From positions 156,364,001 through 156,428,000 of the forward strand of contig OX597816.1 of NCBI GenBank assembly GCA_951406725.2: a DNA stretch of 64,000 nucleotides, in the 5' to 3' direction. Numbering within the stretch: the first letter of the stretch is position 1; every line of letters starts with the position of its first letter. The translations under genes were made by a program, and so were the position numbers. This document shows positions 1 to 64,000 of the stretch, in pieces. Source of the stretch: Octopus vulgaris. Taxonomy: Eukaryota. The notes below the pieces were generated by a model. The model had not been told where the DNA came from and ran no database searches. It worked only from the letters and a program-made list of their open reading frames with translations.

Positions 1-971
1 TTATATATATATATATGTATATCTATTTACATATATATATTCGCAGATATATACATATATGAACACATATACATACATATATACATCCATCCATCTATAC
101 ATACATACAAACACACACACACACATATGCATGCATGCATGCATACATACATACATACATACATTCATACATACATACATACATACACACACACACATAC
201 ATACATACATACATAATACATACATACATAAATGTGTGTACTGAGAGGAGGATCATGCACAAAATGATCTGAAATGGAGAATAGACTGTTCAAACTGAAC
301 TCCCTGAACTAAGAAAAATCAAGTAATACTACAAAGTAGAATACTAAATTTTTGTATAATACATGTATTCTAAAAACATGTAATCTAAAAAATGAAACAG
401 AAATATATTTTGTGCATTTGTATACGAGATTAGAAATGGCAAAAAATATGAAGACAGTTAAAATGTGTTAAGAATAATTTTCTTTTGTTTTTTTTTTTTA
501 TCAAAGTTTTATCAACAACATCATATGTTGCTAGATGTAGACAGCGATATCTTTTGACTGGAAGTATTGTTTTTTCAATATATATTTCTCTAGCATGCTT
601 ATTTTATCGTATATGCATATGTTTATTTATTTATGTATATGAATGTGTAAGTATATATATAAATATTTTGACACACACATATACACACACATACACACAC
701 ACACACACACACACGTTCTTCTATTTTTTTTTTACATGTTTCAGTGATTTGGGTGTGTCTATGGTGGAGCACGAATTATTCTTTGTAAGCCAATAACTTA
801 TTTTATCGGTCTATTTTGCTGAACATCTTAGTTATGGAGACGTAAGCACATTAACATTGGTTATCAAATGATGGTGGAGGTGGGGAGATGGACAAACACA
901 GAGACAAAGACACACACATAAATATACACACACACATACATATACATATATATATATTATATATATATATG

Positions 972-1019
<48 letters not shown>

Positions 1020-1034
1020 ATGTATGTATGTATG

Positions 1035-1115
<81 letters not shown>

Positions 1116-1793
1116 GCATATGTGCGTGTCTGCATATGAAGATGAGTGTGTGTGTGTGTGTTTGTAATGTGAGATACATTTGGTTATCAATTCTAGCCAG
1201 ATTAAACGAACACAGAGTAGCGTCCTACTTTGCATTATTGTTGTTGTTATTGTCGTTGCTATTGTTGTTGCTGCTGTTGACGATGTTGTTCTTGATGTTT
1301 TTGCTCACAACGATGATAACACTTCAATGTGGCAGAGAAGAGTTAAAGGCCCAAAAGAGCCAAATATATATTTGTAAGGAAATAATTTAATTTAAGACTT
1401 TGATTATTACAACCAACGTAAATGTTGTTATCTTAATGCAAAATACTGCATTCCGTTGCTAAGGACAATGATTGAGTAGATTAGTTATCGGGGAATTGTT
1501 TCGGTTTTAAATATTCGAAAGCTGCTTATTCTAATAGCTTTAAACATAATTCATCATGTAGAAATATGTGTTTGCTTATAATTACTTTAAACCTCCATTT
1601 AAATTCTGTAGAAGCAACACACTTAGAACTTCGAACCTAACAGCTGTAACCTTATGATTTATATTAAATGCAAACATTTCTCTGTGATTGTTGCAGTTCA
1701 GACCTTTACCTTACTTTTTGCAAAATATTACAAATCATTAAGTATCTCTCTCTCGCTCCCTCTTTCTCCCTCTCTCTCTCCCCTCTCTCTCTC

Positions 1794-1837
<44 letters not shown>

Positions 1838-2906
1838 GTATATTTGCATACATGCATACATGCATACATGCATATATATATATGTGTGTATGGGGGGGGA
1901 TTTGTATCTATGTATGTATCATGTGTACGTGCTTGTGTGTATGTGTGTACGAGTGCTTGTATGCTTGTGTGTGTGTGGGCGCTTATGTGTTTGTGTGTGT
2001 GTGTGTGTGTATATGCATGTTATTAAAAATGTTCTTGTCTTAAAATATTTTTCAGAAGAACATGGCGCAACACAGTAATTAAATTAAAGTGAAATTCGTT
2101 CCGAAATTCGTTTTGTCTGGAGCTTAAAGTTTCGCCAGGTCACATTTATTCAAGTATTTATATTTATAGTTAAATTTCGCGTAGGAAGTAAAGAGCACCT
2201 AGTAACTCTGAGTGAGTATATTCATTGATTTATGCCTGACGGCAATTTCTGACAGCAAAGGATAGATGGTCGTACAGTCAGTACTGTACGGTGAAGCAGC
2301 AATAAATTATGATAAGACTATATCAATGTTTATTAAATATATTATTTATGGCTTCACTATGTAGTTACTTTCTAAACTCGGGTGGTTATTCGATATATTA
2401 CCCATTGTCCGGGTGAATATATTAAACTGCATTCAGTGAGAAAGCTTAAACCCAATCATTAGAGAATTTCAGAGGGTAAGATGTTACTACTCCTAGGTGT
2501 GCTCAGGTTATGATAATAACATCTGCCATGGGTCCCAGTTGTTCGTCAAATCATAGAAGATAGTTCTGTCGCAAGGCACATAGAACTCGGAGAAAAGCTG
2601 TCCCGTCGAAATGTGTCAAATTAGGCAGCCGAAATGTTATATGCTAGATATGTATTCATGTCAAGTGTACCAGTTCCTTTGTCTCAGAGACTCATAGATA
2701 TTGGGCAATTAAAAGAAACCGCGAGAGAAAAGGTGACCAGTGCTGTAGATTGTAAAAAAAAAGTATGTTACTGGTGAGCGTTTTTGTATCATTTCCAACA
2801 AAGACGCAAATCTTCAGACTTTAGCAAATATGTCGATGACCACCGACCTTCAGAGCCACGCCACATGAATAGGTATTGAATATATAGAATATTACTTCCC
2901 AAACTA

Positions 2907-2978
<72 letters not shown>

Positions 2979-3119
2979 TTATTTACCTCTCTGTCTGCCT
3001 ATCTAGTTAGTTAGATAAATAGATAGATAGACAAAGATAGAGAGCCAGACAGAGAGAGAAAGACTCGTAGATATATCGTTTTAGATATACATATGTAGCT
3101 ATGTATGTATGTACTTATT

Positions 3120-3158
<39 letters not shown>

Positions 3159-4649
3159 TGGTATGCGCTTATAATTGTGGGGGAGGATAGAGCTATTTTT
3201 AAATGAGTTACTAAATGGTTTAAACTCTATGTGAATATCCATTATCTCTCAAGCATATCTAATATATCCTTAAGTATACAGGAAAACATTCAACTAAATA
3301 TATTCATCTTGACACATATATACACATATATTTGTAATACTATATATATATATATATACAAAAACATATAATATAGTATGATATATACATATGTGAGAAT
3401 GAGAGAGAGAGATTAAAAAAAGACAGCAAGGCATTTCTTAGATCAATATTCACTAAAAACTATTATAAATGGCTACACATGCATGGAGATAATAAAAGCC
3501 TATATTGTTATAAAGCGTTCGTTGTAAAATTCCGTATGAAGAATTATGCTTTGTTTCACCACGATGATCGAAGTATTACAAGAAACTTATTGAATAAAAG
3601 AAACACTTTTAGAATATCAGAAAACACAAATATACAAATAATTTAGTAGTCTAAACCATACAACACAACACAGAAGCAAATTAAACACAATACATACGAC
3701 AGACATAACATCCAGTAAAAACAACACATAAAAAGCATAGCACCAGACAAATTTACTCTGGCTATTGAATAAATGAACACATTATAAAAAAATGACATCA
3801 AACAGAACATGAGGACCATTAAATCCATTCATAAGCTACCATTAATAATATACAGCAAATATACAAAAAATTGAAAGTATTCTCATTAATAACAAAAAGC
3901 AAGATTGAAAGCCACTGAATAAATACTAGGTGATCAATGTAAATTAGAAAATAGTATGCAAATATACAATTTGTAAATTAAGCATGCTTTTATGAAGTGC
4001 AATTTTTCTATAGTCAGAAGAAGGGGAGCAGCGTCAAGGTATCCTGTAGGTGAAAAGCGACAAATGAATTACAAATCGTACATTTTCCGTGGACTAAAGA
4101 CCTGGTATGAATACCTACAGATAAATATGTCTCATCTAAAGTGGCCTAAAACCTAGGTACTGGTTGTATAAAGGGTGCCAAATCACAACTTGAAATAATA
4201 GTAGAGAAACATTAGTAGGTAGGACAACTATCAAATATAAAATTCTCATCCTTTCCGACAAATTTAGATTTTTGGTCATGGAAAATATACAAATAATATA
4301 AGTTACAACGCGAAACATGGCATACATTGAGTGTATCGTAGCAACAAGAGCATCTGTGTGAATTGTGGGAGAGCTTGATGTATGCAAATATGAATGCATG
4401 TCGTATGTGTGTGCATGCGTGTATGCGTGTATGTGTATGTGTGTACGTGTGTATGTGTATGCTTCTCTGTAAGTACATATGTATATGTTCAAGTATGTCT
4501 GTCTAATTTTCTTGAGTGCAAATTCGTTGTTTCACAGACGCTTGTGTAATTTCGAATTCGCTGTCAAAATAATTATAAGAAAAATGGCTAAAAATGACTG
4601 AGCCCCTTATCCAGATAATGTCTAATGTTTCATAGTAATGAAACAGTAC

Positions 4650-4722
<73 letters not shown>

Positions 4723-4723
4723 T

Positions 4724-4804
<81 letters not shown>

Positions 4805-4842
4805 TTGTATATATATTTATATATACATACACACATGCACGG

Positions 4843-4901
<59 letters not shown>

Positions 4902-5254
4902 GGTTGTATAAGTGCGCTTATATGTCGAGTATATATGTGTGTGTGTGCATTTTGGGATATCCTAAATATGTTTTCGCACTCCAAACATTTGAAATAGTAT
5001 TCTTGAATTTACTTTATATTTATATAATCCGATAAGATTTTCTGATTACAAAACAGAATTCCATTGTCTGCGCGCAGTATGAGTTGGCAAATAAAGTTCT
5101 GGACAATTTTAGAAACGAACTGTTCTTTGATTATTCTTTTTTCATCTGAGACATGGACTATGAAATGTGTCATTCAGTACTTTTGAGTGGTAGAGAATGC
5201 AAATAAAATATATCGACATGAGATACTTTCAACTCCCACCAGGCACCTATAAGC

Positions 5255-5302
<48 letters not shown>

Positions 5303-5384
5303 GATATGAGGGAATATTATTCCAAACTTACAGGGAAAAATTCAATTTTGAAATACTAAATCAAATTTCACAAAATATAATATA

Positions 5385-5450
<66 letters not shown>

Positions 5451-7034
5451 TATATGTAGGGATGGATGGATGGATGGATGGATGGATGGATGGCTGACTG
5501 GCTGGATGGCTGACTGACTGGCTGGATGGCTGGATGGCTGGCTGGCTGGCAGGCTGGATGGATGGATAGATGGATGAATATGTGTGCATAGCAATATAGC
5601 AAAAACTGTTTAACAAAACTAGAATGAATAAGTTAAAACTTTATGTTAAAACTTATTAACTGATTCTTAAGTATACTTACTGCACTTCAATTATTTTATA
5701 CAAAGCAGACATCCTGACCCATGCACATCGCCCAAGTTTTATTCTTTTTTAAATTTTAATAAATGAACAATAGTTTCTCAATCGAACAATCATTTGAACG
5801 ACATGTGTACATTATGTCTTAGACGCAAAACAATGTTTCTCTTCACTAACAAATCTAAAGTTGTGCAAAACTGATCAATAACTATCAAGTATTTGGTCAG
5901 AATCATTTATCAAAACCATCACTCTCTTCCCCTCCTTCTCTCTCTCTCTCTCTCTCTCTCTCTTCCCATGAGATCGCAATGAATACAACGGTGTACACAG
6001 GAGATAAGCAGTAAGCTCCAGTGAACCACAACGGCTTCGAGGTTCCAGTTCACCCATTTTTGTTTGAAGCTACCTTACATTAATTGCATCACTAATGTCC
6101 TTGAAAATGGCACTAACATAATAAATCTGAAATATCGTACATAAAATAAGAATCAATATTTATTACAGGAAACAAAGATGGCAAAGTGGTGAATTTAGTT
6201 GGTAGATCGTTGCTGAGTTTTCTCTCTCTCATTTGCTTATTCCTATCTCTACGTTCTCATTCAAAATCTCGTTGATTTAAAAATATAGGCAATAGTCATC
6301 TACTTGGGTCAAAGCAGTCTACCCGTACACTGTACCCCACACAGCTCAGTGTGCGGCCTTGTACTTACGTAAAAGAAGAGGAAAAAAAATCAATAATTGT
6401 TATAGAGAAAAAAATAAAGCAAACATGCTAACAGGTAGTTCTGCTCTCAAGAGAATTGAAGAGAAGATGTATTGCCGGATTGTTAATAAACAAAATCAAT
6501 AGATAAGTTGACTATCAACTTTAGCACTGTCTCTATCATGTCTCGAAACTCTTATCTAGACAGACCAGACAGCAAGTTACATACAAGCTTGGCTGTTTAT
6601 TTTATAAGCATACACATAAAGGGAAAAGTGCCCATGTGTCTTTTACTTGTTTTATTTCAGATGTTATCACGTGTTTGCCACAACACGCTACACCCAACAT
6701 CACCAATATCAACGACATGACAACTTCGAAGCACCACGAGGGTAAAATACATTAACATCAACAACATCATAACTATCACCACCACTACCGCCACCACCAC
6801 CACCGCCACTACTATCATCATCATCATCACCGATGTGGTTAATATCCCACCGTCACAGCTATTATGAAGACATGAATAAGAAAAAAAAAACGAAAGCAGA
6901 AAAAAAATAAGGCCATCACCGACGCCATTATCACTATCAACAGAACTATCACCAATAATATAACTGTAAAGACGATCACAGATACGCAAACAATATCACC
7001 ATTGACAACACCACCGTTAAAAAAAATATTGAAT

Positions 7035-7150
7035 TTAGTTGCGTAGTATAACGTTTGCTTCTCAGCCACATGGTTTTGGTTTCAGTCGTAACGCGTGGCA
7101 CCTTGGGCAAGTGTATTCTATCATAGCCTCCGGCCGACTAAACCCGTCGT
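7035..7150 (+). mobile_element. SINE family A 5' fragment
   Basis: gcgtggcaccttgggcaagtgtattctatcatagcctccggccgac matches family A. Confidence 0.65.
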
Positions 7151-7552
7151 GTGTATGAATATATACATATAAGAGAAGAAAAAGAAGAAAAAAAATGGAG
7201 GTTGGGAAGTTAATAATTGTTTATCAATAACAACAAATCCAACATCATTCCTTACAGCTGTTTCAATTAAAATTCAGTGAATAAAAATATTGAATTCATA
7301 TGCCCTACAGATAATATATTCAGAAGGAAAAGAATATACCCTTGAATGTTTTATATATGTGCTATGGATTCATTATACACCTCCTGCTTTAAGGAAATAA
7401 ATTCCTCTAAAATATTAGGTATTGAACCAGCATTTCCTAGGATGACACCATCCCTTCACAAGGCTAACATAACTTCTTATATATATATATACATATAAAA
7501 TATAAAAAAATAAACGTAAGTTTATATTTACATACATACACACACACACACA

Positions 7553-7612
<60 letters not shown>

Positions 7613-7826
7613 TATGTATACATGTAAATATAAACTATATAAACTAACGTTGATTTTTTTTTTATAAACGGTAAAGTGAGTGTATTAGATTTATTTTCGA
7701 ACTGTTATAGCTGTTTGTTGACAAATTTTTTCCGCTTAGTAAGGGTTATTTACCCAATGTTTCGGCAGTTTTAACGGCGTCTCTGCGTTCGAAAATAAAT
7801 TATCTTATTTGTATCTTGATACAAAT

Positions 7827-7887
<61 letters not shown>

Positions 7888-8199
7888 GAGGGAGAGAGAA
7901 ATGCTTATGTGTGTGTGTGTCTGGCAACTGGTGTTTGTGTGTTTACGTTCCTGTAACTTAGCGTTTCAGAAAAAAAAGAAGGAAACAAACACTGATAGAA
8001 TTAATACGAGACTTACAAAAAAAGAAATTAATGAATGGATTTGTTTCATTCGGCTAAAAATTCTTGAAGGTCATCGAAGTCTAATAGTAAATGGTAAAAG
8101 GCATAAGATAATGATTATGGCTGAACTGTCTTTGATACTGAGTCGACTAAATCTGGGTGACCTGGGGCTAAACACTAAGAACAACACGATCAATATTAC

Positions 8200-8653
8200 C
8201 ATAAGCACCACCATGACCACTACGACGACGACCACCACCATCACCATCACCACCGTTAATGATACCAGCAATGCATAATCTCACTTCTTAACTCCGGCAT
8301 CACCCGTTGTTAACATTAATATGAAATGACTCACATCGGGATGAGGGTTAAAAGTTGCCAGCAGCCCTACCCACAACCATCGATGCCGCATAAGTTTCAA
8401 GCACGCCAGAAATACCAAGCCCTATCAACCATCAGCTCTTGCACCAATATCATCATTACGGCTACCACCAGTACCGTCACCACCACTACCACCACCACCA
8501 CCACCACCACAACCACCACCATCACCACCACCGACACCACCACAACCACCATCATCATTATCATCATCACCATGATCTTCATCATCACCACCACCACCAT
8601 TACCACATCATAATGATCCTCATGATCATAACATCTTCATCATCATGCTCAAT

Positions 8654-8685
<32 letters not shown>

Positions 8686-8829
8686 TACAATCACCATCGC
8701 CACCATCCTCGCCACCACCACTACAATGGTGGCGCAGCTTAAAGACGATACGAGTACTTAAATTCTCCGTAGTCTCAAGACTAGCACTTTTACAAAACCA
8801 CCACCACCACCACCACCACCCCACCACAA

Positions 8830-8862
<33 letters not shown>

Positions 8863-9231
8863 CGAGCATTAACAACAGCATCACCGCAATCACCACCAAA
8901 ATCTCTCGTTAAGAACGCCACCGACTCACAGTCCCATTACCGTTGCCATTAGCACAGAGATGTTCACCACATCATCACTAATAGTCTGTAAGAGCTTCAC
9001 CATCACTGAGCAGCATGGTCTTCAAACAATCACACCAGTATCACCATTAATACGAATGATAACAAGGCCAGCAGCAGCAACAGCAGCAGCGGCAATAACG
9101 GCAGCAACTGCGGCAACCTCAGCAGCAGTAGCAGTTCCAGAATGTAATGAAAAGACCGCTGAACAGGAAGTAACAACAAGAAACACATTTAAGCAATAAC
9201 ACGATCATCATCACCACCACCACAAATACTG

Positions 9232-9304
<73 letters not shown>

Positions 9305-9482
9305 TACTACTACACTAAATAATAACAATATGCTCAGGACAGTAACGACCCGAATATCAATAGCAATGATTATGAATGGTGGTAAGGTGTCAATATCACC
9401 AAAGCAACGGCACCAGTTACAAGAACAACAATGGCTACTACAATAACAACACCAATAACATCAACAGCAGCAACAACAACAA
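8200..9482. repeat. Compound trinucleotide low-complexity region (CAC/CAT/CAA/CAG/TAC)
   Basis: Visible tandem triplets that generate spurious poly-H/T/V ORFs. Confidence 0.9.
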
Positions 9483-10181
9483 TATAACAAGTGAAAGAAG
9501 CGTGGCTGATTGAACTGGTAGAAAGAGCAGCTTAGACTTCCTGGAATACATCTCGATGGTCGTTTAAAAATCCCGCATTAGATAACGTGAATCTAGTCTC
9601 ATTTTGAGCCGAGAATCACGTTATCTAACGTAATAGACGGGATCAAAGTGATAGGTGAATAAGATCTGTTAAACAACAAAAACGAATAAAATCGAAGTCT
9701 GTGGGAGTGGCTTGGTTTGCTAGAAATAGCAGCTTAATCAGCTTCAAATCGCACATAGGGTCTCAAGGAAAAGGAAACGTTGGGTATTGTAGACCAAGAT
9801 GACACTAAAAAGCGATATGATCGCTGATAGTATCCCTTCCCTTGTAGGTCAGACTTGACCTGGGGTTCAAATGACAATAACGACTACGAATCAAGGTCAA
9901 TAGAACGAAATGTAAATAATATAATATTAATGATAAATACAAAGTTTCTGATGGTACAATGGTATTTGTAATGAGGGTGGAGATGCGTGGCTTAATGGTT
10001 AGCGGTGTTAGATTCATTACCGTAAGATTGTGTTTTCGATTTCTGAACTGAGCGACGCGTTGTGTTCTTGAGCAAAACACTTCATTTCACGTGGTCAACG
10101 ACGATGGACACCATCACCGTGACTATTTTCTTTAATATCGTGGTTAGGGCGACGATGACCATAATGCAAAAAATTATTCAA

Positions 10182-10220
<39 letters not shown>

Positions 10221-11026
10221 GGGATAATGTCAATGATAACAGCAGGAGTGAAAAATCAGGACAACATAGAGAAGAAAAAAAACAGTAGTAACAGTAATAT
10301 ATGTTAGCTTCATGATATGTGGTAGCTTCATCCTCAAGATCATCGACATTATCATTAATCATCAGTGTTGTCATCATCATCATCGTCATCGTCGTCGATG
10401 TTATCATCATAACCACCACCACCACTACCACCAACTCACCATCACCATCCCCACAAACACTAACACAATCGGCACTACCAACACTACTACCAATGCAAAC
10501 ATCATCGTCACCACCACCACCATCTTCACCACCACCACAAACAACAACAACATTGTTATCATCATCAACATCATCATACATATATACATACACATACACG
10601 TTGCCTGTGCTACAGCCATCACAGGCTATTTAAAGCAATATATAAAAGGAACGGGCAGATGACAACAGAGCATCTGCAGAACATTTGCAAACACATTACA
10701 GGAGAAACTAAAATGTAGAAATAAAACAAACATACACGAAAAACAGCAACAGCTAACACAAAAAAACAAAAAAACAAAAATGAAGGAAAACGCACAAACA
10801 AGCAAAACCAAGAACGAAAAACAAAAATAAACTATTAATATAACGTAAACACCAAGGATATCAGCAATAAACATGGCAGCAGATTTATTAGTATTTTATT
10901 GATTGGACACATTAGCTGTGTTTTGTTGGAGATATCTATGAGATTGGATACAGAGGAGGATAGATTCGGCGAAGACAACTGGTTTCTGAAATGACTGTGT
11001 GGTCAGGTTAGGCTTAACATATATTC

Positions 11027-11405
11027 TTGTATTTGTTTCAGCCAGTTGAATACGGCCATATTGGGGCAGCTCCTTTAGTCGAGCAAATCTTTGTTAAGCC
11101 AACTACTTATTCTATCGGATTCTCTTTTGCCGAGCCGCAAAAGTTACGGGGACGTAAACATCGGTTGTCAAGCGATGATGGTGGTGGTGGTGGTGGGGAC
11201 AGACACAGACACACAAACATATACGTGTATATATATATATATATATATATACAACTTATAAAATAAGGGCAAAAGAAAAATTCTAATGCCAAATATTTTG
11301 GTCTTATTTTATAAGTTATTTATAAATTTAAACTTTAAAGGTATTTTTTGATATGCTGGCCATTGATAAATTCTTTTTTCGAAAAATAATTTATCCTACA
11401 TTAGT

Positions 11406-11475
<70 letters not shown>

Positions 11476-12180
11476 TGTGTGTACACGACGGGCTTTTTCA
11501 GTTTCCTTCTACCAAATCCACTCACAAGGCTTTGGTCAGACTGAGGCTATAGAAGACTGAACCCGGAACCATGTGATTAGTAAGCAAGCTTCTTACCACA
11601 CAGCCACTCCTGCGCCTATAACATATATATGACGGGCTTCTTTCAGTTTCCTTCTACCAAATCCAATCACAAGGCTTTGGTTGGCCCGGGGCTAGAGTAG
11701 AAGGCACTTGCCGAAGATGTCACGCAGTGGGACCGTACCCGGAACCATGTGGCTGGTAAGCAAGCTACTTACCACGCAGCCACACCTGCGCCTATATATG
11801 TGTAAATGACTCGACTGTGACCATCCTAAGTTTTAGAACTTGAAGGGATTTAGTTGAAAACGTCGAGCCTAGCAATTATTTTTAAAGCCTAGTACTTTCC
11901 ATTTTTGCTTTTGCTGACCTGCTAAATTACATAGACATAAACAAACCAATAACGGTTGACAAGTAGTGTTGTGGGTCTCTCACCACCACACCACATGTGT
12001 GTATATATGTGTGTGTATGTATGAGTTTGTGGGTACGATGGGCTTCTTACAGTTTCAATCTACCAAATCCAATTTGATAAACCTGAAACTATTAGAAGAC
12101 ATTTATCCAAAGCAAAATTGCCACACGGTAGGCTTGAACCACGAATCATATGGTTAGAAAGCAAACATCTTGCCACATAA
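11027..12180 (-). mobile_element. Cluster of SINE family A pieces (about 11027-11220, 11485-11617, 11630-11792, 11840-12180)
   Basis: Repeated gacgggcttctttcagtttcc-taccaaatcc...ggaaccatgtg...cagccac-cctgcgcc segments and 3'-half motifs, all in minus orientation. Confidence 0.8.
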
Positions 12181-12232
12181 TCGCGTGTGCACTTCCCTCT
12201 CCCCCTCTTCCCCCTCTCTGTCTCTCTCTCTT

Positions 12233-12269
<37 letters not shown>

Positions 12270-12439
12270 ATATATATATATAAATACGCGCGCGTGTGTG
12301 TGTGTACGTGTGTGTGTGTGTTTATGTGTGTGCATGTGAGTATGTGTGTAAAAAGATTCTCTTTGGCCATGAATGACACATAGAAAATTTCCATCCGAGG
12401 CACATGTTGGGGTAAGGTTCTTATGGCAGACCAGCAGTC

Positions 12440-12648
12440 GCACATGCGTACAAGCCTCTCATCTCCACGCCATCGATGTTATCCAAGAGAAAGGGAATGG
12501 TCGATACAACTTTGCACCAGTAACGTTACAACAGATTTCCACCTCTGAGTGAATTGGAGCAATGTGAAATAAAGTGTCTTGCTCAAGAGCACAAGACACA
12601 AGCCGGTCTGGGAATCGAGCTCACAACCACTGAGCCATGCACCTTCAC
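12440..12648 (-). mobile_element. tRNA-headed SINE related to family B
   Basis: The minus strand begins gtgaaggtgcatggctcagtgg and has a ttcgattcc-like B-box. The cttgagcaa motif is shared with the head fragment at 9977-10095. Confidence 0.55.
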
Positions 12649-12680
12649 ATTTTGCCTTTTTTAAATATTTTATGTAGGTT

Positions 12681-12722
<42 letters not shown>

Positions 12723-12759
12723 AGTGTGTGTGTGTGTGCATGCCCGTGTGTTTAAACAC

Positions 12760-14150
12760 AGACATAATTACAGTTGGTTCAAATGAGAATAGAATCACCA
12801 GCCTCACACAGAACAGTTTTGTGGTCGACCTAAAAGTATATGGCAAGTTTATGATAAATGTGAAAGTGAGCCTTGATATGCTTACAACATTCTCAAAAGA
12901 TAAACTGGTGGTTTTTGGTCAGGATAAACTGTTCTAAGTGATGGTTAAAGAAGAGAAACAGTAAGCTGGTCCAGCAATACCTCTGTCAATGTACTGGCCA
13001 TTTCTCAATTTTTTTTAAAAAAAGGTTGTCGGTATTTAAAGATGGGTGATTAAATATTATAACAAAGAACGCGTGACCAGAAATATAGCACTGAATAAAA
13101 AGCAATCCATCATCCTCGGGGCTTTCAGCACACAATAAATCAGTGACTATGGCTACAACTAAAAGATTAAAATATAAAGCCAAATATTACGTCAAATAGG
13201 GGAGATAAACCTAAATAAATCCATCGTAGTTTAATATAAACAGCTCAATATCTGCAAAAGATATCCTATTACAATAAGAATTTGATAACTAATGGAGGTC
13301 TCTCTAAAGAAGAAATGATGGGACGGAGAAAATAGCCGGAGAGTCAACTGGAGTGTTAACATACCGCATGCATGTAGCTCATATCGCAAAAATCTACCTT
13401 TGACCTTCTGAGTTGGACATTGCAAGAAATTATCGACATAAATGTAAGAACTCCGGTATTTTCAGGAAAATTGAACAAGAGAGGGGGTTGGACAGATTAG
13501 ATTTTCTACGCAAGGGAGATGGTCGTGGTTTTAAATCAATATTAAAGCTATAACTAACCCGGTTTATAACACCGAAGCAATATAATCAGCAGACAAAATG
13601 TTCAGTATCTCTCTCGCTCAAGCTTGCAAGTACGAAAATGAAAATGTCATTACGATAGGTAATGGTCTTCAAGAGAGACATATAATAAATGTTGTTACGT
13701 ATCTCTTTACAAGTGATATAGACAAATCTATTTAAGATTTCAGAATTATCTAAGCTAGTTTACATAAAATGCAGAATTAATCACTTGATAAATGTATGCA
13801 CAAGGAACATTTTACCATAGATATGGTAGAATAATGTCTTCTTGAGGCATTTTGTGGTGGGTCTCTTAGAGTAAATATAGAAAAGAAGCGAAAGAAAGAA
13901 TAATAACAAAGGAAGATGAACATATTAAGACTGACAGGTCACAAGAATTATTGGTGAAGCATAAGTATTTGAGTAGAAAGCAAATTTATTCACTAAGAAA
14001 GATATGTGGTTTGGGATCAGAAACAAACACGCACTCTTATGAAATGCTGCTGCGTTTTGGTATCAATACCCTAAAAAAAATTATAGAAAGAAGGATGCAT
14101 ATTTGATCCATTAATGAGAAAATTCAAGATGCAATGACTTTTACACCCAT
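12760..14150 (+). mobile_element. Decayed non-LTR retrotransposon (R4/Dong-like) reverse transcriptase relic
   Basis: Plus-strand frames give LTQNSFVVDLKVY...LDMLTTFSKDKLVVFGQDK (compare xHxxF/YxDDLKLY...FSxDIxMxFGxDKC), STFDLLSWTLQEIIDINVRT, and DRLDFLRKGDGRGFKSI (compare RLYLPRxxGGRGL). There are many stops and frameshifts, and the 3' boundary is approximate. Confidence 0.7.
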
Positions 14151-14603
14151 AATAATCGCTGCAATGCTATACGACCATTTGACCCGGACCAAAGTGTCGC
14201 TCTTACTCCGAGAAAGAACGTAGTTGTAAAATTAGAACTTTATAGATTATTACAATACCTGAATTGATAAAAATCTGCAAGACATTCTTAAAGTTTAGAG
14301 AGGAAACAGTTGCGCAGCGTATGGTGAATAAACGGAGCTCCATTTTATATAACCCTACCACCGAGCAGGATGTATGCATATGTACATACATAAGGATAAA
14401 CCTTCATATACTTAGAAGTATGCATGAATAAATATATCCCATCGGTTAATGTTACAGTATCTCCTGGAATTAACATATACATACAGCCCTGTATTTGAAT
14501 ACAGTACACGCTCATGCATTTAAAATGAGGTATCATATACACACTCGAGGGTTAAAGACGAAATAGCTATGTATAGAGATTGCATGAGTAAAAATCGTCG
14601 CAG

Positions 14604-14966
14604 CCCTCCGTCGGATACGACAATGAGGGTTCCAGTTGATCCGATCAACGGAACAACCTCCTCATGAAATTAATGTATAAGTGGCTGAGTACTCCACAGA
14701 CGCGTGTACCATTAACGTAGTTCTCGTGGAGATTCAACATGACAAAGAGTGTGACAAGGCTGACCCTTTGAAATACAGGTACAATAGAAACAGAAAGAAC
14801 GAGTGAGAGAAAGCTGTGGTGAAAGAGTACAACAAGTTTCGCTACCGCCCTCAGCCGGAACTTCGTGGAGCTTTATCTGTTTTCGCTCAATAAACACTCA
14901 CAACGCCCGGTCTGGGAATCGAAACCGCGAGTCTGCTGCTCTAACAACTGGGCCATTGCGTCTCCA
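14604..14966 (-). mobile_element. SINE family B, full-length copy
   Basis: The reverse complement aligns along the full length of 28714-29105. Confidence 0.85.
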
Positions 14967-15724
14967 CTTTAGTGAAGAGATATAATCAATGTTGCTTACA
15001 AATATGCATTCACATATGACTGATTCACATATCCACAAATGGGATCTGTGAACATTTGACTAATTTACACATATTCACGTATCCTGAAACTCTTTTCACA
15101 CAGACAAGAAAGCTTTGTCACTGTGTCAGTGACAGTGCTGTAAAGTTTAAAATAATAAAAAAAAAAAACTTAAAAGTAAAACATACAAGCAATATCTTTT
15201 ACAATAAAGTCATTCATGTCAAGCAGAAATGTCCCCTCCTCCCACCACACAAATACATATGCATATTTGAATCTATGAATCGTGTGTATAACGTGAGATA
15301 GATTTACATGCATATAGAATTTTATAGAAGATATACGTTTACTTGATAAAATAGATAAATGCGATATACAGAAAATAACTTTATTCAAATATTCACTCGT
15401 GCACATATACACATATACTTCTATACACACACACTTGTTTCTGACAGAAAAATTATTTAAAACATATATCTAACTTATATTAGACTTACTGAGTGTCTTC
15501 GGTTCAACTTCAAATTGCATCCGGTACTGGAGCTTATGCATATCGTTATCAGATAATATTTCATTTGCTTTTAACATATATTTCTTTGTATATTGTCAAA
15601 AGTGTTTATGTGTGTGTGTGAACATGGATGTATATGAGAATGTGTTTTTGTAATTTGCAAATGATAAGTGATATTTAAATCTAATGTGTTTGGTTATCCA
15701 CTCAAGAGTATTCTATTTTTAACT

Positions 15725-16335
15725 ACAATTAATATTGCCAAACTAACTGCGGAGCTTGAAGCATTCCAACGCCACCACACTAAAAAAATTGAAGCAGTGC
15801 AGCGGATGAGCTACAAGGATAGGCTGAGAAAACTACAGCCTTTCTCACTGGAACGAAGGCGTGAGAGATATGCAATAATATACATAGGGAAAATCCTAGA
15901 AGGGCTAGTACCTAAATTTGGCAGTGAGTGTTATACAAATGCCAGAACTGCTATCGTATTGTACAAAAGGTACCATTCACTCCATCTAATTTCAGGACCA
16001 GGTATTGCAACAGTTTAGGGTTCAAATGCTCACAGCTCTTCAATGGCCTGCCACAAAAATTAAGAAATTTGCATAAGGTGGAAATAGATGTCTTCAAAAA
16101 GGAACTAGACATCCTCCTCTCCACAATACCGGATGAACCAACAGCCTGACATGAGGTACCGACGAGGGTAGCAGAATGAAACTCATTTATACACTAAATG
16201 TGCGAACAGCTGGGTCAAAGGCACATACAGGAGTAGTGATGTGAAACACCCAAACTGAGGAAGTCAGAAAGACCATGGTGGTACTCCAGCATGACCACGG
16301 CCGCATGACTGTAACGAATAAAAGAGTATATAATA
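15725..16335 (+). mobile_element. 5'-truncated CR1-group LINE: ORF2 C-terminus, 3'UTR and tail
   Basis: ELEAFQRHHTKKI..MSYKDRLRKLQPFSLERRRERYAIIYIGKILEGLVP, then a frameshift, then QLFNGLPQKLRNL..FKKELDILLSTIPDEP. This is the typical post-RT C-terminus of CR1/L2-group LINEs, followed by an A-rich tail near 16320. Confidence 0.85.
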
Positions 16336-16351
16336 AAGCTCTCGACAGAAT

Positions 16352-16520
16352 GCGGTGAGCTGACAAAATCGTTAGCATATCGGGCAGAATATATAGCGGC
16401 CATTTTTTCCGGCTCTTTACATTCTGAGTTCAAATATCGCAGTAGTCGACTTTCCCTTTCATCCCTTTTGGGGTTGATAAAAATTGTCTGTTGAACACTG
16501 GAATCGATGTAATCCATCTC
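16352..16520 (+). mobile_element. SINE family C copy directly after the LINE tail
   Basis: gcggtgagctgacaaaatcgttagc...ttctgagttcaaat...gtcgactttccctttcatcccttttggggttgataaa. Confidence 0.7.
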
Positions 16521-17304
16521 AGGAAAGGCTTTTTTACCTGATTAGAAAGAGTGTAATACGGTTGTCTGTTAGAATACTCTCTGCTCGATGGAAGCAGGCT
16601 TGACCTGCCTGAGTGGTTAAGAAACTTATGTTGCAATTTCGAGAGATATCGCGATCGATCCCAATTCTTGACATTCTAGATAATTTAATTTAACATCTCC
16701 CCAGTCAACTGAGATTTTGTTAGTGAAATTGGATAGACGGAAGATTAGCGGATTAAGCATACCTGTAATTCAAAAGACCGAATTTGTCATACACTATATT
16801 ATATTGTTTCTACCAGAGGATCATGAAAAGCGTACAAGTATCTGCGTACGTCATTTGAAAAATAACTCAATGAACACCTGGAACAACAGATCCTTGATCA
16901 GTTATGACGATGATCATGCAGTTATTCGATGAACTGCACAATCTATTAGTTCACATGTAAATAGATGAGTATTCCACAGACGCTTGAACAAAATGAGTGT
17001 GACAAAGTGACTAATAAACGATTAACCATTGACCCACAGACACAATATATCCGACGGCTTGACACACACTTTCCGCCCACGAGATTTCACTCACTGAGGT
17101 TTCGTAAACCGAGAAGCAGCACTGTGGAAGCGAGCCCGAGATCTCCCGACTGTCAAGCGAAATTCTAACCAAAAGAGCTACATGGGGTGCCGAAATGTTT
17201 CTGGTTTTATGGGTATTGTGAAAGGCCTGACTGGAGACCCAACCTTCCAAGGTCTTTCTCAAGGTTTAGAAAAACTGAAGGACCGCAGCAATAAGTGCCT
17301 GAAA

Positions 17305-17870
17305 CTGAGGCCCTAAATTTTGGGGGAGGAGGCCAGTCGATTAGATCAACCCTAGTACGCAACTGGCAGTTAATTTATCGACCCCGAAAAGATGAAAAGC
17401 AAAGTCGACTTCGGCGGAATTTGAACTCAGAACATAAAGACAGGCGAAAGACCTATTTCTTTACTACCCACAAGGGGCTAAACACAGAGAGGGCAAACAA
17501 GGACACACAAACGGATTAAGTCGATTCTATCGACCCCCGTGCGTAAATGGTACTTATTTAATCGACTCCATAAGGATGAAAGGCAAAGTCAACCTCGGCG
17601 GAATTTGAACTCAAAACGTAGCGGCAGCCGAAATACCTATTTCTTTACTACCTACAAGGGGCTAAACACAGAGAGGACAAGCAAGGACACACAAACGGAT
17701 TAAGTCGATTCTATCGACCCCAGTGCGTAACTGGTACTTATTTAATCGACCCCGTAAGGATGAAAGGCAAAGTCGACCTCGGCGGAATCTGAACTCAGAA
17801 CGTAACGGCAGACGAAATATCGCTAAGCATTTCGCCCGGCGTGCTAACGTTTCTGCCAGCTAGCCGCCTT
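17305..17870 (-). mobile_element. SINE family C with three tandem ~185-bp internal units
   Basis: The minus-strand head is aaggcggctagctggcagaaacgttagcacgccgggcgaaatgcttagc. Units repeat at about 17336, 17520 and 17704. Confidence 0.85.
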
Positions 17871-18201
17871 GAAGAGAAGAATATACTGAATAATATCATA
17901 ATTAACTCATCCTCCTATATTTTCTTCTATCCAAAGCCAGAAATAATATATTTGCATTGCACGCTCAGAATATATATTGTTGAGAACGACGAAGGTTCAG
18001 CTTGCTTTATTTAGAGCATGTCTATAATGAAGGGAAGTCAGTTCTTAGTCAATATGAATCGAATGATTTTGAAGTCGGACATCATTTTATCAAGAACCGA
18101 CTCAGCAAAAATAACAGGGTACGTGACCGAACATTTTGAATTATTGATATACTGTGGAGAGATAAAACAAATGTGGTATCGATCAGATCTATCTATTTAT
18201 C

Positions 18202-18520
18202 TATCTGTTTGCTTCTACTCACATACTACACACACATACATACAGACGCACACTTACTCTCTCTCTCTCTTTCTCTCTATTTCCAAACATATCACGAAAT
18301 GAATGTGCACTAAACACAGAACTTGTGTCACTAAGTCAATCTGCTTATTTAATACATGTGATTCTAACCAAATATGTGAGTGACACTTGCCTTCGTTTGC
18401 TCACTCATATACGTATATGTGAATGTGTGAGTGTATATATGTGTGTGTATGGGTCAGAGTATGTGTGTATCTGTTTGCTTCTACTCACATACTACACACA
18501 CATACATACAGACGCACACT

Positions 18521-18570
<50 letters not shown>

Positions 18571-18759
18571 ATTTCCAAACATATCACGAAATGAATGTGC
18601 ACTAAACACAGAACTTGTGTCACTAAGTCAATCTGCTTATTTAATACATGTGATTCTAACCAAATATGTGAGTGATACTTGCCTTCGTTTGCTCACTCAT
18701 ATACGTATATGTGAATGTGTGAGTGTATATATGTGTGTGTATGGGTCAGAGTATGTGTG
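18202..18759. repeat. Tandem duplication of a 266/292-bp unit
   Basis: Units 18202-18467 and 18468-18759 are identical except for the (CT)n length (+26 bp) and one C/T change. Confidence 0.92.
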
Positions 18760-19459
18760 TATGTGTGCGTGTGTGTGTGTTTATGCTTCTATCTATATTG
18801 TATGACGTCAAATATTTCAATATGCTATCGGTCAGATAGAAAACATTATAGATATATAGTCTCGTTATATTTTATTAGTAATATGATTACCATTCTTACT
18901 TCTACATCATTAATTCTACTCTGACGTGAGACATCGGATCTTTTATTGTATTTCACTTAGCAATGTGCCGTCATGAATATGTTAGCAGTATATAAATGGT
19001 CCAGTTATGTTGCTTTTATTTTATAAGTTACAGTTACTTTGTTTGAACTGAAAAGAGCCATGATGTGTATTATGCCACGTTGTATAATTAGAAAACTTAA
19101 TCAACTGGAATCAGTCGTAAAACTGATATAATAAAGAGGCGTATCACATGCTTTCCTCTGTGTAATGCGATACTTAACTCATTGTAGTGACTTTTGCTTT
19201 TCATGCTTTGCTTTCGACATCGAGAGAATGGAAACGAAATTCAATGAAGGGTTCTCAAAACATTATTGAATTTCGTTTTTCGCTAGTAAAAACAATAAAA
19301 AAGTGCAGCCCTGAATTTGGTAAATCATTTAAACTGCCTATTCTGGTTTTCATTAATTCGCCAAACTTATTGTCATTGACATGTATTTCAAGGTTTGGTT
19401 CCCATTAAGAAGTCTCGTTCCCACCAAGAAGTCTAATATTTCGCATTCTTCATATATTG

Positions 19460-19890
19460 GCTTCAAATTTTGGCACATGATCAGCAAGTTCGGGGGAGGA
19501 GTAAATCAATTACACCAACCTCAGTAATTCCTTTCTGCTCTAAGCACAAGGTCCGACATTTTTGGGGAGGAGGCCAGTCGATTATATCGACCCCAGTACG
19601 CAACTGGTACTTAATTTATTGACCCTGAAAGCACGAAAGGCAAAGTCAACCTTGGCGAAATTTGAATTCATAACATAAAGACAGACGAAGTACTGCTAAG
19701 TATTTCGTCCGGCGTGCTAACGTTTCTACCAGCTCGCCGCCTTACATGAAACCCCGAAATTTACGGGTACTTACTTTATTGCTTTCGAAAGGGTGAAAGG
19801 CAAAGTCAACCTCGGCAGAACACAAAGACAGACAAAATACTGCTAAGCATTTCGCCCAGCGTGCTAACATTTCTGCCAGCTAGCCGTTGA
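19460..19890 (-). mobile_element. SINE family C cluster (2-3 partial copies)
   Basis: Two heads (gctaacgtttctaccagctcgccgcc near 19740; gctaacatttctgccagctagccg near 19885) plus core units. Confidence 0.8.
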
Positions 19891-20007
19891 CTCTCGTGCT
19901 CTAATTTGCCGAAATTTTGCTCTTGCAACGAATAAAGTCGCCTCTCTTCCACTACATAATATATTATGTAAGTTGTGTATGATATTACAATTTCTAGGGT
20001 AAATTTC

Positions 20008-20091
<84 letters not shown>

Positions 20092-20110
20092 GTGTGTGTG
20101 TATTATATAT

Positions 20111-20316
20111 TCCTTTACTTGTTTCAATCACATTGACTGCGGCTATGATGGACCACCGCCTTTAGTCGAGCAAATGGACCCCAGAACTTATTCTTTGTGA
20201 GTCTAGTACTTATTCTACGGTCCCTTTTACCCGACCGCTATGTTACCGAGACGTAAACGCACTAATATCGGTTGTCAAGCGATGGTTGGGTGGGGGGGCT
20301 CTAACACAGACACACA

Positions 20317-20376
<60 letters not shown>

Positions 20377-20516
20377 TGCGACGGGCTTCAGTTTCCGTCT
20401 ACCAAATCCACTCACAAAGACACTTGCCCAATGTGCCACGCAGTGAAACTGAACCCGGAATCATGTGGTTGGGAAGCAAGCTTTTTAGCTTTTTACCACA
20501 CAGCCATTCCTGCGCT
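20111..20516 (-). mobile_element. SINE family A, near full-length copy with an internal deletion
   Basis: The reverse complement matches 39581-40006 from head to tail. Confidence 0.85.
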
Positions 20517-22707
20517 TATATATGTATGTATAGAATCAAACGTAAATGCTTATAACCTGACGTAACTGTGTCTGTGTGTGCGTTATATGTAGTCCAAATC
20601 TAAGGTACAAGTGGAATCGATAAACTTGAGCCAGTGACTTATGCTATTTATGTTATCGATCCTAAAATGGATAAACAGCAAAACCAATCTTTGCAACATT
20701 TTAAACATGACGTAGATGTGACAAGATTGAATATTATGTAGAATTTGTTACAGCGCTGTTTTGTTTCTAATCGCTTTGCAAGCCGAGACATGAAAAGAAA
20801 GAATAAAATGTTGCATTTTCTTTATAAATATCAGTTTTGTACGACAATATGAAACCTAAGTATCTTGGACAAACTTAATGCGTATTTTCTCTGTCTCTTT
20901 CTCGAAAGTATTATAGATGTAATTGATATGAATCAGTTGGACAACATTTGACCAAGCGTCATGGAGTTGCTTTTCTTAACTGTGGGTGGAAAAGATATAC
21001 AACTACCCTTAGAGCCGAGAGTTGCTGTCTGCTGTTCGAGATAATAGAGATTACTGTCTTACGTAATTAAATGTGAAGTGTGAGGTTTAAAGCTGGAGTT
21101 TCCTTGTCAATCAAACATTCTGGTAATCTTGTTTAAATAAACAGAGTTTCTTCTTATGTGAATTTATAAAACAAAATCTGTGTAGGATAAAATGCGCACT
21201 TTGTCACATGTTTGTTGAGGATTAATACCTAGGGATTTAAATTCATAGCCCCAGCTAACTTTTATTGATTACACTTACGGTCAACAAAATTCCAGCTGTG
21301 ACCATCTGCTGTTTGCCTTTTTTCTTCTTTCTAACATAAGTACTTCATATTTTGGCACCGGAACAACAATTTTGAAAGGAGGGAGCAAATGGATTACATA
21401 AACTCCAGTACTGGTCTGGTAATTTATCGACTCCAAAAGGATAAAATGCAAAAGTGAACTCGATAGGACTTGAACTCAAAAACGTAAAAACTTGAAGAAA
21501 AGCGGCGTGGTATTTTCTTTTTCTTTCCGACGACTTAACGATTCCGCTAACTCACGGACTTTCATAAGAAATCTACTATGTTATCCAATATGTCCTATAA
21601 ATTCATAAACTGTGATTTGAGTAAGATGTGGTTGTTATTTCTGGTATGTCAAGCCACCACACAGGGATACTTATCATCATAATGTTTTCACATTTTGTGC
21701 CGAAGTAACTCAGTCAGACAGGAATTCAGTTCCATGTCCTAAAAGTTGGATAAGATTGGAATAGGACAATAAAAACTGAGTGGTATAGCACATCAGAGAA
21801 TAAAAACTGCAGCACACTTTACTAGGAGAATATCTGTATGAAATATTAAAATGAATTTAGTCCAGCGCTCTTTTTTTGGTGCCAACTTGTCAATTGGAGC
21901 AAGTTGATCGTTTTTTTTTTATATTTTGACGATTAGTACAGATGGTGAAAATTTACAGATCTTGTAATGGACAGATAGTGATGTGGGGATGCGGTTTCAT
22001 GTTGTAGATTACACATAGGGAAACTAGCTTAGTCAGGGAACATATTGTCGAAATAGCAAGCAATTTTCCTTCAGATTAAACTTTGCTGTCTAAAAACGGA
22101 TATGTGAAAGCAGTATCTGTACGTGTCTGCACATGGTTGCACTCATATACACTCACGCTAACAAACACACGTTTGACTTACATTCAGATTTGCTTAAAGT
22201 TTTATATGCGTGCACACACGTTTCTCTCTCTCTGCATGTGTGTGCGTGTGTGTGTGCATGAGTTTACTAACTACATCTAGGCTTTAAGACCTCAGTTTTT
22301 ACCTTCTAGTAGAAATTATTTTGGTAGTAACATATTATTGAGTCTTTGATGTAGATCCACGTATACATGAAGATGAATGGTGGCTTATTTTCTCTCTCAA
22401 ATGCTTGCTACAGGAATTCAGATATTTTCCTCTACAAAAGGAAAATAGATTAGTATAACGCAAAATTTCATTACCGAAATAGTTCGCAAAACTGGGTAGA
22501 AATATAAGATAAGCCTGCAACAAACAGATCCACGTAGTTCTTCATAATTCCTCAAGGATTTAATACATCCAAAAAATAGTATTCTTCCCTAAACTGATAT
22601 CCTGGAATAATTTCATTGTTTCGTAAAGATTTAATAATGGAATGCAAAACTTTTTAACAAAACGAAAGTATAATTGTGTTTTCAATTATATCTATCTATC
22701 TATTTAT

Positions 22708-22789
<82 letters not shown>

Positions 22790-22798
22790 CTCTCTCTA

Positions 22799-22855
<57 letters not shown>

Positions 22856-23103
22856 TCTTTTCTTTCTAACATTATTCTTTCTTTCTGTAAGTTCTATGTG
22901 TATGTGTGTACGCGTGCGTATGTATGTGTGTCTGCGTATATTTTTACTTGTTTATGTAATAGGACTGGGAATTAATAAATTTGATTCAATTCTCACCATT
23001 GAACTCCCCATCGGCAAATGGTATGAGGTTGGTATTTTAAAAACTGCTTTAAAATAATACCATTAAATAATTGTACGTATGCATACATGAATCCATACAT
23101 ACG

Positions 23104-23151
<48 letters not shown>

Positions 23152-25457
23152 CTATTTTTCACTGTGTGCGTGTTTGTGCTTGCTCGTGTGCCTGTATATA
23201 CATATATGTGTATGTTTGAATGTGCGTGTTTCTTCTAAAACGAACACTTGTTTTGGAACATAAACTTCTTTTTTGCTGGGTATGTATATGTGTGTGTTGC
23301 AAGAGAATTGACGCCATATCATCTCTTATGATTTTATACATAAATCTACCACCTAGATGAACTTAACCATTGTACACATTATACTGTAATTATATAGTTT
23401 ATATTTATAATATACAATGTGCAGCTATATAAGCTATGTCGGATATTACACATTGTGATTTATATACTGTGTACTGCATTGTGGTGGATTGGATTAATCG
23501 TTAGACAAATGTGTTTTTCAGCTCTTTTCGTTATATGTTCAAGTACTTCCGAGGTTAAACATGCCATTTTATCCCTCCGGCTTCCATAAAATGAAGAACC
23601 AATCAAGTACAGTGGACGATTTAATTGACTTGCCTTGTCTTCTTAGAAATGACCGACGTTGTGTCTACGTCTGAAAATATTAAGACTGAATCGAAGATTC
23701 GTTAGCGCGTCGGTCGAATTGCCTCGAGGCATTTACGTTCTAAGTCCGAAACTCGCTAAAACCAAACGCTTCTTTCTCATTCTTTAGGATCTACAAAAGT
23801 ATAGTACCGATCATCGAATAATTTTATTCGACACTCTTCATCCAAATATAAAGCCACGTGACAACATCACAAACAATTATTGTTATTGTCATTTTGATAC
23901 TTTAATAATTATTAATACAGAAGTACATACTGTTTGTGTGATATGATAAAAGAACCGCTTGACAGCTGCAACTGAGTGGCTAAAACACTGTTGGACGACT
24001 TCTTCTCCAACTGACAACCCCAGCTGCGAAACCTGTCATTGAAGCTACGTTGTATTATTCTGAATCAAGATATTTTACTCACTTTGGCCTAGATGACCAA
24101 TACTGAGAGAGTATAATGTACGACAAGCCGCGAGATACAGAATGGGATTCTTGTGAAACGTAAACACAGTAGCACACATAATGAATAGTTACATTAACCC
24201 TAGTATATTATCTTTTGTTGAATCATCTAGAAGAATAAAGGCAGTTTTATGACTACTCCCACGTGGCCTCTGTGTCTTCCGGAAATAATGAGGGTATTTT
24301 ATTTGAGCTTTTCTTGTAACAAAGTTCTGTTTGCAAGAAAATGGACTCAGAAAAAGTCACCCAACGACTATACGGTAGGTTTAAATTAAACCTGGTAACG
24401 TATTAAGCCTATTTCAGCGATATTTTTATTACCAAACATATAAAGATGGAAAGTAAAACTGAGATAGGGGAGATTTAAAACCTGAAATTAACTCCACATA
24501 AAATGCTGCCGAGGATATTTTTTCTTCAAGATTCTACCGATTCAGCCATATGTAAATAAACAGTTGATTTCTTAGTTTGGGGGCTAGAACAGATTTTCTC
24601 TTTAGATGCAAAATCTGACTGGTTATCATAAGCTAGGTGTTCAATTCGTGCTCCTAGGTTTGCATTGCGTATTTCATCAATGCATTTAATTTCGCTCCCC
24701 CGCAGTATTCTTATTTTTAGTGTCTACCAAATGGTAGATTGTGGAACCTTCAATTACTCCAACAGCGGTATCCGGCATGTTCTTTTGAGTCGAAAATGAG
24801 ACGTTCCAGAGGAAGGAAGGCCGCTGGCTGTTCACAAATACACGGGCAATTAGTGAAAGTAAGATACTCTGTCACGAATAACTTACTACGACTTATATTC
24901 CATTAGTATATAATTTTATCAGACTAGCAAATGAAAGACACAGTTGACCTCGGTAAGTATTGAACATATAACAATAACTAACTAATAACAGAAAACATAT
25001 GGTTTAATCTAATACTCAACCATATTGCCATCCTATTTTGACGTATAATAATAGTATTCTTGAATAATGCTACAAAGCCTAAATTTCACAGGGAGCGAAG
25101 TCAATCTTATCGACCTAACCCATTGATTGGTATTTTTCTTTTCTCACCCAAACTATCCCCGAAAGTATGTTGTTGTAAAGTTAAGTATAAAATAACTGTT
25201 TAAAAATTTGTCACAAGGCCAGTAATTTTGGAGAAAGGGAAAGTCGATATTTTCATCCCACATCTCTCGACTGATATTTAATTTACCTGTGAAAAGATGA
25301 AAAGTAAATCGGCCTCAACGGGATTTCTGCTCAGCGTGTAAAAACAAGAAGTGATATATATTTTGTCCCACGCGATAACGTTGCCAACACGCAGCCTTCG
25401 AGAAAACCCCTGCACACACAAAGACACACCGACTTATCCATATACATAACTATGTAT

Positions 25458-25489
<32 letters not shown>

Positions 25490-26191
25490 GTACATTCATA
25501 CGCAAAGACACACACATGCATACAAATAAATAAACGCATATACACACAGCCATATACGCATACACAAATACCCACTTACACATAGGTATATACGCACGCA
25601 AACGCAGACAGACACGAAAAGACACGCGCACATACAATGCACACACATACACACATGCTTGCACACGTGCGCATGCATACGCGTACACACGCACACACAC
25701 ACACACGTACAAATATGTAATTGTTTTCGAATAACAAAATTGGACGTCTTGAACAATTTTCTTTTTAAATAGTTGGCAATGTCAGCAAGCAATTTTGAGA
25801 TATTCCGGTTCAGAAGTAGTTTAATGTTGTTCTAGCTCCATTTTATTCTAATGTTTATTTTACTTAGTTTTCTTATATATCACTCAGTAAGGAGTTTCAT
25901 GTTGTTTTTTTATTGGTTTAACTTTTTATATATGTGCTTCTTTGTTATACAATCTATGTTTAATCAATGTTGCGCTAAAGGCCTTGAATGGAGAACATAA
26001 CATAAAAAAAAAATAATTATATACAAATACAACATCTGACAGATTTTTGGCACATGTTATGTTTTCTAAGTCAATGGCGACAATATAATAAGATGCATTT
26101 TGGTGTCCTGAGATGTAATAAATATCATCATTCCATCAGAATACAAAACTGTAGTTTTGAGACAAAGCCCTCAATGTTTAAAATAATAATA

Positions 26192-26281
<90 letters not shown>

Positions 26282-28191
26282 GTGTTATCATGTACATTGT
26301 TTTGTCTTGGTATAAAAAATAGGCTACAGCAAATATTCTGCTCAATACCACAGATTTGCTTGTCAGTTGTTTGACCTTAATCAGTTGACCATGTCCCTTA
26401 GTGGCTGACGATATGTGCATCTCTGATCACGAGCAGAAGTAGTGGGGGGGGGGCATCATAGCCGTGTGTTAAAAGGAATTCTTGGAGGTTTTGATAATTC
26501 ACATTTCGAAACATGGGTGGTTCGTTCAACGTCCTTAAACAATCCTTATTCAGGGATCTTTTGAGCAGGATGGGCTACTCGACCAGAAGAAAATTCTAAC
26601 TGGGCCACACTAAAACTCCATATTATTGTGAATGGTTATGGCTGCTACCATACTGTTGGTTCTTATTTCTTAGCCTCGGAGTGATCTTCCGACGGATATC
26701 ATTATTCAGTTTCCTTAGCTACAACATCATATGATGACATTTTCGGACAACTGCCTATGATGTGGCTGATATCTTCGGTGTTAACTCCACAAAATCTTCA
26801 TCAGTTGTCATATTTTACTGCTTTTCCTGCATGTCTATCCTTGCATCAGGCATTTGGTTCATATATCTTGTTCTTGGATTGTATGAATGTATGTACGTAT
26901 GTATGTACTATGTATGCATGTATGTGTGTATGTAAGTATGTGTGTATGTATGTGTATATGTATACATGTATGTATGTATGTTTATGTATGTGTGTGTGTG
27001 CTTGTATACTATGCGTACAAGAGCGTTTGACGTATGAGAATATATTAATAACTTCAGCTCCTCATTGTTACATGGACATTTTTGGTATGGACGTTTTTCT
27101 CTAGATATACGAAGCTTAAAACGTAGAAGGCTTGCGGCTAGAACCTAGGATTAAAGTGCATAAACTCTTTTACATTTCATAAATCACTCTCACCATAATT
27201 TTGAGAGTCTATTTTGATTAGCTAATGAAACCATTCTACTCAACGAGTTTGAAATCTTCGGTTATGAGTTATGTTCTTCAGATGAATATGAAAATGAAGG
27301 TTTTAACAGATGTTGATTTTTGTGATTTGAAGTTATTGTATTTTTCAACGCTGCCGAAGTTTCGATATGTTATTCAGTGCAAAGAAAATCTAAATGCATG
27401 ACTATTGATAAAGAAAAAGCCGCCTGCCATTTATTCCAACGAATGCTTACAACTGACAGATATCAGGTATTCAAGTACTTTGGAGCCAATGTTGCTGACA
27501 GTAAGAAACATTTTTGACCTGGAGTTCTTATAACAAGCTTCAAAACGGTTTGCAATTACCTGGTTTAAAGTCAATAAGGATGCTCTTCGTCAGGGCATGT
27601 GTAGATAGCATTTTTCTCTCTGGGAAAAGAACCTCAAGAAGGAGAAAGAAGTGTTTCAAGTACACCATGAAACGCCAATTGTCTGTGAGTTTCTTTGCTG
27701 CTTTCTCGTTTTCTCACTTTCACATGCACGCACACAATGACACAGACATACATACACATGCATACACACACACATACACACAAACACACGCTTACAAACA
27801 CACTTACAAACGTACTAACATAAGTAGACGTATAAACATATCTGCATGAAAATCTATATATGTAAGTATATCCATAAGTATTTATGTGTATGCATGTGCT
27901 TACGTATGTATGTATGTATGTATGTATGTATGTATGTATGTATGTATGTATGTATGTATGTTTAAGACCGTGACCTGTTCACTGACATAATTCCATGCTA
28001 CACGGAATTGTGTCAGTGAAAAGGTCACGGTCTCAAAGAGACGAAAATATTTTGGCAACTTAAATTGAAATGTTGAAGTGTATCTAACGGTTTTTATGTG
28101 TTTCTTAAATGGCATATAAAAGCCTTCCATGCTGCAATTGTTTTCGTTCCAGCACATGATCTCAGATCAGGTCACTTGCTATGCAAGTACA

Positions 28192-28280
<89 letters not shown>

Positions 28281-28299
28281 TATGTATGTATGTATATAT

Positions 28300-28505
28300 G
28301 TGTGTGTGTCTTTTTTGTCTACTGTTGCCCCGCACTAGTGCTCAACAGCCGGAGTTGGTGTGTTTGGGTCCCAGTAACTTAGCGGTTCGGCAATAGTGAC
28401 CGCAAGAATAAATACGTGCTGAAGTTAGTTCTACTGAAATTCTTCATTGCAGTGTCCCAGTATGGCCTGAGTCTGATGAGTGAATCAAGTAAAAACAAGT
28501 AAAAT
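28300..28505 (+). mobile_element. SINE family A 3' fragment
   Basis: gtaacttagcggttcggcaa followed by a family A-type tail. Confidence 0.6.
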
Positions 28506-28713
28506 ACATATTCGTAAGTATATATAAAAAGACAAATAAAACCGCGCACGCACACATACACATGCACTCACAGCTCCCACACACACACATACTCACATAT
28601 ACAAATATGTATGAATGTCACAAAACCTCCTGAGACAGTAAACACTTAGGAATTATTAAGCAACATTCATTAAGTATTTTTAGTATTATCCTGGCTCTAT
28701 TTATTCTCCCAAT

Positions 28714-29111
28714 AGTGGAGGCGCAATGGCCCAGTGGCCCAGTGGTTAGGGCAGCGGACTCGCGGTCATAGGATCGCGGTTTCGATTCCCAGACCGGGCG
28801 TTGTGAGTGTTTATTAAGCGAAAACACCTAAAAAGCTCCACGAGGCTCCGGCAGGGGATGGTGGTGATCCCTGCTGTACTCTTTCACCACAACTTTCTCT
28901 CAATCTTACTTCCTGTTTCTGTTGTACCTGTATTTCAAAGGGCCGGCCTTGTCACTCTCTGTGTCACGCTGAATATCCCCGAGAACTACGTTAAGGGTAC
29001 ACGTGTCTGTGGAGTGCTCAGCCACTTGCACGTTAATTTCACGAGCAGGCTGTTCCGTTGATTCGGATCAACCGGAACCCTCATCGTCGTAACTGACGGA
29101 GTGCTTCCCCC
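28714..29111 (+). mobile_element. SINE family B (tRNA-derived), full-length copy with an 11-bp TSD
   Basis: A-box TGGCCCAGTGG and B-box GGTTTCGATTCC. A perfect flanking direct repeat attctcccaat lies at 28703-28713 and 29112-29122. Confidence 0.92.
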
Positions 29112-29169
29112 ATTCTCCCAATGACGACAGTCATGTAATATGAGTATATACAATAATCGTTTCTATTAA

Positions 29170-29325
29170 AGGCACAAGGCCTAACATTTGGGAGTGGGAG
29201 AGATTAAGTCGATTACCTCGACCTCAGTGCATAACTGGTACTTATTTAATCGAGCTCGAAAGGACGAATGGTAAAGTTCACCTCGGTGACATTTGAACTT
29301 AGAACCTAAGGACGGACGAAAAGCC
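29170..29325 (-). mobile_element. SINE family C partial copy
   Basis: gattaagtcgattacctcgacctcagtgcataactggtacttatttaatcg core. Confidence 0.65.
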
Positions 29326-29877
29326 ACAATAATGTAAACAGCAAAGCCACCCTAAACCCTATATGTATGACCTATTTTTCTCTTCTTCTTCTATACACCA
29401 CGATAGTAATAAACTAGTTTCCTACGAAGCCTCTACTTCATTTCATTCTCTATCCCATGACAGAGAATGACGTAGATCTATACTCGTGTAATAAAGAATT
29501 CGACGATAATGTTTAAAGCTATACATGTCATAATCTGTGTGTATGTGTGTGTATGTGTATGTGTGTGCATGTGTACATACATAAACACAGACACATTTAT
29601 TTATACTATTTTATTGCAGCTGCAAAAAAAAAACCACCTAAAAACAGATCAAACTAACATACGGAGTTTCACGCAACTGTTCATCAGATTGCTGTGATAA
29701 CTCAAACTGATACGTATCAATCTGAATTATCAAGACCATCTGATTACGTGAAACTTCGTGTATCAGTTGGATAATGCTCTTTTTTCTTTTCCTTTTATTT
29801 TCTCAACGTTTGGTATTTGAGCAATATTTTTTCAACAATTTTTTTTATTTGCACCTATGTGTATACTTGTGTGTGCC

Positions 29878-29958
<81 letters not shown>

Positions 29959-30076
29959 AAAATAGAATAAAATCTTTATAAAAATTTATGAAGTAGTCAA
30001 CGTGAAAAAAACCAACATGGGAAAATTTTATAATTATTCCCTTTAAATATATTTATTTATATTAAGGGCAGTCCCG

Positions 30077-30370
<294 letters not shown>

Positions 30371-30379
30371 ATATATATG

Positions 30380-30730
30380 TGGAGGCGCAATGGCTCAGTG
30401 GTCAGGGCAGGTGACTTGTGGTCGTGAGATTGCGGTTTCTATTCCCAGACGGGGAGTAGATATTAAACGAAAACACCTACAGCACCACGAGGCTCCGGCA
30501 GGGAGTGGTGGCGAACCCTGCTGTACTATTTCCCTACAACTTTCTTTCACTCTTGCTTCCTGTTTCTGTTTTACATTTATTTCAACAGGCCAGCCTCGTC
30601 AAACACAGTGTCACGCTGAATCTTCACGTTTCTGTGGAGTGCTCAGCCACTTACACGTTCAATACACGAGCAGGCTTTTCCGTTGATCGGATCAACTGGA
30701 ACCCTGGTCGTCGTAACCGACGGAGTGCCA
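30380..30730 (+). mobile_element. SINE family B copy
   Basis: tggaggcgcaatggctcagtgg ... ctggaaccctggtcgtcgtaaccgacggagtgcc. Confidence 0.85.
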
Positions 30731-31097
30731 CGATAATATATATATATATGTTATATGTTTTATTTTGAGCGAGATAGACATAACATTTGAATGTTTTGAA
30801 GAAATCTATTTTTGATTACATTCAAAGCAAAACTGGAAAAGTTTGACTTATTACATGTGCTCTCATTACAAGGTGGGATTTTAAAAGTTATATATGTACA
30901 AAACAATGTATAAAAACTGCTATCCGTAATTCTTCAGGCAAATATTCAAAGATAACATTACTATCTTATTACTATTTTTCTGAAGAATTACTGATGGCAG
31001 ATTCTATACATATTTTTGGTACATGTATACCATTGTAACTCCTATCGTGTAATGTACACATATGTATATACATAAATGCATACAATACATACACGCG

Positions 31098-31287
31098 TCC
31101 AAGTGGCTGAGCACTCTACAGACACGTGTACCCTTAATGTAGTTCTCAGGGAGATTCGGCGTGAAACAGTGTGTGATAAGGCTGGCCCTTTGAAATACAG
31201 TTACTACTCATTTTTGCCAACGTGAAATAGTCTCTTGCTCAAGGACACAACGTGTCACCGGGAATTGAACTCACGACCTTACGATCG
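31098..31287 (-). mobile_element. SINE family B-related variant, partial
   Basis: caagtggctgagcactctacagacacgtgtacccttaa...ggccctttgaaatacag is shared with family B; the 5' part differs. Confidence 0.65.
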
Positions 31288-31724
31288 TGTGTGTGTCTGT
31301 GTCTGTGTTACCAAAAATTTGGGAATGGAGCAGATAAAATCCAGGTGAAATGTTTCATAACTAGCGGAACTTCACAAGTAATAATTATCCAAACGAATGG
31401 CAAACTTCTTCCTACACCTTGATCCGTGGATCTTACCTTTACATACCTAAATCTCTCTCTATGTATCTATCTCTATACACACACTCACTCTCTCACACAC
31501 ACAAACACACACATACACATCTGTATATCTATTTGAAGTCACGCACTAGTCGTCTGTCCTAGGCTTTTAAGTTACGGAAGGTTAAGCAACCCACCTCCGG
31601 TTGTCAAACAACAGGGTGTCACGTATACATACAGACATGTAAATATACATACATTAATATCTATGTGTGTGTATGTGTGAGTGCGTGTGTGTTCCTGTGT
31701 ATGTATGTGTGTCTGTTTGTGTAA

Positions 31725-31765
<41 letters not shown>

Positions 31766-31841
31766 TACACATACTCATATACATATGTGTGTGTGTGTTT
31801 TTATATGTATATATGTGTATATACAGAGTGAAAGTGAGAGT

Positions 31842-31875
<34 letters not shown>

Positions 31876-32580
31876 TCTAACGAGATTCTACATTGTTTCC
31901 ATCTGCGAAAATCATCCACAAGGCATTGATTTTCCGGGGCTTTGGTAGAAAACATATCATAGGTGCCGCGCAGTGTATCTGAAGTCCGAAACTATGTGTT
32001 TGCAAACAGAACAGGTTAACTAAACACACATACACACATACACACATACACAAACACACACGCACACGCGCACACACACAAATACACGTATATACATATA
32101 CATGTATGTATATCTGTCTGTCTATCTAACTATGTATATATATATATATATATATAACTATAACTATATATATATTCACACAAATGCACGCAGTAACCCA
32201 TGACTCACGCATTTTATGTGTTTATGTCTGGGTGTGTCTAATATTTGTCCTATACTTTATAATAATATGTTTATTCAAAACAATTTTTACTTACAAAAAC
32301 TGACGTTACATTTGATTTGATAAGCCTCATTTGCTGACAAACCCAAACTTGTAACGATTTGTGTTCTTGCACATGTGTCAAATATAATATGCACACCACA
32401 ATTATGAACAATTTTATTCTAGAATAATAATATAGAAACCTTTCATATCAAGAGTGTTTTATTGGGAGTGAAATAATGGGCTGCAGTTTTAAATTTCGTG
32501 TTGTTATATAGTGGTATTCAAATATGATTATGAAAATGTAACTATGATCTGTAAGTCCTTGTCACTATATATACATAAAT

Positions 32581-32623
<43 letters not shown>

Positions 32624-34070
32624 AATATATACATATGTATGAATGCATATATGTACGTATGTCGCTTGTGTATGCATATATATGTGTACGTCGCTGTTGA
32701 GCGCTACTGGTAATATGTGACACAGAACAACTTGTTGCATGGTCAGGACATTGGTGACTAAATTGGCACACAATGTCCAGCTGTTTGGACACCATGTAAG
32801 GCGGAAAATAAGGCTTGTTTAAGGACGGAAGAGCTCATGAGCAGTAAACAGCCATCAATCTATATGTGTACATGAGTATGTATGAATGTATGCATGAGGG
32901 GTGCGTGGACATACCTGAGTTTGTGTCTACGCGTCCGGTTGACCCTCAGTGAGTGGGAGGCACCTCTGTTGCTGTCACAACATCGCTCGAAGAGAGGAAA
33001 ACTCTGACAGAAAAGCTACGACACGGAAAATATTCTATATGTAAACCAGTTCTTCTTTATCGAGTTTATGTTGTCCATGTTCGGAGAGTAGTATTGGATT
33101 TGTGAAAATCCTTTCCTCACTATAAAAAAAGTCATCATGCACAGGCATCGCTTGGAATAAAGTAAGACCTACGGCAAAAATCGCTGGTCGTAAGGGACTT
33201 TCGATCAGGCGATGGCAATACTCGAACACGTGTTTGCAGCCATCAATTATGTATGTATGTATGTATGTATGTATGTATGTATGTATGTATGTATGTATGT
33301 ATGTATGTGTGCATGCATGCATGTATTTATGTATGTATGTATGTATGTATGTATGCATACATCTATGTGTGTGGGAAAGAGACCATTTTTCTGTGTGGTG
33401 TATATTGTCTTGTTCTCATATCTACGTTTGAATTACATGGAACTTTATCTATCTTACCAAGTTTACAGTCTTGCCGATCTTTCGAGACGACTTCTGGCAT
33501 ATAACATTATCAAAGCTATGTCAAAATCTGTACCTGATATTCAGAGATCGCAAAATACGTAAATTATGTTCAGTCATTGATCGTCTAAATTGTTCAAGTA
33601 TGATTCACATCAGAATGCCGTTCATAACTTGAACTTAATGTGCAAAAGATTTACGAATATTCTCATCCACATGCATAATAATGTTAAACCAGTTTTTATG
33701 CTAAGATTCTCTGAGGAACATGTTACGATTTCTAGCACACAAATAGCATAGTTCACCATTCTAGTCCATCGACCACAAACATTACCACCTCTGACCTTTT
33801 GAACTATACAATTGGATACTCTCCTTTCGTTAAATCTCACACGATATGCCGACATCTGCTCACCATATCTCTCACTAAACATTATGCTTAATTTTTTCAC
33901 AGACTTCTGCTACAACAACCCTTCACAATTAATTTCCCTTAATTCACTTTCCGCTTTCGCAGGGTGTTTTTCAAGACATGTAGAAACTAGGAAGTCCATG
34001 GGCGCTTCCCATCTTTCTTAGACTAATCATATTCAGACACGGGAAATATATACATATATATATGTGTGTG

Positions 34071-34130
<60 letters not shown>

Positions 34131-34449
34131 TGCGTGCGTGTGTGTATGAGTGTGTGTGTAATATATATATAGATAGATAGATACAGATAGATAGAGAGAG
34201 AGAGAAAGAGAGAGAGAGTGAGAGAGAACAAATAGGTGAGGGATTATCAATCTGGGAAGGACTCTTCTTAAGCTATCTGTTCGCACACCACGCTTAGAGT
34301 ACTACTTAGATTATTGAGAGTGAAGACCTCCAAGTAATCTTTTGGTAGGGTCCCAAGTAATGGTTTATCACAATTATATATTCCCTAGATGGGCTCCGAC
34401 CATTATTCTAAACTTGTTTCTTATATATATATATAAGTACACATTTGTA

Positions 34450-34491
<42 letters not shown>

Positions 34492-34622
34492 GAGATAGTG
34501 AGAGAGAGAGAATATACACAACATATGTTTATGTCAAAAAATCATAAAAGTTACATGATCTTAATTATGAAACGCTTCTTTTTTGCATGCAAATGAATGA
34601 ATTTTATAAGTGTGTAACTTAC

Positions 34623-35240
34623 CTTAAATAGTCTGAGAATGTTGGCTACCATAATGGAGACCAGGCTGGAGGCAGCCCCTATAACCCCCACGACTGATGT
34701 CTTTGGGGAATACTTTGGGGGGCTTCCGTCAGTACAGGTGTAGTCCATTGTGTTTAAGTTCCTTGCACGGATAAAATCCATCGATTGCTCCAACGCGTAA
34801 GTGTCAAAGCTGCATGTATCTAGAATGTGCACACCGACTGAAATATTTGGTAGCAAATAATTGTCTTTGTTAATCCTGTCCACGGCGAATAACATCGCTT
34901 CCATTCTTTGGATCCCTTTCTCTTTTTTTATACTGCCACAAGATTTACCATCTTGTCCCTTTTCGTGCATCGGGAACAGCCCACCGAACACAACCTGGCC
35001 GTCGATGCGAATTTTCTTCTCAGTTTCATATTTGCTACCCCCGACCCCTTCGTAAGAAGTAGTAGTGGACCGGGAATGGCCGGAATCGCCCAAAGTTACT
35101 GAGGACAGTGTTGCTAATAGAAGTCCGCAATAGCAGTAGTAGAAGAACGAGTAGAAAGGAAATGCATAAAAGGCGCATTGTGGCGAGTTGGACGCTGAAG
35201 CGATCGTGCAGACAGCCGTTGTGCTTCGCATACCAAACAT
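34623..35240 (-). CDS. GRM: First coding exon of a metabotropic glutamate receptor (class C GPCR, group III / GRM4-7-8-like): signal peptide plus N-terminal Venus-flytrap domain, 206 codons, phase-0 intron follows
   Basis: The translation contains [70 protein letters not shown] and [24 protein letters not shown]. These are hallmark mGluR motifs; [13 protein letters not shown] and [11 protein letters not shown] are typical of group III. ATG is at 35240 with an in-frame TGA 6 codons upstream, followed by a hydrophobic N-terminal stretch. The donor AAG|GTAAGT at 34623/34622 sits where vertebrate group III genes splice before IPQISYAS. Confidence 0.95.
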
Positions 35241-35984
<744 letters not shown>

Positions 35985-36782
35985 CTGAAAAATTCATTTG
36001 GTGGGGTATGTTGAGATGTGTGCTTGCTGTAGTGAGCATGAATGCATGTGTGTGTGTGTCTTTGTGTATGTATGTGCGTGTGAGTGTCAATGTATTTATA
36101 GATGTATGTGGAACTGGGTGTATAATAATATGAATGGCAAGCTTAGTGTATGCCAATGCGAAGGTTCGTTTCGTAGAACGAGCAAAGTGTCTATGAATGG
36201 TCTACGGGATAAGTACATCTGTGTGTTTGTGTGTGCTTATGTGTGTTTTACATGTGGAGTTTGTGTGTATATGTAATAATTACTCTGAATATATGTCAAT
36301 GTGTGTGTGTGTTTGTGTGCTTAAAATAAACTCTAAAGATGAGTGAATTAATGTGTGTTTATCCGTTTCCCATTGTGAATGAATTTTAGAGTGTATATGA
36401 CTGCCTGAATATATGTGTGTGTGTGTATCAGCTTGTGTATATTAGTGTATTTTTGAATGTGTATGCCGTTCTGTGTGTGAGTTTGTATATGACTATGATA
36501 CGGATAAACGTGAATATATGACTTTGCTTAAAAATAGAAACGGGTGGAGAGGGATGATGGAGGGAAAAACACCCGACGAGTGTTTCAAGTGGAGCTTTTA
36601 AGTGGATAGATTTTGTGCAACAAAATATTCGGACTGATCATATGTTATTAAGTCTATAAAATGAACGTGTGTAAATGTGAGTATATACACACACAAATGT
36701 AAATTCAAACACACACACGCATAGACATAAGTGTTTGCGTATATGAGTGAGTAAGATTTACAGCTATTAAAAAAGGAATAAC

Positions 36783-37056
36783 CTGACCGTTTTCATTTTG
36801 TGTTCACGGACACATACCAAGAGAATTTATAATGCATGTTGTGTAAGAAGCAATTCTTGACTACATAGTTTTTTCTTACAGATTACACTTAAATTATTTA
36901 ATGAGACTTGTTTTCCTTTTTCCTCTTTCGTCCTTGCTCTGAAAGTTTATCTTTCTTATCTTTCTTCTTCACGGAATTCTTTGTTACTTGCCAGTTCCAA
37001 AATGTTTCTACAGTAGTCACGACTGATTAGTGTGCCGTTTGGTCAATTTCACATTC
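36783..37056 (-). other. Candidate non-coding 5'UTR exon of the mGluR gene
   Basis: On the minus strand, a long polypyrimidine tract and acceptor ctactttcacttcttttcatctgtttactttcag|G at 37057/37056, and a donor CAG|GTTATT at 36783/36782. The sequence between is non-repetitive with no long ORF. Inferred from splice signals only. Confidence 0.35.
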
Positions 37057-37926
37057 CTGAAAGTAAACAGATGAAAAGAAGTGAAAGTAGAAATAATATT
37101 GATAAAAGATATCTAGTTAAAATTACAAACATGGAAATATGTATGGTATCATGGAATGGTATCTTCTACAAATGTACTCGTATGAGAACACATCTCTCCT
37201 TCTTTCACGTCCCTTTGTTTCTTCACTGTCTCTCTTTCAATATTTTAGTTTATTTCTACATTCTTACATACGTGTAAATATATATACATTCGTACATATG
37301 TGTAAATCACATATACACATACAAACACGCATACATACATACATACATACATACATACATACATACATACATACATACATACATACATACATACAATCAT
37401 GTGTGAACATGTTTATGTATATGTATGCACGTATGTATATTGATGTCTATTCTTGTTATAAAATAAACAAACGGAGAAAACAAAACAAGAATTTAAGCGA
37501 GTGTACACAATATACAGAATAAAATCATTTGTTTTTTTAGACGATGGATCTCACAAAAATCATATTTCCTACTCTCAGACAAATACTTTAGAATTAAAAT
37601 AATACAAACAAAGGGAAATCACATCATCTAAATGCACTCATATAAATATATACTGATGTATCGCCATATGTCTGTATATATCACACATATATCATATGTA
37701 TGTATACATGTATATGCATACATATTGATATATATATGTGTATACACATATGTAGATATATTATATAAATATATGATACATACATAGTGCATATATGTAT
37801 TATTAGTAATTCAAAATATCCATTTTATTTTATATATAGTTGTGCTTGATATGAATATTTTATACTATATAATTTATAAATATATATATGCATAGATGCA
37901 CAATCACACATACACACGAACATACA

Positions 37927-37965
<39 letters not shown>

Positions 37966-38563
37966 AATTTATTATACACATATATGTGTGTGTATATATA
38001 TATATATATATACGCACACAAAAATGTATATGCAGTTTATGTCTATGTGTGTATATATGTATATATTATGTGTATGTAAGTGTTAAAACGAGTGTTGTGT
38101 TTGAAAGAGGAGAGATGGTGTACGCGCGAAATATTGATAAATGAATATCCAAAAGAAACAGAGGACATGAAAACTAGAGAAAGATTCACTTTCTATAATT
38201 TCATGTGGTGGAAAATAAACAAAAATAGACAAAAGTAAAATGAAGTAAAATATATTGAAACGTCTTGATATATTGAAGTGTTGGTTTACACGCGTCTTAA
38301 CGAAAGCGTAAGTTCACTACTTTCAAGACTAGTTAGTGTCTTGTCTTTCTGACAGAAAAATATATCAGTGTTTTTAAGCACAGAAATATACAGTCTATAT
38401 ACTCATAGCTTTATTCATCTCAAACAATACGAAGAAGAGCCGAGTCCATCAATGGTGTATTACTCTGATATATGAAGTAGTGTTGTTGCTGCTCATACAT
38501 ATATTAGATAACAGCTAGAAAAGGTCGTCCGATTAGAATTATAAATATCTTAGATCAAGAATG

Positions 38564-38658
<95 letters not shown>

Positions 38659-38962
38659 GAAACATTCCTGTCACAACCTGAGACCTTGAAGGCTGCTTAA
38701 ATGCAAGAAAGTATACTAGTCCCTTAATATTTGATATTCAATATTTCATCTATTCAATAAGACAATCAATATTTCATTTCATTTTACTATATATATATTA
38801 TTTATACTATATATTGTATATACTACATTCACATTATAAAGAATATAAATAAAACATAAAAAGCAGAGTTGGAATTCCTTTGAATAATACATATTCCTTT
38901 ATACACAATCATACAAACCCCTTTATATATATATATATATGTGTGTGTGTATATATATACTG

Positions 38963-39353
38963 TTTGCATTAGTCGCACTGGTCTCCCCATCTTGATTATT
39001 GCTTTCCCTACTTTTCAACTGTGTATTTTCCAGCCTTCTTCAGGTGTCTTGTGCTTTGCCTTGGAGCAAACTCAGAAATATAGAATTGTATTATCCAAGC
39101 AGAACTGAGCCGATAGAAGGCATCAGTGGATGTTTATTAGCCTAAAAATATCACTCCTTCACTGTCTACGGGTATCGCGTAGTAGATAAAGGCATTAGTT
39201 AATGCTGTGCAGTCGTGTAGAGAGTCTGTGTTTAACCCTAGGCGAAGCATTAAGGTGAATCGCAAGACACCTGAAGAGAGCTGGGGCTTCCAACAGCTGA
39301 AATGTTGTGTGAAGCAACAATAAAGATGAAGATACTAATACGACTAATGTAAA
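38963..39353. mobile_element. Fold-back element with outward-reading hammerhead-like (CUGAAGA...GAAA) arms
   Basis: 38963-39051 is a diverged reverse complement of 39263-39353 (caagacacctgaaga...cgactaatg[c/t]aaa). Confidence 0.65.
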
Positions 39354-39397
39354 GTCATTCGATCAATTGTCATTACAGACACGTTTTAACCACGAGA

Positions 39398-39751
39398 CAA
39401 GTGACTCCCAACCATTTTTTTACTATGGGTCCCCTCGAATTCCTATCTTACTCGGATGGAGCCTCATAGACATTGTATGTTCAAAACGTTTATTACATTT
39501 CTATTATTGAACATTATCGGAATTGTATAAAAATGGTGTTAATATATTTTTTGTATTGAAGAAGTATAACCAATTTATTTGGCGCAGGAGTAGCTGTGTT
39601 GTAAGAAGCTTGCTTACGAACCACATGGTTCCGGGTTCAGTCCCACTGCGTGGCAACTTGGGCATGTGTCTTCTACTATAGCCTCGGGCCGACCAAAGTC
39701 TTATGAGTGGATTTGGTAGACGGAAACTGAAAGAGGACCGTCGTTTATATG

Positions 39752-39797
<46 letters not shown>

Positions 39798-40086
39798 TAT
39801 GTGTGTGTATGTTTGTGTGTCTGTGTTTGTCCCCCCAACATCGCTTGACAACCGATGCTGGTGTATTTACGTCCCCGTAACTTAGCGGTTCGGCAAAAGA
39901 GACCGATAGAATAAGTACTAGGCTTACAAAGAATAAGTCCTGGGGTCGATTTGCTCGACTAAAGGCGGTGATTCAGCATTGCCACAGTCACATGACTGAA
40001 ACAAGTTGTCCATAAACTTTAACAGCAAAATGTTATATAGCCCCTCCCTATCCGAGTGTCGTATGGATCCCGGTTGAGAACCGTGG
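39398..40086. mobile_element. Degraded hAT-like MITE interrupted by a full-length SINE
   Basis: The ends caagtgactcccaacc and ggttgagaaccgtg resemble CAGTGGTTCTCAACC-type hAT TIRs. A family A SINE occupies 39581-40006 inside it. Confidence 0.4.
39581..40006 (+). mobile_element. SINE family A (tRNA-derived), near full-length copy
   Basis: Pol III A/B-box-like head (agctgtgttgtaag...ggttcagtccc), internal (TA)n(TG)n tract, and 3' tail ggcggtgattcagcattgccacagtcacatgactgaaacaagt. Many homologous copies occur in the window. Confidence 0.85.
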
Positions 40087-41169
40087 CACTAGACTACGGG
40101 CATGCACTCTCCCCACCACCCGATGAATTCTTAGTACTCCTATAATGACTTCTCCTTATTGGAGCTACATTGACCCATACTACCTCCACACAGCAACCCA
40201 CGATCCACTCGGCTATTCTTTCATTAAACGTGATTTCATGTCCCTTCCCTTCACACATGCATAAACACGCACACCTCGCATTTATCCTTACGCCCAATCT
40301 CTACTTCCTGGAGCGCTGGTCATCAGGAATACCTTTGCTGCTGATAAATTTCCGGCAGTTTTTGTCTGACAAAGGTCAAAGATAAACATTAATGTCTTCA
40401 ATCTAGAAGTAATTGCAAAGGCACTGGTCAGTTCCTCCTTCCCCCAGTCCCAGTAAAAAAGCAAAAACGTATGTCTGCCCGAAAAACCAATATTAGGTCT
40501 ACGTGTACGATGATAGTGTATGATATTCGAATGATTTAGCACTTATATCTACTCTATCGGCCGACTTTATTTATTCTCACTTTGTAGTCTGCTTTTAGCT
40601 TAAGTAAAAATATTGAAGACACTTCGTAATATCTACTCTCATTATGATCGATTAACCCTTTGAGGAAATGCTTTCAGCTGTTACCATCTTGATTTTATAA
40701 TTTGTGATAGATTACATTTATATATATGTGTGTGTGTGTGTGTGTGTAAGTGTTTGGTAACAAAACTGCTGTTAGACCATAATCAGCAGATCTTTAATCG
40801 AACGTTTTGCAGCCATAAAGAAACGGACTCTTTTGTATCATATGTAGTCTACATAAGACAAGAAATGAATGGTGTTCTTAATACACAACCAGTATGATGA
40901 AATTTTATGGATGTTTTGTTGCTATTTCCAGTATGTCGAGACACTGCATTAACTGACATTCCATGTGCTCATTTGCTTGTTCACGATAATTATATTTTGA
41001 TGTTCTGTGCTGTGTGTGATCTATGCTGTGTGTGCTGCAATATTAGTGGATGGAAAGCGTACGACGGAACCGGTTTTGGTGGAAACAGCATTTAAAAATA
41101 GTCTTGTGTACTTAGCTTAGACTTTGTGGACGTATTGTACAATCTGGTGAAAGTTTAAGAAAACAAATT

Positions 41170-41724
41170 CCCGGCACCTATGGCCAAGTCACTTCTGTTC
41201 TAGCCTTGGACCAGCCAAAGCCTTGTGAGGTGGTTCATTAGACAGAAACTGAATGATGTCCGTCGTATATATAATATGATATAATATAATATAAAATGTG
41301 TGCGTGTCTTTGTGGTTGTGTTTGTTCTACCACCAACGCTTAGCCACTGGAGTTAATTTGTTTACATGTCTGTAATGTAGCTGTTCGGCTTAAAAGTAAA
41401 AATAAGTCGAGGGCACGATTTTCCGACTTAAACTTTTTAAGTACTTATTCTATCGGTGTCTTTTACCGAACCGCTAATTTACAGGGACGTAAACACACCA
41501 AAATCGGTTGCCAAGCGATGCTGGTGAGTCAAACACAGACACACAAACATACGCAAACATACACACACAAACACGAACATATATATGACAGGCTTCTTTC
41601 AGATTATGTCTTCTAAAACCCACTCACACGGCTATGGTAGAAGACACTTGCCCACGCAGTGGGACTGTACCTGGAACCATCTGGTTGGGAAGCAAGCTTC
41701 TTCCCACACAACCACTCCTGCGCC
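41170..41724. mobile_element. Two adjacent SINE family A copies in opposite orientation (+ about 41170-41435; - about 41440-41724)
   Basis: The first matches the family A body on the plus strand. The second matches the reverse complement and ends cactcctgcgcc. Confidence 0.7.
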
Positions 41725-41753
41725 TGTATATATATACATACATATCTATACAT

Positions 41754-41784
<31 letters not shown>

Positions 41785-41807
41785 CAAACATATATATATA
41801 TACATAC

Positions 41808-41892
<85 letters not shown>

Positions 41893-42533
41893 TGTATGTA
41901 TAAAAACACATGCACAACTTTTGTACTCAGACAAAATACTCTAACATTTGTACAAACAGACAAAATAAAAAAAGAATCTCGACTAGCCGACATATTTAGA
42001 ACTTATTTCTAATTTTCAGAACAAGGAATATCGATGCTTTACATGATCGAACTCTATGATTTATTTTCATTTTTCTGATTTCATCCCTTTACGTTCTGTC
42101 TTCGAATGAAACTGACCAAATCTTTTTATATCCAGCCAGATTTTACGGAATAGGTCGCCCGATATGGATACCGGAAATTATTATATCGTCTGTAGTTATC
42201 CATCAAATTTTGCGATTTATTTTTATTACTTACGTTAAAAATGAAAATGGTGAAAGAGATCGATCACCACAAATAGTCAACCTAAATGCATTGGAGTATT
42301 CAGTTTATTCCTTGTCTATTTAGTAAGACAATTTCTTCCTTCTTCTCCATCTAAACACACAAGCACACATGCACATGCGCAACTAGGTGCTTCATCCACT
42401 TCTGTAAGATAATTAGAATCAATGCAATCGACCATAACCACTCCACAATATAAACTGTGCTATTGTCTTGGTAAAAACAAAAGCTAAACATAAATTTCAT
42501 TTCTTTTTGTTTTGAGAATGCGTGTTAGCCATG

Positions 42534-42546
42534 GTTGCTAAGCAAC
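42534..42546. promoter_or_regulatory. Candidate RFX X-box (GTTGCTAAGCAAC)
   Basis: A palindrome GTTGCT-A-AGCAAC fitting the RFX consensus, in non-repetitive sequence upstream of the mGluR exon. Motif match only. Confidence 0.3.
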
Positions 42547-43099
42547 GTGCTTTTGTTTTATTTTGTTTTTGTTTTCTATAATCGTTGATATGTGAAGTGT
42601 AGTTACACTTAGAGTGATTGATATGCAAACTTTGAACATGTCTGTTTGTGTGTGAATGCGGGTATATGTGAATGTTTATGTGTGTCTGTGTGTCCTTGTG
42701 TCTGTGTGTCCTTGTGTCTGTGTGCTCTTCTCTATGCAGGCCAGCAATGTTTTATGTTTTCTGGCAGTTTACGAATATTGATGAACTCGAAGTGAATATT
42801 GAAAATCCACGTGATTGATCTTTGGAAAATAAGCATTTTTGAAGGATCCATTGAAGAAAATACGCAGAGCGGAGTCCGGCAACCATGATACTGGAGAGAA
42901 ATCAAGACAATATTTTCTAATTTAGACACAAGACCAGCAGTTGTAAGGGCTGGTGTTTGGCCAATACCATTAATCTCAGTACTAGTCTGAGACATTTTTA
43001 TCGCTCGAAACTGTTGAGCTAAGTTAACCTCGGCGGAATTTGAACTCGAAACGTAATGAAACGGAACAACTGCAGCCGATGCTCTAATTATGGTTCCAA

Positions 43100-43661
43100 A
43101 TTTTAGACAACGTCAGAAATTTTAGGGGTGGGAATAAGTCGATTACATCGACCTCAGTCATAAAAATTAGTGGCACCAATTTTATCGACCCTGTAAGGAT
43201 GAAAGGCAAAGTTGATCTCGGCAAAATTTGAACTGAGAACGAACAGACGGGCGAATTGTTAAGCATCTTATCCAGAATCTTAATAATTCTCTACTAATCC
43301 TTTCTACTGGGGGAAGGGATTAAATCAATTATATCGGCCCCAGTGTGTAACTGGTACTTATTTAATCGACCGCAACAGACAGAAAAGCAAAGTAGACCCC
43401 GGCGGAATTTGAGCAGTAGACGCAATACCTATTTCTTTACAACCCACAAGGGGCTAAACACAGAGGGGGCAAATAAGGACAGACAAAGGGATTAAGTCGA
43501 TTACATCGACCTCAGTGAGTAACTGGTATTTATTTAATCGACCCCGAAAGGATGAAAGGTAAAGTCAACCTCGGCGGAATTTGAACTCAGAACGTAACGG
43601 CAGACGAAATACGGCTACGCATTTCGTCCGGCGTGCTAACGATTCTGCCAGCTCGCCGCCT
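43100..43661 (-). mobile_element. SINE family C tandem/cluster
   Basis: Same head (at 43661) and repeated gtcgattacatcgacctcagt...gaaaggcaaagtc-acctcggcggaatttgaact units. An older fragment lies at about 42925-43090. Confidence 0.85.
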
Positions 43662-44289
43662 TACAATTCTCTAATAACGAAAGCTGCTTATAACAAGTGG
43701 GTCTGAGTAATGGAAATACATAGGTAACTGCTTCAAAAGAGATGTAGCTGCCGTGATGTTGACAGAAGAGGCAAAGACACATATCATCGATTTATCAGTA
43801 ACTGCATCATATTGTGGGAGAAATTTTAGTTAAGATTCTGTTAGTGTTATTTGGGCGCAGCTAAGAACTTTATAATGCATAATTACTGTGCCTTTCCCAC
43901 TAATTGAAAACGGGACACTTGAGGGTTTTGGCATGTCACATCCTACTTAGGGCTGAAATGTAGGGAATGTTTTTTTACTATAAAACTTTCTATTTTGCAT
44001 CAAATCCTAATTTGATTATAAAACATTAATAAATGATATAATTATCCGGATTATATCTGTATCAGCACAGTAATTGATATTCACTAAAGTGTATCGCTGA
44101 TTTAAAATTGCGAAATTTCCTTCCTATTTTGCTTCCTTTTCTTCCTTCCTCTATCTTGACAAAGGACAAACATTCGAAACATCAGTTTCTTCATCTTTCC
44201 ATTTTTTATTTTCGGTATCTCGGAAAAGACAAACTCTGACATAATGACTTCCTGCTGATAATCTTTTATTTATTACAGGAAATATCAAT

Positions 44290-44730
44290 ACTGGTTTCAA
44301 ATTCAGGCGCTGGGCTAGCATTTCGAGTAATGGGTGAAATCGATGAAATCGACAGCAGTTCTCAAACTGCTGTTTATTTTTACCGACCTCGAAAGTCTGA
44401 ACGGTAAAGTCGACCCCGGCAGAATTTGAACATAAAGAAGGATGCAAAGCCACTAAGCATTTCGCCTCGCATGATACCGGCCCATCTAGCTTGTCCCTTG
44501 AATAACATAAGTATTGGTTTCAAACATTTGGCACAAAGCCAGCAATTTCGGAGTAGAAAGCAAGTCGTTTAGATCAGCCCCAGTGCTCAACTGGTATTTA
44601 TTTTGTCGGCTCCAAAACGATAAAAGTTAAAATTGACTTCGGGGGAATCAGAACTCAGAACGTAAAGATGGACGAAATGCCGTTTAGCAATTTGTCTGGC
44701 GTAGTAACGATTGTGCAAGCTCACCGCCTT
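44290..44730 (-). mobile_element. Two diverged SINE family C copies
   Basis: Family C core and head motifs at about 44290-44490 and 44515-44730. Confidence 0.65.
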
Positions 44731-45174
44731 AAAGGAAAGTATAAGTATTTAGACTTATTAAATATTTAAAAAATTTTGTTACATATTGTTCTTTTTCTGT
44801 TTAATGTTTTCTTTGCGATATTTTCATTCATTACCTCTAATCCAGTGATTCCTTCAATAATGAGATTGCTTCTTTGCAACAGAAATTTTGTTAAAGGGAA
44901 TAGCCGTTTAAATTAGCTACACAACATGTTTATTGACCGCAGAAAAGTGAAAGGGGAAGTTGATACCAGCAGAATTAATATTTTCCCCATGTTCTTCTAT
45001 TACTGTTAATTCACTGACCAAGTTTCAAGTTCAGCCCAAAGCTAAACGAAAAACAAACCTAGACATCATCCACCTTCTCTTTCTCCTCCTCATCTCCTTC
45101 ATTATCTGTAGCAACAGCTAAAGAAAAACAAATGCAAGCATCATCATCAAATTCATTATCATTATCATCATCTT

Positions 45175-45176
<2 letters not shown>

Positions 45177-45242
<66 letters not shown>

Positions 45243-45259
45243 TTATAATGATAATGATT

Positions 45260-45306
<47 letters not shown>

Positions 45307-45307
45307 G

Positions 45308-45380
<73 letters not shown>
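45177..45380. repeat. (AAT)n microsatellite with GAT interruptions
   Basis: Directly visible. Confidence 0.95.
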
Positions 45381-45381
<1 letters not shown>

Positions 45382-45896
45382 CCGCAGAAGCAGCAGCATC
45401 AATGATGTCTTTATCGCCTTCACGATCGCCATCTGATTGTAGTACGACAGCCATTACCCACTTCCCCCGTCTCCACCAATGATGCTGCAGTCGACGTTGT
45501 CGTCGTGGTCGTGGTGCTTCCGATGACCTACTTTTTTTTTTTTTTTTGCCTCATTGACATTGTAAACATTTTAAGACTTCTAAAATAGATTTTCGAAGAT
45601 TAAGATAATCTGGAACAGTTCCTCCAACCCTCCCCTATGAAGTATTCGAATTATTTCTGTTATTTAATTTTTTTTTATTCCCCATACAGAAAACATGAAT
45701 GTATATTTTGTTTAGGGACAAACTTTACCAGTTTTCTAAATTCCTATACGCACAGACACGTGCTCGCCACATATACATACACGTTCAGAAAAACTTAAAT
45801 GCATTAAGAAAACACTTGGACATTCATTCATACTCACATATATTCAGGCACACATCTTGATATATGAACACAATTGTACTAATGAAAGTACATGTA

Positions 45897-45978
<82 letters not shown>

Positions 45979-46116
45979 AATAAATTAATAAATATTCTGT
46001 TGAAGAGTGTAGGCTCGAAGCGTAAAAGACTTTTTCATTTTTCCCGAGCGTCAAAGTAATATACTTGCTTGTTGTGCATACACGTGTCTTCGTGCTTTGT
46101 TTTCTATGAATTTCAG

Positions 46117-46164
<48 letters not shown>

Positions 46165-46207
46165 GTGATTGTGTGTGTGGTTGTATGTCTGTATATGTAT
46201 ATATATA

Positions 46208-46594
46208 TATATGTAAAATAATATGTGACAATTATTCAATAGCCAGGATAACACTCTGAGTTTCGGATGCCGAGGTGAAAATCCACAATACCATCTCTTC
46301 GGTTATCTGGCCATCTGAAAAATTCCTATACGCACAGACACGTGCTCGCACACATATACGTAAACGTTCAGAAAAACTTAAATGCATTAAGAAAATACTT
46401 GGACATTCATTCATACTCATGTGGCCAGATAACCGAAGAGATGGTGTTGTGTATTTCCACCTCGGCACCCGGAACTCAGAGTCTTATTCTGGCTATTGAA
46501 TAATTGTCACATATTATTTGACAGATAAATTTCCTCCATTTACATAATATTGAGGTCTCTTTCTTTCTTTTGTTATCTTAGCGTTTTTACCAAT
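46208..46594. mobile_element. Inverted-repeat element with hammerhead-ribozyme-like arms (Penelope-like terminal-repeat derivative) enclosing a copy of nearby genomic DNA
   Basis: Arms at about 46216-46313 and 46422-46519 are reverse complements (7 differences in ~98 nt). The spacer 46320-46419 duplicates 45738-45836. The element is flanked by (TA)n. Confidence 0.75.
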
Positions 46595-47446
46595 ATAAAT
46601 ATATATATATATATGCATACAGACATACAACCACACACACTCACATATATATATATGCATATACCTGTGTATGTACGTGTGTGTGTGCATGTCTGTCTGT
46701 AAGTATATAGTGAGAGAGAGAGAGAGAGAGTGTTAGAGAGTGAAAGACACGCAGATACATCCATATACATATACTACTGTAAATGCACGCACTGACATGA
46801 ACACACGCGCATGGATTCACATTGTATAGCACTTAACATTGCACACGCTCAATCTCCTAAATTTTACACACAGACAAACACACATGTGCATATGTGTGTG
46901 TGTGTGTGCGCGCGTGCGTATGTGTATATAGATTTCTGTATACACATACGTACAGAAAGTGTAGCGAGCCCTCAAAGGAACAATACACGATATTATACAA
47001 AGCATTATGATCGACCGTTTATTAGGTAGCTTATGAACGATCCTTGGAGTGCTGGCTGTCAGTTTACCAAAATTAATGGTATTCGGAGTTGAAATAATGA
47101 ATTCTACTACAGGTAATGCTATTGCTGCTGCAGCTACTGCCACTGCTGTTGCTTTTACTGAGGATGATAATGATGATGAGTAGAAGGAGGAGGAGAAAGT
47201 GGAAGAGAAACTTGAACAGGAGGCGAAGTTAAAAAGCAGAGATGGAGGACGAGAAGGACATCGTGACGATAATAATAATAATGCTTTCTTTCAAAGATAC
47301 AAAGTCTTAAATACGAGAGGGGAGAATAATCTTAAATTGAAAAGAACCAGCACTTCACTGCTATTTATTTTCTTGACACCGGAAGAAGTAAAGCAATTTA
47401 GGCACCATTGACTTTAGAAAAGTGTCACAGAAACCATGTACTCTCC

Positions 47447-47546
<100 letters not shown>

Positions 47547-47687
47547 GCATATATATATGCATATATATATGGGTGTGTGTGATGTATATATGTGTATATA
47601 TATATATGTCTATATATATATATATACATACATTCACAAATATATATATATATATTATGTATACGCACATTAATATATACATACATT

Positions 47688-47741
<54 letters not shown>

Positions 47742-48604
47742 AATAAATTATCCAGGTAAGTGGTCGTGACCTGTGTTGCCAAAAGTTGTAATTATCTTTA
47801 TATTTAAACGCAAATTTAGCTGTCGTCGTTGAGAGATGACCCTAAATCCATTCTAATCTAGAAAATCTACAATCAATGACACTTCAACTATAACCATAAT
47901 TCCGTTCCTTATAGCAGTATTAACATTATTCGCCTACCAAGAATTTCATGATTAACCAGGTTTTTCTTTTCTATTCAATTCGTTACCTAACTCCCTTAAA
48001 ACATTTAAGGATTTCACATTTTGAAAAATACTACAACTTAGAACCGTTTTAAGATTTTACTGTTGCGATGGCATCACAAATGTGTTGGTCATACGGAACC
48101 TACTGTATAGAAGGCCGTGTATGCTACAGAGGATGCTCAGCCTTGTTTGTGCATGCTCAGGAAGTGACCAAAGAAAATTAACTTTGAATAGAAACCAAAT
48201 ATGAAGCATAGGTGTACGAGAGAAAGACCACTCAAAAGCTGCATGAGGGCAATGAAGTAGGATCACAGGGATATCCTTTGCGGAGTAGACTCATGATAAG
48301 GCATGCAAATATATTCATGGAATTCTCTTGTCACCCAGTTCTCTGATCGGGTGTGGGGAAGAAGGCCTAAGACTAAGAATAATGTAGGAACTTTGAGCGC
48401 TAAGAACGCATGACTTTCATAGTAAAGACGAGAGAAGCTGCTTTCAAGTGAGCAGCGTTTAAGATATAGACCTGTATTTCAAATAGATTGTACGAATTGC
48501 TCTAAATTGCTTGTCCGAGTCATAAACGTCATAACCAGGTTATTTGAAATTTCAATTCTCGAGTCAATTCAAATTGATACTATTCTGGAACCTCATCTGG
48601 AGTT

Positions 48605-48752
48605 GAGCTTCTATTGGAACATTGAACTTCTATTGGGGCAACATTGAAATTCTATTGAGACAACATTGAACTTCTATAGGGATAACATTGGACTTCTATT
48701 GGGACAACATTGAACTTCTATTGAGACAATATTGAAGTTTTATTGGGACAAG
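48605..48752. repeat. 22-bp minisatellite, about 6 units (aacattgaacttctattgggac)
   Basis: Directly visible head-to-tail repeats with minor variation. Confidence 0.9.
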
Positions 48753-50068
48753 CATAGTAACAACGAAAGAATATACAAATATCAAAGTTTATCTTTTCTC
48801 GAAATGACATTTACCTCTTGATTCGCCTCTGGCGATTGAGTGAAACACTAACTTTGCTGTAAAACAAAATGATTCCGTCACCTTTCTTGTTGATACCTGT
48901 TGCAATTTGATGTCATCTCCGATTAGCTACTGGTGTTGCAGATAAATGAGGAGCTATTCACAGAGCAAGCAAGTATCCTCTATATAACTGAGTTATCTTA
49001 ATTGCAGTTGTTAACTATCGTCTATTATTTTTATACAAAGATACCTTAACCCGTTTTTAACGGCCAAGTTAGAAGTTGAAAGCGTCTGAGATTATTAGGG
49101 TGAAGGAGAATGTTATCTTCACACCAAATTCTGACAAAATGCTTGCAATAAAGAATAGATAATGGTGCAAACAGAGGCAATGCATTGATTCCATCCTTCA
49201 ATGCTACGATGCAACCCTGCAGATGGGATTCCATGTAGTTTCTGTCGACTGGATTTCACACAAAAATGGTGCTACGCTCGCGTAAGGAGTGAAACAATGG
49301 GAATACACAAGGTTTAAAGCTATTTTGTAAGAGCAGGGCCATACTTGTGTTCAAAGCAGTTAAACAACATGAAACCTTCTACGGGGTTGCTTGGAACAGC
49401 GACTAAATATTGTTTTCAGATCCCTCGCCTACCACTGTAAAATAGGAAGGACAGGGAAGTAATGTAGTCCTCAAAAATTGAACTACATACGAGCTGATCA
49501 TGGTTAGGATGCCTTTGATAATAATTCTCATCGAGTAGAATTGACCTGCAGCTTAAGCATCAACAAACCACCTCCCGCTCCTTGATATCTTTGCGGATTT
49601 CGACCTACAGGAGAGTTTGAAAGCAAATATCAACCGCAACGAGCTCTATATTGAGAATAGATGAATGAAGGTCACGTGTACTACCATACTTTTCTGAATA
49701 ATTAATTAAATGAAATGCATTGCTATAAATGAAACGAAAGCGATGGTTTAAAATAGTTTTAATACCAGCCTACATATTTGTCTCTCTCTCTACCTCAACG
49801 TTTATATATGTATACATGCAGTAAGAATCTTGCAAACTAAATACAAAAATGAAATATGTGTGTGTGTGTTGCTTACATGTACGTGCACATGCACACACGC
49901 ACACACACACACACGCACAATCATAGTTTAATTCAAGACTAGATACTAAATACTAGATACTAAACACTAGATACTAAATACATGCATACAAGCATATATA
50001 CTTACGAATATCTATCTCTATATCTATCTATCTTTATCTATTTGTCTGTTTATCTATCTATGTATCTA

Positions 50069-50101
<33 letters not shown>

Positions 50102-50154
50102 CTACACACACATATATATATACATACATATACATACGCACACACACATATATA

Positions 50155-50190
<36 letters not shown>

Positions 50191-50729
50191 TGTATGTATA
50201 TATGCACAATTATTTGTATGAGTGTGAAAGAGAGAGAAGGAGAGAGAGGGAGAGAGAGAGAGCGTTTGTGCACGTACGTTTTATTCCTCGAATAGTTTCG
50301 TTATCTCTGACCTTTTCTGACCTTCTATACATTGTGAAAGTTGTTTTGGTGCGACCCCCACCCACCGACTGCGATTCTGCAACTTTACCTATAAAGCATG
50401 TATGTACCTTCATTATAAACCCCACCGCACTTCAAATCGTCAATAGAAACTCATGTTCGATCAACATACTAGACATTGGAGTCAAACCTCCTTCAAATGT
50501 CACACCACTTTCTCAAAAGAAGCATCATGTTCATTGCAAAATGTAGTTTGAATAATCTGTTTCAATAAAAGACTGGATAGCCATGACTGGAACTCGCTTG
50601 ATCATAGTTCTTTTCATAACTGCTTCTCTGAATTATATAACAGCTTCATAACGTCTATGGCATGATGGTTTCGACACTTAGCTATGTCCATGGTGATAGT
50701 GATGCACCGGTATCCTTTGTTTCCCACCA

Positions 50730-50970
50730 TAATGCAATCAGTTATCTTAAGTTTGACAACTTAGACGACAGAGCTAACAGGAAGGGCAGGATTGAGGGGA
50801 ATGATGCTTTCAGCATTTCGTAACTGCGAGATTTTATCTATTTCTTTGTGAAACCTCTTGCAGAAGTCGGTGATGCTTCCTGGTGTATTTGCAGAAATCT
50901 GGATTGAAGTAGCGAATATGGTCTAACTGAATAGACATATCCTGAACATGTGTGTTGGCCGGAAAGCAGC
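50730..50970 (+). mobile_element. Highly decayed piggyBac-like transposase relic
   Basis: YLKFDNLDDRANRK (compare LRFDDxxTRxxR) and ETSCRSR*CFLVYLQKSGLK (compare DExxxxFRGRCxFxxYxPxKPxKYGLK) occur in the expected order. Confidence 0.4.
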
Positions 50971-51179
50971 ACATAGAGAAGTCACTTTACCTTATTAGCA
51001 AACGTTTACAATATATGTCGCAATTTATTTGTTAGATATTTCCATGTATTCTTTCAATATCACAATCGATATAACACTCCCACCATACACTTTTTAAAAA
51101 AAATTGTCCCTCTAATACCCACTATGGACACTCTTGTGGCAATAAAAATAATCGCAATTTTTATAAGGGTGCTGTGACG

Positions 51180-51650
51180 GTAGGACACTGGCAGAGTCGT
51201 TAGAGCGTCGAACAAAATGCTTTTCGCTATTTCCTCCGTCCCTTTACATTCAAGATTCAAATGTCGCCGATATTGATTTTACCTTTCATTTAGCCCAGGT
51301 TGTTTAAAGAAACTGACAGTCAAGTGCTAAAATTGATATAGTTGACTATTCCTTTCCTCAAAATTCAAAGTCTTGTTTCATTACTAGCGACATTAATTAG
51401 GAGAATGAAATATAGACTTTGTAAGGCATCAGAAAAATATTTTTTAATATTTAGTTCTACTCTTAAGACGGTGAGCTGGCAAAATCGTTAGCGCGCCGGG
51501 CAAAATGCTTACCAGCATTTCGTCCGTCACCACGTTCTGAGATCAAATTCTTCTGAGGTTTGACTTTGCCTTTTATTTCTTCAGGGTCGATGCAATCCAC
51601 TTACACTCTTGCCAAAAATTGCTGGCCTTGTGTCAAAATTTGAAATTAAT
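51180..51650 (+). mobile_element. Two SINE family C copies (about 51180-51350 and 51467-51650)
   Basis: Heads ctggcagagtcgttagagcgtcg and gagctggcaaaatcgttagcgcgccgggc, followed by family C cores. Confidence 0.7.
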
Positions 51651-52308
51651 ATTTAGTTCTACTCCTGTAACAAATATCTACTGGAAAATGTTGACTTTCA
51701 TTTCATAATGTACCAGTAATTAGAACCTGCACTTCCGATTTACGCTACGGTGAAATTTATTGAAGTGGATTCTGAACCAATCGAATAACTACTATATAGA
51801 TACATCGGCAAATTCCTTAATCGCTGATAGCGTTGACAGAGCTGGATGGTATTTGCAGCCAGCATTGAGATAACCTAGATATGTTCCACTTCAGCACTAA
51901 TATGTTTGCAGCCATCATTTCTTATAGGCATCACTTCTTACAGCTATCAGTTTTTGCAGTCCGGTCAGCAACCTTACAGTTTATCAGACCTTTCGACATA
52001 CTTCGCTGGTCTCCAAACATAGCACTTCTGTACACGCTGTAAGCAAAACAACAACGCATTCTACATACACTATCGCTAACAGAAAGCAACAGACTATTCC
52101 AGATGGAGAATAGTAATTCATCTCTTTCGAACCTGGCTTCAAGATAAGCAAGTGTTAGAAGAATAGTTATATGTGATTTCCAGTACATATACTGACTCAT
52201 ATATATTCACACGCAAATCCTTATGCTGTCCATGTAACTAACTTAAAAAGCGATGCGTTCCAGAATGTTTTAGTTTACTTTTCTAACCAGCGAGTTTGAA
52301 CTCCTTTC

Positions 52309-52752
52309 GGACCTTTTCGGTTTGAAAGGCAGTTTTTTCTAGCGGTGTCATATGAAATTGTCACCCATAATTATGACCCTAGTATCAATCTATTGTATTT
52401 CAATCTATTTTAGGGTTAGGGTTAGTTAGGGTTAGTTAGGTTTAGGGTTAGGGTTAGGGGTGGGGGAAGGGTATCTTTTTCTCTTCACAAATGTAAATAA
52501 ACCCAATCTGTTTCTTAAACGAGGGACATATTCATACGGCACAGAATGTTGTTTACCTCAATGGACATCATTGATTGGTTGAAATTGCAGAAATTGAAAA
52601 AAACAACAAATATCTTACAAACTATAGAATTTTTTCAATAAAGCCAACAGAAAAAGATGTTTTATAAACAGATTCTACCAGTATACGAAGTTTAAAATTT
52701 TTTAGTTACCTAGAAATTATGTTAAAAACTGCCGTTCAAACCGAAAAGATCC
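52309..52752. mobile_element. Non-autonomous DNA transposon (MITE) with ~29-bp TIRs, an 8-bp TSD and internal telomere-type TTAGGG repeats
   Basis: Left TIR ggaccttttcggtttgaaaggcagttttt matches the reverse complement of the right end, ggatcttttcggtttgaacggcagttttt (2 mismatches). A perfect direct repeat ctcctttc lies at 52301-52308 and 52753-52760. Confidence 0.9.
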
Positions 52753-53734
52753 CTCCTTTCATATCAAGAGGTTCAACGTTCGATTCTCAGTTATAATGGT
52801 CAAATTAATTTATCAGCGGCAACTGGAGAGTACACACACATACATGTGGTGGGGTTAATGGTGCGTATCCTAGTGACTTCAAAGTTGCACTCACTATCGG
52901 AAGAAGGATTGGTCAGTACGTGTTGTTCTTGAGCAAAACACAACATTGCACGTTGCTCAGCGAACAGAACACCTCGACATCTGACTTGTGGTACACCGTG
53001 CACTAGTACAAGCAGTGTCGATTTGTTGGAGAGAGACTGCTCATACATTGTCGAGACATTTGATCAGAATAATCAAATAATTTATACAGTTATACAAAAA
53101 TTTGCTAAATCATCTATTACAGGCGAGTCCACCATACTTACATATATGTGTGTTTGTACGTGTATGTCTACGCATTCTTTGTGATTGTCTACTAAGCATT
53201 ATTTCAATTTATTCTCTATTTCGTCATTACATCTCTTCATTCTGCATATTCTACTCACCATTTAGTGCTATCGTTGTTTATTTACCAATTAATCTCTTTC
53301 ACTTCCACCCACTATTTTTACTGCAAGCTATCGCCTAAAACTAATCAGACAGGACGTAAACAGTGATAACGATTACAGTGCAGGAGGTGTGCATACAAAA
53401 TCCGTGGAGACTCTTTCTTCCTTCTCCGAATAATCTATTTAAAAGTAAGTGTTGCTTTTAAATTCTGCTAGAATTACAATTTGCTTTTTTTGCCTTTCCT
53501 CCTTTCGTAGACAATAATTTGGTTCGGTATAATCGACTATTCTCCTTCACCAGGTATATATACTGCGATTCATTTAATGCATTTTACCAGACATACATTA
53601 AGGTCAACGTCTAGGAAGGGCTGTAAAAATCGTATCAAATTCGTGGACTGTTGCCAACGACGGAAATGTTTAACTGTTTCTCCTAAATAAATAAAATGAA
53701 AAACAACAAAATCATCAACTGCAAAAATAATAAT

Positions 53735-53912
53735 GGTTCAAAATTTTGACACAAAGCCAGCAACTTCAGGGAATGGGTTCAGTCGATTTCATTGACCATC
53801 AGTGCTCAAATGTCAAGTTTGGCCTCGGTGGAATTTGAACTCAGAACGTAAAGAGGTACGATGTGCCGCTCACCATTTTGCTCGGTGAGCTAACAATTCT
53901 ACCAGCTTGCCA
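53735..53912 (-). mobile_element. SINE family C copy
   Basis: cctcggtggaatttgaactcagaacgtaaag...gctaacaattctaccagcttgcc. Confidence 0.65.
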
Positions 53913-54331
53913 CAGAAACCTGTACTGAATAACTCAGAAAAAAAGCACTGACTTCCACCTAAATTATACAAGAAAATAAAGTAAAATAATATACACACAA
54001 ATTCAAAAAACAATAAAGAAAACACTGCAGCGAAGATTAAATATGTCTGTCAAGCAATTACATAGCAGTAACGTAACCAGGCATACTGTGGTAGCATTCT
54101 CTCTATATTTGCAGATAACGAGTTACTTTGACATTGAGTTATTTGTGTGTATGTGTAGATGTGTGTTTGTCTATGGGAATCCTTGCGTGCGCGTGCATGC
54201 ACGTCTCTATCTGTTTTGATACTTAACAAGTACATACTTGTTTGGTTATCAATTTATCATTTGAGAGCATATCTTCACCTCCCCTTCTGCCAGTCTGTAT
54301 GTCTGTCTCTCTCACTTTCTCTCTCTTTCTC

Positions 54332-54362
<31 letters not shown>

Positions 54363-54814
54363 CTCACACACACAGATAAACACATGCACGAACACAAGCA
54401 ATGGCGAATAATAGTGTAATATTTACTGTAGTACTTAGACTACTTGTTGAGTAGAGATGCAGTGCGCAACATCGAGCTGCAATACACAGTATTCTCAGCA
54501 CTGTAACGTAGGCAATTATCGTATACCTATACATATGCACATATATATATATAGATACATTATATAAATATGTTTGTGTGTCTGTGTGTGTGTGTATGTG
54601 TGTATAAGGAGGGCTACAAACGAAAGAATATGGTACTCGTACAATACGCAAGTAATGGGGAAGAAATAAAAATTGCTTGGAGTGCGAACATTTGGGGGTC
54701 TGTGTTAATCACTTGAGGTCACGTGTATAGATTAGATAAAAGAGCGAGACCAGAAAATATTTCTATTAATTTCAAATGTGGCGACTGTGCATCGCCTCCA
54801 GATGGTCCACGGCC

Positions 54815-54891
<77 letters not shown>

Positions 54892-54929
54892 ATGTGTGTG
54901 TGTGTATATATATGTATGTATGTATGTAC

Positions 54930-54963
<34 letters not shown>

Positions 54964-54996
54964 GTGTGTGTGTGTATATATATATGTATATATATA

Positions 54997-55038
<42 letters not shown>

Positions 55039-56342
55039 GCTGTGGATCATCTGGAATAAGAAATTATGTAATGAACTTATGCTCTTATGCGTTCTGTTCT
55101 CGACTAACGATTTTCTCTGAAGCAAATATATAATGAGTTATAACACAAGGTTGTCAGTATCATTATACATCAACAATATATGTGTGTGTCTGTGCCAGTG
55201 TGTGTGCGTGTGTGTGCGCGCGTGCGTGTGTGTCTATACATTCATATTTTCGTTCGCCTTATTACTAATGCATCAATGGACACTGATTAGAAATGGAAAA
55301 AAATGAAATGCAGAAAATGCGTATTGTATTTGAATATATTTGATCCCTATCCGCATGGCTCTGTGTTTTCCTTTTGAAGTATATACCTAAAGTTGTGAAG
55401 GCATGTCGGGATTGCTTGCGTGTACTTCGTCAATATTTCGATTGATGTTTAAAGATCGATGACTTTCCTTTTGTACAATGGTTTTAAAAAGCATTCGATT
55501 GTGTATTAAATTCCACTTTAACAGCTGCAATTTAATAGTTTGAGGTATATTACTATTTATCAAAAACCATATATATGTTGCTTGTTTTGTTTCAAAATGT
55601 TTGTATTGTTGTAACGTTGTAGGTGTGTTATTTTATTGATGGAGTCTATCTTTGAATTCTTCAGCGGTCATGCCTATATATGAAATGCAGTTTTAGATAA
55701 TGTTAAAAGTGGCAACTGAAGAATACGTGATATTCTAAAATGCATTCTGTAGACTGGTAATGCATAAGAGCAGCAATGACATAGCGTCATCTATCGGCTA
55801 TGTCTTCCATTGGCTATGACTTCTATTGGCCTTATTTTGTATGGGTGTTAGAGTATTGTTGATCTTTGTTAATACTGTGTCAGTTTAGATTATAGTTTCC
55901 AGTACTTACGTCTCAATAGAAAATGTTATAATTCAAGAGAGGTGTTTTGCCTGTTGGTAAACTTACATTTTTCGCTTAAAGTCGAGAATATTTCATGATC
56001 TTGATGCTATGCTTTTTCCTAGTTAGCTTTTTCTTTATGATTTTTATTGGTCAGTTTTAAACTGCTAGATGTCAATGCATTGTTATATCTATATCTGTAC
56101 AATCAATCTACCTACATCTCTGTCCTTTTATCTGTCTCTCTCTACATATCCGTCTATATTTCTGTCTGTCTGTCTATCTATCTACACGATCCCTATTGAT
56201 TGGCCCCACTTTCTTTTCACGACCCTTTTGATCGGAATTCGACCCCCTTTTTTTCTTTCTCTTCTTCCCAAAAAGAAAAGCTCTACTTCGTATTTTGTCC
56301 CTTTATGTTTAGCCCTGTGTGGCCAATAAAGAAATCTCTCTC

Positions 56343-56434
<92 letters not shown>

Positions 56435-56479
56435 CCTACCTACCTACCTATCTATCTTTCTGTCTATCTTTCTATCTGG

Positions 56480-56550
<71 letters not shown>

Positions 56551-57644
56551 CCAATCAATCCATCCACTCTTCCATCCTTCTGTATGTTTACTAACTTGAT
56601 TGAATGAGGTTTCATAACAAGAGATTGTAGGGGCAGATATTCAATTTAGTGACAATATTTCAAAGAACATAGGGTGTGTACTTTGAATTATTATAAGTAT
56701 ATTAGATTGAATGGTTTGACTTAATATAAGGATGCATTATGTTTCATGTTATCATTAATATACCGTGTTACACTTAAGGCAGTGATGATTATTGATTACA
56801 CTACTTAATTTTATCATAGGTATAGAGGTCAGCTAAAAGCAAATCTCATTAGCTTTTACTCCGAATTTACCTGCTTCATGAATGTTTATAATTTGAATTA
56901 TTATTAAAAACCGTTTGATCTATAATTTCCTATGTTTATGTAACATGTTTGTTGGTTATGCCAAAAATATATATTCCAATTTGTTACGTAATTTTTTTGG
57001 TTTACTTGACTTCTGTATGCAGAGAATCTATGATAAGTTTCTCAGATTTACAAATACATATATCGAATCTTCCCAAGCACCATGTCGAAGAAATGAAACA
57101 AACATATTATTCAATGAGAAAGTGCATAAATATAATAAAAATAATGCATTTGCACCCATACATTTTAGAAGAGCATTACATCAATGTTGAGTAATAAAGA
57201 TTAACGGAAGACTACATTTATGGTGAAACAAGTAGCTGTAATAGATCGAGGGAATATCTAGCAATACAGAAATATTATAAATAATATAATGAGCTTTGCT
57301 AAAGGGCATGGAGTTCTCTTTTGTTCATTATTGTATATTTCCACATACCCATCCATATATTTGGGTGTGTGTGCATGCGTAACATTCCTCATTTCTGTGT
57401 CTGATGTTGAAGAGGAGATAACCACCCTGAAATATATGTATCCATCAGCCTGGTTAGAGAGCGCTGCGAACTGACTTAGTGCATTTACATCTATCTGTTT
57501 AGGAGGGCAAATTTTCTCCATCACAAAATACAGTTAATGGCTTTCTTACAGGTTCGAATACGCCCCAAACACATTTGAACAGGTAACAATTTAGTATTGG
57601 TACACATCACCGCTTAGCGCTTCTATTCTGTGCATCCCCCACAC

Positions 57645-57725
<81 letters not shown>

Positions 57726-58739
57726 TAGCGATAGTCATTGGTGATTTTCTTTGAGTTTTCAAATTTAAAAGTTATGAATATTCATAGTGGAGCAATAAAG
57801 TCAAGTCTGATACCGTTTCAGATCTGCCCACCTCTTTATTTACAATTGATTTTTGATGGTAGCACGTTGTCTGTGCACTTCTGTGGTCGGCATCAAATTA
57901 AGATAACATAAAGCTGATAAAAGTTTTCATCGGAGTGTAGTTTATATGTTAGTGAGCGTTTATGATTCGTGCACATTTTGCTATCGTTAAGCTTCCACAG
58001 CTAATCTATTATTATGTCATTTGTTTATTTGTAGAACTCTCACGCAAGAGCGATACATTCTCATATTGGCTGAATATGTAGTTACAAATAATAGTCATTA
58101 AATCGTATAATACAGAACTTAGAAAAAAAATAAGTACATAAAAATAATATCTTATACAGGATTCCAAGTAAAAGATTAACGCAGCGCAAGCATACATAGG
58201 GAATCCATGTAAAATTAACATTTAAAATAAGGTGGAGATAACAGGCAAATGACTTTATAATCAATGAAGGGGATTTAAAAAGTGTATCTATTCAAAATTT
58301 TTTCTATTTTCTGTCAACAATAACATCTTGGCAACAACTTACTTCTGTTTTTACGTCATTCTCCAAAATGCACTGAAAGGGTTTTGACGTGAAATATGAA
58401 GGATTTGGTAAAGGTTTTGTTACAAAGTAAATATAAATAACTAATATAGAAATAGCTATAATCATTTATAAGCAACTCTTAAACCTCCCACATACGTGTA
58501 CTGCTATTCAAAAAATATTAAGCTCCCCATATATACAAATACACAAAGATGTACGCACGCTCACACACGTACATACATACATACATACATACATACATAC
58601 ATACATACATACATACATACATACATACGTCTGTGTGTTTTTGTGTATGCGTGCATGTAAAAAGTCTTAGGTGTAAATTTAACAGGCTGCAAAGTAAAGA
58701 GATATAAATTTACCGCATCCAAATATAAAAGTATTTTAA

Positions 58740-59300
58740 AAATTGAGGAAAAATAGATTATGACTTCCATACCAGACCTCAAGACTGCCCTGCACACTGG
58801 CGCATATATTCCTTACTATGTCTCGTGGAAGGTCTTCGAACACCTCCTTGACCTTCGCCACCAGATCGGCCTTCGTGTTTCAGGCAGAGCGGTTGGTGTC
58901 TTAACCGCGTCATGCGCATAGTGATCCATGAGACTACAATTGAGGAAATTAGGAGGCCGGAAATTGGGGCTGGTGAAGTCGTAGAAATTCTCCGGTAATC
59001 ACTTCTGTTATTTCATGAAGTAGGGCTGGTGCCTAATCCTTATACCATATTTATGGCCTTCCAATCGCCACCTTCCCCAACCAGGAATTGACCACCGCCA
59101 CCAGCAGCAACCGTCTCCAACCAGGGATTGACCACCCCCTCCAGCAGCTTCACATATCCTTCTGATCTGAGCCTCAAACCCTGATCAAAGATGTGCGGAT
59201 AAATTTCAGTGTGCCACCGCGTTCAAAATGTTTGCTGTGTCCCTTCGTGCTGGGCATCACTTTGGACGTGTGTTGCAGCAGCCCGCATCACATCTTACAA
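58740..59300 (-). mobile_element. Decayed, internally deleted Tc1/mariner-superfamily transposase (probably maT/DD37D-like)
   Basis: Minus-strand frames give PHIFDQGLRLRSEGYVKLLEGVVNPWLETVA, ENFYDFTSPNFRPPNFLNCSLMDHY (compare WPPxSPDLNPxDY) and DTNRSA*NTKADLVAKVKEVFEDLPRD. It has stops, frameshifts and a ~40-bp internal tandem duplication near 59077-59148. Confidence 0.75.
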
Positions 59301-60281
59301 CCTTTACAGAGATCAGAATTTTAAGACCCGGTATAAATTATTACGATACAGACAATTGCTTTCCAATATTCAGATTTCCACTACTTTATGTGAAGTCAAT
59401 TTTTTCTCAACTACAACTATAATTTTTATGGTCTTCGACACCGTTAACTATTCACCAATACAGCAAACTGATGCTGACAAAAGAGGGCATCAAATCGACA
59501 AATTTATCCGAACATCTTGTTTATGTATGTATGCATGTATGTATGTATGTATGTATGTATGTATGTATGTATGTATGCATGTATGTATGTATGTGTATAC
59601 ATACACACATATGAATATATACATATGTTCATATGTACCTAGAGGAGAAGTATGAAATAAGGGCAGATACAGATCTCTTCCAAATGAGCATTAGTAAAAT
59701 CTATTTATCCGGAAAAAAAGAATTTAAAAAATGGAGCAGTTAACTGAGAGAAGTACATGGGTCCTTGACACGTAAAACACAAACCATAGAAAATATTGAT
59801 CATGTCAAAAGTTTAACATCGAGTACCGTCAAGTTCATAACATCTCACTTCACATTACACCAGTTCACTCAGCCGTCAAAATGAGTCATCCTGGAATAGA
59901 TCGAAGTCTCATTCTGGCACCGGAGAATATATACGCCCCAGAAACCAGGAAACCGGGTTTATGTGTTTGATTCTGAAATGACCTTTGATTCTATCATTTT
60001 TGTATACGTATGTATTTGAATAGTTCTTGCTTTGTAATGTGTGTATGAAAACTGAACACTTACAGTATTGAAGTGTTATGGCTGTCCATTAGAATATAAG
60101 CACGCACAAGTATAGTTATGTATTGTTGACACGTTAATTTTTCAACGATATTATTCAGTATAGAGTGGTGAAGTAGTTTTTAGGACGTGACAGGTAAAAC
60201 AATTCCTCTTCACCTGTTTAATTGTCATCTATTCGGTTGTATTTAATAGACAAATCTTCCTGTCACTTTATAGTATAGAAA

Positions 60282-60677
60282 TCTAATCTATATACATAAA
60301 GCTGAAGATGTCTGTGTATGGCAGGTTTGGTAGCCTTCAACTAACACTATCTCCTCCGAGACCCTGTGGCACAAGTTGACCAAAATTGAGAGTATGATAG
60401 AAGAAGGCTTGCTCTTCATTCCGTAGAAGATAAGATTCAAATCGGACCATGTTAAGACCAAGAATTATTTACATCAAAAAGGTGCTTTTTTTCTATGAAA
60501 ATCCCTATTTTTTTACGATGTTTTGACTGCTGTGTCGTCATTTTTCGGTGTATTTCAACAGGAAAAATGTTCACTTAAAGAGAATAACAAGCTACATAAT
60601 GCAAAATTTTTACTTTTCAAAAATTCCAATTCTAAAGGGTCGAAACAAACCCGAGCAACGCCGAGCAATACTGCTAG
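60282..60677 (+). mobile_element. Non-autonomous Helitron-like element
   Basis: Starts a|TCtaatctatatacataaa and ends with an imperfect GC-rich hairpin-like cccgagcaacgccgag about 8 nt before a terminal CTAG. No TSD. Confidence 0.6.
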
Positions 60678-61548
60678 AAAAAAATAAAGCGAAAACGAAT
60701 CCTACAGTTTTCCGGCAGCACAAATACACTTTATTAAACTTTTACAGGTGGCGGGATAACAGTGACTTCAAACTATGCTTTGCTACAAAAACTGTCAACC
60801 AATTTTGGTCAATACATTATTTATGTGATACAGTTGACAGTTGAATTCAACTTGTTTTCATATGCAAAATCTTTGCATATATTGAGGGATTAGGTAATTT
60901 CTATTTTTCTGCCTCGAAATATATCGTATTATGTAAAGAAGATGTATTTGAATATGGAAACGAATGTCAAGACCGAGATTTTGACTCTTGTCCAGGAATT
61001 GAGAATAAGTCTGCTACACAACTTAGTGAGAATGATACTATTCATATAATTTCTACGTACACGTTTGGCTAAAGCCTATAGATACATCATACATTGAACC
61101 ATAGCAGACAAACAAGGTATAGTTGAGGTATCAGTAATGTATTAATCAAATTGTTGTCATGAAGGCTCGATAAATGCAAATTGGACTCTCCAGTTTTCTG
61201 AAGCCCTAAATATTAGACTCTTTATAAGATGTATATCACTTCACAGTAAAAGAGCGTAATCAGTATCGGCATTAGGCGTGTACCCAGGAGATTGATAATC
61301 GAAAGCTAGACCTGATGATAGCGCTTTTCTGTTCACGAATAGAAGGTAGATACAGAGTGGCCAAAGAGTTCGTGCTAACTTTGATTATACATTCAATTAT
61401 AAACTGGTAAAGCCTCCCTGTATAAACATTGAAATTAGGGGTTTGTATCTGTCTGTTGCGTAAATAGAAAACGTTACATTTCTTCATTTACACATTGTTG
61501 CATGCGCAGACACACATACTCATATACAAGCATATATGTATATATGTA

Positions 61549-61617
<69 letters not shown>

Positions 61618-61841
61618 GAGTGTGTGTGTGTGTGCATTTGTCTATAAGGGAACCAGTTTTTCTTTTAAATGTCATATGCTTTATTCTACTTTGATTCTTT
61701 TTATAAGAGTTTCGTATTTATAAATTAGATCCGTGTAGTTTTCTTGCAGCTGTAAAGTTCCTAAGATTATTTTAATGTCAATCAATATTTCTGGGTTACC
61801 TCAGGGTTCATCTTCAGGATGCGAATGTTTGGTCTCTACTG

Positions 61842-62630
<789 letters not shown>

Positions 62631-63840
62631 TTTATATATATATATATATATATACAACACGTGGAACAATTACAGTATTATTATTATTAGGCGCTCAGGA
62701 AAATGGAAGAAGGAGGGTATGAAGTTTCGAGCGGAGCTCTTCGTCGGAAACATAGGAGAAAGAAAGATCCCGAGACGGGAGGACAGAGGAAAAAAAAAAA
62801 TTGCAGGTAGTCTTCACGAGGTCACATACTATATATATATATATATACATTCATATATAAGCTATTTATAAGGATACAGTTAGCCGGAATCAATGAATAA
62901 TACTCTGAACAATTGAATATAAAGTTCTAAACGTTATGTAAGAGAGTTAACCTCTTGGAAAATCTTATTTGTTTAATTTAAAAACCAATATCATAGAGCG
63001 AGATTATTGTGTTACTGAATGTGTAGCCTAAAAACATTTGGAAAGAAACGTCCAGCTCTTCTAAAAAGTAATTAAAAAATCATAACCATTTAACAAAAGC
63101 TTGCATAGGAAATTGGCGCATACGGGAAAAATAATAACATTTAATATGTAAGAATGCATTACAAAATATTGGATGGGATGGAGAACTCAAGTAAATATGA
63201 ATTATCTGTGATTGCAAACTAGAAAAATAAATTTGAAAAGAAAGACATCTTTCTTGTGAAGTACAAGGAAGGATGTACATAACGAGAAGTAACTGTAAGA
63301 AGTGTTTTAAATATGAAAAATTTAGGTAGTATTAAATATTTTAATAAATAAATGAAGTTACGTGATTATGACACATGATGCTAATGTAAACGATAGCAAA
63401 AAGAATGATACGATGTGACTGGGTGGAGTATTAAAAGATTATCTAAAATATGAACCGTTTATATTATTGAAACCTTGCCTTGGGATTGGAAGACAAAACT
63501 GAGTTAAGTAAAATGCACCGGAACCGCATACATTGATGCACACATATATTTCCCTTCCGGCGCACAAACATGCACACGCACACACATACCTGCACAAGCA
63601 TATACACACATATATTTCTAAGGAAATAGTAAATCGTGTCATCAACGTTTCTCCGTTCATGCGCTTCTTTACAAATGCGTGACGGAGTCAAAGACTGCAG
63701 TGTGTAAACTACGAATGCGCTGTCAACCATTCCTGTCTGAAAATTTACGGAATCCTTCAATGTATTGAGTAAAGGCCTTCAGTCCACACTTCACTGCATC
63801 ACTGTATTTTCATATAATTATAAATAGAAATAAACATATA

Positions 63841-64000
63841 GATGCAGGAGTGGCTGCGTGGTAAGTAGATTGCTTACCAACCACATGGTTCCGGGTTCAG
63901 TCCCACTGCTTGGCACCTTGGGTAAGTGTCTTCTACTATAGCCTCGGGCCGACCAAAGCCTTGTGAGTGAGTTTGGTAGACGGAAACTAAAAATCGCCCG
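63841..64000 (+). mobile_element. SINE family A 5' half (cut by the window end)
   Basis: Near-identical to 39581-39740. Confidence 0.85.

What the first reader, a model, noticed from the sequence alone, without database searches (positions are those of the whole stretch)
45738..46594. Inverted hammerhead-ribozyme arms enclosing a captured copy of neighbouring host DNA
Seen: 46216-46313 and 46422-46519 are ~93% inverted repeats. The ~100-bp spacer (46320-46419) is a same-orientation copy of 45738-45836, about 580 bp upstream (3 substitutions and 1 indel). Read outward, each arm folds like a type I hammerhead: stem I tggccagataa/ttatt(c)ctggcta, a core variant CCGAAGA, a GATG...CATC stem II, GAAAC, a near-palindromic stem III actcagagt, and a GUC triplet. 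The right arm keeps GUC but has GGAA; the left keeps GAAA but has GUG. The right arm extends ~70 bp further, and the unit sits in (TA)n. Known: Penelope-like elements carry minimal hammerheads in their terminal repeats and often form inverted termini. Inference: during insertion the element templated local sequence between its two ribozyme arms. That would be a ribozyme-bracketed local-capture cassette able to give a hairpin RNA whose loop is host sequence. I do not know of this architecture being described as a general mechanism.
Basis: partly seen in the sequence, partly recalled or inferred. Interest (0 to 1): 0.8.

Follow-up and report, generated by a model that had tools for sequence, protein, structure and literature searches.

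The report
Penelope pair sealed with local copy
Two short ends of a very abundant, likely Penelope-type jumping gene lie head to head here with a 100-base copy of DNA from 580 bases upstream between them, likely a patch copied while the insertion was being sealed rather than the work of their decayed hammerhead-ribozyme motifs.

Summary
The arms (46212-46322 minus, 46422-~46595 plus) differ at 8 of 102 positions. The spacer is a 96% direct copy of 45738-45836. In four sequencing runs (four organism labels) the arms are a huge repeat family and the spacer sequence is single-copy, so it is host DNA and not element. Other head-to-head pairs of the family have different junctions, and none of the 12 short inserts shown is this spacer. 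Filler and arms are about equally diverged (2-4%), with microhomology at both joins, which fits copying at insertion time. The ribozyme part fails: neither arm has a complete hammerhead core, the family majority likely lacks one too, and the joins lie 61-68 nt from the would-be cut sites. Head-to-head Penelope pairs, opposite-strand hammerheads, host capture between Penelope repeats and L1 templated insertions are all published. I found no paper on a nearby copy placed between inverted Penelope arms. The filler junctions are not confirmed in reads, and no genome-wide capture rate could be measured. Verdict: a real insertion scar, a new variant of a known kind.

The parts
45738..45839 (+). Source of the filler: unique host sequence, 372 nt left of the insertion point
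   Evidence: one contig per run at single-copy depth, whose length fits this locus between the (AAT)n and (TATC)n tracts
45897..45976 (.). (TATC)n microsatellite between the source and the insertion
45979..46116 (+). Fragment of a second minimal-hammerhead repeat family (decayed core), ending in (TA)n; 76% alike to 30186-30303
46118..46161 (.). (TA)22 tract
46162..46197 (+). Left flank F (GT-rich), inverted copy of the right flank
46198..46212 (.). (TA)n at the 3' end of the left arm: left half of the likely target
46212..46322 (-). Left arm: 111-nt fragment of the high-copy family, 5' end inward, proximal 3' end; 2 differences from the family majority
46241..46313 (-). Hammerhead-like motif of the left arm: helix I intact, CCGAAGA (U4C), GAAA intact, GUG at the triplet
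46320..46422 (+). Filler: direct copy of 45738-45839 with 3-nt microhomology at the left join and 1-nt (imperfect 4 of 6) at the right join
46422..46595 (+). Right arm: ~174-nt fragment of the same family, 5' end inward, distal 3' end; 7 differences from the family majority
   Evidence: the 3' end was placed by eye because 46585-46645 was skipped
46422..46494 (+). Hammerhead-like motif of the right arm: CCGAAGA (U4C), GGAA in place of GAAA, A-C mismatch in stem II, GUC
46524..46595 (+). One-sided 3' extension (tail), about 72 nt, the most abundant part of the family
   Evidence: table 2
46599..46614 (.). (TA)8 at the 3' end of the right arm: right half of the likely target
46615..46650 (-). 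Right flank F', inverted copy of F, followed by another (TA)n

Best explanation
This is a head-to-head pair of short ends of a high-copy, likely Penelope-type retroelement in a (TA)n tract, joined by a 100-nt copy of host DNA from 580 nt upstream that was likely made by a template switch while the two new ends were being sealed. Shown: arm orientation, both 3' ends in (TA)n, two different 3' end points, the filler as a local direct copy with microhomology at both joins, and similar divergence of filler and arms. Inferred steps: (1) the element's endonuclease cut both strands in (TA)n; (2) each free 3' end primed reverse transcription, at one of two start sites about 72 nt apart; (3) both cDNAs stopped just 5' of helix I; (4) one cDNA end annealed by 1-3 nt to the resected left flank, copied about 100 nt, let go and annealed to the other cDNA end. 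Whether the RT or a repair polymerase such as Pol theta did step 4 cannot be told. The hammerhead-like motifs are likely passive relics, and the unit is likely a dead scar with no function.
For: Summed arm depth peaks at 16,000-99,000 times the spacer's depth in 4 of 4 runs, while one contig per run lies on the spacer (this is not a copy number). Family joints number 45, with 15 shown; 14 of the 15 run from left arm to right arm at varied places. Inserts number 29, with 12 shown, 1-39 nt long, and none is this spacer. Divergence: filler vs source 4/100, left arm vs family majority 2/111, right arm 7/164, with overlapping intervals. The filler has the extra A at 46350 that the source carries in organism D (X5: 0 gaps) but lacks in the window and in X1, X2 and X4, so it is likely an old real copy. 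Microhomology of 3 nt or more has a chance of 0.02-0.07. Two more head-to-head pairs with hammerhead-type core boxes lie in the window. Literature: purified PAc protein cuts and extends both strands, starts at two internal sites and does not need ribozyme cleavage (PMC11167929). An inverted 5'-truncated partner and a one-sided tail are typical of PLEs (PMC8557442). L1 insertions take up nearby templates (10.1101/2024.08.27.596794; PMC11702581).
Against: No RT or GIY-YIG gene was tied to the family (Pfam on 31 ORFs; no genome), so 'Penelope' rests on architecture. The filler is longer than typical Pol theta inserts (<25 bp, PMC12426944) and its source is further away than in most L1 cases (within 15 bp). 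The distance is 372 nt now, about 260 of it simple repeats and a second repeat fragment that may be younger or older. The microhomologies are short. The tail is about 72 nt against the 30-40 described. The model does not by itself explain the inverted flanks F/F'. Arkhipova et al. explain head-to-head pairs by self-priming instead. The filler junctions have no independent read support.
Confidence: 0.65

Rival explanations
1. Local capture is a regular, element-encoded step: the Penelope RT jumps from its RNA onto nearby DNA, or onto a nascent minus-strand transcript of the locus, to bridge its two cDNAs. A sizeable share of inverted pairs would then hold a copy of their own neighbourhood.
For: Every feature of this locus fits. 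One shown junction holds a 36-nt insert that does not look element-derived (table 5c, X1; origin not traceable). A glutamate-receptor-like exon on the minus strand 11 kb away makes a minus-strand transcript over this region possible. Two unchecked AI notes from other genomes describe the same layout (leads only). Host DNA between pLTRs is reported in Adineta.
Against: Of 12 inserts shown, 5 are 1-2 nt and several look like diverged element sequence; none of the 15 joints shown is marked as holding more than 40 letters (9 are 'not known'). 0 of 2 other head-to-head pairs in the window has a local filler. For L1 the rate is 22 of about 3,600 insertions.
Confidence: 0.17
2. One cDNA was folded back and copied (self-priming or snap-back), and the same event duplicated flank F in inverted form. 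The filler is the loop of the fold-back, and one side later lost or never gained the 72-nt tail.
For: The inversion extends about 45 nt into the flanks, which is rare in this window. Self-priming is the published proposal for head-to-head pLTRs. The arms' 5' ends lie only 9 nt apart.
Against: The arms share no private difference from the family majority among the sites listed (table 3). The left arm ends cleanly on family sequence at a (TA)n. F and F' differ more than filler and source do, though in microsatellite-like DNA, which would fit a palindrome older than the insertion.
Confidence: 0.1
3. The arms are working hammerheads whose cleavage sets the ends of a mobile cassette that carries host sequence and yields a hairpin RNA.
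For: Helix I and the palindromic helix III are in place. The left arm folds better than shuffles (z -2.55 over 82 nt). The unit could form a long hairpin (-241 to -251 kcal/mol). U4C hammerheads keep some activity in vivo (PMC3088659). Related contigs read CUGAAGA (tables 5c, 7).
Against: Each arm has at least two core defects, and stem II cannot be closed by a G-C pair next to the core without a bulge. One search lists no other letter at 5% or more at 46252, 46301 or 46434, so the family majority likely reads CCGAAGA and GUG. The joins lie 61-68 nt from the cut sites. In the full hairpin the arms pair with each other and lose the hammerhead fold. The spacer sequence stands at single-copy depth, so the cassette has not spread.
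Confidence: 0.04
4. The structure is an assembly or read chimera.
For: Inverted PLE structures trouble assemblers, and no read-level check of the joins was possible.
Against: The arms differ at 8 of 102 sites and each has its own differences from the family. The filler differs from its source at 4 of 100 sites, one of them matching the source allele of organism D. A fold-back chimera would give near-identical copies.
Confidence: 0.04

Closest known systems
Insertion units of endonuclease-bearing Penelope-like elements (Craig et al. 2021, PMC8557442; Arkhipova et al. 2013, PMC3846280)
   Same: 5'-truncated copy with an inverted partner head to head, an extension on one end only, and a microsatellite target; in Adineta, host sequence caught between pLTRs.
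   Different: Here the captured piece sits at the inverted junction and is a copy of the insertion site's own neighbourhood. In the Adineta passages read, captured DNA lies between direct or solo pLTRs and no nearby source is stated. The tail is about 72 nt, not 30-40. No ORF was found for this family.
Minimal hammerheads of metazoan PLEs (Cervera and De la Pena 2014, PMC4209133)
   Same: Type I layout, long helix II, short palindromic helix III, and pairs on opposite strands 100-700 bp apart. A CAG preceded by T's abuts helix I in the left arm, recalling the intron end that they map there in D. virilis.
   Different: U4C in both arms, GUG or GGAA defects, and no canonical G10.1-C11.1 register; a likely relic, not a working motif.
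Templated insertions in L1 retrotransposition (10.1101/2024.08.27.596794; PMC11702581)
   Same: Nearby genomic DNA under 250 bp copied into a retroelement insertion as a rare by-product (22 of about 3,600; 3 cases in the second paper).
   Different: L1 templates usually lie within 15 bp of the site, against 372 nt here. The element is PLE-like and head to head.
Pol theta templated insertions (review PMC12426944)
   Same: Flank-templated filler primed and resolved by minimal base pairing.
   Different: Usually under 25 bp, against 100 nt here; the ends joined are inferred cDNAs.
PAc Penelope protein in vitro (Frangieh et al. 2024, PMC11167929)
   Same: Both strands cut and extended at AT-rich DNA, two RT start sites giving the optional tail, and uncleaved RNA used; this matches two arms with different 3' ends that keep the cut site.
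   Different: That work did not address how the 5' ends are joined or any filler.

Membership tests
Penelope-like element (EN+) terminal-repeat fragment | Linked to an ORF with telomerase-like RT and GIY-YIG endonuclease | tested here: inconclusive
   No RT or GIY-YIG among 31 ORFs scanned with Pfam (30 of the 43 listed at 120 aa or more, simple-repeat frames and one other left out, plus one 89-aa frame). No genome to look further; no family hit in public collections.
Penelope-like element (EN+) terminal-repeat fragment | High-copy, dispersed, 5'-truncated copies | tested here: met
   Depth 1e4-1e5 times the single-copy level in 4 of 4 runs, highest in the 3' tail; varied 5' joints
Penelope-like element (EN+) terminal-repeat fragment | Inverted partner at the 5' end (head to head) | tested here: met
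   This locus; 14 of 15 shown joints in other copies run left arm to right arm
Penelope-like element (EN+) terminal-repeat fragment | Optional 30-40-bp tail on one end | tested here: inconclusive
   A one-sided extension is present but about 72 nt long
Penelope-like element (EN+) terminal-repeat fragment | Insertion in microsatellite or AT-rich target | tested here: met
   Both 3' ends abut (TA)n
Penelope-like element (EN+) terminal-repeat fragment | Target-site duplication | tested here: inconclusive
   Hidden by (TA)n; the flanks are inverted, not direct, copies
Type I minimal hammerhead ribozyme | Core C3 U4 G5 A6 N7 G8 A9 | tested here: not met
   CCGAAGA in both arms and likely in the family majority; CUGAAGA only in related contigs
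Type I minimal hammerhead ribozyme | G12 A13 A14 A15.1 and an NUH triplet in the same molecule | tested here: not met
   Left arm GAAA with GUG; right arm GGAA with GUC
Type I minimal hammerhead ribozyme | G10.1-C11.1 closing helix II next to the core | tested here: not met
   The canonical register gives 1 of 4 pairs; GAUG/CAUC leaves an extra C before G12
Type I minimal hammerhead ribozyme | Helix I and palindromic helix III | tested here: met
   Ten pairs plus a bulge in helix I and 4 possible pairs in helix III in both arms
Type I minimal hammerhead ribozyme | Match to an Rfam hammerhead model | tested here: inconclusive
   No hammerhead hit at E<=10, but two canonical-core minimal motifs in the window are missed as well
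Type I minimal hammerhead ribozyme | Self-cleavage | not testable with these tools
   Needs an in vitro assay
Templated insertion (L1- or Pol theta-type) | Insert maps to the flank of its own junction | tested here: met
   96% copy 582 nt upstream, single-copy otherwise
Templated insertion (L1- or Pol theta-type) | Microhomology at both ends | tested here: met
   3 nt left, 1 nt (imperfect 4 of 6) right; weak, chance 0.02-0.07 for the left
Templated insertion (L1- or Pol theta-type) | Typical size and distance (<25 bp for Pol theta; within 15 bp for L1) | tested here: not met
   100 nt, 372 nt from the insertion point
Templated insertion (L1- or Pol theta-type) | Dependence on Pol theta or on the RT | not testable with these tools
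   Needs an insertion assay

The most novel reading that the evidence does not exclude
Penelope-like elements regularly close their two cDNA ends by borrowing a nearby template, leaving both a direct local copy between the arms and an inverted copy of the flank. In a genome with tens of thousands of copies this would be an unrecognised source of short local duplications held as the loop of a long DNA or RNA hairpin, and a direct footprint of the unknown final step of Penelope insertion.
Probability: 0.17. Interest if true: 0.65.

Novelty: new variant of a known kind. Interest (0 to 1): 0.3.

Why it matters
How Penelope-like elements join the 5' ends of their inverted pairs is unresolved (PMC8557442, PMC11167929). 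A junction that kept a local copy shows that a cDNA end was likely free to prime on flanking DNA, which favours two primed ends joined by microhomology over simple self-priming. It also gives a cheap genome-wide test: count fillers that map near their own site. As one old locus with decayed ribozyme motifs it has no likely function and changes little by itself.

Tried and rejected
No genome is held for this window, so the genome-wide count could not be run. Pattern scans for other copies with flanks found nothing usable: viral contigs 0 and 1 hits (the hit L001 is unrelated sequence sharing a short word), metagenome contigs 0 and 0, prokaryote genomes 0. No RNA holder listed. In one search (4 of the 24 runs listed) no contig with the filler's own letters or across its joins was listed: the only contig on the spacer in each run is the source locus, unbroken across the two 31-mers that it shares with the filler. 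This neither confirms nor refutes the filler in those samples. Contigs drop sequence, the tables were cut (30 joints, 17 inserts, 345 loose ends and 8966 pieces not shown), X1 was read to about 80%, and assemblers can prune short low-depth links between very deep repeats (recalled, not tested). It could also mean that the insertion is polymorphic. The flanks were skipped as repeats, so no empty site was seen. Rfam gave no hammerhead hit and also missed control motifs. The microRNA hits are below gathering scores and reflect the hairpin and microsatellites. The first palindrome background was swamped by pure TA matches and was redone with a G/C requirement. A 34-nt match to the arm at 3753-3785, downstream of a frameshifted stretch that recalls a PLE C-terminus from memory, was not confirmed (Pfam none; Atlas best 0.81) and is not used. 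Joints landing at 46422-46424 were not read as clustering at helix I, because the reference arm starts there. 'Spacer is another element fragment' is rejected (single-copy depth). Earlier-finding look-ups by sequence, by place and three by words were empty.

Full report
Setting. The window is microsatellite-rich animal DNA (about 35% GC; 16% tandem repeat). From recall its repeats look octopus-like; no call names the organism. No genome is held. The only clear gene piece is a minus-strand exon at 34554-35255 with an ANF_receptor domain (E=2e-18) whose translation reads like the start of a metabotropic glutamate receptor (label recalled). The locus lies 11 kb on its 5' side.

Observation. The arms 46212-46313 and 46422-46523 are inverted and differ at 8 of 102 positions. 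The spacer matches 45738-45836 in the same orientation with 3 substitutions and 1 indel and has no other full copy in the window. The right arm runs about 72 nt further, and both 3' ends abut (TA)n. New here: the flanks beyond the TA runs are inverted copies with a 24-nt exact core. None of 82 TA tracts in the window has a 16-nt or longer G/C-bearing match of that kind, and 9 of 6406 unrelated flank pairs reach 24 nt, those printed being simple dinucleotide runs apart from this pair.

What the arms are. I laid 46165-46645 on 4 of 24 listed runs, one for each of the organism labels A to D. Summed depth over the arms peaks at 16,000-99,000 times that over the spacer (not a copy number), so the arms belong to a very abundant family, deepest in the tail. 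Loose ends show that family sequence continues to 46322 and then leaves the window's sequence. Of 45 joints, 15 are shown, and 14 of these pass from the left arm to the right arm at different places, so head-to-head pairs recur. Of 29 short inserts, 12 are shown: 1-39 nt, 5 of them 1-2 nt, several element-like, one of 36 nt not element-like, none equal to this spacer. Two further head-to-head pairs with hammerhead-type core boxes, 29648-29772 and 30864-31054, join without a local filler. This matches the published PLE layout of an inverted 5'-truncated partner, a one-sided tail and microsatellite targets (PMC8557442, passages; PMC3846280, passages). Dual minimal hammerheads 100-700 bp apart on opposite strands are also described (PMC4209133, passages and part 2 of 4). 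No RT or endonuclease ORF was tied to the family, so membership is by architecture only.

What the spacer is. In each run exactly one contig lies on the spacer, at single-copy depth and with the source's letters, and its length places it at the source locus. The spacer is therefore host DNA. Organism D's source has the extra A that the filler has and the window's source lacks, which points to an old real copy rather than an artefact. The left join has 3 shared A's. The right join reads TG against the source's CA, which fits one decayed CG, and then a shared T (inference). Filler vs source is 4/100, left arm vs family majority 2/111 and right arm 7/164, with overlapping intervals, so copying at insertion time is likely. 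The filler's own junctions were not confirmed by these contigs (see Tried and rejected).

The ribozyme claim. Helix I and the palindromic helix III are present, but both arms have U4C. The left arm has GUG; the right has GGAA and a stem II mismatch; and helix II has no canonical closing register. table 3 lists no other letter at 5% or more at 46252, 46301 or 46434, places covered at very high depth, so the family majority likely reads CCGAAGA and GUG. At 46483, 91% of the depth laid there in X1 reads T, so the right arm's GUC is not the majority state. Related contigs read CUGAAGA, which suggests descent from a true minimal hammerhead. U4C lowers activity (PMC3088659, passages). Rfam is silent here but also misses control motifs. 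Both arms keep both sides of the would-be cut site and the joins are 61-68 nt from it, in line with PAc, where uncleaved RNA is the main template (PMC11167929, parts 1-2 of 4).

Mechanism. Most likely (0.65): a cut on both strands in (TA)n, reverse transcription from both ends at two start sites, then a brief switch of one cDNA end onto the resected left flank, 100 nt of synthesis and annealing to the other end. The cut, priming and switch are inferred. Nearby templates are known for L1: 22 of about 3,600 insertions, under 250 bp and usually within 15 bp (10.1101/2024.08.27.596794, passages), and 3 cases in PMC11702581 (passages). They are also known for Pol theta, usually under 25 bp (PMC12426944, passages). 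This case is longer than the latter and further than the former. The inverted flanks remain unexplained: either an earlier snap-back palindrome was the target, or a second templated step occurred in the same event. Rivals: a regular element-encoded capture (0.17), fold-back of one cDNA (0.10), an active ribozyme cassette (0.04), an artefact (0.04).

Novelty. Searches of the held library showed no paper describing a copy of the neighbourhood at the inverted junction of a PLE pair. The library lacks most subscription papers, I read listings and passages only, and I opened no supplements. PMC9977147 (passages) and 10.64898/2026.07.22.740005 (passages) added nothing on this point. Two unchecked notes of this scan report the same layout in other genomes; I could not test them, and they are leads only. 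Verdict: real, modestly informative about PLE insertion, a new variant of a known kind; interest 0.3.

Noticed in passing
window 46162-46197 and 46615-46650: The flanks outside the TA runs are inverted copies of each other (24-nt exact core); no TA tract in the window has a comparable palindrome.
   Followed up: partly
window 45979-46116 (+) and 30186-30303 (-): Two fragments of a second minimal-hammerhead family, 76% alike; the one at 30301 has a canonical core, and the other lies between the filler's source and the left arm.
   Followed up: partly
window 29648-29772: Head-to-head pair of a third family; the left arm has a canonical CUGAUGA...GAAAC core, and the join is a short palindrome with no local filler.
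   Followed up: partly
window 30864-31054: Older head-to-head pair (76%) with CUGAAGA boxes and no local filler.
   Followed up: partly
window 62600-62790 (-): Another hammerhead-like motif with a CCGA core variant, ending in (TA)n.
   Followed up: no
window 34554-35255 (-): Exon with an ANF_receptor domain and a signal-peptide-like start, resembling a metabotropic glutamate receptor.
   Followed up: partly
window 3440-3790 (+): Frameshifted stretch that recalls a Penelope endonuclease C-terminus (from memory), followed by a 34-nt match to the arm; Pfam and Atlas gave no support.
   Followed up: partly
window 46314-46322 (-): A T-run plus CAG directly precedes helix I of the left arm, like a 3' splice site; D. 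virilis Penelope has its intron end at helix I.
   Followed up: no
window 27962-28036: 75-nt palindrome (85%) right after a (TATG)n tract.
   Followed up: no
run X1, joint 46309 to 46422: Another head-to-head junction holds a 36-nt insert that does not look element-derived; its origin could not be traced.
   Followed up: no
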